Of a stretch of 64,000 nucleotides of DNA, positions 1-64,000 are shown one piece after another (position 1 is the first letter of the stretch; every line of letters starts with the position of its first letter). This DNA comes from Somniosus microcephalus (lineage: Eukaryota), in NCBI GenBank assembly GCA_052327205.1, contig CM126224.1, positions 64,604,001 to 64,668,000 of the forward strand, written 5' to 3'. The notes under the pieces are model-generated. The model searched no databases. It was not told where the DNA came from and saw only the letters and a program-made list of their open reading frames with translations. The translations under genes and the position numbers were made by a program.

Positions 1-331
1 ACATTTGAAGTTCAGTTCTGACTCTCTGAAATATTCAATCGCAGTAGAGATGGAAATGTCTGGATGGGGGAGGGGAGGAGGAGTGGGAGTGGCACTGGGA
101 GGCGGAGTGACAGTGTTACTGATTAGTGGGCTGCTTTCTGCTCTGGAGACTAGAGACGAGAAGGTCCCCCCCAAATAGGTTCTGAGTTTTCTGGTCAAAC
201 CTTTAGCAGCAGTGCTCGGCCCGCCCTGAATTCCAGCCCTGCCCGTGTGGGTGCCGGGCTCTGTCTGTCGTTTTCTCACTGTGCTTTACTGTATTTGTAG
301 GTTCCGGAGTTTCCTCCCCAGTGTAAGGATG

Positions 332-444
332 ATGCAGACAGAATCGCTCTTACACAGTGGCTACTCACACCCCCTGCTCCGTGCCTGGCAGACCTGTGCC
401 ACCACCTTCAACGCAAGCAACCTCATCTACCCCATCTTTGTAAC
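332..444 (+). CDS. ALAD: ALAD coding exon 1 (human exon 2): [37 protein letters not shown](T)
   Basis: Acceptor tttgtag ends at 300; tandem ATG at 329 and 332; donor gtaagt at 445. 113 nt from 332. The translation matches the ALAD N-terminus (LHSGY.HP.LR.WQ...NLIYPIFVT). Confidence 0.97.
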
Positions 445-658
445 GTAAGTGCGGGCGGAAGGGAGCAAGAAGGAGTGTGATCCTGAGATTTTTATATAAA
501 AAAAAAAGGGAGTTAAACCAATTCTCCTGTTCCATTGAGAATGGTAATGCTGCAATCAGTCCTAGAGATAGTGACAGCCGAGGTCCAGGACAGGTGCTGG
601 CTTAATATTAGTGCTCTGTGACATTGTCTAACTGACATTTACTATCTACCCGTTTCAG

Positions 659-709
659 TGACGATGCCAATGCTGTGGAACATATTGCCAGCCTCCCGGG
701 ACAGGCAAG
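659..709 (+). CDS. ALAD: ALAD coding exon 2: (T)DDANAVEHIASLPGQA(R)
   Basis: tttcag acceptor, gtagga donor, 51 nt, phase-consistent; SLPG motif. Confidence 0.96.
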
Positions 710-748
710 GTAGGAAAAACTTTTCTGTGAAGTGTCCTGTTGTGGGTG

Positions 749-781
749 GCTCTCGCTCTCGCTCTCGCTCTCTCTCTCTCT
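749..781. repeat. (CTCTCG)n/(CT)n microsatellite
   Basis: Directly visible: gctctcgctctcgctctcgctctctctctctct. Confidence 0.8.
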
Positions 782-884
782 GACAGTGAATTAGAGCAGG
801 CAGTCACACAAGTCCAGACCAGTTTTTGAATAGCTCAGCTTGAAAGTGGACCGACGCCTAGAGAGGTAGCAAGGGAGCCCTGGA

Positions 885-1590
885 ATATGGGAACAGGAGG
901 AGGCCATTCAGCCCCTCGAGCCAGTTCTGTCATTGTGAGATCATGGCTGATTTGTATCCTGACTCCACCCACCTGCCTTTGCTCCAGATCTCTTAATACC
1001 CTAGTCTAGCAAGAATCTATCAATCTCCGCTTTAAAATGATTAACTGAGCTAGCCCCTACTGCTTTTTGTGAGAGTTCCACACTTTTCTACCACCTTTTG
1101 TATGAAGAAGTGTTTCCTAACTTTTCTCTCCTGAATGGCCTGGCTCTGATTTTTAAGGTTATGTCCCCTCGCCCTCGACTCCTTGCCTCCCCCCACCACC
1201 AGCAGAAAACGTTTCTCTCTATCTTCCCTATCAATTCCTTTCAAAATCCTAAAAACCTCAATCAAATCACCCTTTAATCTTCTATATTCCAGGGAATACA
1301 AGCCTAGTTTATATAATCTTTCCACATAATCTAACCCTTGGAGCCCTGGTAACACTCTGGTGAATCTGCGCTGCGCTGCGCTCCATCCAAGGCCAATAAA
1401 TCCTTCCTAAGGTGCGGTGCCCAGAACTGGACCCGGTGCTCCAGGTGTGGTCTGACCAGGGCTTTGTGTAGTTATAGCAGAACTTCCTTTATATTCTAGC
1501 CCTCTAGTTATAAAGGCTAACATTCCATTAGCCTTTTTGATTATGTTTTGTACCTGACGACGACACTTTGGTGATCTGTGTACATCTTTA
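885..1590 (-). mobile_element. 5'-truncated CR1 LINE (ORF2 C-terminus and 3' UTR), decayed
   Basis: Minus-strand ORFs encode LGLYSLEYRRLKGDLIEVFRIL and KKANGMLAFITRGLEYK, typical CR1 ORF2 C-terminal motifs; frameshifted. Confidence 0.92.
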
Positions 1591-2284
1591 TTAATTTCCA
1601 TGAACCAGGCAGCCTTGGGATTTGCGTGTTCTCACTGTGAATATGCTATACTGTTCATTCATGTAGTTTATGTAATGCCACCGGTGATGTGAAGATAGCA
1701 GCAAAAGCTGTCGGAGAGGGGCAGACCTTGCCTCACACCGTAGAGTAACGTTCTTGGGATCAACCAAACAGCAAGTCCTACGAAGCTGATCCCAGCTGGA
1801 GTGACTGTGTCTGTGTGGAAGCTGATATGCCCTCAGCCGCTAGTGTGTGTGTTGCTGGCTGCAGATAGGTGTGGACAGTGACACAGCAGAGCTTCCTTGC
1901 TCTCGGTCACAGTAACCTTGCAGCTGAGCAGCCTTATCCCACTCTGCAGGAGCCGGTCGTATGTGTGACTCACTCCCGATATGACACTGGCTCTCCTGAT
2001 ACCGATGGGAACCTGCAAGTTCATCCTGACCGGCCAGAGCCAGGGGACAAGCTGAAGTGTGGCCAAGACTGCAGATTGAGGGCAGCCTTTGCTGTTGTGT
2101 TCACTGTACGCTGCTGTGTCTCTCTGCTAATTAGATTAAACCTGCCCTGGTGACTGGCTGTTTCTGGGTTACTTCACTGATCTCGATCGATATAGACTGA
2201 AGATTTCAACAAGAAAAATGTACTCTCCAAACAGAAGTATTTCTGCTGTTGCAAACTGTAACTTTTTTTTATACAAGCCTGGGG

Positions 2285-2435
2285 CGGGACCCCCCGCTAA
2301 CCCACCCAGCCCCCCGCCCCCGCCCCCCCCCCACTAACCTGCCCGGCCCCCCGCTAACCTGGACCCCACTACTAACCCCAGACCCCCCCCCCCCCCCCAA
2401 CTAACCTGGGACCCCCCCACCCACCCCTCGTTAAC
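2285..2435. repeat. C-rich low-complexity repeat, CCCCCC(G/A)CTAACC units
   Basis: Several ctaacc motifs separated by poly-C runs. Confidence 0.7.
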
Positions 2436-2449
2436 CATAAAGCAGACTG

Positions 2450-2765
2450 AGCTAACCAACCTGGCTGTAAGGGGGCCAAATGAAGTGTTTGGGCAGCAAC
2501 CAGTCCCTCCTGGTGGTGAGCCCACGATGCCAAACTCAACCCAACGTGACAATCTCGCAGCTACAAGAGCAGACTGGTGCAGCAATGGTGGAGAGTGAGC
2601 GCTAGGAGCTAAAGCACATTGTTGGGGCAGAGTGAAGGGAGTCTTACTCTGCAGCCACCTGTGCTCACCTGGCAGTGCCTGATCCTGACACTGGCTCCCT
2701 GACATCGGTAGGTTCCCTTTCCCAGCACAAACATCCCTCGCCTCCATAAGTACAAAACGCACCGG
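2450..2765 (+). mobile_element. Degenerate SINE, LF-SINE-like family
   Basis: Contains gcacattgttggggcagagtgaagggagtcttactctg...ctgtgctcacctggcagtgcctgat, similar to the 67-bp minisatellite unit, to 11215-11490 and to my recollection of the LF-SINE body. Confidence 0.5.
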
Positions 2766-3076
2766 GGAAAATAGGGAGTTGTTTAATTCTGAAAGCCAGA
2801 GACTGTTTTAGGCTTTTTTGAATGGAGGAACTTTGCCTGACAACAGGTTAGCATGATTCAATCATTACAGTGTCACGTCTGTTACATGAATGCTGTATAT
2901 TTCAGGCTGCAGGTTAGTAAGGTACATCGGATGGTTTTCTCTTCACCTCTTCGGAGTGTGGGATGACTGTGCAGTGCATTTCCCACTTTGTGTTAGCAGG
3001 GCTGGCCTGCTGGGTGAAGGCTTGGTGTAATCGGAGGGGGTTTGTCTCTGGGTCTCACTCTGCACCTGTCTCCCAG

Positions 3077-3173
3077 GTACGGTGTCAATAAACTGGAGGA
3101 GATGCTGCGCCCCCTTGTGGACGAAGGCCTGGCTTGCGTGTTGATCTTTGGAGTTCCAGCCAAACTCCCCAAG
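3077..3173 (+). CDS. ALAD: ALAD coding exon 3: (R)[32 protein letters not shown]
   Basis: tcccag acceptor, gtagga donor, 97 nt; strong match to ALAD. Confidence 0.97.
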
Positions 3174-3304
3174 GTAGGACTGAAAGAAGCACCGTGCCGA
3201 GGCTGAGCTCGCCCCCGGGAGAGAGACTCCCAACGTTACACTGCAGTGCACCTGCATACCTTTAGAAACATTACCTTTTGTGCTGTTGGGAGCTTGTTGC
3301 AGCC

Positions 3305-3495
3305 TAAAAGAAAGAAGGAACTTGCATTTGCATCGTGCCTTTCACACATTGAGACGTCCTGAAATGCTTCACAGCCAGTCAGCAATGTTTCTGATGTGTG
3401 GTCGCTGCCACATTATTAGCGCACAGCAAGATCCCACAAACAGCAGTGAGCCAAATGACCTGTTCATCTGATTTGATGGTGTTGTCTGAGAGATT
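3305..3495 (-). mobile_element. 3' part of a DeuSINE (SacSINE1-like)
   Basis: Reverse complement of the 3' half of the copy at 3885-4280 (gcacagcaagatcccacaaacag vs ctgtttgtgggcgcttgctgtgc). Confidence 0.75.
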
Positions 3496-3779
3496 AAAAA
3501 CTTCAGTTTGTGGGAAAAACACAATTTGAGCACTTTTCCGCAGAAGACTAAATTTCTGTTAAGTGTTCCACAATGAATAATTCATAATTGATCTACTAAA
3601 GTGAATTGAAAGCATCAAACATTGCATTGCTGGAACTGTTTCAGCGTGGCGGTTTCGGGTAGCAGTAACCAGCTGGAGACACACTTCCAAGTGGTGTTTG
3701 TCATTTATTGCGATATACTGGCTGGCACCTCTGCCTCTCCAGCTGAGACAGCACCTGCTGAGTTCAAGGTGTGCCTCGC

Positions 3780-4450
3780 TGCCAGCTTGGCTCAGTTGGT
3801 TGCTGTCTTGTCTGTGAGTCAGGAGCTTGTGAGTTGAGAGGCCCCACAAATCCATGAGCACGTAATCTAGGCTGTTTTAAGTTGTCAGCCGTGACACACA
3901 CTCCCCCGAGTCAGAAGGATGTGGGTTCAAGCTTCACTCCAGAGACATGAACCCATAATCTAGGCTTCCACTCAGTGCAGTACTGAGGGAGTGCTGCATT
4001 GTCAGAGGTGCCATCTTTCAGATGAGACGTTAAACCAAGGCCCCGTCTGCCCCCTCGGGTGGACGTAAAAGATCTCGTGGCACTATTGCAAGAAGAGCAG
4101 GGGAGGTATCCCTACTGTCATGGCCAATATTTATCTCTAAATCAACACCTGAACCAGATTATTTGGTCATCATCTCTTTACTGTTTGTGGGCGCTTGCTG
4201 TGCGTAAATTGGCTGCCGAGTTTCCTGCATTACAACAGTGACTACATTGGCTGTGAAGTGCTTTGGAACGTCCTGAGTATCTGCAGTGCCGTTTGTTCGT
4301 TTGGATGGGAGATTAAGACGGGGCTGCAGCTGTTTATTCCGGTGACTGAGCTGGGCACTAAAGATCCCACAGCACTATCCAAAGAAGAACAGAGATTTCT
4401 CCTGATGCTCTGGCCGATACTTCGCTCTCAACCAACACCATCAAAAAAAC
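3780..4450 (+). mobile_element. Cluster of tRNA-headed DeuSINEs (SacSINE1-like): head fragment 3780-3875, near-full copy ~3885-4280, Deu-domain fragment ~4280-4450
   Basis: A-box-like tggctcagttgg and B-box-like gggttcaagc; Deu core gaggtgccatctttcagatgagacgttaaacc...ggtggacgtaaaagatc...gaagagcagggg. Confidence 0.8.
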
Positions 4451-4704
4451 CTGCTGTATTTGCTTCCTGAATAGTTCACCTTGTGGAGCTCCTGGAGACC
4501 TTTCGCTGCAGTGTGAAGTGTTGGTGGAAGTCAGGCTGCTGGGAAGTCACTTCCCGAGGGGTCCGTACAAAGACAACTATTTGGAAACTGCTTTCCGGTT
4601 TAATCTCCCGTCTGCCACATGTGCCCTGTCCCTCATATTAGTGTTCCGCAGTACTACAGGGCAACATAGAGGATCACAGTCAGGAGAAAGTATAATGAAT
4701 CTCT

Positions 4705-5345
4705 CTATCTAACCCGTGCTATACCTGCCCTGGGAGTGTTTGATGGGACAGTGTAGAGGGAGCTTTACTCTGTATCTAACCCGTGCTGTACCTGCCCTGG
4801 GAGTGTTTGATGGGACAGTGTCGAGGGAGCTTTACTCTGTATCTAACCCGTGCTGTACCTGCCCTGGGAGTGTTTGATGGGACAGTGTAGAGGGAGCTTT
4901 ACTCTGTATCTAACCCGTGCTGTACCTGCCCTGGGAGTGTTTGATGGGACAGTGTCGAGGGAGCTTTACTCTGTATCTAACCCGTGCTGTACCTGCCCTG
5001 GGAGTGTTTGATGGGACAGTGTAGAGGGAGCTTTACTCTGTATCTAACCCGTGCTGTACCTGCCCTGGGGGTGTTTGATGGGACAGTGTAGAGGGAGCTT
5101 TACTCTGTATCTAACCTGCCCTCGGAGTGTTTGATGGGACAGTGTAGAGGGAGCTTTACTCTGTATCTAACCCGTGCTGTACCTGCCCTGGGGGTGTTTG
5201 ATGGGACAGTGTAGAGGGAGCTTTACTCTGTATCTAACCTGCCCTCGGAGTGTTTGATGGGACAGTGTAGAGGGAGCTTTACTCTGTATCTAACCTGCCC
5301 TCGGAGTGTTTGATGGGACAGTGTAGAGGGAGCTTTACTCTGTAT
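4705..5345 (+). repeat. 67-bp minisatellite (about 10 units; later ones are 56-bp deletion variants), ctaacccgtgctgtacctgccctgggagtgtttgatgggacagtgtagagggagctttactctgtat
   Basis: Period 67 (taaccc at 4710 and 4777); 11-bp deletion variants from ~5110. Confidence 0.97.
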
Positions 5346-5497
5346 GTGTGAGCGATTGCAAGGACCCTGTGATTCAAAAGCCTTTTTGTGTGGGATTGAG
5401 AAGACTCTGGTGGGGGGCACTGGGTAATGAGACTCCAGGTGGGCAGCTCCTGACTTACTAGCACTCGGTCTTAGTAAGGTTGTGTTTTCTCTGACAG

Positions 5498-5633
5498 GAT
5501 GAGAGAGGGTCCGGAGCAGATTCTGAGCAGACCCCAGCCATCCTGGCCATTAAAAAGCTGCGGCACACGTTCCCAGAGCTGGTGATTGCCTGCGACATTT
5601 GTCTGTGCCCATACACTGCCCACGGGCACTGTG
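5498..5633 (+). CDS. ALAD: ALAD coding exon 4: [45 protein letters not shown](G), catalytic Zn-binding motif
   Basis: ctgacag acceptor, gtgagc donor, 136 nt; DxCxCx(Y/F)x3G(H/Q)CG Zn site with C122/C124/C132. Confidence 0.98.
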
Positions 5634-6057
5634 GTGAGCAAACCTTCCTCCAGTAGAGACCAAGACCCTTCTGCTTCTCGGCTTCAGGTTACAAAATGGG
5701 GCGCTTCATACGCACTGAGACAGCGTGTCAGCCTGAAGCTGGTGGGTCAGACGGTGAGAGATGAGCACTGTGTCTGGACCAGGCCAGGTGTAAACGACTG
5801 TTGATGGATCAGATAGTGGCCCTGGTAGTACGGGAGCGGGGGCTGGGTACAGTGAGCTCGAGCCTCCGAGCAGGCGGCACACCCAGAGAGTCCGGGGGAC
5901 GTGGAGACCCTGCCCATCTTAACGATTGGGCCTCAGTCCCATAACCTCCATCAGAGTCCCGCGCAGCATAGTGGGAACGTTAATGGGCATTAGACTGGGA
6001 AAAGGGCGGGGAATGGGCTCTATAATGGGGACAAGGGCGGGGAATGGGCACTGGGAT

Positions 6058-7152
6058 AATCATAGAATGGTTACAGTACAGGAGTCCATTCGGCCCGTCG
6101 AGCCCGTGCCGGCTCTCTGCAAGAGCACTTCAGCTAGTCTCGCTCCTGGCCCTTTCCCCGTAGCCCTGTGATTTTTTCCCTTCAGGTACTTATCCAATTC
6201 CCTTTTGGAAGCCACGATTGAATCTGCCTCCACCACCCTCTCAGGCAGTGCATTCCAGATCCTCACCACTCGCTGCATAAAAAAGTTTTTCCTCCTGTCA
6301 CCTTTGGTTCTTTTGCCAATCACCTTAAATCTGTGTCCTCTGGTTCTCGACCCTTCTGCCAATGGGAACAGTTTCTCTCTCTACTCTGTCCAGACCCCTC
6401 ATGATTTTGAACACCTCTATCAAATCTCCTCTCAAACTTCTCTGCTCCAAGGAGAACAACCCCAGCTTCTCCAGTCTATCCACGTTACTGAAGCCCCTCA
6501 TCCCTGGAATCATTCTTGTAAATCTTTCCTGCACTCTCTCTAAGGCCTTCACATCCTTCCTAAAGTGTGGTTCCCAGAATTAGACACAATACTCCAGTTG
6601 AGGCCGAACCAGTGTTTTATAAAGTTTCATCACTCTGTGCCTCTATTTATAAAGCCCGGGATCCCGTAAGCTTTTTTAACCACTTTCTCAACCTGCCCTG
6701 CCACCTTCAGTGATTTGTGCACCTATACCCCCAGGTCTCTCTGTTCATCCACCCCCTTTAAAATTGTATCCTTCAGATTATATTGTCTCTTCTCGTACTT
6801 CCTACCATAATGTATCACTTCTCACTTTTCTGCGTTAAATTTCACCTGCCACGTGTCCGCCCATTCACCAGCCTGTCTGTGTCCTCTTGAAGTCTATCAC
6901 TATCCTCCTCACTGTTCACTATACTTCCAAGTTTTGTATCATCTGCATATTTTGAAATTATGCCCATCATCCAGGTCATTAATATATATCAAGACTAGCA
7001 GTGATCCTAGTACCGACCCCTGGGGAACACCACTGTATACCTTCCTCCAGTCCAAAAAACAACCGTTCACCACTACTCTCTGTTTCCTGTCACTTAGCCA
7101 ATTTCATATCCATGCTGCCATTGTCCCTTTTATTCCATAGGCTTCAACTTTG
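6058..7152 (-). mobile_element. 5'-truncated CR1 LINE
   Basis: Minus-strand ORFs LERVQERFTRMIPG...RGDLIEVFKIM and RTRGHRFKV...RIWNALPERVVEA; catagaat tail at the left end. Confidence 0.93.
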
Positions 7153-10100
7153 GGGATAAGGGCGGGAATGGGCTCCACACTGGGATAAGGGCGGGAATGG
7201 GCTCTACACTGGGGATAAGGGCGGGAATGGGCTCCACACTGGGATAAGGGCGGGAATGGACTCTACACTGGGGATAAGGGCGGGAATGGGCTCCACACTG
7301 GGATAAGGGCGGGAATGGACTCTACACTGGGGATAAGGGCGGGAATGGGCTCCACACTGGGATAAGGGCGGGAATGGGCTCTACACTGGGGATAAGGGCG
7401 GGAATGGGCTCTACACTGGGATAAGGGCGGGAATGGGCTCGACACTGGGATAAGGGCGGGAATGGGCTCGACACTGGGATAAGGGCGGGAATGGACTCTA
7501 CACTGGGATAAGGGCGGGAATGGGCTCTACACTGGGGATAAGGGCGGGAATGGGCTCTACACTGGGGATAAGGGCGGGAATGGACTCTACACTGGGGATA
7601 AGGGCGGGAATGGGCTCCACACTGGATAAGGGCGGGAATGGACTCTACACTGGGATAAGGGTGGGAATGGGCTCTACACTGGGGATAAGGGCGGGAATGG
7701 GCTCTACACTGGGGATAAGGGCGGGAATGGGCTCCACACTGGGATAAGGGCGGGAATGGGCTCTACACTGGGGATAAGGGCGGGAATGGGCTCTACACTG
7801 GGGATAAGGGCGGGAATGGGCTCTACACTGGGGATAAGGGCGGGAATGGGCTCCACACGGATAAGGGCGGGAATGGGCTCTACACTGGGGATAAGGGCGG
7901 GAATGGGCTCTACACTGGGGATAAGGGCAGGAATGGGCTCCACACTGGGATAAGGGCGGGAATGGACTCTACACTGGGGATAAGGGGGGGAATGGGCTCT
8001 ACACTGGGATAAGGGTGGGAATGGGCTCCACACTGGGATAAGGGCGGGAATGGGCTCTACACTGGGATAAGGGCGGGAATGGGCTCCACACTGGGATAAG
8101 GGCGGGAATGGGCTCCACACTGGGATAAGGGCGGGAATGGGCTCCACACTGGGATAAGGGCGGGAATGGGCTCTACACTGGGGATAAGGGCGGGAATGGG
8201 CTCCACACTGGGATAATGGCGGGAATGGGCTCCACACTGGGATAAGGGTGGGAATGGGCTCCACACTGGGGATAAGGGCGGGAATGGGCTCCACACTGGG
8301 GATAAGGGCGGGAATGGGCTCTACACTGGATAAGGGCGGGAATGAGCTCTACACTGGGATAAGGGCGGGAATGGGCTCCACACTGGGATAAGGGCGGGAA
8401 TGGGCTCTACACTGGGGATAAGGGGGGGAATGGGCTCTACACTGGGATAAGGGCGGGAATGGGCTCCACACTGGGATAAGGGCGGGAATGGGCTCTACAC
8501 TGGGATAAGGGCGGGAATGGGCTCCACACTGGGATAAGGGCGGGAATGGGCTCTACACTGGGGATAAGGGCGAAAATGGGCGCTACACTGGGATAAGGGC
8601 GGGAATGGGCTCCACACTGGGATAAGGGGGGGAATGGGCTCTACACTGGGATAAGGGTGGGAATGGGCTCTACACTGGGATAAGGGCGGGAATGGGCTCC
8701 ACACTGGGATAAGGGTGGGAATGGGCTCCACACTGGGGATAAGGGCAGGAATGGGCTCCACACTGGGATTATGGCGGGAATGGGCTCCACACTGGGGATA
8801 AGGGCGGGAATGGGCTCCACACTGGGTTAAGGGCGGGAATGGGCTCTACACTGGGGATAAGGGCGGGAATGGGCTCCACACTGGGGATAAGGGCGGGAAT
8901 GGGCTCTACACTGGGATAAGGGCGGGAATGGGCTCTACACTGGGATAAGGGCGGGAATGGGCTCTACACTGGGATAAGGGCGGGAATGGGCTCCACACTG
9001 GGATAAGGGCGGGAATGGGCTCCACACTGGGATAAGGGCGGGAATGGACTCTACACTGGGATAAGGGCGGGAATGGGCTCTACACTGGGGATAAGGGCGG
9101 GAATGGGCTCTACACTGGGGATAAGGGTGGGAATGGGCTCTACACTGGGGATAAGGGCAGGAATGGGCTCCACACTGGGATAAGGGCGGGAATGGACTCT
9201 ACACTGGGGATAAGGGGGGGGCATGGGCTCTACACTGGGATAAGGGTGGGAATGGGCTCCACACTGGGATAAGGGCGGGAATGGGCTCTACACTGGGGAT
9301 AAGGGCGGGAATGGGCTCCACACTGGGATAAGGGCGGGAATGGGCTCCACACTGGGATAAGGGCGGGAATGGGCTCCACACTGGGATAAGGGCGGGAATG
9401 GGCTCTACACTGGGATAAGGGCGGGAATGGGCTCTACACTGGGATAAGGGCGGGAATGGGCTCTACACTGGGATAAGGGCGGGAATGGGCTCTACACTGG
9501 GATAAGGGCGGGAATGGGCTCTACACTGGGATAAGGGCGGGAATGGGCTCCACACTGGGGATAAGGGTGGGAATGGGCTCCACACTGGGGATAAGGGTGG
9601 GAATGGGCTCCACACTGGGGATAAGGGCGGGAATGGGCTCTACCCTGGGATAAGGGTGTGAATGGGCTCCACACTGGGGATAAGGGTGGGAATGGGCTCC
9701 ACACTGGGGATAAGGGCGGGAATGGGCTCTACACTGGGATAAGGGCGGGAATGGGCTCCACACTGGGGATAAGGGCGGGAATGGGCTCCACACTGGGGAT
9801 AAGGGCGGGAATGGGCTCTACACTGGGATAAGGGCGGGAATGGGCTCTACACTGGGATAAGGGTGGGAATGGGCTCCACACTGGGGATAAGGGTGGGAAT
9901 GGGCTCCACACTGGGGATAAGGGCGGGAATGGGCTCTACACTGGGATAAGGGCGGGAATGGGCTCCACACTGGGGATAAGGGCGGGAATGGGCTCCACAC
10001 TGGGGATAAGGGCGGGAATGGGCTCTACACTGGGATAAGGGCGGCAATGGGCTCTACACTGGGATAAGGGCAGGGAATGGGCTCTACACTGGGATAAGGG

Positions 10101-10888
10101 CGGGAATGGGCTCTACACTGGGATAAGGGCGGGAATGGGCTCTACACTGGGATAAGGGCGGGAATGGGCTCTACACTGGGATAAGGGCAGGGAATGGGCT
10201 CTACACTGGGATAAGTGTGGGAATGGGCTCTACACTGGGGATAAGGGCGGGAATGGGCTCTACACTGGGATAAGGGCGGGAATGGGCTCCACACTGGGGA
10301 TAAGGGCGGGAATGGGCTCCACACTGGGGATTAGGGCGGGAATGGGCTCCACACTGGGATAAGGGCGGGAATGGACTCTACACTGGGATAAGGGCAGGGA
10401 ATGGGCTCTACACTGGGATAAGGGCGGGAATGGGCTCTACACTGGGATAAGGGTGGGAATGGGCTCTACACTGGGGATAAGGGTGGGAATGGGCTCCACA
10501 CTGGGGATAAGGGCGGGAATGGGCTCCACACTGGGGATAAGGGCGGGCATGGGCTCTACACTGGGATAAGGGCGGGAATGGGCTCTACACTGGGATAAGG
10601 GTGGGAATGGGCTCTACACTGGGGATAAGGGTGGGAATGGGCTCCACACTGGGGATAAGGGCGGGAATGGGCTCCACACTGGGGATAAGGGCGGGCATGG
10701 GCTCTACACTGGGATAAGGGCGGGAATGGGCTCTACACTGGGATAAGGGTGGGAATGGGCTCTACACTGGGGATAAGGGTGGGAATGGGCTCTACACTGG
10801 GATAAGGGCGGGAATGGGCTCTACACTGGGGATAAGGGCGGGAATGGGCTCTACACTGGGATAAGGGCGGGAATGGGCTCTACACTGG
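7152..10888 (+). repeat. 29/30-bp G-rich minisatellite (~125 units), gggataagggcgggaatgggctc(t/c)acactg(g)
   Basis: Directly visible tandem array; degenerate units also at ~5985-6060. Confidence 0.98.
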
Positions 10889-10917
10889 CATAATGGCTCT
10901 TGGTTTCTTTGTTCTAG

Positions 10918-11001
10918 GAATACTCCGGAAGGATGGGACATTGAACAATGAAGCAAGCTGCCAGAGACTGGCAGAGGTGGCACTGGCCTATGCCAAGGCA
11001 G
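10918..11001 (+). CDS. ALAD: ALAD coding exon 5: (G)ILRKDGTLNNEASCQRLAEVALAYAKA(G)
   Basis: ttctag acceptor, gtgagt donor, 84 nt. Confidence 0.97.
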
Positions 11002-11214
11002 GTGAGTGTAGAAACCGGGAGCAATGAGCTCTCCAAAAGCTGTACTTTTATAATAACACAAAGCTTTGGGGGTGGGGGGTAGCTCAGGGAGAGCAGGGAA
11101 TTCCTCTTTTATTACACACAAGTTAGCCTATTCACAGCCAAAAAAATGCAATTCAAAGTGACAGTCCCAATCACACAAGCATCATGTGATCGAGCTGACT
11201 GTTGGGCATGGAGT

Positions 11215-11490
11215 GGGCCCAGCTCACGGGGGTGAAAGTTCACCCTGTCTGCACATGAAATGAGCTTTACCAGTGTTGACCCAGTGGCTGGCATGGGGAG
11301 TGGAATTGGCAGAGGGGGCATCAGGTGGTAAGGCTCACTCTTGGGTTGGTTCAGGGGGAGCTTTGACCGGAATCTAGCCTGTTACCTACTTTGTGCTTGA
11401 TACGGACAACTGAGGCAAAACAATGGAAAAATCAGCCAGTTCCCAAACACTGACCTCGACTGAATCAAAATTCCCAACTGAATAATATTA
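11215..11490 (+). mobile_element. Degenerate SINE, LF-SINE-like family
   Basis: catgaaatgagc, gggggagctttgacc..atctagcctg and gtgcttgatacggacaactgaggcaaaacaatggaaaa resemble the copies at 2450-2765 and (reverse) 30100-30230. Confidence 0.45.
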
Positions 11491-12069
11491 AAAACATTCC
11501 CATTGTGAAGATCTCCATGCTCAGCCTCTCTGCCTGCTCCGAGGATTAAGCACAGTAGAGGTCCCTGTGTCTGATTCTGCTGCAGAGGTTGGGCCGAGGC
11601 TCAGTAGAACTCTCGAGGACATGTTTGACTCTCTTGTCCTGTCCCATGTCCTGTTTCAGTGGCTGGTGAAGCTCCCAGATCAGCAATTATTTCATTCAGT
11701 TCTCTGGCACCTCGTTGAACACAAAAGCAAAGTTCATGAAAAATGCCGGAAATATGAATTGTGAATGTTGTGTTCATTAGGATGTGCCGTACTCTTGCTT
11801 TCATTGCGGGTTTTTAGTGAGGAAGAGAAAAATCTGCGATGTGTTTAACTCAGTTGATGTGTCTGTCCCCACCCAAAGGCTCCTTGTGGTCTAGTTGGTG
11901 CCGTGCATCATCTACACAGCTGTCCTATGGCTGTCTGAATGTAGACACAAGCTTGTATTAAGGAGGCAAGAGAATCTGAAACCGAGCAATTCTGGGAGTT
12001 AAAACATGGTCTGTTAATGGGAGGTGACTGGTCTACACCCAGGATAGAGAACACTCGGAGGGACACTAA

Positions 12070-12810
12070 CACCAACAACAACTTGTATTTATATAGTGCC
12101 TTTAACGTAGTAAAACATCCTCAGGTGCTTACAGGAGCGTTATCAAACAAAATTTCATAGCAAGCCACATGAGATATTAGGGCAGATGTCCAAAAGGTTG
12201 GTCAAAGAGGTAGGTTTCATGGAGCATTTTCAAGGACAGGCAGTGAGGCGGAGAGCTTTCGGGAGGGAACTCCACATCTTGGGGCCTAGCACTTGAAAGT
12301 CTGATGATACAGAAACAGTAAGTGGCAGATAGTGAAATCTAAGACCCGGTTGACCTTTTACGGCAAGACTGAAATTGGTGTCAGACTGGGATCTGTACCA
12401 GGAGGCTGCTCGTCTGTAGAGATCTCCTGAAACCCACCGTGACGACAACAGCTTGTATTTATATAGCACCTTTAATGCAATAAAACGTCCCAAGGTGCTT
12501 CACAGGGGTGACACCGAGCCATACAAGGAGATGTTGGGGCAGGTGACCAGAAGCTTGGTCAAAGAAGTAGGTTTTACGGAGCATCTTAAAGGAGGAAAGA
12601 GAAGTAGCAAGGCGGAGAGATTTAGGGAGGGAATTCCAGAGCTTCGGGCTTTGGCAGCTGAAGGCACGGCCGTCAATGGTGGAGCGATTGAAATCAGGAA
12701 TGCTCAAGAGGCCACAATTAGAGGAGCGCAGAGATCTCCGGGTTGTGGGGCTGGAGGAGATTACAGAGATCTCCGGGTTGTGGGGCTGGAGGAGATTACA
12801 GAGATCGTGA
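12070..12810 (-). mobile_element. Two tandem L2-clade LINE 3' fragments (~12070-12300 and ~12445-12810)
   Basis: Both begin caaca(a/g)cttgtatttatatag..cctttaa; minus ORF GRAFSCQSPKLWNSLPKSLRLATSLSSFKMLRKTYFF is an L2 ORF2 C-terminus. A 35-bp tandem duplication lies at ~12730-12805. Confidence 0.85.
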
Positions 12811-13581
12811 CATTGCTCATTCTAGGTGAGCTTCACTGTGTTCACTGTGTAGTTCAGTTAACAGGAAAGGATTTTATGGCAACAAACATCATTAATCGTA
12901 AAACAAGAGAAGGCGGTTAAAGTTACTGTGAAGTTTTACATATTCATATTACAATAGGTTAAATATTCCAGTTCTGTACAGGGAACGATGTCCCTTCACC
13001 TCTGTTACACTCCAGCCCAGACAGCGAAGGTCAGCGCCTCCTCTCTCTGATGAGGGACTGGGCATCACAAGACCATGGCCTTTGACATCTTGGGCCTGGG
13101 CTTGAATCCTGTACGAAGCAGGGATGACGATCTCCTGATTCTGAGGAGCTGACGCAGCATGCTGGGGACTAGGCAAGCGTCAGTCCCAGACAGGACAGGT
13201 GAATGTCATCAGCGTAATGAGATTGGACAGTCCCAATCCAGTTCTCAATGGGCATCAGTCCATTGCACTAATTCCCATTGTTCACTGAGAGCGCCAAATA
13301 AACTCAACATGTGTTCCATTGGATAGAGAAGCCCAGTTATCAAAACATTTTAATTGGGCTGTGTGAACTTGGATGAAGATCTAACGCACCAATTGTGTGC
13401 ACATTCCTTCCTGACTGCCCGAGGCAACCTCGATATCCGTGTTGTTTAACAATGATGCTAAGGTTGGATTGCAGTGTTTGTTTGAGTCTCCCCTCCGGCG
13501 AGAACGTTCTTAATTGTGAGAGACTTTTTGGGCCAGAATGTCCCAGTGAGGACTAAGGATTTACAATCGATCTTGTTTCAG

Positions 13582-13670
13582 GATGCCATATTGTAGCTCC
13601 CTCAGATATGATGGATGGCAGAGTTGGATCGATAAAACAGGCTCTCATCTCCAATGATCTGGGAAGCAAG
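13582..13670 (+). CDS. ALAD: ALAD coding exon 6: (G)CHIVAPSDMMDGRVGSIKQALISNDLGSK
   Basis: tttcag acceptor, gtaaag donor, 89 nt; APSDMMDGR signature. Confidence 0.98.
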
Positions 13671-13924
13671 GTAAAGCTGCACTAGGTGGAGTCCAGTGGC
13701 ACAAGGTCTGAGCTGCGTATACACATCAGTTATCGGTTAGCTCTTACTCTGACGTTCCTCTGGAGGTGCAAATTCCAAATGCGGGGATTTATTTTTGTTG
13801 ATTTGTGGTGTTGGTTCTTCCAGTTCCAGCTCTCGTCTCCTCCTCCTGAACATGTTGATTCTTGCTGAGGTACAGTTATATGGCCCTTCAGTATGTCATT
13901 GAAGTGACCATGGATTCTCAAACT

Positions 13925-14180
13925 GTCCCCAGGTTATTAAACCATGGAGGCAACCACAGCCAAGCTGTACCTTGTTGACCATTGTTCACACCTGTACACG
14001 TTCCAGCAAAGCCAGGAGCTGATCAGAGACGCCAATTCTGGTCAATTTGCCCCCTTCCTAGCCCAGTGGCACTGAGCCCAGTGTTAGGGCCCTAACCACG
14101 GCTCCGGCTGAGAACACAGCTTGGCACAGGCCGAGGATCCAACCTGCGGCCTTCTGTTTTGTGTGCTTCATTACCACACC
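13925..14180 (-). mobile_element. Degenerate tRNA-derived SINE
   Basis: The minus strand reads gtgtggtaatg...gcaggttggatcctcggcctgtgccaagctg...ctcagtgccactgggctaggaagg, with a B-box-like head; a probable relative lies at ~26540-26790. Confidence 0.5.
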
Positions 14181-14645
14181 GATGGGGCAGGGGTGGTCAA
14201 TGGGGACGGGGGGTGTGGGCGATTGGGATACGAATTAGAAGCAGGAGTCGGCCCCTCGAGCCTGTTCCGCCATTCAATAAGATCATGGCTGATCTGATTA
14301 CTCCACATTCCCGCCTACCCCCGATAACCTTTCACCCCCTTGCTCATCAAGAATCTATCTACCTCTGCCTTAAAAATATTCAAAGACTGCATCCACCGCC
14401 CTCTGAGGAAGAGAGTTCCAAAGATTCACAACCCTCTGAGAAAAAATTCTCCTCATCTCTGTCTTAAATGGGCGACCCCTTATTTTTAAACAGTGACCCC
14501 TAGTTCTCGATTCTCCCACAAGAGGAAACATCCTCTCCACATCGACCCTGTCCAGACCTCCCAGGATCTTATGTTTCAATCAAGTCCCCTCTTACTCTTC
14601 TAAACTCCAGCAGACACAAGCCTAGCCTGTCCAACCTTTCCTCAA

Positions 14646-15287
14646 TGGTATGTTGGCCTTCGTAGCGAGAGGGTTCGAGTACAAGAACAAGGATGTCTTG
14701 CTGCAGTTGTACAGGGCCTTGGTGAGACCACACCTTGAGTATTGTGTGCAGTTTTGGTCGCCTTATCTGAGGAAGGATGTTCTTGCCATGGAGGGAGTGC
14801 AGCGAAGATTCACCAGGCTGATACCTGGGATGGCAGGAATGACGTATGAGGAGAGATTAGGTCGATTGGGCTTGTACTCGCTGGAGTTTGGAAGAATGAG
14901 AAGGGATCTCATTGCAACTTATAAAATTCTAACGGGACTAGACAGACTAGATGCAGGAAGGATGTTTCTGATGGCCGGGGAGTCCAGAACCAGGGGTCAC
15001 AGTCTCAGGATAAGGGGTAAGCCATTTAGGACAGAGATGAGGAGGAATTTCTTCACCCAGAGAGTGGTGAACCTGTGGAATTCTCTACCACAGAAGGCAG
15101 TTGAGGCCAATTCATTAAATATATTCAAGAAGGAGTTAGATATATTTCTTAAGGCTAAAGGGATCAAGGGATATGGGGAGAAGGCAGGGACAGGGTACTG
15201 AGTTTGGATGATCAGCCATGATCTCACTGAATGGCAGAGCAGGCTCGAAGGGCCAAATGGCCTACTCCTGCTCCTATCTTCTATGTT
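14646..15287 (+). mobile_element. CR1 LINE 'B', 5'-truncated, nested in CR1 A in the opposite orientation
   Basis: Uninterrupted 183-aa ORF2 C-terminus (14650-15201) and ttctatgttt tail; ctca occurs on both sides (candidate TSD). Confidence 0.93.
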
Positions 15288-16429
15288 TCTCATAAGACAA
15301 CCCGCCCATTCCAGGTATTAGTCTAGTAAACCTTCTCTGAACTGCTTCCAACGCATTTACATCCTTCCTTAAATAAGGAGACCAATACTGTACACAGTAC
15401 TCCAGATGTGGTCTCATCAATGCCCTGTATAACTGAAGCATAACCTCCCTACTTTTGTATTCAATTCCCCTCGCAATAAACGATAACAGTCTATTAGCTT
15501 TCCTAATTACTTGCTGTACCTGCACAGTAACCTGTTGCGATTCATGCACTAGGACACTCAGATCCCTCTGCATGTCCGAGCTCTGCAATCTCTCTCCATT
15601 TAGATAATATGCTTTTTTATTCTTCCTGCCAAAATGGACAACTTCACATTTTCCCCACATTATACTCCATTTGCCAGATCTTTGCCCACTCACTTAACCT
15701 ATCTTTATCCCTTTGTAGCCTCCTTATGTCCTCTTCACAATTTACTTTCCTACCTATCTTTGTGTCATCAGCAAATTTAGCAACCATACACCTTCGGTCC
15801 CTTCATCCAAGTCATTTATATAAATTGTAAAAAGTTGAGGCCTTAGCACTGATCCCTGTGGCACACCACTCATTACATCTCGCCAACCAGAAAATGACCC
15901 ACTTATGCCTACTCCCTGCTTCCTGTTAGCTAGCCAATCTTCTATCCATGCCAATATGTTACCCCCTACACCATGAGCTTTTATTTTCCGCAATAGCCTT
16001 TGATGTGGCATCTTATCAAATGCCTTCTGGAAATCTAAGTACAGTACATCCACCGGTTCCCCTTTATCCACAGCACATGCTACTTCCTCAAAGAACTCCC
16101 AATAAATTGGTTAAACATGATTTCTCTTGCACAAAACCATGTTGACTCTGCCTGATTACTTTGAACTTTTCTAAGTGCCGTGCTATAACGTCTTTAATAG
16201 TAGCTTCTAACATTTTCCCCATGACAGATGTTAAGCTAACTGGCCTGTAGTTTCCTGCTTTCTGTCTTCCTCCCTTTTTGAATAAAGGAGTTACATTCGC
16301 TATTTTCCAATCTAATGGAACCTTCCCCGAATCTAGGGATTTTTGGAAAATTAAAACCAACGCATCAACTATCTCACTAGCCACTTCTTTTAAGACCCTA
16401 GGATGAAGTCCATCAGGACCCGGGGACTT

Positions 16430-17660
16430 AGAGTCACAGAGTTATACAGCACAGAAAGAGGCCCTTCGGCCCATCGTGTCCGTGCCGGCCATCAAGCCCT
16501 GTCTATTCTAATCCCATTTTCCAGCACTTGGTCCGTAGCCTTGTATGCTATGGCATTTCAAGTGCTCATCTAAATGCTTCTTGAATGTTGTGAGGGTTCC
16601 TGCCTCTACCACCCTTTCAGGCAGTGAGTTTCAGATTCCAACCACCCTCTGGGTGAAAAAGCTTTTCCTCAAATCCCCTCTAAACCTCCTGCCCATTACC
16701 TTGAAACTATGCCCCCTGGTTATTGACCCCTCTACTAAGGGGAAAAGTTCCTTTCTATCTACGCCCCTCATAATTTTGGACATCTCAATCAGGTCCCCCC
16801 TCAGCCTTCTCTGCTCCAAGGAAAACAACCCCAGCCTGTCCAGTCTCTCTTCATAGCTGAAGCGCTCCAGCCCAGGTAACATCCTGGTGAATCTCCTCTG
16901 CACCCTCTCCAATGCAATCACATCCTTCTTATAGTGTGGCGACCAGAACTGCACTCAGTATTCCAGCTGTGGCCTAACTAGCGTTTTGTACAGCTCCATC
17001 ATGACCTCCCTGCTCTTATATTCTATGCCTCGGCTAATGAAGGCAAGTATCCCATATGTCTTTTTAACCAATTGGATCCCTGAAGGCAGCAGGACAGGTA
17101 GATATGTACATGCACACCAAGGTCCCTCTGATCCTCTATCCTTCCTAGGGTCCTACCATTCATTGTGTATTCCCTTGCCTTGTTAGTCCTCCCAAAATGT
17201 ATCACCTCACACTTTTCAGGGTTAAATTCCATTTGCCGCTGTTCTGCCCATCTAACCATCCTGTCTATATCATCCTGTAGCCTGAGGCTTCCCTCCTCGC
17301 TATTTACCACTCCACCAATTTTCGTGTCATCTGCAAACTTACTGATCATATCTCCTACATTCATATCTATATCATTAATGTACACTACAAACAGCAAAGG
17401 ACCCAGCATCGATCCCTGTGGTACACCACTAGACACAGGCTTCCAGTCACAAAAACAACCTTCGACCATCACCCTCTGCCTCCTGCCACTAAGCCAATTT
17501 TGGATCAAATGTGCCAAATTGCCCTGGATCCCATGGGCTCTTACCTTCTTGACCAGTCTCCCATGCGGGACTTTGTCAAAAGCCTTACTGAAGTCCATGT
17601 AGACTACATCAACTGCACTACCCTCATCCACACACCTAGTCGCCCCCTCGAAAAATTCAA
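16430..17660 (-). mobile_element. CR1 LINE 'C', 5'-truncated, nested in CR1 A
   Basis: RT ORF 17023-17631 (YMDFSKAFDKVPH, GVPQGSMLGP, KFADDTK); its own 3' UTR starts at ~16430. Confidence 0.92.
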
Positions 17661-17877
17661 TCAGTCCGCAGCTCCAACAATTTGCTCAGTTCCACTTCCC
17701 TGGCGATTATAATTTTCTTGAGTTCCTCCCTCCCTTCCATTTCCTGATTTACAGCTATTTCTGGGATGTTACTTGTATCCTCTACAGTGAAGACCGATGC
17801 AAAATACCTGTACAATTCAACTGCCATCTCCTTATTTTCCATTATTAATTCCCCAACCTCACTTTTTATAGGACGTA

Positions 17878-19780
17878 GGGAGGGGAGGTTTGAGAGGGGG
17901 GGGGTTTGAGCGGGGCGGGGGGGGTTTGTTGAGCGGGGCGGGGGGGGTTTGTTGAGCGGGGCGGGGGGGGTTGTTGAGCGGAGCGGGGGGGGTTGTTGAG
18001 CGGAGCGGGGGGGTTGAGCGGAGCGGGGGGGTTGAGCGGAGCGGAGCGGGGGGGTTGTTGAGCGGAGCGGGGGGGGTTGAGCGGAGCGGAGCGGGGGGGG
18101 TTGAGCGGAGCGGAGCGGGGGGGGTTGAGCGGAGCGGGGGTTGTTGAGCGGAGCGGGGGGGTTGTTGAGCGGAGCGGGGGGGTTGAGCGGAGCGGGGGGG
18201 TTGAGCGGAGCGGGGGGGTTGAGCGGAGCGGAGCGGGGGGGTTGAGCGGAGCGGGGGGGGTTGAGCGGAGCGGGGGGGTTTGAGCGGAGCGGGGGGGGGT
18301 TGTTGAGCGGAGCGGGGGGGCGGTTGTGGAGCGGGGGTGTTGAGCAGAGCGGGGGGGGGTTGTTGAGCGGAGCGGGGGGGTTGAGCGGAGCGGGGGGGTT
18401 GAGCGGAGCGGGGGGGTTTGAGCGGAGCGGGGGGGGTTGTTGAGCGGAGCGGGGGGGGTTGTTGAGCGGAGCGGGGGGGCGGTTGTGGAGCGGGGGGGGT
18501 TGTTGAGCGGAGCGGGAGGGGGGTTGTAGAGCGGGGGGGGTTGAGCGGAGCGGGGGGGTTGAGCGGAGCGGGGGGGTTGAGCGGAGCGGGGGGGTTGAGC
18601 GGAGCGGGGGGGCTGTGCGGAGCGGAGCGGGGGCGTTGTGGAGCGGAGCAGGGGGGTTGTTGAGCGGAGCGGAGCGGGGGGGTTGTTGAGCGGAGCGGAG
18701 CGGGGGGGTTGTTGAGCGGAGCGGAGCGGGGGGGTTGTTGAGCGGAGCGGAGCGGGGGGGTTGTGGAGCGGAGCGGAGCGGGGGGGTTGTGGAGCGGAGG
18801 GGTTGAGCGGAGCGGGGGGGCGGAGCGGAGCGGGGGGGCTGTGCGGAGCGGAGCGGGGGGGTTGTGGAGCGGAGCGGGGGGGTTGTTGAGCGGAGCGGAG
18901 CGGGGGGGGTTGTTGAGCGGAGCGGGGGGGTTTGAGCGGAGCGGGGGGGGGGTTGTTGAGCGGAGCGGGGGGGGTTGTTGAGCGGAGCGGGGGGGCGGTT
19001 GTGGAGCGGGGGGTGTTGTTGAGCAGAGCCGGGGGGGGGTTGTTGAGCGGAGCGGGAGGGGGGTTGTAGAGCGGGGGGGTTGAGCGGAGCGGGGGGGCTG
19101 TGCGGAGCGGAGCGGGGGGGCTGTGCGGAGCGGAGCGGGGGGGCTGTGCGGAGCGAAGCGGGGGGCTTGTGGAGCGGAGCGGGGGGGTTGTTGAGCGGAG
19201 CGGAGCGGGGGGGTTGTTGAGCGGAGCGGAGCGGGGGGGTTGTGGAGCGGAGCGGAGCGGGGGGGTTGTGGAGCGGAGGGGTTGAGCGGAGCGGGGGGGC
19301 GGAGCGGAGCGGGGGGGTTGTGGAGCGGAGCGGGGGGGTTGTTGAGCGGAGCGGAGCGGGGGGGGTTGTTGAGCGGAGCGGAGCGGGGGGGTTGTGCGGA
19401 GCGGAGCAGGGGGGTTGTGGAGCGGAGCGGGGGGGTTGTTGAGCGGAGCGGAGCGGGGGGGTTGTGGAGCGGAGCGGGGGGGTTGTTGAGCGGAGCGCAG
19501 GGGTTGATCGGGACGGGGGGAGTTTGATCTGATCAGAGGGGTTTGATCGTAGCGGGGGGGGGGGTTTGAGCGGGGCGGGGGGGTTTGAGCGGGGCGGGGG
19601 GGTTTGAGCGGGGGGGGTTTGAGCGGGGCGGGGGGGTTTGAGCGGGGCGGGGGGGGTTTGAGCGGAGCGGGGGGAGTTTGATCTGATCGGAGGGGTTTGA
19701 GCGGGGCGGGGCGGGTGTTTGAGCGGGGCGGGGGGGGGGTTTGAGCGGGGCGGGGGGGGGGGGTTTGAGCGGGGCGGGGG
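17878..19780 (+). repeat. G-rich irregular tandem repeat, (gagcg)1-3 G5-8 (tt/ttgtt/ttgtg)
   Basis: ~1.9 kb built from gagcggagcgggggggttgtt-like units; gagcggggcg variants at both ends. Confidence 0.95.
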
Positions 19781-19841
19781 CCAAAACTTAAAAACTGCGA
19801 ACTGTGGATCTTTAACACTGTTGTTTGATGTTTCTCTGTAG

Positions 19842-19897
19842 GTCTCATTGATGAGCTACAGTGCAAAGTTTGCTTCCTGTTTCTATGGACCTTTCCG
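19842..19897 (+). CDS. ALAD: ALAD coding exon 7: VSLMSYSAKFASCFYGPF(R), Schiff-base K199
   Basis: ctgtag acceptor, gtgagt donor, 56 nt. Confidence 0.98.
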
Positions 19898-20139
19898 GTG
19901 AGTTCCAACGGTTTGAATCTGTTTCACTGATTCTGGCTGTAACAGGATCGATGTGCGAAGTGTTTTAGCAATAAATGTGCTGCTTTCCACTGAACACTAA
20001 TCTCGGCTTCCCCTGTTAATACTGGAAGATGAGGAAAGTGGCTGTGGGTGGGTGTAGGGTGAGCCGTGGGTGGGTAGGTGTAGGGTGGGCCGTGGGTGGG
20101 TGGGCTGTGGGTGTGGGTCGGCGGGAGTTTAAATAAAGA

Positions 20140-20519
<380 letters not shown>

Positions 20520-20827
20520 TAAAGCAGTCAACACACGAGATGAGTTTCAAAGTTAGAGAAGTCCTGCTATCTCTGTGCCAGCAGTGCCAAGTTAACGCCA
20601 CTGGGAGCACCTTCACCACACAGACTGCAGCGGTGCGAGAACAAGCTCCCACTGCCACCTTCTCTGGACAAGCAGAGATGGGCAAGAATTAATTTTTAAA
20701 ATAGTATGTGTGGTTGTAGAGAGGGTTCTGGGGTGCAGGGTGTGTGGTTGTATCTGTGTTGGGGAAGTTTACAGTGTGAATTGTAGTTGTTTTCTGGATG
20801 TTTGCCAGGTTATATACATACAGATAG

Positions 20828-21345
20828 GTTGGGGTTCTGGACTGGGTACGCTGGGGTGGGGGTTCTGGACTGGGTACGTTGGGGTTGGGGTTCTGGACTG
20901 GGTACGTTGGGGTTGGGGTTCTGGACTGGGTACGCTGGGGTTGGGGTTCTGGACTGGGTACGCTGGGGTTGAGGTTCTGGACTGGGTATGCTGGGGTTCT
21001 GGACTGGGTACGCTGGGGTTGAGGTTCTGGACTGGGTACGCTGGGGTTCTGGACTGGGTACGCTGGGGTTGGGGTTCTGGACTGGGTACGTTGGGGTTGA
21101 GGTTCTGGACTGGGTACGCTGGGGTTGAGGTTCTGGACTGGGTATGCTGGGGTTCTGGACTGGGTACGCTGGGGTTGGGGTTGGGGTTCTGGACTGGGTA
21201 CGCTGGGGTTGGGGTTCTGGACTGGGTACGCTGGGGTTGGGGTTCTGGACTGGTTACGCTGGGGTTGAGGTTCTGGACTGGGTATGCTGGGGTTCTGGAC
21301 TGGGTACGCTGGGGTTGGGGTTGGGGTTCTGGACTGGGTACGTTG
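20828..21345 (+). repeat. 22/28/34-bp minisatellite, (ggggtt)1-3 ctggactgggtacgct
   Basis: Directly visible; about 18 units with variable GGGGTT copy number. Confidence 0.95.
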
Positions 21346-21640
21346 GTGTTGTGGTTTTGGACTGGCAACCTGGAGGTCATGAGTTTAAATCTCACCATGG
21401 CAAGTTGTGAAATTGAATTTAATAAATCTGGAAAAAGAATGAGCACAAATGTAGCCACGTTGTTCACTAATGAAGGAAATCTGCTGCCAGTCACTTCTAC
21501 ACAGTGACTCCTAATGCCCTCTGAAGTGAACAAACCACTCTGGTGTAAAAACAATTGCCAAAGGCCCACCACCATCTTTTGGGACAGCTAGGGGTGGGCA
21601 GTAATATACCATGCCAAGGTCTCCCGACAAGAACAAATAA
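21343..21640 (+). mobile_element. Degenerate tRNA-derived SINE with a LINE-derived tail
   Basis: Head gtggttttggactggcaacctggaggtcatgagtttaaatctcaccatggca; tail aaggcccaccaccatc...gctaggggtgggcagtaata resembles the 3' end of the LINE at 23490-24710. Confidence 0.65.
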
Positions 21641-21771
21641 ATTACAGGATCGATGTGCTGAGCTGTGGAAATGAGTGTGTAATGGTGTGCTGGTCAGAGC
21701 CAGCTGAGGGCTTTCCAGGATAGAGCGCAAGTGATGTTGTGTCCCGTCGTGTGATAAAGGAGAAGGTAACT

Positions 21772-21990
21772 GATTGTGGGCAGCGATCCATGGCTCGCTC
21801 GCTCACTCTCCCTCTCTCTGGTTATTGGGATTGTGGGCAGGGATCCATGGCTCTCTCTCGCTCTCTCTCTCTGGTTATTGGGATTGTGGGCCGCGGTCCA
21901 TGGCGCTCTCTCGCTCTCTCTCTGGTTATTGGGATTGTGGGCAGGGATCCATGGCTCGCTCGCTCTCTCTCTCTTACTGGGATTGTGCAC
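21772..21990 (+). repeat. ~50-58-bp tandem repeat x4 (gattgtgggcagggatccatggctc(g/t)ctc...ctggttattgg)
   Basis: Four visible copies with variable CT tracts. Confidence 0.85.
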
Positions 21991-22003
21991 AGTTGGGGCG
22001 TGA

Positions 22004-22204
<201 letters not shown>

Positions 22205-22209
22205 TAGCA

Positions 22210-22900
22210 AACTGGGTTTATAGGGTCTGGGACCCCTCGGCTGATGGTGGGCTGGGTTTATAGGGTCTGGGACCTCTCGGCTGATGGTGGGCTGGGTTTA
22301 TAGGGTCTGGGACTCCTCGGCTGATGGTGGGCTGGGTTTATAGGGTCTGGGACCCCTCTGCTGATGGTGGGCTGGGTTTATAGGGTCTGGGACCCCTCGG
22401 CTGATGGTGGGCTGGGTTTATAGGGTCTGGGACCTCTCGGCTGATGGTGGGCTGGGTTTATAGGGTCTGGGACCCCTCAGCTGACGGTGGGCTGGGTTTA
22501 TAGGGTCTGGGACCCCTCGGCTGATGGTGGGCTGGGTATATAGGGTCTGGGACTCCTCGGCTGATGGTGGGCTGGGTTTATAGGGTCTGGGACCTCTTGG
22601 CTGATGGTGGGCTGGGTTTATAGGGTCTGGGACCTCTCGGCTGATGGTGGGCTGGGTTTATAGGGTCTGGGACCCCTCAGCTGACGGTGGGCTGGGTTTA
22701 TAGGGTCTGGGACCCCTCGGCTGATGGTGGGCTAGGTTTATAGGGTCTGGGACCCCTCTGCTGATGGTGGGCTGGGTTTATAGGGTCTGGGACCCCTCGG
22801 CTGACGATGGGCTGGGTTTATAGGGTCTGGGACCTCTCGGCTGATGGTGGGCTGGGTTTATAGGGTCTGGGACCCCTCAGCTGACGATGGGATGGGGTTA
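22210..22900 (+). repeat. 40-bp minisatellite (~17 units), ctgatggtgggctgggtttatagggtctgggacccctcgg
   Basis: Exact 40-bp period; starts about 60 nt after the exon donor at 22147. Confidence 0.97.
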
Positions 22901-23489
22901 AAGAGTTTTTTTCTTCAGTAATTTTATTCCCTCTGCTCCTGAGGATACTGACTCATAGAATCACAGAAGGAGATCGTTTGGCTCATCGCACCTGTGCTGA
23001 GGAACTCAAACTGAGGCGTTGGTTCCACTGGCACCGACAACATCCATTACCTTATCCAAATGGCCTTTTTAATGCCTAAGTCACTCAATGCCTGCTCGAA
23101 GCTCTGCCTGCTGTACATAGTCTACATGAACGGCTGTATCTAATTAGTCCAGGGCTATCAGGCTCTGGAACGCCTCCCATCATTTGCCCCACTGATATCA
23201 TTAGCACGCTGCATGGCATAGGGCGGTGGGGAGAGCGAGTGTGTTAGTCCGGGGATGGGGGGCGATGGGGGAAGAGCTCATCTACAGAGGTGTTGCCCTC
23301 TTGGCTGTGGAACAGTGAATCCTGTTCTCATGGGTGTTATTGGAGCAGGTGGAGACTCTTGTATGGACATACTTTAATTTTGTTTGAGTGAGTTGTCATG
23401 TCCGCTCGCTGACAGCAGGAATGTCCCTGTCATAGTGAAGTGTCCCTCGGGGTTGTATTCGAAGTTTCCCACCTGCTGCTTTAATTTTT

Positions 23490-24710
23490 TTTAAATTTAT
23501 TTATGGGATGTGGGCGTCGCTGGCAAGGCCAGCATTTATTGCCCATCCCTAATTGCCCTGGAGAAGGTGGTGGTGAGCCGCCTCCTTGAACCGCTGCAGT
23601 CCGTGTGGTGAAGGTGCTCCCACAGTGCTGTTAGGGAGGGAGTTCCAGGATTTTGACCCAGCGACGATGAAGGATAGGCGATATACTTCTAAGTCAGGAT
23701 GGTGTGTGACTTGGAGATGATGGTGTTCCCATGCGCCTGCTGCCCTTGTCCTTCTAGGTGGAAGAGGTCGCGGGTTTGGGAGGTGCTGCTGAAGCAGCCT
23801 TGGCAAGTTGCTGCAGTGCATCTTGTAGATGGTCCACACTGCAGTCACGGTGCTCTGGTGGTGGAGGGAGTGAATGTTTAAGGTGGTAGATGGGGTGCCA
23901 ATCAAGCGGGCATCTTTGTCCTGGATGGTGTCAAGCTTCTTGTGTTGTTGGAGCTGCACTCATCCAGGCAAGTGGAGAGTATTCCATCACACTCCTTACT
24001 TGTGCCTTGTAGATGGTGGAAAGGTTTTGGGGTGTCAGGAGGTGAGACATTTGCCGCAGAATACCTAGCCTCTGACCTGCTCTTGTTGCCACAGTATTTA
24101 TGTGGCTGGTCCAGTTAAGTTTCTGGTCAATGATGACCCCTAGGATGTTGATGGTGGGGGATTCGGCGATGGTAATGCCGTTGAATGTCAAGGGGTGGTG
24201 GTTAGACTCTCGCTTGTTGGAGATAGTCATTCCCTGGCATTTGTGTGGCGCAAACGTTACCTGCCACTTATCAGCTCAAGCCTGAACGTCATCCAGGTCT
24301 TGTTGCATGCGCGCATGGACTGCTTCATTATCTGAGGAGTTGTGAATGGCGCTGAACACTGTGCAGTCATCAGCGAACATCCCCATTTCTGACTTTATGT
24401 TGGAGGGAAGGTCATTGATGAAGCAGCTGAAGATGGTTGGACCTAGGACACTGCCCTGAGGAACTCCTGCAGCGATGTCCTGGGGCTGTGATAATTGACC
24501 TTCAATCACCACAACCATCTTCCTTTGTGCCAGGTATGACTCCAGCCAGTGGCGAGTTTTCCCCCCGATTCCCATTGACTTCAGTTTTACTAGGGCTCCT
24601 TCATGCCACACTTGGTCAAATGCTGTCAAGGGCAGTCACTCTCACCTCACCTCTGGAATTCAGCTCCTTTGTCCATGTTTAGACCAAGGCTGTACTGAGG
24701 TCGGGAGCTG
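23490..24710 (-). mobile_element. 5'-truncated non-LTR retrotransposon (CR1/L2 group, a different family from CR1 A-C), RT to 3' end
   Basis: Minus ORFs [55 protein letters not shown]; frameshifted. A short + strand 3' fragment of the same family lies at ~20605-20690. Confidence 0.9.
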
Positions 24711-24925
24711 TATTCTAACAGGTTTCCTTCATCTCTACATTAATGTGATGTCACTGACTGTTAAGAAAGTTCACTACAGCCACGGAGATATGGGGGTGCA
24801 CCCTGCGTAAGAGTGTCATTATTATTTACTGTGAATTTAGTGATTTTGTTGCAGTTACTGAATGCTAGGTGTTTAGCAGTTAGTGATCTCTCTCTCCCTC
24901 TCTCCTCCCCCTCCCCCCTCTCCAG

Positions 24926-25055
24926 TTCCCCTCACATCCACTGGCAGTTTACCATGTCTCTGGAGAGTTTGCAATGCTGTGGCACGGTGCCCAAGCTGGA
25001 GCATTTGACCTCCGGACAGCTGTAATGGAGGCTCTGACCAGCTTCAGGAGGGCAG
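24926..25055 (+). CDS. ALAD: ALAD coding exon 10: [43 protein letters not shown](G)
   Basis: Long polypyrimidine tract plus ccag acceptor, gtaata donor, 130 nt; YHVSGEFAM motif. Confidence 0.98.
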
Positions 25056-25084
25056 GTAATACTTGTTAACTTTTACAGCACTTT

Positions 25085-25600
25085 GTGCAGTGTGTTAATC
25101 CCTTGCATGAAGCCAGGTACCAACACTGCGTCCGTAGATCCTGCAATATACAGCGAGCTCTGTGTAGCCCAGTGTCCCAGGAACACGGGCACATGTGGAA
25201 TGTGAGTCACTTCATACTTGGTTTTGACACTCCTGATCTTTGGCCACCCAGTGCGGGGGGCTGGGGGGGCGCTGGCAAGTCGGAGGATCTCTGTGGGTCT
25301 GCTTCTGGGCCTCGCCAAGGTGGTCATCCACAGGAGGTCCAGGTTGGACGCGGCTCGTGGGAGCGTGGTCGCTCTGGCTGGCTGTCTGTCTCTCGTCCGC
25401 AGCCTTGTCCACGCCCAGGTGAAGAAGCATGCGGTGTCTGCTGATACGCTTGAGGCCTTCCGCAACCAGTGGTCACCGCGGGGACTGGAGTGCTTGGTGG
25501 GCACAGACAGCAATATTATTATTTAAGTTTCCTTTGTTTTATGATTTTGTTTTCTATTAGTTGTTCCCCTTTAAAAGGGGGAACTTTTATTTGACACTGG
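25085..25600 (+). mobile_element. Tx1/L1-clade LINE 3' fragment
   Basis: ORF 25218-25526 (TLLIFGHPV...LLLGLAKVVIHRRSR...LEAFRNQWSPRG) resembles a Tx1-type ORF2 C-terminus and is followed by a T-rich 3' UTR. Confidence 0.7.
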
Positions 25601-26433
25601 GGCAATCCCCTATAGAATGGCCCGCCGGGGGGCAGTCGCCCGTGGGATGGCCCGCCGGGGGGCAGTCGCCCGTGGGATGGCCCGCCGGGGGGCAGTCGCC
25701 CGTGGGATGGCCCGCCGGGGGGCAGTCGCCCGTGGGATGGCCCGCCGGGGGGCAGTCGCCCGTGGGATGGCCCGCCGGGGGGCAGTCGCCCGTGGGATGG
25801 CCCGCCGGGGGGCAGTCGCCCGTGGGATGGCCCGCCGGGGGGCAGTCGCCCGTGGGATGGCCCGCCGGGGGGCAGTCGCCCGTGGGATGGCCCGCCGGGG
25901 GGCAGTCGCCCGTGGGATGGCCCGCCGGGGGGCAGTCGCCCGTGGGATGGCCCGCCGGGGGGCAGTCGCCCGTGGGATGGCCCGCCGGGGGGCAGTCGCC
26001 CGTGGGATGGCCCGCCGGGGGGCAGTCGCCCGTGGGATGGCCCGCCGGGGGGCAGTCGCCCGTGGGATGGCCCGCCGGGGGGCAGTCGCCCGTGGGATGG
26101 CCCGCCGGGGGGCAGTCGCCCGTGGGATGGCCCGCCGGGGGGCAGTCGCCCGTGGGATGGCCCGCCGGGGGGCAGTCGCCCGTGGGATGGCCCGCCGGGG
26201 GGCAGTCGCCCGTGGGATGGCCCGCCGGGGGGCAGTCGCCCGTGGGATGGCCCGCCGGGGGGCAGTCGCCCGTGGGATGGCCCGCCGGGGGGCAGTCGCC
26301 CGTGGGATGGCCCGCCGGGGGGCAGTCGCCCGTGGGTTGGCCCGCCGGGGGGCAGTCGCCCGTGGGTTGGCCCGCCGGGGGGCAGTCGCCCGTGGGATGG
26401 CCCGCCGGGGGGCAGTCGCCCGTGGGATGGCCC
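25600..26433 (+). repeat. 30-bp near-perfect GC-rich minisatellite (~27 units), cccgccggggggcagtcgcccgtgggatgg
   Basis: Exact 30-bp period; only two variant units (a>t near 26337 and 26367). Confidence 0.98.
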
Positions 26434-26984
26434 AAGATAATAGCTGTGCCTGAAGAAAGAGGAGAAAAGCTGTTGGGGTTTCTGCTGTCATGTAAGCTGC
26501 TTCAGGACAATGTTGGCGTGTGGATGGCCCTGATTATTTCCTGCCTCTCTCCTAAAGACACTGGCTGTTGCTGGGCTATGGGTCAGTGGCTCAGACAGCC
26601 CTTAACAGATTAGCCACACTTTACATGTGAACCTGGACAGCATGTGGTGACCGGCTATTCAACTGTGGGGTCGTCCCTACGGTCCTGCCCTAGCCCAACG
26701 TGCGTGCGCACTGACATACACTTTCTGACCGAGATTAGTGGACAGTGATTGGGGGGGACCACTGACCTATTCCTGTTTCTCTTCGGTCTTTTGAAGTTGA
26801 CTTTTGCCACCAGGCTACTAAGGTCTATTGCACTGAGATTCAGCAACGTTGAAAATATCTTCTGGGGAGACCAAGAGCCAGGGCAGCACTCGCCTTCCTC
26901 CCGATAACACAATCAAGGCCCTGGATCCAATCGTTGCTCAGCACTCACTCGCCTGTCAGTCCCTCCTGGGATGGTTTCAAATTT

Positions 26985-28035
26985 TCCCGGTGGAGCATTC
27001 TATGGGGGAGCATTCTATGGGGGATCGCTCCCGGTGGGGCACTCTATGGGGGATCGCTCCCGGTGGGGCACTCTGTGGGGGATCGCTCCCGGTGCGGCAT
27101 TCTGTGGGGGATCGCTCCCGATGGGGCATTCTATGGGGGATCGCTCCCGGTGGGGCACTCTATGGGGGATCGCTCCCGGTGGGGCACTCTATGGGGGATC
27201 GCTCCCGGTGGGGCACTCTATGGGGGAATCGCTCCCGGTGGGGCACTCTATGGGGGATCGCTCCCGGTGGGGCATTCTATGGGGGATCGCTCCCGGTGGG
27301 GCATTCTATGGGGGATCACTCCCGGTGGGGCATTCTATGGGGGATCGCTCCCGGTGGGGCATTCTATGGGGGATCGCTCCCGGTGGGGCATTCTATGGGG
27401 GATCGCTCCCGGTGGGGCATTCTATGGGGGATCGCTCCTGGTGGGGCATTCTATGGGGGATCGCTCCCGGTGGGGCATTCTATGGGGGATCGCTCCCGGT
27501 GGGGCATTCTATGGGGGATCGCTCCCGGTGGGGCATTCTATAGGGGATCGCTCCCGGTGGGGCATTCTATGGGGGATCGCTCCCGGTGGGGCACTCTATA
27601 GGGGATCGCTCCTAGTGGTGCATTCTATGGGGGATCGCTCCCGGTGGGGCATTCTATGGGGGATCGCTCCCGGTGGGGCATTCTATGGGGGATCGCTCCC
27701 GGTGGGGCACTCTATGGGGGATCGCTCCCGGTGGGGCATTCTATGGGGGATCGCTCCCGGTGGGGCATTCTATGGGGGATCGCTCCCGGTGGGGCATTCT
27801 ATGGGGGATCGCTCCCGGTGCGGCACTCTATGGGGGGATCGCTCCCGGTGGGGCATTCTGTGGGGGATCGCTCCCGGTGCGGCATTCTGTGGGGGATCGC
27901 TCCCGGTGCGGCATTCTGTGGGGGATCGCTCCCGGTGGGGCATTCTATGGGGGATCGCTCTCGGTGGGGCATTCTATGGGGGATCGCTCCCGGTGGGGCA
28001 TCGCTCCCAGTGGGGCATTCTATGGGAGATCGCTC
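26985..28035 (+). repeat. 29-bp minisatellite (~35 units), gggggatcgctcccggtggggca(t/c)tctat
   Basis: Directly visible tandem array. Confidence 0.97.
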
Positions 28036-28139
28036 TATAGATTTAAAAAAAAACTAAAGTGATGCCAGCACAAGGGAAGGAGCTGAATGTATTTTTTTTA
28101 AGTCTCGAGTTTATGTCTGTTATGTTAGTTAATCGTCTA

Positions 28140-28380
28140 TTAAATAGAGGCCTGGCAGGGAACCTCCGTCCCGTGGAATGCACATCTTGTACCATGTGGG
28201 AACTCCAGGACGCTTCCCGTGTCCTGGACAACCACGTGTGCAGGAGGTGTGGTCAGCGGGAGGAGCTCGAGCTCCGGGTTTCGGAGCTTGAGCAGCAGCT
28301 GGAGTCACTGCAGTGCATCCGTGAGGCTGAGAGCTTCGTGGATAGCACGTTTCAGGAAGTGGTCACCCCGCAGCTTAAGA
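28140..28380 (+). mobile_element. CR1 ORF1 N-terminal fragment (zinc finger plus coiled coil)
   Basis: VECTSCTMWE...HVCRRC..REELELRVSELEQQLESL...EVVTPQ shows the CxxC...CxxC plus leucine-zipper pattern of CR1 ORF1. Confidence 0.8.
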
Positions 28381-28594
28381 GCTCTGGTTCTGTTAACACA
28401 CCTGCTGGACATTCTCACGGTGGTGTTGGTGTAATCTATAGCAGTGACTGTCCCATCATTCCCCATCCCACTTGACCACGGGAAGATGGGTAACCAGCAG
28501 GTGGCTCCTGCTGGGGACAGTTTTCCAGTTTGGCATTTAAGAATGATGGTGTTGTACCTGTGTGATGTTGATTTACTGTGTTTGGGTTTTGTAG

Positions 28595-28656
28595 GTGCTG
28601 ATATCATCATCACGTACTATGTGCCACAGATCCTGAAATGGCTGAAGGATATTTGA
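28595..28656 (+). CDS. ALAD: ALAD final coding exon: (G)ADIIITYYVPQILKWLKDI*
   Basis: ttgtag acceptor, TGA stop at 28654-28656; GADIIITYY motif; the spliced CDS totals 993 nt. Confidence 0.97.
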
Positions 28657-29059
28657 TGCTGCTCCGTCTCGGACACAGACCACACAGGGTTCTGAAGAAT
28701 TTTAAGCCATTCCCACAGACCGCCCCCCCGCCTCCCGTTCACCCCGCTCCTCCTCTCCCGTTCACATCTGGTACCACGGCTGATATACCAAATACTCGTT
28801 GATAAAGACGAGCAACATTCTTTTAAACCTTGAACCCTTGTATTAGACCTAAAATAGATTTTCACAGAAATGTTTAGCATCCTTCAGATATTTAGTTGCA
28901 TAATGTACATGAGTGGAAGAGAGGGAGAGATTTGACGAAGTGAGCTGAGAGTGGTTGAAAGATTATGCAGCTGCAAGTGTCTGATTTTGTAAAGGATTTG
29001 TTGTGCATTGCGAACACAGCATCAGGGATCTTAAACTGAATGAATTGACAGGCTTTGTG

Positions 29060-29241
29060 AATAAATCATGTGACTGGGATTTTGATGTACTATGTAGTAA
29101 CCGCTGCTGCCATGTGCCTTCCTGGACCTGACCGTTCGATGTGTACAGACTCTCTAACACGTGTTATTAATATTACCTGTAAGTGAAACGTGAAACCCTG
29201 TGAACAGTTGCAAATGAAATGGAAACTTCTGTTTTAATAAA
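29060..29241 (+). terminator. Candidate ALAD polyadenylation signals (AATAAA at 29060-29065 and 29236-29241)
   Basis: Two AATAAA hexamers about 400 and 580 nt after the stop, followed by GT/T-rich sequence. No transcript evidence. Confidence 0.55.
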
Positions 29242-29314
29242 ACAAATACTAAGAAATTAAATGCTGTTTGCTCTGCCTCTTGCAGCTGCAATGTAAGTCA
29301 TTCCTTTAAGTTAC

Positions 29315-30067
29315 ATGGCCCAGAAATTCGGGTCGGGGGCTTCCCGCGGGTGCAAGCCTCCGACCTGCACTTACCTAGCGCGCCAGCCGTTGAGCTGTGG
29401 GCCCGTGTGGAATTCCGATCCGGGGCCTGCGCCAGCTGCCGGCGCGCAGTGCTTATGTATCCCAGGGGCGCAGTTAGTTTGATGCTTCCCCTGGGATCAC
29501 GTGGGCCATGGGGAGCCAATCGGAGCAGGGAATGCTTCATTCATAAGTTTGACAGGAAGAGTTGTCAAACTTATAAATACTACAAGCCCCAAAACATCAC
29601 TAAATCTTCAAATAAATTTTTTAAAAAACATCACATTTTTTAAATATACTATAAATTACATGAAATAACTTTTAAACAATAATTTAAATTTTTGAAAAAA
29701 ATAATTTTATTTTCTAACCGCTAAAAATAAACTTACCTTTCTTTAAAATATTTAAAAATAATAAACTGTGGAAAAAATGTTTTAATTTTAATTAATGCAC
29801 CACTTGCCTTGTAAAAAGCAGGCCTTGCGACTGCTTTTTAAATGTGTAAATTCTGGAGACGTACCCTCCCGGGAAAACCTGCAAGAAAACGCAAGTTCGA
29901 TGCGCACGCGCTGCCTCTCCCGCGCACGCGTTCGAACTCTGAACCCCTTCTTTCAGGGGAACGGAAGTGCCAGTTTGCAGTGCATGCTGGAAACCGGCAC
30001 TTCCATTGGGCCTACGGGTGAGTACCCTGTGCGTACTCACCCGCGGAGACCCGAATTTCTGGGCCAT
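29315..30067. mobile_element. MITE / non-autonomous DNA transposon with 20-bp perfect TIRs
   Basis: atggcccagaaattcgggtc (29315-29334) is the exact reverse complement of gacccgaatttctgggccat (30048-30067); subterminal ccgcgggtg/cacccgcgg; AT-rich centre; no transposase. Confidence 0.85.
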
Positions 30068-30221
30068 TGTGTTTCCTTGCAGTTCTCCCATCCATTCATA
30101 AAACTAGCTATATTTTTAATTTTCATTTTGGGGCAGGAGGTCTATTTTGCGTCCATTAGGGTAAATGCTTGGGGAGTGGAACACACTTTTCCAGTTTTGT
30201 CATCCAGTGTGCGCATTGAGC

Positions 30222-31320
30222 ACTCCCAGACCCGTGTATCACACCCAGCTGTTCCTGCAGTGTATCGGACACTCCCAGACCCGTGTATCACAGCCAGCTG
30301 TTCCTGCAGAGTGTCGGACACTCCCAGACCCGTGTATCACAGCCAGCTGTTCCTGCATTGTATCGGACACTCCCAGACCCGTGTATCACAGCCAGCTGTT
30401 CCTGCAGAGTGTCGGACACTCCCAGACCCGTGTATTACAGCCAGCTGTTCCTGCAGAGTGTCGGACACTCCCAGACCCGTGTATCACAGCCAGCTGTTCC
30501 TGCAGTGTATCGGACACTCCCAGACCCGTGTATCACAGCCAGCTGTTCCTGCATTGTATCGGACACTCCCAGACCCGTGTATCACAGCCAGCTGTTCCTG
30601 CATTGTATCGGACACTCCCAGACCCGTGTATCACACCCAGCTGTTCCTGCAGAGTATCGGACACTCCCAGACCCGTGTATCACACCCAGCTGTTCCTGCA
30701 TTGTATCGGACACTCCCAGACCCGTGTATCACAGCCAGCTGTTCCTGCAGAGTGTCGGACACTCCCAGACCCGTGTATCACAGCCAGCTGTTCCTGCAGA
30801 GTATCGGACACTCCCAGACCCGTGTATCACACCCAGCTGTTCCTGCATTGTATCGGACACTCCCAGACCCGTGTATCACAGCCAGCTGTTCCTGCAGAGT
30901 GTCGGACACTCCCAGACCCGTGTATCACAGCCAGCTGTTCCTGCATTGTATCGGACACTCCCAGACCCGTGTATCACAGCCAGCTGTTCCTGCATTGTAT
31001 CGGACACTCCCAGACCCGTGTATCACAGCCAGCTGTTCCTGCAGTGTATCGGACACTCCCAGACCCGTGTATCACAGCCAGCTGTTCCTGCGGTGTATCG
31101 GACACGCCCAGACCCGTGTATCACAGCCAGCTGTTCCTGCAGTATCGGACACTCCCAGACCAGATACAGCACAGCCAGCTTTTCCTGCAGTATCGAACAT
31201 TCCCAGACCAGATACAGCACAGCCAGCTTTTCCTGCAGTATCGAGCACTCCCAGCTGTCCCTGCAGTGAGAGTATCGAGCACTCCCAGACCAGCTATATC
31301 CATATATCGCAGCTAGCTGT
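30222..31320 (-). repeat. 49-bp minisatellite (~19 units plus degenerate units), + strand actcccagacccgtgtatcacagccagctgttcctgca(g/t)(a/t)gt(g/a)tcggac
   Basis: Period 49 (actcccagac at 30222 and 30271); degenerates after ~31150. Confidence 0.96.
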
Positions 31321-31662
31321 CCCCACAGTGGGGCAGATTTTTTTCAGTGCCCTATAGCTCTGTTTGCGGTACAGAGCTGTGTTGGGGTCTAACGTGGGTC
31401 AATACATTGGGTGTGCAGTCTAGCGCATCTGATTCAGGGCTCGAACAGTTTATTGGCCGGTATTTTGCCAGCACAAGCCACATACAAGGTTTGAAATCGT
31501 CCCTTGCTGGATCTTGAGGCTTTCTCAGTAGGCCTGATCGCCCATTTAAAGTGGGCCTCAGTACTACCTGGATAGCCTGACCCATGGGAATAGTCTGCTC
31601 ACTTTTTAATTTTTGGCTGAAAGTTGGATTGTTTTCTGTTTGTGTAGATTTAGCGCTAATAC

Positions 31663-32527
31663 CAAAGCAAAATAGTGTGGATGCTGGAAATCTAAATCGT
31701 GTGGATGCTGGAAACCTGCAATAAAAAGAAAATGCTGGAAATACTCAGCAGATCAGGCAGCCCCCAGCACCTTCCCGTGCAAGCGCAGGAGATGCAACAC
31801 CTGCCCTTTTACCTCCTCCCTTCCCACTGTCCAGGGTCCCAAACACCCATTCCAGGTGAAACAATGTACTTGCAATCTAGTATACTGTATTTGCTGCTCA
31901 CGCTGCGGTCTCCTCTACATTGGGAAGACCAAACGCAGATTGGGTGACTGCTTTGCGGAACACCTCCATTCAGTCCGCAAGCGTGACCCCGGGCTTCCGG
32001 TGGCCTGTCACTTTAATTCTCCGCTCCACTCCCACTCTGATCTCTCTGTTCTCGGCCTCTTGCACTGTTCCAACGAAGCTCAATGTAAGCTCGAGGAACA
32101 GCACCTCATCTTTCGATTGGGCACTTTACAGCCTTCTGGACTTAACATCGAGTTCAACAATTTTAGACTATAACCTCTGCCCCTATGTTTTCAGGTGGCA
32201 GCTGATGATTCTACTATCCCCATTTACACCTCCTCTGGACCCATCTTTCGTTTCTTTACTTGTCCCATTACCATCTCCTTTTGCTTTGTACAACCATCCC
32301 TTTTGTCATTTAATCTCTCCTGCCTTCCACCCTATCACAGACCTTCCCGTTTGTTCTTTCCTCCCCTCCCCCTTTCCCTGCCTCTGCACCTGCTTCAAAT
32401 TTGTTACATCTCGAACTTTTTCCAGTTCTGACGAAAGGTTATCGACTTGAAACGTTAACTCTCTTTCTCCCTCCACAGATGCTGCCTGACCGGCTGAGTG
32501 TTTCCAGCATTGTCTGTTTTTGTTTTA
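31663..32527 (+). mobile_element. Penelope-like element: GIY-YIG endonuclease fragment, pseudo-LTR, and an inverted pLTR piece at the 5' end
   Basis: ORF 31856-32173 has NLVYCICCSRCGLLYIGKTKRRL...EH...VACHFN...EQHLIFRLGTLQPSGLN. 31733-31761 (gctggaaatactcagcagatcaggcagc) is the near reverse complement of 32481-32508. Confidence 0.92.
32424..32460 (+). ncRNA. Minimal type I hammerhead ribozyme in the Penelope pLTR
   Basis: agtt-CTGACGA-a-aggtt-atc-gactt-GAAA-cgtt-aact: conserved core boxes, stem I agtt/aact, wobble stem II, palindromic aacgtt stem III. Confidence 0.7.
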
Positions 32528-32944
32528 GGCGAGGTGCATGCTTGTCCTCGGGGGGGGGGACCTTGACTGCCCAACAGGGCCTTGCACCCACCCCATACAG
32601 CAGCATGCTCACATTGCCAGAACATCGAGCAGGGCTTGGATACAGTGGGTTCCTGTAACTTTCCCACAGACTCTGTTTTATGCCTCCACTTTGGATTTCC
32701 TTTCACTTCATTTTTGCCTGGCTTTATCTTTCCCACCACTCTGTTCCCCTGCCCCACCAGCCCGATATTGCAAATCTTATTAAATATTTACCACCAAATG
32801 CAGCCACTTACTTTTAAGTGGGTACATCCCTTTAAATTTGAGCTGCTAGCTAGATTTACCATCTGCCCCATTATGCTAGCTACCATTGTTATCATGGAAC
32901 CTCATGCTATTTCTTCAAATTGTGTGCCCCTTCAAAAGTGTGCA

Positions 32945-35900
32945 ATCAGCCCAGTGTGCTTGCTTGGGACAGTCAGCCCAGTGCACCATGGGATAGCTTG
33001 GGACAGTCAGCCCAGTGCACCGTGGGATAGCTTGGGACAGCCAGCCCAGTGCACCGTGGGATAGCTTGGGACAGTCAGCCCAGTGCACCGTGGGATAGCT
33101 TGGGACAGTCAGCCCAGTGCACCATGGGATAGCTTGGGACAGTCAGCCCAGTGCACTGTGGGATAGCTTTGGACAGTCAGCCCAGTGCACCGTGGGATAG
33201 CTTGGGACAGTCAGCCCAGTGCACCGTGGGATAGATTAGGACAGTCAGCCCAGTGCACCGTGGGATAGCTTGGGACAGTCAGCCCAGTGCACTGTGGGAT
33301 AGCTTGGGGCAGTCAGCCCAGTGCACTGTGGGATAGCTTGGGACAGTCAGCCCAGTGCACCGTGGGATAGCTTGGGACAGTCAGCCCAGTGCACCGTGGG
33401 ATAGATTAGGACAGTCAGCCCAGTGCACCGTGGGATAGCTTGGGACAGTCAGCCCAGTGCACCGTGGGATAGCTTGGGACAGTCAGCCCAGTGCACCGTG
33501 GGATAGCTTGGGACAGTCAGCCCAGTGCACCGTGGGATAGCTTGGGACAGTCAGCCCAGTGCACCGTGGGATAGCTTGGGACAGTCAGCCCAGTGCACTG
33601 TGGGATAGCTTGGGACAGTCAGCCCAGTGCACTGTGGGATAGCTTGGGACAGTCAGCCCAGTGCACTGTGGGATAGATTAGGACAGTCAGCCCAGTGCAC
33701 TGTGGGATAGATTAGGACAGTCAGCCCAGTGCACTGTGGGATAGATTAGGACAGTCAGCCCAGTGCACTGTGGGATAGATTAGGTCAGTCAGCCCAGTGC
33801 ACTGTGGGATAGATTAGGATAGTCAGCCCAGTGCACTGTGGGATAGATTAGGACAGTCAGCCCAGTGCACTGTGGGATAGATTAGGACAGTCAGCCCAGT
33901 GCACTGTGGGATAGCTTTGGACAGTCAGCCCAGTGCACTGTGGGATAGCTTTGGACAGTCAGCCCAGTGCACCGTGGGATAGCTTGGGACAGTCAGCCCA
34001 GTGCACCGTGGGATAGCTTGGGACAGTCAGCCCAGTGCACTGTGGGATAGCTTTGGACAGTCAGCCCAGTGCACCGTGGGATAGCTTGGGACAGTCAGCC
34101 CAGTGCACCGTGGGATAGATTAGGACAGTCAGCCCAGTGCACCGTGGGATAGCTTGGGACAGTCAGCCCAGTGCACCGTGGGATAGCTTGGGACAGTCAG
34201 CCCAGTGCACCATGGGATAGCTTGGGACAGTCAGCCCAGTGCACTGTGGGATAGCTTGGGACAGTCAGCCCAGTGCACTGTGGGATAGCTTGGGACAGTC
34301 AGCCCAGTGCACCGTGGGATAGCTTGGGACAGTCAGCCCAGTGCACCGTGGGATAGATTAGGACAGTCAGCCCAGTGCACCGTGGGATAGCTTGGGACAG
34401 TCAGCCCAGTGCACCGTGGGATAGCTTGGGACAGTCAGCCCAGTGCACCGTGGGATAGCTTGGGACAGTCAGCCCAGTGCACCGTGGGATAGCTTGGCAC
34501 AGTCAGCCCAGTGCACTGTGGGATAGCTTGGGACAGTCAGCCCAGTGCACTGTGGGATAGCTTGGGACAGTCAGCCCAGTGCACTGTGGGATAGATTAGG
34601 ACAGTCAGCCCAGTGCACTGTGGGATAGATTAGGACAGTCAGCCCAGTGCACTGTGGGATAGATTAGGACAGTCAGCCCAGTGCACTGTGGGATAGATTA
34701 GGTCAGTCAGCCCAGTGCACTGTGGGATAGATTAGGATAGTCAGCCCAGTGCACTGTGGGATAGATTAGGACAGTCAGCCCAGTGCACTGTGGGATAGAT
34801 TAGGACAGTCAGCCCAGTGCACTGTGGGATAGCTTTGGACAGTCAGCCCAGTGCACTGTGGGATAGCTTTGGACAGTCAGCCCAGTGCACCGTGGGATAG
34901 CTTGGGACAGTCAGCCCAGTGCACCGTGGGATAGCTTGGGACAGTCAGCCCAGTGCACTGTGGGATAGCTTTGGACAGTCAGCCCAGTGCACCGTGGGAT
35001 AGCTTGGGACAGTCAGCCCAGTGCACCGTGGGATAGATTAGGACAGTCAGCCCAGTGCACCGTGGGATAGCTTGGGACAGTCAGCCCAGTGCACCGTGGG
35101 ATAGCTTGGGACAGTCAGCCCAGTGCACCATGGGATAGCTTGGGACAGTCAGCCCAGTGCACTGTGGGATAGCTTGGGACAGTCAGCCCAGTGCACTGTG
35201 GGATAGCTTGGGACAGTCAGCCCAGTGCACCGTGGGATAGCTTGGGACAGTCAGCCCAGTGCACCGTGGGATAGATTAGGACAGTCAGCCCAGTGCACCG
35301 TGGGATAGCTTGGGACAGTCAGCCCAGTGCACCGTGGGATAGCTTGGGACAGTCAGCCCAGTGCACCGTGGGATAGCTTGGGACAGTCAGCCCAGTGCAC
35401 CGTGGGATAGCTTGGCACAGTCAGCCCAGTGCACTGTGGGATAGCTTGGGACAGTCAGCCCAGTGCACTGTGGGATAGCTTGGGACAGTCAGCCCAGTGC
35501 ACTGTGGGATAGATTAGGACAGTCAGCCCAGTGCACTGTGGGATAGATTAGGACAGTCAGCCCAGTGCACTGTGGGATAGATTAGGACAGTCAGCCCAGT
35601 GCACTGTGGGATAGATTAGGACAGTCAGCCCAGTGCACTGTGGGATAGATTAGGATAGTCAGCCCAGTGCACTGTGGGATAGATTAGGACAGTCAGCCCA
35701 GTGCACTGTGGGATAGATTAGGACAGTCAGCCCAGTGCACTGTGGGATAGCTTTGGACAGTCAGCCCAGTGCACTGTGGGATAGCTTTGGACAGTCAGCC
35801 CAGTGCACTGTGGGATAGATTAGGAAAGTCAGCCCAGTGCACTGTGGGATAGCTTTGGACAGTCAGCCCAGTGCACCGTGGGATAGATTAGGAAAGTCAG

Positions 35901-38900
35901 CCCAGTGCACTGTGGGATAGCTTTGGACAGTCAGCCCAGTGCACTGTGGGATAGATTAGGACAGTCAGCACAGTGCACTGTGGGATAAATTAGGATAGTC
36001 AGCCCAGTGCACTGTGGGATAGCTTTGGACAGTCAGCCCAGTGCACTGTGGGATAGATTAGGACAGTCAGCCCAGTGCACTGTGGGATAGATTAGGACAG
36101 TCAGCCCAGTGCACTGTGGGATAGATTAGGACAGTCAGCCCAGTGCACTGTGGGATAGCTTTGGACAGTCAGCCCAGTGCACTGTGGGATAGCTTAGGAC
36201 AGTCAGCCCAGTGCACTGTGGGATAGATTAGGACAGTCAGCCCAGTGCACTGTGGGATAGATTAGGACAGTCAGCCCAGTGCACTGTGGGATAGCTTTGG
36301 ACAGTCAGCCCAGTGCACTGTGGGATAGATTAGGACAGTCAGCCCAGTGCACTGTGGGATAGATTAGGACAGTCAGCCCAGTGCACTGTGGGATAGCTTG
36401 GGACAGTCAGCCCAGTGCACTGTGGGATAGATTTAGGACAGACAGCCCAGTGCACTGTGGGATAGTTTGGGACAGTCAGCCCAGTGCACTGTGGGATAGC
36501 TTGGGACAGTCAGCCCAGTGCACTGTGGGATAGCTTGCGACAGTCAGCCCAGTGCACTGTGGGATAGATTTAGGACAGTCAGCCCAGTGCACTGTGGGAT
36601 AGCTTGGGACAGTCAGCCCAGTGCACCGTGGGATAGCTTGGGACAGTCAGTCCAGTGCATTGTGGGATAGCTTGGGACAGTCAGCCCAGTGCACTGTGGG
36701 ATAGATTTAGGACAGTCAGCCCAGTGCACTGTGGGATAGATTTAAGACAGTCAGCCCAGTGCACTGTGGGATAGATTAGGACACTCAGCCCAGTGCACCG
36801 TGGGATAGATTTAGGACAGTCAGCCCAGTGCACTGTGGGATAGATTAGGACAGTCAGCCCAGTGCACTGTGGGATAGATTAGGACAGTCAGCCCAGTGCA
36901 CTGTGGGATAGATTAGGACAGTCAGCCCAGTGCACTGTGGGATAGATTTAGGACAGTCAGCCCAGTGCACCGTGGGATAGATTTAGGACAGTCAGCCCAG
37001 TGCACCGTGGGATAGATTAGGACAGTCAGCCCAGTGCACTGTGGGATAGATTTAGGACAGTCAGCCCAGTGCACTGTGGGATAGATTAGGACAGTCAGCC
37101 CAGTGCACTGTGGGATAGATTAGGACAGTCAGCCCAGTGCACTGTGGGATAGATTAGGACAGACAGCCCAGTGCACTGTGGGATAGATTAGGACAGTCAG
37201 CCCAGTGCACCGTGGGATAGATTAGGACAGTCAGCCCAGTGCACTGTGGGATAGCTTTGGACAGTCAGCCCAGTGCACCGTGGGATAGATTAGGACAGTC
37301 AGCCCAGTGCACTGTGGGATAGATTAGGACAGTCAGCCCAATGCACTGTGGGATAGATTAGGACAGTCAGCCCAGTGCACTGTGGGATAGATTAGGACAG
37401 TCAGCCCAATGCACTGTGGGATAGCTTTGGACAGTCAGCCCAGTGCACTGTGGGATAGCTTTGGACAGTCAGCCCAGTGCACTGTGGGATAGCTTTGGAC
37501 AGTCAGCCCAGTGCACTGTGGGATAGCTTTGGACAGTCAGCCCAGTGCACTGTGGGATAGATTAGGACAGTCAGCCCAGTGCACTGTGGGATATATTAGG
37601 ACAGTCAGCCCAGTGCACTGTGGGATAGATTAGGACAGTCAGCCCAGTGCACTGTGGGATAGATTAGGACAGTCAGCCCAGTGCACTGTGGGATAGATGA
37701 GGACAGTCAGCCCAGTGCACTGTGGGATAGATTAGGACAGTCAGCCCAGTGCACTGTGGGATAGATTAGGACAGTCAGCCCAGTGCACTGTGGGATAGAT
37801 TAGGACAGTCAGCCCAGTGCACTGTGGGATAGATTAGAACAATCAGCCCAGTGCACTGTGGGATAGATTAGGACAGTCAGCACAGTGCACTGTGGGATAG
37901 ATTAGGACAGTCAGCCCAGTGCACTGTGGGATAGCTTGGGACAGTCAGCCCAGTGCACTGTGGGATAGATTAGGACAGTCAGCCCAGTGCACTGTGGGAT
38001 AGCTTGGGACAGTCAGCCCAGTGCACTGTGGGATAAATTAGGACAGTCAGCCCACTGCAAAGTGGGATAGCTTTGGACAGTCAGCCCAGTGCACTGTGGG
38101 ATAGCTTTGGACAGTCAGCCCAGTGCACCGTGGGATAGCATTGGACAGTCCGCCCAGTGCACTGTGGGATAGCTTTGGACAGTCAGCCCAGTGCACCGTG
38201 GGATAGATTAGGACAGTCAGCCCAGTGCACTGTGGGATAGCTTTGGACAGTCAGCCCAGTGCACTGTGGGATAGATTAGGACAGTCAGCCCAGTGCACCG
38301 TGGGATAGCTTGGGACAGTCAGCCCAGTGCACCGTGGGATAGATTAGGACAGTCAGCCCAGTGCACCATGGGATAGCTTGGGACAGTCAGCCCAGTGCAC
38401 TGTGGGATAGCTTGGGACAGTCAGCCCAGTGCACCGTGGGATAGCTTGGGACAGTCAGCCCAGTGCACCGTGGGATAGCTTGGGACAGTCAGCCCAGTGC
38501 ACTGTGGGATAGCTTGGGACAGTCAGCCCAGTGCACTGTGGGATAGATTAGGACAGTCAGCCCAGTGCACTGTGGGATAGATTAGGACAGTCAGCCCAGT
38601 GCACTGTGGGATAGATAAAGACAGTCAGCCCAGTGCACTGTGGGATAGATTAGGATAGTCAGCCCAGTGCACTGTGGGATAGATTAGGACAGTCAGCCCA
38701 GTGCACTGTGGGATAGATTAGGACAGTCAGCCCAGTGCACTGTGGGATAGCTTTGGACAGTCAGCCCAGTGCACTGTGGGATAGCTTTGGACAGTCAGCC
38801 CAGTGCACTGTGGGATAGATTAGGAAAGTCAGCCCAGTGCACTGTGGGATAGCTTTGGACAGTCAGCCCAGTGCACCGTGGGATAGATTAGGAAAGTCAG

Positions 38901-41900
38901 CCCAGTGCACTGTGGGATAGCTTTGGACAGTCAGCCCAGTGCACTGTGGGATAGCTTTGGACAGTCAGCCCAGTGCACCGTGGGATAGCTTTGGACAGTC
39001 AGCCCAGTGCACCGTGGGATAGCATTGGACAGTCCGCCCAGTGCACTGTGGGATAGCTTTGGACAGTCAGCCCAGTGCACTGTGGGATAGCTTTGGACAG
39101 TCAGCCCAGTGCACTGTGGGATAGCTTTGGACAGTCAGCCCAATGCACTGTGGGATAGATTAGGACAGTCAGCCCAGTGCACTGTGGGATAGCTTGGGAC
39201 AGTCAGCCCAGTGCACTGTGGGATAGATTAGGACAGTCAGCCCAGTGCACTGTGGGATAGCTTTGGACAGTCAGCCCAGTGCACTGTGGGATAGCTTTGG
39301 ACAGTCAGCCCAGTGCACCGTGGGATAGCTTTGGACAGTCCGCCCAGTGCACTGTGGGATAGCTTTGGACAGTCAGCCCAGTGCACCGTGGGATAGATTA
39401 GGACAGTCAGCCCAGTGCACTGTGGGATAGCTTTGGACAGTCAGCCCAGTGCACTGTGGGATAGATTAGGACAGTCAGCCCAGTGCACCGTGGGATAGCT
39501 TTGGACAGTCAGCCCAGTGCACTGTGGGATAGATTAGGACAGTCAGCCCAGTGCACTGTGGGATAGCTTTGGACAGTCAGCCCAGTGCACTGTGGGATAG
39601 CTTTGGACAGTCAGCCCAGTGCACCGTGGGATAGCTTTGGACAGTCAGCCCAGTGCACTGTGGGATAGATTAGGACAGTCAGCCCAGTGCACTGTGGGAT
39701 AGATTTAGGACAGACAGCCCAGTGCACTGTGGGATAGTTTGGGACAGTCAGCCCAGTGCACTGTGGGATAGCTTGGGACAGTCAGCCCAGTGCACTGTGG
39801 GATAGATTTAGGATAGTCAGCCCAGTGCACTGTGGGATAGCTTGGGACAGTCAGCCCAGTGCACTGTGGGATAGATTTAGGATAGTCAGCCCAGTGCACT
39901 GTGGGATAGCTTTGGACAGTCAGCCCAGTGCATTGTGGGATAGCTTGGGACAGTCAGCCCAGTGCACCGTGGGATAGCTTGGGACAGTCAGCCCAGTGCA
40001 CTGTGGGATAGATTTAGGACAGTCAGCCCAGTGCACTGTGGGATAGCTTGGGACAGTCAGCCCAGTGCATTGTGGGATAGCTTGGGACAGTCAGCCCAGT
40101 GCACCGTGGGATAGCTTGGGACAGTCAGCACAGTGCACTGTGGGATAGATTTAGGACAGTCAGCCCAGTGCACTGTGGGATAGCTTGGGACAGTCAGCCG
40201 TGTGCACCATGGGATAGCTTGGGACAGTCAGCCCAGTGCACCGTGGGATAGCTTGGGACAGTCAGCCCAGTGCACTGTGGGATAGATTTAGGACAGTCAG
40301 CCCAGTGCACTGTGGGATAGATTTAGGACAGTCAGCCCAGTGCACCGTGGGATAGATTTAGGACAGTCAGCCCAGTGCACCGTGGGATAGATTAGGACAG
40401 TCAGCCCAGTGCACTGTGGGATAGATTTAGGACAGTCAGCCCAGTGCACTGTGGGATAGATTAGGACAGTCAGCCCAGTGCACTGTGGGATAGATTAGGA
40501 CTGTCAGCCCAGTGCACTGTGGGATAGATTAGGACAGTCAGCCCAGTGCACTGTGGGATAGATTAGGACAGTCAGCCCAGTGCACTGTGGGATAGATTAG
40601 GACAGTCAGCCCAGTGCACCGTGGGATGGATTAGGACAGTCAGCCCAGTGCACTGTGGGATAGCTTTGGACAGTCAGCCCAGTGCACTGTGGGATAGATT
40701 AGGACCGTCAGCCCAGTGCACCGTGGGATAGATTAGGACACTCAGCACAGTGCACCGTGGGATAGATTAGGACAGTCAGCCCAGTGCACTGTGGGATAGC
40801 TTTGGACAGTCAGCCCAGTGCACTGTGGGATAGATTAGGATAGTCAGCCCAGTGCACTGTGGGATAGATTAGGACAGTCAGCCCAGTGCACTGTGGGATA
40901 GCTTTGGACAGTCAGCCCAGTGCACTGTGGGATAGCTTTGGACAGTCAGCCCAGTGCACTGTGGGATAGATTAGGACAGTCAGCACAGTGCACTGTGGGA
41001 TAGATTTGGACAGTCAGCCCAGTGCACTGTGGGATAGCTTTGGACAGTCAGCCCAGTGCACTGTGGGATAGCTTTGGACAGTCAGCCCAGTGCACTGTGG
41101 GATAGATTAGGACAGTCAGCCCAGTGCACTGTGGGATATATTAGGACAGTCAGCCCAGTGCACTGTGGGATAGATTAGGACAGTCAGCCCAGTGCACTGT
41201 GGGATAGATTAGGACAGTCAGCCCAGTGCACTGTGGGATAGATTAGGACAGTCAGCCCAGTGCACTGTGGGATAGATTAGGACAGTCAGCCCAGTGCACT
41301 GTGGGATAGCTTTGGACAGTCAGCCCAGTGCACTGTGGGATAGATTAGGACAGTCAGCCCAGTGCACTGTGGGATCGCTTTGGACAGTCAGCCCAGTGCA
41401 CTGTGGGATAGATTAGGACAGTCAGCGCAGTGCACTGTGGGATAGATTTGGACAGTCAGGCCAGTGCACTGTGGGATAGATTAGGACAGTCAGCCCAGTG
41501 CACTGTGGGATAGCTTTGGACAGTCAGCCCAGTGCACTGTGGGATAGATTAGAACAATCAGCCCAGTGCACTGTGGGATAGATTAGGACAGTCAGCCCAG
41601 TGCACTGTGGGATAGCTTGGGACAGTCAGCCCAGTGTACTGTGGGATAGATTAGGACAGTCAGCCCAGTGCACTGTGGGATAGATTAGGACAGTCAGCCC
41701 AGTGCACTGTGGGATAGCTTGGGACAGTCAGCCCAGTGCACTGTGGGATAGATTAGGACAGTCAGCCCAGTGCACTGTGGGATAGCTTGGGACAGTCAGC
41801 CCAGTGCACTGTGGGATAGATTAGAACAATCAGCCCAGTGCACTGTGGGATAGATTAGGACAGTCAGCCCAGTGCACTGTGGGATAGCTTGGGACAGTCA

Positions 41901-44900
41901 GCCCAGTGCACTGTGGGATAGATTAGGACAGTCAGCCCAGTGCACTGTGGGATAGATTAGGACAGTCAGCCCAGTGCACTGTGGGATAGCTTGGGACAGT
42001 CAGCCCAGTGCACTGTGGGATAGATTAGGATAGTCAGCCCAGTGCACTGTGGGATAGCTTTGGACAGTCAGCCCAGTGCACTGTGGGATAGATTTAGGAC
42101 AGTCAGCCCAGTGCACTGTGGGATAGATTAGGACAGTCAGCCCAGTGCACAGTGGGATAGCTTTGGACAGTCAGCCCAGTGCACCGTGGGATAGATTAGG
42201 ATAGTCAGCCCAGTGCACTGTGGGATAGCTTTGGACAGTCAGCCCAGTGCACCGTGGGATAGCTTTGGACAGTCAGCCCAGTGCACCGTGGGATAGCTTT
42301 GGACAGTCAGCCCAGTGCACTGTGGGATAGCTTTGGACAGTCAGCCCAGTGCACCGTGGGATAGCTTTGGACAGTCAGCCCAGTGCACCGTGGGATAGCT
42401 TTGGACAGTCAGCCCAGTGCACCGTGGGATAGCTTTGGACAGTCAGCCCAGTGCAACGTGGGATAGCTTTGGACAGTCAGCCCAGTGCACTGTGGGATAG
42501 CTTTGGACAGTCAGCCCAGTGCACTGTGGGATAGCTTTTGACAGTCAGCCCAGTGCACTGTGGGATAGATTAGGACAGTCAGCCCAGTGCACTGTGGGAT
42601 AGCTTTGGACAGTCAGCCCAGTGCACTGTGGGATAGCTTTGGACAGTCAGCCCAGTGCACTGTGGGATAGCTTTGGACAGTCAGCCCAGTGCACTGTGGG
42701 ATAGCTTGGGACAGTCAGCCCAGTGCATTGTGGGATAGCTTGGGACAGTCAGCCCAGTGCACCGTGGGATAGCTTGGGACAGTCAGCCCAGTGCACTGTG
42801 GGATAGATTTAGGACAGTCAGCCCAGTGCACTGTGGGATAGCTTGGGACAGTCAGCCGTGTGCACTGTGGGATAGATTAGGACTGTCAGCCCAGTGCACT
42901 GTGGGATAGATTTAGGACAGTCAGCCCAGTGCACTGTGGGATAGCTTGGGACAGTCAGCCGTGTGCACTGTGGGATAGATTTAGGACAGTCAGCCCAGTG
43001 CACTGTGGGATAGCTTGGGACAGTCAGCCCAGTGCACTGTGGGATAGATTTAGGACAGTCAGCCCAGTGCACCGTGGGATAGCTTGGGACAGTCAGCCCA
43101 GTGCACTGTGGGATAGATTTAGGACAGTTAGCCCAGTACACCGTGGGTTGGCTTGGGACAGTCAGCCCAGTGCACTGTGGGATAGATTTAGGACAGTCAG
43201 CCCAGTGCACCGTGGGATAAATTTAGGACAGTCAGCCCAGTGCACCGTGGGATAGATTAGGACAGTCAGCCCAGTGCACTGTGGGAAAAATTTAGGACAG
43301 TCAGCCCAGTGCACTGTGGGATAGATTAGGACAGTCAGCCCAGTGCACTGTGGGATAGATTAGGACTGTCAGCCCAGTGCACTGTGGGATAGATTAGGAC
43401 AGTCAGCCCAGTGCACTGTGGGATAGATTAGGACAGTCAGCCCAGTGCACTGTGGGATAGATTTAGGACAGTCAGCCCAGTGCACCGTGGGATAGATTAG
43501 GACAGTCAGCCCAGTGCACTGTGGGATAGATTAGGACAGTCAGCCCAGTGCACTGTGGGATAGATTAGGACAGTCAGCCCAGTGCACTGTGGGATAGATT
43601 AGGACAGTCAGCCCAGTGCACCGTGGGATAGATTAGGACAGTCAGCCCAGTGCACTGTGGGAAAGCTTTGGACAGTCAGCCCAGTGCACCGTGGGATAGA
43701 TTAGGACAGTCAGCCCAGTGCACTGTGGGATAGCTTTGGATAGTCAGCCCAGTGCACTGTGGGATAGATTAGGACAGTCAGCCCAGTGCACCGTGGGATA
43801 GCTTTGGACAGTCAGCCCAGTGCACTGTGGGATAGATTAGGACAGTCAGCCCAGTGCACTGTGGGATAGCTTTGGACAGTCAGCCCAGTGCACTGTGGGA
43901 TAGCTTTGGACAGTCAGCCCAGTGCACCGTGGGATAGCTTTGGACAGTCAGCCCAGTGCACTGTGGGATAGATTAGGACAGTCAGCCCAGTGCACTGTGG
44001 GATAGATTTAGGACAGACAGCCCAGTGCACTGTGGGATAGTTTGGGACAGTCAGCCCAGTGCACTGTGGGATAGCTTGGGACAGTCAGCCCAGTGCACTG
44101 TGGGATAGATTTAGGATAGTCAGCCCAGTGCACTGTGGGATAGCTTGGGACAGTCAGCCCAGTGCACTGTGGGATAGATTTAGGATAGTCAGCCCAGTGC
44201 ACTGTGGGATAGCTTGGGACAGTCAGCCGTGTGCACCATGGGATAGCTTGGGACAGTCAGCCCAGTGCACCGTGGGATAGCTTGGGACAGTCAGCCCAGT
44301 GCACTGTGGGATAGATTTAGGACAGTCAGCCCAGTGCACTGTGGGATAGATTTAGGACAGTCAGCCCAGTGCACCGTGGGATAGATTTAGGACAGTCAGC
44401 CCAGTGCACCGTGGGATAGATTAGGACAGTCAGCCCAGTGCACTGTGGGATAGATTTAGGACAGTCAGCCCAGTGCACTGTGGGATAGATTAGGACAGTC
44501 AGCCCAGTGCACTGTGGGATAGATTAGGACTGTCAGCCCAGTGCACTGTGGGATAGATTAGGACCGTCAGCCCAGTGCACCGTGGGATAGATTAGGACAC
44601 TCAGCACAGTGCACCGTGGGATAGATTAGGACAGTCAGCCCAGTGCACTGTGGGATAGCTTTGGAGAGTCAGCCCAGTGCACTGTGGGATAGCTTTGGAC
44701 AGTCAGCCCAGTGCACTGTGGGATAGCTTTGGACAGTCAGCCCAGTGCACTGTGGGATAGCTTGGGACAGTCAGCCCAGTGCACTGTGGGATAGATTAGA
44801 ACAATCAGCCCAGTGCACTGTGGGATAGATTAGGACAGTCAGCCCAGTGCACTGTGGGATAGCTTGGGACAGTCAGCCCAGTGCACTGTGGGATAGATTA

Positions 44901-47900
44901 GGACAGTCAGCCCAGTGCACTGTGGGATAGATTAGGACAGTCAGCCCAGTGCACTGTGGGATAGCTTGGGACAGTCAGCCCAGTGCACTGTGGGATAGAT
45001 TAGGATAGTCAGCCCAGTGCACTGTGGGATAGCTTTGGACAGTCAGCCCAGTGCACTGTGGGATAGATTTAGGACAGTCAGCCCAGTGCACTGTGGGATA
45101 GATTAGGACAGTCAGCCCAGTGCACAGTGGGATAGCTTTGGACAGTCAGCCCAGTGCACCGTGGGATAGATTAGGATAGTCAGCCCAGTGCACTGTGGGA
45201 TAGCTTTGGACAGTCAGCCCAGTGCACCGTGGGATAGCTTTGGACAGTCAGCCCAGTGCACCGTGGGATAGCTTTGGACAGTCAGCCCAGTGCACTGTGG
45301 GATAGCTTTGGACAGTCAGCCCAGTGCACCGTGGGATAGCTTTGGACAGTCAGCCCAGTGCACCGTGGGATAGCTTTGGACAGTCAGCCCAGTGCACCGT
45401 GGGATAGCTTTGGACAGTCAGCCCAGTGCAACGTGGGATAGCTTTGGACAGTCAGCCCAATGCACTGTGGGATAGCTTTGGACAGTCAGCCCAGTGCACT
45501 GTGGGATAGCTTTTGACAGTCAGCCCAGTGCACTGTGGGATAGATTAGGACAGTCAGCCCAGTGCACTGTGGGATAGCTTTGGACAGTCAGCCCAGTGCA
45601 CTGTGGGATAGCTTTGGACAGTCAGCCCAGTGCACTGTGGGATAGCTTTGGACAGTCAGCCCAGTGCACTGTGGGATAGCTTGGGACAGTCAGCCCAGTG
45701 CATTGTGGGATAGCTTGGGACAGTCAGCCCAGTGCACCGTGGGATAGCTTGGGACAGTCAGCCCAGTGCACTGTGGGATAGATTTAGGACAGTCAGCCCA
45801 GTGCACTGTGGGATAGCTTGGGACAGTCAGCCGTGTGCACTGTGGGATATATTAGGACTGTCAGCCCAGTGCACTGTGGGATAGATTTAGGACAGTCAGC
45901 CCAGTGCACTGTGGGATAGCTTGGGACAGTCAGCCGTGTGCACTGTGGGATAGATTTAGGACAGTCAGCCCAGTGCACTGTGGGATAGCTTGGGACAGTC
46001 AGCCCAGTGCACTGTGGGATAGATTTAGGACAGTCAGCCCAGTGCACCGTGGGATAGCTTGGGACAGTCAGCCCAGTGCACTGTGGGATAGATTTAGGAC
46101 AGTCAGCCCAGTGCACCGTGGGATAGCTTGGGACAGTCAGCCCAGTGCACTGTGGGATAGATTTAGGACAGTCAGCCCAGTGCACCGTGGGATAAATTTA
46201 GGACAGTCAGCCCAGTGCACCGTGGGATAGATTAGGACAGTCAGCCCAGTGCACTGTGGGATAGATTTAGGACAGTCAGCCCAGTGCACTGTGGGATAGA
46301 TTAGGACAGTCAGCCCAGTGCACTGTGGGATAGATTAGGACTGTCAGCCCAGTGCACTGTGGGATAGATTAGGACAGTCAGCCCAGTGCACTGTGGGATA
46401 GATTAGGACAGTCAGCCCAGTGCACTGTGGGATAGATTTAGGACAGTCAGCCCAGTGCACCGTGGGATAGATTAGGACAGTCAGCCCAGTGCACTGTGGG
46501 ATAGATTAGGACAGTCAGCCCAGTGCACTGTGGGATAGATTAGGACAGTCAGCCCAGTGCACTGTGGGATAGATTAGGACAGTCAGCCCAGTGCACCGTG
46601 GGATAGATTAGGACAGTCAGCCCAGTGCACTGTGGGATAGCTTTGGACAGTCAGCCCAGTGCACTGTGGGATAGATTAGGACCGTCAGCCCAGTGCACCG
46701 TGGGATAGATTAGGACAGTCAGCCCAGTGCACTGTGGGATAGCTTTGGACAGTCAGCCCAGTGCACCGTGGGATAGATTAGGACAGTCAGCCCAGTGCAC
46801 TGTGGGATAGCTTTGGACAGTCAGCCCAGTGCACTGTGGGATAGCTTTGGACAGTCAGCCCAGTGCACCGTGGGATAGCTTTGGACAGTCAGCCCAGTGC
46901 ACTGTGGGATAGATTAGGACAGTCAGCCCAGTGCACTGTGGGATAGATTTAGGACAGACAGCCCAGTGCACTGTGGGATAGTTTGGGACAGTCAGCCCAG
47001 TGCACTGTGGGATAGCTTGGGACAGTCAGCCCAGTGCACTGTGGGATAGATTTAGGATAGTCAGCCCAGTGCACTGTGGGATAGCTTTGGACAGTCAGCC
47101 CAGTGCATTGTGGGATAGCTTGGGATAGTCAGCCCAGTGCACCGTGGGATAGCTTGGGACAGTCAGCCCAGTGCACTGTGGGATAGATTTAGGACCGTCA
47201 GCCCAGTGCACTGTGGGATAGCTTGGGACAGTCAGCCCAGTGCATTGTGGGATAGCTTGGGACAGTCAGCCCAGTGCACCGTGGGATAGCTTGGGACAGT
47301 CAGCCCAGTGCACTGTGGGATAGATTTAGGACAGTCAGCCCAGTGCACTGTGGGATAGCTTGGGACAGTCAGCCGTGTGCACCATGGGATAGCTTGGGAC
47401 AGTCAGCCCAGTGCACCGTGGGATAGCTTGGGACAGTCAGCCCAGTGCACTGTGGGATAGATTTAGGACAGTCAGCCCAGTGCACTGTGGGATAGATTTA
47501 GGACAGTCAGCCCAGTGCACCGTGGGATAGATTTAGGACAGTCAGCCCAGTGCACCGTGGGATAGATTAGGACAGTCAGCCCAGTGCACTGTGGGATAGA
47601 TTTAGGACAGTCAGCCCAGTGCACTGTGGGATAGATTAGGACAGTCAGCCCAGTGCACTGTGGGATAGATTAGGACTGTCAGCCCAGTGCACTGTGGGAT
47701 AGATTAGGACCGTCAGCCCAGTGCACCGTGGGATAGATTAGGACACTCAGCACAGTGCACCGTGGGATAGATTAGGACAGTCAGCCCAGTGCACTGTGGG
47801 ATAGCTTTGGACAGTCAGCCCAGTGCACTGTGGGATAGATTAGGATAGTCAGCCCAGTGCACTGTGGGATAGATTAGGACAGTCAGCCCAGTGCACTGTG

Positions 47901-50900
47901 GGATAGCTTTGGACAGTCAGCCCAGTGCACTGTGGGATAGCTTTGGACAGTCAGCCCAGTGCACTGTGGGATAGCTTGGGACAGTCAGCCCAGTGCACTG
48001 TGGGATAGATTAGAACAATCAGCCCAGTGCACTGTGGGATAGATTAGGACAGTCAGCCCAGTGCACTGTGGGATAGCTTGGGACAGTCAGCCCAGTGCAC
48101 TGTGGGATAGATTAGGACAGTCAGCCCAGTGCACTGTGGGATAGATTAGGACAGTCAGCCCAGTGCACTGTGGGATAGCTTGGGACAGTCAGCCCAGTGC
48201 ACTGTGGGATAGATTAGGATAGTCAGCCCAGTGCACTGTGGGATAGCTTTGGACAGTCAGCCCAGTGCACTGTGGGATAGATTTAGGACAGTCAGCCCAG
48301 TGCACTGTGGGATAGATTAGGACAGTCAGCCCAGTGCACAGTGGGATAGCTTTGGACAGTCAGCCCAGTGCACCGTGGGATAGATTAGGATAGTCAGCCC
48401 AGTGCACTGTGGGATAGCTTTGGACAGTCAGCCCAGTGCACCGTGGGATAGCTTTGGACAGTCAGCCCAGTGCACCGTGGGATAGCTTTGGACAGTCAGC
48501 CCAGTGCACTGTGGGATAGCTTTGGACAGTCAGCCCAGTGCACCGTGGGATAGCTTTGGACAGTCAGCCCAGTGCACCGTGGGATAGCTTTGGACAGTCA
48601 GCCCAGTGCACCGTGGGATAGCTTTGGACAGTCAGCCCAGTGCAACGTGGGATAGCTTTGGACAGTCAGCCCAGTGCACTGTGGGATAGCTTTGGACAGT
48701 CAGCCCAGTGCACTGTGGGATAGCTTTTGACAGTCAGCCCAGTGCACTGTGGGATAGATTAGGACAGTCAGCCCAGTGCACTGTGGGATAGCTTTGGACA
48801 GTCAGCCCAGTGCACTGTGGGATAGCTTTGGACAGTCAGCCCAGTGCACTGTGGGATAGCTTTGGACAGTCAGCCCAGTGCACTGTGGGATAGCTTGGGA
48901 CAGTCAGCCCAGTGCATTGTGGGATAGCTTGGGACAGTCAGCCCAGTGCACCGTGGGATAGCTTGGGACAGTCAGCCCAGTGCACTGTGGGATAGATTTA
49001 GGACAGTCAGCCCAGTGCACTGTGGGATAGCTTGGGACAGTCAGCCGTGTGCACTGTGGGATATATTAGGACTGTCAGCCCAGTGCACTGTGGGATAGAT
49101 TTAGGACAGTCAGCCCAGTGCACTGTGGGATAGCTTGGGACAGTCAGCCGTGTGCACTGTGGGATAGATTTAGGACAGTCAGCCCAGTGCACTGTGGGAT
49201 AGCTTGGGACAGTCAGCCCAGTGCACTGTGGGATAGATTTAGGACAGTCAGCCCAGTGCACCGTGGGATAGCTTGGGACAGTCAGCCCAGTGCACTGTGG
49301 AATAGATTTAGGACAGTCAGCCCAGTGCACCGTGGGATAGCTTGGGACAGTCAGCCCAGTGCACTGTGGGATAGATTTAGGACAGTCAGCCCAGTGCACC
49401 GTGGGATAAATTTAGGACAGTCAGCCCAGTGCACCGTGGGATAGATTAGGACAGTCAGCCCAGTGCACTGTGGGATAGATTTAGGACAGTCAGCCCAGTG
49501 CACTGTGGGATAGATTAGGACAGTCAGCCCAGTGCACTGTGGGATAGATTAGGACTGTCAGCCCAGTGCACTGTGGGATAGATTAGGACAGTCAGCCCAG
49601 TGCACTGTGGGATAGATTAGGACAGTCAGCCCAGTGCACTGTGGGATAGATTTAGGACAGTCAGCCCAGTGCACCGTGGGATAGATTAGGACAGTCAGCC
49701 CAGTGCACTGTGGGATAGATTAGGACAGTCAGCCCAGTGCACTGTGGGATAGATTAGGACAGTCAGCCCAGTGCACTGTGGGATAGATTAGGACAGTCAG
49801 CCCAGTGCACCGTGGGATAGATTAGGACAGTCAGCCCAGTGCACTGTGGGATAGCTTTGGACAGTCAGCCCAGTGCACTGTGGGATAGATTAGGACCGTC
49901 AGCCCAGTGCACCGTGGGATAGATTAGGACAGTCAGCCCAGTGCACTGTGGGATAGCTTTGGACAGTCAGCCCAGTGCACCGTGGGATAGATTAGGACAC
50001 TCAGCCCAGTGCACCGTGGGATAGATTAGGACAGTCAGCCCAGTGCACTGTGGGATAGATTAGGACAGTCAGCCCAATGCACTGTGGGATAGCTTTGGAC
50101 AGTCAGCCCAGTGCACTGTGGGATAGCTTTGGACAGTCAGCCCAGTGCACTGTGGGATAGCTTAGGACAGTCAGCACAGTGCACTGTGGGATAAATTAGG
50201 ATAGTCAGCCCAGTGCACTGTGGGATAGCTTTGGACAGTCAGCCCAGTGCACTGTGGGATAGCTTTGGACAGTCAGCCCAGTGCACTGTGGGATAGATTA
50301 GGACAGTCAGCCCAGTGCACTGTGGGATATATTAGGACAGTCAGCCCAGTGCACTGTGGGATAGATTAGGACAGTCAGCCCAGTGCACTGTGGGATAGAT
50401 TAGGACAGTCAGCTCAGTGCACTGTGGGATAGCTTTGGACAGTCAGCCCAGTGCACTGTGGGATAGATTAGGACAGTCAGCCCAGTGCACTGTGGGATAG
50501 CTTTGGACAGACAGCCCAGTGCACTGTGGGATAGATTAGGACAGTCAGCCCAGTGCACTGTGGGATAGATTAGAACAATCAGCCCAGTGCACTGTGGGGT
50601 AGATTAGGATAGTCAGCCCAGTGCACTGTGGGATAGCTTGGGACAGTCAGCCCAGTGCACTGTGGGATAGATTAGGATAGTCAGCCCAGTGCACTGTGGG
50701 ATAGCTTTGGACAGTCAGCCCAGTGCACCGTGGGATAGCTTTGGACAGTCAGCCCAGTGCACTGTGGGATAGCTTTGGACAGTCAGCCCAGTGCACTGTG
50801 GGATAGCTTGGGACAGTCAGCCCAGTGCACTGTGGGATAGATTAGGACAGTCAGCCCAGTGCACTGTGGGATAGATTAGGACAGTCAGCCCAGTGCACTG

Positions 50901-53900
50901 TGGGATAGCTTGGGACAGTCAGCCCAGTGCACTGTGGGATAGATTAGGATAGTCAGCCCAGTGCACTGTGGGATAGCTTTGGACAGTCAGCCCAGTGCAC
51001 TGTGGGATAGATTTAGGACAGTCAGCCCAGTGCACTGTGGGATAGATTAGGACAGTCAGCCCAGTGCACAGTGGGATAGCTTTGGACAGTCAGCCCAGTG
51101 CACCGTGGGATAGATTAGGATAGTCAGCCCAGTGCACTGTGGGATAGCTTTGGACAGTCAGCCCAGTGCACCGTGGGATAGCTTTGGACAGTCAGCCCAG
51201 TGCACCGTGGGATAGCTTTGGACAGTCAGCCCAGTGCACTGTGGGATAGCTTTGGACAGTCAGCCCAGTGCACCGTGGGATAGCTTTGGACAGTCAGCCC
51301 AGTGCACCGTGGGATAGCTTTGGACAGTCAGCCCAGTGCACCGTGGGATAGCTTTGGACAGTCAGCCCAGTGCAACGTGGGATAGCTTTGGACAGTCAGC
51401 CCAGTGCACTGTGGGATAGCTTTGGACAGTCAGCCCAGTGCACTGTGGGATAGCTTTTGACAGTCAGCCCAGTGCACTGTGGGATAGATTAGGACAGTCA
51501 GCCCAGTGCACTGTGGGATAGCTTTGGACAGTCAGCCCAGTGCACTGTGGGATAGCTTTGGACAGTCAGCCCAGTGCACTGTGGGATAGCTTTGGACAGT
51601 CAGCCCAGTGCACTGTGGGATAGCTTGGGACAGTCAGCCCAGTGCATTGTGGGATAGCTTGGGACAGTCAGCCCAGTGCACCGTGGGATAGCTTGGGACA
51701 GTCAGCCCAGTGCACTGTGGGATAGATTTAGGACAGTCAGCCCAGTGCACTGTGGGATAGCTTGGGACAGTCAGCCGTGTGCACTGTGGGATATATTAGG
51801 ACTGTCAGCCCAGTGCACTGTGGGATAGATTTAGGACAGTCAGCCCAGTGCACTGTGGGATAGCTTGGGACAGTCAGCCGTGTGCACTGTGGGATAGATT
51901 TAGGACAGTCAGCCCAGTGCACTGTGGGATAGCTTGGGACAGTCAGCCCAGTGCACTGTGGGATAGATTTAGGACAGTCAGCCCAGTGCACCGTGGGATA
52001 GCTTGGGACAGTCAGCCCAGTGCACTGTGGAATAGATTTAGGACAGTCAGCCCAGTGCACCGTGGGATAGCTTGGGACAGTCAGCCCAGTGCACTGTGGG
52101 ATAGATTTAGGACAGTCAGCCCAGTGCACCGTGGGATAAATTTAGGACAGTCAGCCCAGTGCACCGTGGGATAGATTAGGACAGTCAGCCCAGTGCACTG
52201 TGGGATAGATTTAGGACAGTCAGCCCAGTGCACTGTGGGATAGATTAGGACAGTCAGCCCAGTGCACTGTGGGATAGATTAGGACTGTCAGCCCAGTGCA
52301 CTGTGGGATAGATTAGGACAGTCAGCCCAGTGCACTGTGGGATAGATTAGGACAGTCAGCCCAGTGCACTGTGGGATAGATTTAGGACAGTCAGCCCAGT
52401 GCACCGTGGGATAGATTAGGACAGTCAGCCCAGTGCACTGTGGGATAGATTAGGACAGTCAGCCCAGTGCACTGTGGGATAGATTAGGACAGTCAGCCCA
52501 GTGCACTGTGGGATAGATTAGGACAGTCAGCCCAGTGCACCGTGGGATAGATTAGGACAGTCAGCCCAGTGCACTGTGGGATAGCTTTGGACAGTCAGCC
52601 CAGTGCACTGTGGGATAGATTAGGACCGTCAGCCCAGTGCACCGTGGGATAGATTAGGACAGTCAGCCCAGTGCACTGTGGGATAGCTTTGGACAGTCAG
52701 CCCAGTGCACCGTGGGATAGATTAGGACACTCAGCCCAGTGCACCGTGGGATAGATTAGGACAGTCAGCCCAGTGCACTGTGGGATAGATTAGGACAGTC
52801 AGCCCAATGCACTGTGGGATAGCTTTGGACAGTCAGCCCAGTGCACTGTGGGATAGCTTTGGACAGTCAGCCCAGTGCACTGTGGGATAGCTTAGGACAG
52901 TCAGCACAGTGCACTGTGGGATAAATTAGGATAGTCAGCCCAGTGCACTGTGGGATAGCTTTGGACAGTCAGCCCAGTGCACTGTGGGATAGCTTTGGAC
53001 AGTCAGCCCAGTGCACTGTGGGATAGATTAGGACAGTCAGCCCAGTGCACTGTGGGATATATTAGGACAGTCAGCCCAGTGCACTGTGGGATAGATTAGG
53101 ACAGTCAGCCCAGTGCACTGTGGGATAGATTAGGACAGTCAGCTCAGTGCACTGTGGGATAGCTTTGGACAGTCAGCCCAGTGCACTGTGGGATAGATTA
53201 GGACAGTCAGCCCAGTGCACTGTGGGATAGCTTTGGACAGACAGCCCAGTGCACTGTGGGATAGATTAGGACAGTCAGCCCAGTGCACTGTGGGATAGAT
53301 TAGAACAATCAGCCCAGTGCACTGTGGGGTAGATTAGGATAGTCAGCCCAGTGCACTGTGGGATAGCTTGGGACAGTCAGCCCAGTGCACTGTGGGATAG
53401 ATTAGGATAGTCAGCCCAGTGCACTGTGGGATAGCTTTGGACAGTCAGCCCAGTGCACCGTGGGATAGCTTTGGACAGTCAGCCCAGTGCACTGTGGGAT
53501 AGCTTTGGACAGTCAGCCCAGTGCACTGTGGGATAGCTTTGGACAGTCAGCCCAGTGCACTGTGGGATAGATTTAGGACAGACAGCCCAGTGCACTGTGG
53601 GATAGCTTGGGACAGTCAGCCCAGTGCACTGTGGGATAGCTTGGGACAGTGAGCCCAGTGCACTGTGGGATAGATTTAGGACAGTCATCCCAGTGCACTG
53701 TGGGATAGCTTGGGACAGTCAGCCCAGTGCACTGTGGGATAGATTAGGACAGTCAGCCCAGTGCACTGTGGGATAGATTAGGACAGTCAGCCCAGTGCAC
53801 TGTGGGATAGATTAGGACAGTCAGCCCAGTGCACTGTGGGATAGATTGGGACAGTCAGCCCAGTGCACTGTGGGATAGATTAGGACAGTCAGCCCAGTGC

Positions 53901-56900
53901 ACCGTGGGATAGATTAGGACAGTCAGCCCAGTGCACTGTGGGATAGCTTTGGACAGTCAGCCCAGTGCACTGTGGGATAGATTAGGGCAGTCAGCCCAGT
54001 GCACTGTGGGATAGATTAGGACACTCAGCCCAGTGCACCGTGGAACAGATTAGGACAGTCAGCCCAGTGCACTGTGGGATAGATTAGGACAGTCAGCCCA
54101 ATGCACTGTGGGATAGCTTTGGACAGTCAGCCCAGTGCACTGTGGGATAGATTAGGACAGTCAGCACAGTGCACTGTGGGATAAATTAGGATAGTCAGCC
54201 CAGTGCACTGTGGGATAGCTTTGGACAGTCAGCCCAGTGCACTGTGGGATAGCTTTGGACAGTCAGCCCAGTGCACTGTGGGATAGATTAGGACAGTCAG
54301 CCCAGTGCACTGTGGGATATATTAGGACAGTCAGCCCAGTGCACTGTGGGATAGATTAGGACAGTCAGCCCAGTGCACTGTGGGATATATTAGGACAGTC
54401 AGCCCAGTGCACTGTGGGATAGCTTTGGACAGTCAGCCCAGTGCATTGTGGGATAGCTTGGGATAGTCAGCCCAGTGCACCGTGGGATAGCTTGGGACAG
54501 TCAGCCCAGTGCACTGTGGGATAGATTTAGGACCGTCAGCCCAGTGCACTGTGGGATAGCTTGGGACAGTCAGCCCAGTGCATTGTGGGATAGCTTGGGA
54601 CAGTCAGCCCAGTGCACCGTGGGATAGCTTGGGACAGTCAGCCCAGTGCACTGTGGGATAGATTTAGGACAGTCAGCCCAGTGCACTGTGGGATAGCTTG
54701 GGACAGTCAGCCGTGTGCACCATGGGATAGCTTGGGACAGTCAGCCCAGTGCACCGTGGGATAGCTTGGGACAGTCAGCCCAGTGCACTGTGGGATAGAT
54801 TTAGGACAGTCAGCCCAGTGCACTGTGGGATAGATTTAGGACAGTCAGCCCAGTGCACCGTGGGATAGATTTAGGACAGTCAGCCCAGTGCACCGTGGGA
54901 TAGATTAGGACAGTCAGCCCAGTGCACTGTGGGATAGATTTAGGACAGTCAGCCCAGTGCACTGTGGGATAGATTAGGACAGTCAGCCCAGTGCACTGTG
55001 GGATAGATTAGGACTGTCAGCCCAGTGCACTGTGGGATAGATTAGGACCGTCAGCCCAGTGCACCGTGGGATAGATTAGGACACTCAGCACAGTGCACCG
55101 TGGGATAGATTAGGACAGTCAGCCCAGTGCACTGTGGGATAGCTTTGGACAGTCAGCCCAGTGCACTGTGGGATAGATTAGGATAGTCAGCCCAGTGCAC
55201 TGTGGGATAGATTAGGACAGTCAGCCCAGTGCACTGTGGGATAGCTTTGGACAGTCAGCCCAGTGCACTGTGGGATAGCTTTGGACAGTCAGCCCAGTGC
55301 ACTGTGGGATAGCTTGGGACAGTCAGCCCAGTGCACTGTGGGATAGATTAGAACAATCAGCCCAGTGCACTGTGGGATAGATTAGGACAGTCAGCCCAGT
55401 GCACTGTGGGATAGCTTGGGACAGTCAGCCCAGTGCACTGTGGGATAGATTAGGACAGTCAGCCCAGTGCACTGTGGGATAGATTAGGACAGTCAGCCCA
55501 GTGCACTGTGGGATAGCTTGGGACAGTCAGCCCAGTGCACTGTGGGATAGATTAGGATAGTCAGCCCAGTGCACTGTGGGATAGCTTTGGACAGTCAGCC
55601 CAGTGCACTGTGGGATAGATTTAGGACAGTCAGCCCAGTGCACTGTGGGATAGATTAGGACAGTCAGCCCAGTGCACAGTGGGATAGCTTTGGACAGTCA
55701 GCCCAGTGCACCGTGGGATAGATTAGGATAGTCAGCCCAGTGCACTGTGGGATAGCTTTGGACAGTCAGCCCAGTGCACCGTGGGATAGCTTTGGACAGT
55801 CAGCCCAGTGCACCGTGGGATAGCTTTGGACAGTCAGCCCAGTGCACTGTGGGATAGCTTTGGACAGTCAGCCCAGTGCACCGTGGGATAGCTTTGGACA
55901 GTCAGCCCAGTGCACCGTGGGATAGCTTTGGACAGTCAGCCCAGTGCACCGTGGGATAGCTTTGGACAGTCAGCCCAGTGCAACGTGGGATAGCTTTGGA
56001 CAGTCAGCCCAGTGCACTGTGGGATAGCTTTGGACAGTCAGCCCAGTGCACTGTGGGATAGCTTTTGACAGTCAGCCCAGTGCACTGTGGGATAGATTAG
56101 GACAGTCAGCCCAGTGCACTGTGGGATAGCTTTGGACAGTCAGCCCAGTGCACTGTGGGATAGCTTTGGACAGTCAGCCCAGTGCACTGTGGGATAGCTT
56201 TGGACAGTCAGCCCAGTGCACTGTGGGATAGCTTGGGACAGTCAGCCCAGTGCATTGTGGGATAGCTTGGGACAGTCAGCCCAGTGCACCGTGGGATAGC
56301 TTGGGACAGTCAGCCCAGTGCACTGTGGGATAGATTTAGGACAGTCAGCCCAGTGCACTGTGGGATAGCTTGGGACAGTCAGCCGTGTGCACTGTGGGAT
56401 ATATTAGGACTGTCAGCCCAGTGCACTGTGGGATAGATTTAGGACAGTCAGCCCAGTGCACTGTGGGATAGCTTGGGACAGTCAGCCGTGTGCACTGTGG
56501 GATAGATTTAGGACAGTCAGCCCAGTGCACTGTGGGATAGCTTGGGACAGTCAGCCCAGTGCACTGTGGGATAGATTTAGGACAGTCAGCCCAGTGCACC
56601 GTGGGATAGCTTGGGACAGTCAGCCCAGTGCACTGTGGAATAGATTTAGGACAGTCAGCCCAGTGCACCGTGGGATAGCTTGGGACAGTCAGCCCAGTGC
56701 ACTGTGGGATAGATTTAGGACAGTCAGCCCAGTGCACCGTGGGATAAATTTAGGACAGTCAGCCCAGTGCACCGTGGGATAGATTAGGACAGTCAGCCCA
56801 GTGCACTGTGGGATAGATTTAGGACAGTCAGCCCAGTGCACTGTGGGATAGATTAGGACAGTCAGCCCAGTGCACTGTGGGATAGATTAGGACTGTCAGC

Positions 56901-59900
56901 CCAGTGCACTGTGGGATAGATTAGGACAGTCAGCCCAGTGCACTGTGGGATAGATTAGGACAGTCAGCCCAGTGCACTGTGGGATAGATTTAGGACAGTC
57001 AGCCCAGTGCACCGTGGGATAGATTAGGACAGTCAGCCCAGTGCACTGTGGGATAGATTAGGACAGTCAGCCCAGTGCACTGTGGGATAGATTAGGACAG
57101 TCAGCCCAGTGCACTGTGGGATAGATTAGGACAGTCAGCCCAGTGCACCGTGGGATAGATTAGGACAGTCAGCCCAGTGCACTGTGGGATAGCTTTGGAC
57201 AGTCAGCCCAGTGCACTGTGGGATAGATTAGGACCGTCAGCCCAGTGCACCGTGGGATAGATTAGGACAGTCAGCCCAGTGCACTGTGGGATAGCTTTGG
57301 ACAGTCAGCCCAGTGCACCGTGGGATAGATTAGGACACTCAGCCCAGTGCACCGTGGGATAGATTAGGACAGTCAGCCCAGTGCACTGTGGGATAGATTA
57401 GGACAGTCAGCCCAATGCACTGTGGGATAGCTTTGGACAGTCAGCCCAGTGCACTGTGGGATAGCTTTGGACAGTCAGCCCAGTGCACTGTGGGATAGCT
57501 TAGAACAGTCAGCACAGTGCACTGTGGGATAAATTAGGATAGTCAGCCCAGTGCACTGTGGGATAGCTTTGGACAGTCAGCCCAGTGCACTGTGGGATAG
57601 CTTTGGACAGTCAGCCCAGTGCACTGTGGGATAGATTAGGACAGTCAGCCCAGTGCACTGTGGGATATATTAGGACAGTCAGCCCAGTGCACTGTGGGAT
57701 AGATTAGGACAGTCAGCCCAGTGCACTGTGGGATAGATTAGGACAGTCAGCTCAGTGCACTGTGGGATAGCTTTGGACAGTCAGCCCAGTGCACTGTGGG
57801 ATAGATTAGGACAGTCAGCCCAGTGCACTGTGGGATAGCTTTGGACAGACAGCCCAGTGCACTGTGGGATAGATTAGGACAGTCAGCCCAGTGCACTGTG
57901 GGATAGATTAGAACAATCAGCCCAGTGCACTGTGGGGTAGATTAGGATAGTCAGCCCAGTGCACTGTGGGATAGCTTGGGACAGTCAGCCCAGTGCACTG
58001 TGGGATAGATTAGGATAGTCAGCCCAGTGCACTGTGGGATAGCTTTGGACAGTCAGCCCAGTGCACCGTGGGATAGCTTTGGACAGTCAGCCCAGTGCAC
58101 TGTGGGATAGCTTTGGACAGTCAGCCCAGTGCACTGTGGGATAGCTTTGGACAGTCAGCCCAGTGCACTGTGGGATAGATTTAGGACAGACAGCCCAGTG
58201 CACTGTGGGATAGCTTGGGACAGTCAGCCCAGTGCACTGTGGGATAGCTTGGGACAGTGAGCCCAGTGCACTGTGGGATAGATTTAGGACAGTCATCCCA
58301 GTGCACTGTGGGATAGCTTGGGACAGTCAGCCCAGTGCACTGTGGGATAGATTAGGACAGTCAGCCCAGTGCACTGTGGGATAGATTAGGACAGTCAGCC
58401 CAGTGCACTGTGGGATAGATTAGGACAGTCAGCCCAGTGCACTGTGGGATAGATTGGGACAGTCAGCCCAGTGCACTGTGGGATAGATTAGGACAGTCAG
58501 CCCAGTGCACCGTGGGATAGATTAGGACAGTCAGCCCAGTGCACTGTGGGATAGCTTTGGACAGTCAGCCCAGTGCACTGTGGGATAGATTAGGGCAGTC
58601 AGCCCAGTGCACTGTGGGATAGATTAGGACACTCAGCCCAGTGCACCGTGGAACAGATTAGGACAGTCAGCCCAGTGCACTGTGGGATAGATTAGGACAG
58701 TCAGCCCAATGCACTGTGGGATAGCTTTGGACAGTCAGCCCAGTGCACTGTGGGATAGATTAGGACAGTCAGCACAGTGCACTGTGGGATAAATTAGGAT
58801 AGTCAGCCCAGTGCACTGTGGGATAGCTTTGGACAGTCAGCCCAGTGCACTGTGGGATAGCTTTGGACAGTCAGCCCAGTGCACTGTGGGATAGATTAGG
58901 ACAGTCAGCCCAGTGCACTGTGGGATATATTAGGACAGTCAGCCCAGTGCACTGTGGGATAGATTAGGACAGTCAGCCCAGTGCACTGTGGGATAGATTA
59001 GGACAGTCAGCCCAGTGCACTGTGGGATAGCTTTGGACAGACAGCCCAGTGCACTGTGGGATAGCTTTGGACAGTCAGCCCAGTGCACTGTGGGATAGAT
59101 TAGGACAGTCAGCCCAGTGCACTGTGGGATAGATTAGGACAGTCAGCCCAGTGCACTGTGGGATAGCTTGGGACAGTCAGCCCAGTGCACTGTGGGATAG
59201 CTTGGGACAGTCAGCCCAGTGCACTGTGGGATAGATTAGGATAGTCAGCCCAGTGCACTGTGGGATAGCTTTGGACAGTCAGCCCAGTGCACCGTGGGAT
59301 AGCTTTGGACAGTCAGCCCAGTGCACTGTGGGATAGCTTTGGACAGTCAGCCCAGTGCACTGTGGGATAGATTAGGATAGTCAGCCCAGTGCACTGTGGG
59401 ATAGATTAGGACAGTCAGCCCAGTGCACTGTGGGATAGCTTTGGACAGTCAGCCCAGTGCACTGTGGGATAGCTTTGGACAGTCAGCCCAGTGCACTGTG
59501 GGATAGCTTGGGACAGTCAGCCCAGTGCACTGTGGGATAGATTAGAACAATCAGCCCAGTGCACTGTGGGATAGATTAGGACAGTCAGCCCAGTGCACTG
59601 TGGGATAGCTTGGGACAGTCAGCCCAGTGCACTGTGGGATAGATTAGGACAGTCAGCCCAGTGCACTGTGGGATAGATTAGGACAGTCAGCCCAGTGCAC
59701 TGTGGGATAGCTTGGGACAGTCAGCCCAGTGCACTGTGGGATAGATTAGGATAGTCAGCCCAGTGCACTGTGGGATAGCTTTGGACAGTCAGCCCAGTGC
59801 ACTGTGGGATAGATTTAGGACAGTCAGCCCAGTGCACTGTGGGATAGATTAGGACAGTCAGCCCAGTGCACAGTGGGATAGCTTTGGACAGTCAGCCCAG

Positions 59901-62900
59901 TGCACCGTGGGATAGATTAGGATAGTCAGCCCAGTGCACTGTGGGATAGCTTTGGACAGTCAGCCCAGTGCACCGTGGGATAGCTTTGGACAGTCAGCCC
60001 AGTGCACCGTGGGATAGCTTTGGACAGTCAGCCCAGTGCACTGTGGGATAGCTTTGGACAGTCAGCCCAGTGCACCGTGGGATAGCTTTGGACAGTCAGC
60101 CCAGTGCACCGTGGGATAGCTTTGGACAGTCAGCCCAGTGCACCGTGGGATAGCTTTGGACAGTCAGCCCAGTGCAACGTGGGATAGCTTTGGACAGTCA
60201 GCCCAGTGCACTGTGGGATAGCTTTGGACAGTCAGCCCAGTGCACTGTGGGATAGCTTTTGACAGTCAGCCCAGTGCACTGTGGGATAGATTAGGACAGT
60301 CAGCCCAGTGCACTGTGGGATAGCTTTGGACAGTCAGCCCAGTGCACTGTGGGATAGCTTTGGACAGTCAGCCCAGTGCACTGTGGGATAGCTTTGGACA
60401 GTCAGCCCAGTGCACTGTGGGATAGCTTGGGACAGTCAGCCCAGTGCATTGTGGGATAGCTTGGGACAGTCAGCCCAGTGCACCGTGGGATAGCTTGGGA
60501 CAGTCAGCCCAGTGCACTGTGGGATAGATTTAGGACAGTCAGCCCAGTGCACTGTGGGATAGCTTGGGACAGTCAGCCGTGTGCACTGTGGGATATATTA
60601 GGACTGTCAGCCCAGTGCACTGTGGGATAGATTTAGGACAGTCAGCCCAGTGCACTGTGGGATAGCTTGGGACAGTCAGCCGTGTGCACTGTGGGATAGA
60701 TTTAGGACAGTCAGCCCAGTGCACTGTGGGATAGCTTGGGACAGTCAGCCCAGTGCACTGTGGGATAGATTTAGGACAGTCAGCCCAGTGCACCGTGGGA
60801 TAGCTTGGGACAGTCAGCCCAGTGCACTGTGGAATAGATTTAGGACAGTCAGCCCAGTGCACCGTGGGATAGCTTGGGACAGTCAGCCCAGTGCACTGTG
60901 GGATAGATTTAGGACAGTCAGCCCAGTGCACCGTGGGATAAATTTAGGACAGTCAGCCCAGTGCACCGTGGGATAGATTAGGACAGTCAGCCCAGTGCAC
61001 TGTGGGATAGATTTAGGACAGTCAGCCCAGTGCACTGTGGGATAGATTAGGACAGTCAGCCCAGTGCACTGTGGGATAGATTAGGACTGTCAGCCCAGTG
61101 CACTGTGGGATAGATTAGGACAGTCAGCCCAGTGCACTGTGGGATAGATTAGGACAGTCAGCCCAGTGCACTGTGGGATAGATTTAGGACAGTCAGCCCA
61201 GTGCACCGTGGGATAGATTAGGACAGTCAGCCCAGTGCACTGTGGGATAGATTAGGACAGTCAGCCCAGTGCACTGTGGGATAGATTAGGACAGTCAGCC
61301 CAGTGCACTGTGGGATAGATTAGGACAGTCAGCCCAGTGCACCGTGGGATAGATTAGGACAGTCAGCCCAGTGCACTGTGGGATAGCTTTGGACAGTCAG
61401 CCCAGTGCACTGTGGGATAGATTAGGACCGTCAGCCCAGTGCACCGTGGGATAGATTAGGACAGTCAGCCCAGTGCACTGTGGGATAGCTTTGGACAGTC
61501 AGCCCAGTGCACCGTGGGATAGATTAGGACACTCAGCCCAGTGCACCGTGGGATAGATTAGGACAGTCAGCCCAGTGCACTGTGGGATAGATTAGGACAG
61601 TCAGCCCAATGCACTGTGGGATAGCTTTGGACAGTCAGCCCAGTGCACTGTGGGATAGCTTTGGACAGTCAGCCCAGTGCACTGTGGGATAGCTTAGGAC
61701 AGTCAGCACAGTGCACTGTGGGATAAATTAGGATAGTCAGCCCAGTGCACTGTGGGATAGCTTTGGACAGTCAGCCCAGTGCACTGTGGGATAGCTTTGG
61801 ACAGTCAGCCCAGTGCACTGTGGGATAGATTAGGACAGTCAGCCCAGTGCACTGTGGGATATATTAGGACAGTCAGCCCAGTGCACTGTGGGATAGATTA
61901 GGACAGTCAGCCCAGTGCACTGTGGGATAGATTAGGACAGTCAGCTCAGTGCACTGTGGGATAGCTTTGGACAGTCAGCCCAGTGCACTGTGGGATAGAT
62001 TAGGACAGTCAGCCCAGTGCACTGTGGGATAGCTTTGGACAGACAGCCCAGTGCACTGTGGGATAGATTAGGACAGTCAGCCCAGTGCACTGTGGGATAG
62101 ATTAGAACAATCAGCCCAGTGCACTGTGGGGTAGATTAGGATAGTCAGCCCAGTGCACTGTGGGATAGCTTGGGACAGTCAGCCCAGTGCACTGTGGGAT
62201 AGATTAGGATAGTCAGCCCAGTGCACTGTGGGATAGCTTTGGACAGTCAGCCCAGTGCACCGTGGGATAGCTTTGGACAGTCAGCCCAGTGCACTGTGGG
62301 ATAGCTTTGGACAGTCAGCCCAGTGCACTGTGGGATAGCTTTGGACAGTCAGCCCAGTGCACTGTGGGATAGATTTAGGACAGACAGCCCAGTGCACTGT
62401 GGGATAGCTTGGGACAGTCAGCCCAGTGCACTGTGGGATAGCTTGGGACAGTGAGCCCAGTGCACTGTGGGATAGATTTAGGACAGTCATCCCAGTGCAC
62501 TGTGGGATAGCTTGGGACAGTCAGCCCAGTGCACTGTGGGATAGATTAGGACAGTCAGCCCAGTGCACTGTGGGATAGATTAGGACAGTCAGCCCAGTGC
62601 ACTGTGGGATAGATTAGGACAGTCAGCCCAGTGCACTGTGGGATAGATTGGGACAGTCAGCCCAGTGCACTGTGGGATAGATTAGGACAGTCAGCCCAGT
62701 GCACCGTGGGATAGATTAGGACAGTCAGCCCAGTGCACTGTGGGATAGCTTTGGACAGTCAGCCCAGTGCACTGTGGGATAGATTAGGGCAGTCAGCCCA
62801 GTGCACTGTGGGATAGATTAGGACACTCAGCCCAGTGCACCGTGGAACAGATTAGGACAGTCAGCCCAGTGCACTGTGGGATAGATTAGGACAGTCAGCC

Positions 62901-64000
62901 CAATGCACTGTGGGATAGCTTTGGACAGTCAGCCCAGTGCACTGTGGGATAGATTAGGACAGTCAGCACAGTGCACTGTGGGATAAATTAGGATAGTCAG
63001 CCCAGTGCACTGTGGGATAGCTTTGGACAGTCAGCCCAGTGCACTGTGGGATAGCTTTGGACAGTCAGCCCAGTGCACTGTGGGATAGATTAGGACAGTC
63101 AGCCCAGTGCACTGTGGGATATATTAGGACAGTCAGCCCAGTGCACTGTGGGATAGATTAGGACAGTCAGCCCAGTGCACTGTGGGATAGATTAGGACAG
63201 TCAGCCCAGTGCACTGTGGGATAGCTTTGGACAGACAGCCCAGTGCACTGTGGGATAGCTTTGGACAGTCAGCCCAGTGCACTGTGGGATAGATTAGGAC
63301 AGTCAGCCCAGTGCACTGTGGGATAGATTAGGACAGTCAGCCCAGTGCACTGTGGGATAGCTTGGGACAGTCAGCCCAGTGCACTGTGGGATAGCTTGGG
63401 ACAGTCAGCCCAGTGCACTGTGGGATAGATTAGGATAGTCAGCCCAGTGCACTGTGGGATAGCTTTGGACAGTCAGCCCAGTGCACCGTGGGATAGCTTT
63501 GGACAGTCAGCCCAGTGCACTGTGGGATAGCTTTGGACAGTCAGCCCAGTGCACTGTGGGATATCTTTGGACATTCAGCCCAGTGCACTGTGGGATAGCT
63601 TTGGACAGTCAGCCCAGTGCACTGTGGGATACCTGTGGGATAGATTAGGACAGTCAGCCCAGTGCACTGTGGGATAGCTTTGGACAGTCAGCCCAGTGCA
63701 CTGTGGGATAGATTTAGGACAGACAGCCGAGTGCACTGTGGGATAGTTTGGGACAGTCAGCCCAGTGCACTGTGGGATAGCTTGGGACAGTCAGCCCAGT
63801 GCACTGTGGGATAGCTTGGGACAGTCAGCCCAGTGCACTGTGGGATAGATTTAGGACAGTCAGCCCAGTGCACTGTGGGATAGCTTGGGACAGTCAGCCC
63901 AGTGCACTGTGGGATAGATTAGGACAGTCAGCCCAGTGCACTGTGGGATAGATTAGGACAGTCAGCCCAGTGCACTGTGGGATAGATTAGGACAGTCAGC
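32945..64000. repeat. 34/35-bp satellite array, >31 kb (~910 units), ggacagtcagcccagtgcac(t/c)gtgggatag(atta/cttg/cttt/attta); continues past the window end
   Basis: Period 34 (agtcagccca at 32971 and 33005); variant units recur in higher-order blocks. Confidence 0.99.

What the first reader, a model, noticed from the sequence alone, without database searches (positions are those of the whole stretch)
25597..28035. Two different-looking minisatellites in the last ALAD intron are inverted homologues that could form an ~800-bp G:U-stabilised duplex in the sense RNA
Seen: the reverse complement of the 29-bp unit (tagaatgccccaccggga-gcgatccccca) aligns to the 30-bp unit (tgggatggcccgccggggggcagtcgcccg). 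By hand, 20 of 30 positions are Watson-Crick, 6 are G opposite U, 3 are mismatches and 1 is a bulge. The edge copy at ~25602 (gcaatcccctatagaatg) is almost identical to the reverse complement of a 27-kb variant (cattctataggggatcgc, ~27533), supporting common ancestry. The arrays have similar lengths (~830 and ~1050 bp) and a ~550-bp spacer. Inference: 26 of 30 positions can pair in the pre-mRNA, whereas the six G:U positions would be A:C mismatches in the antisense strand. This predicts a long strand-specific hairpin that could affect splicing or retention of the last intron, or be an ADAR/Dicer substrate. Whether it is selected or accidental is unknown.
Basis: partly seen in the sequence, partly recalled or inferred. 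Interest (0 to 1): 0.8.

Follow-up and report, generated by a model that had tools for sequence, protein, structure and literature searches.

The report
Minisatellite born as inverted neighbour copy
Two repeat arrays in the last intron of the haem-synthesis gene ALAD are inverted relatives predicted to pair into a ~720-base-pair RNA duplex, but reads from related species lack one array, so the duplex is likely a young by-product of a copying error rather than a conserved regulatory element.

Summary
The two arrays are inverted homologues (20 Watson-Crick, 6 G:U, 3 mismatches, 1 bulge per unit). The sense-strand duplex is predicted strongly and specifically: 720 inter-array pairs, beating shuffles, self-folding and a G4 option; the antisense gain is at shuffle level. 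The functional reading is not supported. Both units occur only here in 6.45 Gb. Contigs of two related organisms lack the 30-bp array; in one, contig lengths fit an exact empty site, while the 29-bp array is present in one and inferred in the other. The 821-bp array is most likely a lineage-specific inverted copy of its neighbour, made by microhomology-primed template switching and then expanded. A second, unexpanded example lies 427 kb away. All 10 variant types in the older array weaken pairing; none compensates. G:U asymmetry follows from the young unit's drift to G. That drift is unexplained: 9 of 10 changes give G (6 of 7 A to G), far faster than the flanks. RNA reads were too few to test editing or retention.

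The parts
24926..25055 (+). ALAD penultimate coding exon, ending at the GT donor of the last intron
   Evidence: Pfam PF00490 E 3e-11; donor seen; 7 reads from one start in RNA run X22
25056..28594 (+). Last ALAD intron, 3539 nt; predicted MFE -2090.6 kcal/mol (-0.59 per nt)
25214..25594 (+). 3' fragment of a high-copy dispersed repeat (Tx1/L1-like LINE by recall; Pfam gave no family); present in organism C
   Evidence: depth up to ~70,000, paralog contigs stop at 25593-25594; 5 other nhmmer hits in 1.63 Mb; no Pfam hit
25595..25611 (+). Host sequence shared with organism C that matches reverse-complemented B at 15 of 18 columns, with a 7-nt perfect 3' end against B variant copies 27534 and 27592: inferred entry microhomology
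   Evidence: X5 contig matches 25535-25611 with 1 difference and stops; alignment score 18, reached by 7 of 1068 sampled windows
25612..26432 (+). Array A as an inferred insertion: 11 nt + 27 x 30 nt; the first 8 nt are identical to reverse-complemented B, the repeated unit differs at 10 of 30 positions
   Evidence: absent from contigs of organisms C and D at this site
26433..26995 (.). Spacer: single-copy host DNA, orthologous in organisms B, C and (in part) D; holds a decayed dispersed repeat around 26536-26670 (SINE-like by recall); its first 2 nt are the inferred exit microhomology
   Evidence: 1 match in G000; orthologous contigs and multi-contig pile-up at 26625-26670
26996..28035 (+). 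Array B, about 34 x 29 bp, 95% matches; the older, inferred donor array
   Evidence: unit depth 70-85 versus 8.3 single-copy in organism D and joined to the spacer there; locus-specific
28044..28385 (+). Fragment of a dispersed repeat with an 85-codon open stretch (CR1-like ORF1 by recall; no significant Pfam family)
   Evidence: 16 other nhmmer hits in 1.63 Mb
28595..29241 (+). ALAD last exon: stop at 28654-28656, AATAAA at 29236-29241

Best explanation
Array A is an inverted relative of array B that is missing at this site in two related organisms, and it likely arose as a templated insertion copied from B and then expanded, so the predicted sense-RNA duplex is likely a neutral by-product. 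Steps: (1) B already lay about 560 nt away (shown for organism D, inferred for C). (2) A DNA 3' end at 25611 mis-primed on the + strand of B through a chance 15/18 match, copied 11 nt plus one or more units in inverted orientation, and returned through a 2-nt microhomology (inferred from the junctions and the empty site). (3) The copied unit gained 10 changes, 9 of them to G on the sense strand (differences shown; direction inferred; cause unknown), and one unit swept to 27 near-identical copies (homogeneity shown). (4) Each A-to-G change in one arm turns an A-U pair into G:U in the sense RNA and into an A:C mismatch in the antisense, which yields the strand-specific duplex (computed). (5) The duplex would be a nuclear ADAR substrate that leaves with the excised intron and would have little effect on splicing (inferred, untested).
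For: Empty site: in organism C one 679-nt contig matches 25535-25611 and runs 602 letters further with no depth on A units. A 593-nt contig of C covers 26433-26927 in 505 letters plus 88 letters on the left. With nothing between 25611 and 26433, the 602 letters end at 27039, the exact base where organism B's contig breaks on entering array B, and the 88 letters start at 25524, where repeat-paralog contigs break (arithmetic). Organism D's match also stops at exactly 26433, and D has B units at about 9x depth but no depth on A units. Units, shared core and spacer occur only at this locus; with 2 mismatches, 2 outside hits versus 2 control hits. An independent unexpanded case: a 35-nt inverted copy 236 nt from a 15-bp array at C23:64,202,553-64,202,587, whose 31-mer occurs once forward, 14 times reverse and nowhere else in G000. 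No compensation: 10 of 10 B variant types fall on WC columns and weaken them. All 8 ALAD-intron arrays of 200 nt or more have G > C on the sense strand. Template switching is a described one-step source of new inverted repeats (PMC5453318, passages).
Against: The tree of organisms A-D is unknown: C and D share 4 differences from the window and could be one clade, so a single deletion is possible. D's 111 letters left of 26433 match neither A nor the left flank and are unexplained. The model needs 9 substitutions in 30 nt where flanks differ by 5-6% (Poisson p about 1e-4), and minor variants in six ALAD arrays show no A-to-G excess (4 types on 30 A, versus G-to-A 15 on 91). The mammalian A-to-G strand bias is reversed in teleost introns (PMC2927911 section 6). 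Of 6 short arrays left out of the G-skew count, 3 are C-rich. The switch distance (560 nt or more) exceeds the 100-200 bp searched in PMC5453318. Neutrality is not shown by RNA data.
Confidence: 0.68

Rival explanations
1. The inverted duplication is old, both arms were ancestral, and the lineage of organisms C and D deleted arm A. The 17 nt at 25595-25611 are the stump of the old arm, and A's unit had a long time to diverge. The duplex is still unselected.
For: Explains the 15/18 flank match and the 30% unit divergence without fast evolution. C and D share 4 differences from the window and may be one clade; D shows another deletion of 436 nt in the spacer.
Against: The right break lies within 2 nt of the end of B-homology in both C and D, which an insertion predicts and a deletion must hit by chance. 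An in-register contraction would leave 11 nt that the alignments do not show. A flank match of this score occurs by chance in 7 of 1068 windows.
Confidence: 0.14
2. The duplex is selected: it bridges the intron or recruits ADAR or Dicer and tunes ALAD splicing or output.
For: Strong, specific, sense-only predicted duplex; mean probability 0.84 that an A base pairs with B in 26000-27500; -0.59 kcal/mol per nt passes the -0.5 mark that went with editing in C. elegans introns (PMC6239182 section 5; other software and temperature); similar arm lengths.
Against: Arm A is absent in two relatives; 0 of 10 B variant types compensate or fall on unpaired columns; G:U asymmetry p 0.0625; arms are 539 and 559 nt from splice sites, whereas fish AC/GT bridges lie within 200 nt (PMC4691745); A is made first and self-folds at -616.5 kcal/mol, which may trap it.
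Confidence: 0.07
3. After the insertion created a perfect duplex, ADAR edited arm A and the edits were written into germline DNA (RNA-templated repair, or deamination in an RNA:DNA hybrid), which produced the G-rich unit that then expanded.
For: 6 of 7 A positions changed to G against 3 of 22 other positions (Fisher p 0.001) and 0 of 3 T positions (p 0.033), all on the sense strand of a predicted long duplex; rate far above the flanks.
Against: Two C-to-G changes and one inserted G are not ADAR-type; four A's in the first 8 inserted bases stayed A; array B shows no A-to-G excess; two changed A's have a 5' G, a context recalled as disfavoured by ADAR; one unit only, and the test was chosen after seeing the data; polarity may be wrong for two sites that could be CpG decay in B.
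Confidence: 0.06
4. The whole unit is the remnant of a foldback or MITE-type DNA transposon whose terminal inverted repeats held tandem units that later amplified, as in Tetris.
For: The outline (tandem units in two inverted arms around a spacer) matches Tetris (PMC4079207, abstract); both ends abut other dispersed repeats that could have removed true termini.
Against: No second copy of units, core or spacer in G000; spacer and arm B exist without arm A in relatives; no target-site duplication seen.
Confidence: 0.05

Closest known systems
Short-range template-switch mutations, four-point model (PMC5453318; passages read)
   Same: [quoted passage not shown]
   Different: Here the donor is a minisatellite 560 nt or more away (they searched 100-200 bp), and the copy became a second array, so a copy that may have been as short as ~40 nt grew into an ~820-nt arm with a diverged unit.
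Intronic inverted-repeat dsRNAs and editing-enriched regions of C. elegans (PMC6239182; passages and section 5); inverted Alu pairs (recalled)
   Same: Long intramolecular duplex inside one intron, in a repeat-rich region; that paper notes that tandem repeats can form dsRNA when an inverted copy is near.
   Different: Arms are locus-specific minisatellites, not dispersed transposon copies; editing was not shown here.
Fish (AC)m-(GT)n intron-bridging repeats (PMC4691745; passages)
   Same: Complementary repeats at two places in one intron predicted to pair across it.
   Different: Those lie within 200 nt of the splice sites, recur across many introns and are needed for splice-site pairing; these lie 539 and 559 nt away and one arm is lineage-specific.
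Tetris foldback transposon with TIR-220 tandem repeats (PMC4079207; abstract)
   Same: Tandem units within inverted arms that amplify into arrays.
   Different: Tetris is a dispersed mobile element; this is single-locus and its arms differ in age.

Membership tests
Template-switch (templated inverted insertion) product | Inserted segment is the reverse complement of nearby sequence | tested here: met
   First 8 inserted nt identical to reverse-complemented B; edge copy 87% over 31 nt, 0 of 3000 shuffles
Template-switch (templated inverted insertion) product | Outgroup shows the site without the inverted copy | tested here: met
   Contig lengths and break points fit an exact empty site in organism C; D also lacks A units. 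Junction letters not seen; polarity about 80:20 by my estimate
Template-switch (templated inverted insertion) product | Microhomology at the switch points | tested here: met
   7 nt perfect within 15/18 at entry, 2 nt at exit
Template-switch (templated inverted insertion) product | Near-perfect (95% or more) identity of the copy to its template, short range | tested here: not met
   Repeated unit is 20 of 30 identical; donor 560 nt or more away versus 100-200 bp in PMC5453318. Read as later divergence
Foldback / MITE DNA transposon | Dispersed multi-copy family | tested here: not met
   (very old copies could be missed)
Foldback / MITE DNA transposon | Both arms and interior inserted as one unit | tested here: not met
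   Spacer and B present without A in relatives
Foldback / MITE DNA transposon | Target-site duplication | tested here: inconclusive
   None seen, but both ends abut other repeats
Intron-bridging repeat pair, (AC)m-(GT)n type | Arms within 200 nt of the splice sites | tested here: not met
   539 and 559 nt
Intron-bridging repeat pair, (AC)m-(GT)n type | Pairing required for accurate splicing | not testable with these tools
   Needs a minigene
ADAR-edited intronic inverted repeat | Long predicted intramolecular duplex in the sense RNA | tested here: met
   720 inter-array pairs; -0.59 kcal/mol per nt versus -0.23 to -0.42 for 4 other stretches of the gene
ADAR-edited intronic inverted repeat | Clustered A-to-G changes in RNA reads | tested here: inconclusive
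Selected, conserved RNA structure | Conservation of both arms and compensatory changes | tested here: not met
   Arm A absent in C and D; 0 of 10 variant types compensatory

The most novel reading that the evidence does not exclude
Minisatellites in this genome seed inverted daughters next to themselves, and when the pair sits in a transcript the resulting RNA duplex is edited by ADAR and the edits are written back into germline DNA, leaving an A-to-G hypermutated daughter array as a fossil of RNA editing.
Probability: 0.06. Interest if true: 0.88.

Novelty: new variant of a known kind. Interest (0 to 1): 0.42.

Why it matters
It is a polarised natural case of minisatellite birth by inverted copying from a neighbouring minisatellite, with a second locus caught before expansion. 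A short copying error plus repeat expansion can thus place a predicted ~720-bp dsRNA in the intron of an essential gene with no transposon involved. Such parent-daughter pairs carry their own ancestral state, so they make a standing question testable: why GC-rich minisatellite units diverge fast and towards G on one strand. As a regulatory RNA element the case is weak.

Tried and rejected
Rfam scan of 25050-29300 at E up to 1: 0 matches. Dispersed-family search: none; the C1 hit lies in an unrelated-looking stretch and is at control level. RNA test: no RNA holder was listed among indexed runs; two raw RNA runs of the same species label gave 0 and 7 exon reads, so there is no test of editing or retention. 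My first reading of the contig tables (about 97 unrelated letters in place of array A) was dropped once contig lengths fitted an empty site exactly. G4 competition: ViennaRNA's G4 option chose no quadruplex; G4Hunter-style means are A 0.57 and B 0.91, so A's G gain does not make it an outstanding G4 former, and 'G4-driven expansion' was not supported. Ordinary A-to-G mutation bias as the cause of the drift: not seen in minor variants. Unit-versus-unit score as proof of homology: too weak alone. Earlier findings of this scan: three look-ups returned nothing. Literature searches listed no paper whose title or abstract start describes an inverted daughter minisatellite seeded from a neighbour or its A-to-G drift; the library lacks most subscription journals, I read listings only, and no supplements were opened.

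Full report
Setting. The window lies on contig C23 (72.8 Mb) of a 6.45-Gb genome. ALAD runs on the + strand: Pfam PF00490 hits 24926-25054 and motif-anchored exons run in order from about 330 to the stop at 28654-28656. The last intron is 25056-28594. The region is dense in minisatellites: 137 arrays passing my filter in 1.63 Mb sampled. High tandem-repeat and GC content is reported for short shark chromosomes (PMC10620051, passages).

Observation. Array A has 27 units of 30 bp with one variant type in 2 copies; array B has about 34 units of 29 bp at 95%. The edge copy is 87% complementary to B over 31 nt and no shuffle of 3000 reaches its score. The unit-to-unit match alone is modest: 3 of 3000 shuffles reach it, and the direct orientation scores nearly as well. 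Among 79 neighbouring array pairs it is not a clear outlier.

Folding. The sense strand of 25590-28045 folds at -1661.6 kcal/mol with 720 A:B pairs (219 G:U pairs in the whole structure), against -1314.7 for A, spacer and B folded apart. The antisense strand folds at -1018.7 against -980.8. Eight natural units of each array gain -114 on cofolding in sense and -15 in antisense. Forty shuffled pairs gain -7 +/- 13 (best -63), and 7 other natural arrays gain +1 to -18 with A or B. The G4 option and the whole-intron fold keep the 720 pairs. These are equilibrium predictions; A is transcribed first and self-folds at -616.5.

Locus-specific. Exact 24- and 28-letter unit patterns occur 17 and 27 times, all here. 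The shared core occurs 1 forward and 19 reverse, all here. With two mismatches, 2 of 35 hits lie elsewhere, against 2 control hits. The spacer and the inner edge of B match only this locus (that search can miss old copies). A foldback or MITE family is therefore unlikely.

Relatives. Of 24 listed runs I laid 6: X21, X22, X3, X5, X7, X10. Organism B is identical over 621 nt apart from one 15-bp gap and has both arrays. Organism C differs by about 5-6% (29 substitutions over 495 nt; 28 over 543 nt). One C contig covers 26433-26927 in 505 letters with 88 more on the left (55% of that run read). Another matches 25535-25611 with one difference and continues 602 letters with no depth on A units. For minus-strand records I took positions in the record's own orientation, checked on a 60-nt unit contig. 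If 25611 joins 26433 directly, the 602 letters end at 27039 (allowing for the 15-bp gap seen in B), exactly where organism B's contig breaks inside array B, and the 88 letters begin at 25524, where repeat-paralog contigs break. This fits an empty site for A and an array B starting at the same place. Organism D's contig also stops matching at 26433, skips 436 nt of spacer and joins B units, which have about 9-fold depth; A units have none. D's 111 left-hand letters match nothing I laid. I did not see the junction letters and do not know the tree.

Mechanism of origin (inferred). The insertion is 821 nt = 11 + 27 x 30. Its left flank, shared with C, matches reverse-complemented B at 15 of 18 columns and ends in 7 perfect bases against the variant in copies 27534 and 27592. 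The first 8 inserted bases continue the B sequence exactly; the right junction has 2 nt in common with B. A flank match of this score is found in 7 of 1068 sampled windows, so a chance priming site is plausible. This is the anatomy of a template switch that creates an inverted repeat (PMC5453318), at longer range than that study searched. Short templated inverted insertions at breaks are reported in yeast (PMC11724301, search listing only).

A second case. Testing 269 flanks of the 137 arrays against distant flanks, 11 passed my cut-off and 4 beat all 40 controls; two of those four are low-complexity purine or C-rich matches. The other two are this locus and a 35-nt inverted copy 236 nt from a 15-bp array at C23:64,202,553-64,202,587. 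Its 31-mer occurs once forward, 14 times reverse and nowhere else. It looks like the same event before expansion; it has no outgroup check.

No sign of selection on pairing. In 32 B units without indels (2 with indels left out) there are 10 variant types in 25 instances. All hit Watson-Crick columns: 7 become mismatches, 3 become G:U, none repairs a G:U or mismatch. Six of seven transition differences are G:U in sense (p 0.0625). All 8 intron arrays of 200 nt or more have G > C on the sense strand, one only barely; the two arrays downstream of the gene split. Of 6 shorter arrays left out, 3 are C-rich. Neighbouring arrays share skew sign in 54 of 83 pairs (68 of 5000 permutations; split arrays of one family not removed). 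Transcription-linked instability of G-runs on the non-transcribed strand is reported in yeast (PMC4256205, abstract), which is a lead only.

What stays unexplained. Against B, unit A has 6 A-to-G, 2 C-to-G, one extra G and one G-to-A. That is 6 of 7 A positions against 3 of 22 others (p 0.001), and 9 substitutions in 30 nt where 1.8 are expected from flank divergence (p about 1e-4). B units in D are 90-95% like today's, so most change is likely on the A side. Minor variants in six ALAD arrays show no such bias, and teleost introns have the reverse A-to-G asymmetry (PMC2927911). Candidates: biased conversion or expansion of a G-richer unit, error-prone repair synthesis (recalled), ADAR edits written back (explains 6 of 10 changes), or wrong polarity (the old-duplication rival). 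These p-values come from one unit, tested after seeing it.

RNA. X21 gave 0 reads on the spacer and 0 on the exon; X22 gave 7 exon reads from one start and no clearly orthologous intron reads. Editing, retention and small RNAs are untested. By analogy with intronic inverted repeats (PMC6239182) the duplex would be edited if it forms. With arms 539 and 559 nt from the splice sites, unlike fish AC/GT bridges (PMC4691745), and both arms in one intron, an effect on splicing is not expected.

Verdict. Real feature, right structure prediction, most likely accidental and lineage-specific. New variant of a known kind; interest 0.42, carried by the polarised birth of an inverted daughter array and its unexplained G drift rather than by RNA function.

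Noticed in passing
G000:C23:64,202,553-64,203,448 (locus L155): A 35-nt inverted copy (about 2.3 units) of a locus-specific 15-bp array sits 236 nt upstream of it, at the end of a GT-rich microsatellite with 5 of 6 nt matching at the entry: a likely unexpanded template-switch seed.
   Followed up: yes
window 4701-28001: All 8 ALAD-intron arrays of 200 nt or more are G+T-rich on the sense strand (keto skew +0.16 to +0.58), while the two arrays downstream of the gene are -0.13 and +0.08.
   Followed up: partly
window 32962-64000: A 34-bp satellite of more than 900 copies begins about 3.7 kb after the ALAD poly(A) signal and fills the rest of the window.
   Followed up: no
window 26575-27010: Organism D lacks these 436 nt of the spacer, and its 111 letters left of 26433 match neither array A nor the left flank.
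   Followed up: partly
window 26992-27006: A 15-bp duplication at the inner edge of array B is absent in organism B, the only difference over 621 nt.
   Followed up: partly
G000:C23:64,876,920-64,881,296: A 33-bp C-rich array and a 26-bp G-rich array 2.4 kb apart align in inverted orientation above all 40 controls, but both are low-complexity, so homology is uncertain.
   Followed up: partly
G000:C23:63,600,001-65,400,000 (sampled 1.63 Mb): Tandem arrays passing my filter cover about 692 kb of 1,634 kb (42%), including satellites of 74 kb and 137 kb.
   Followed up: no
G000:C23:63,994,867, 64,905,369, 64,919,689, 64,936,056: Four 54-bp arrays share a motif resembling the decayed dispersed repeat in the spacer (by eye), suggesting one SINE-like family repeatedly seeds minisatellites.
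   Followed up: no
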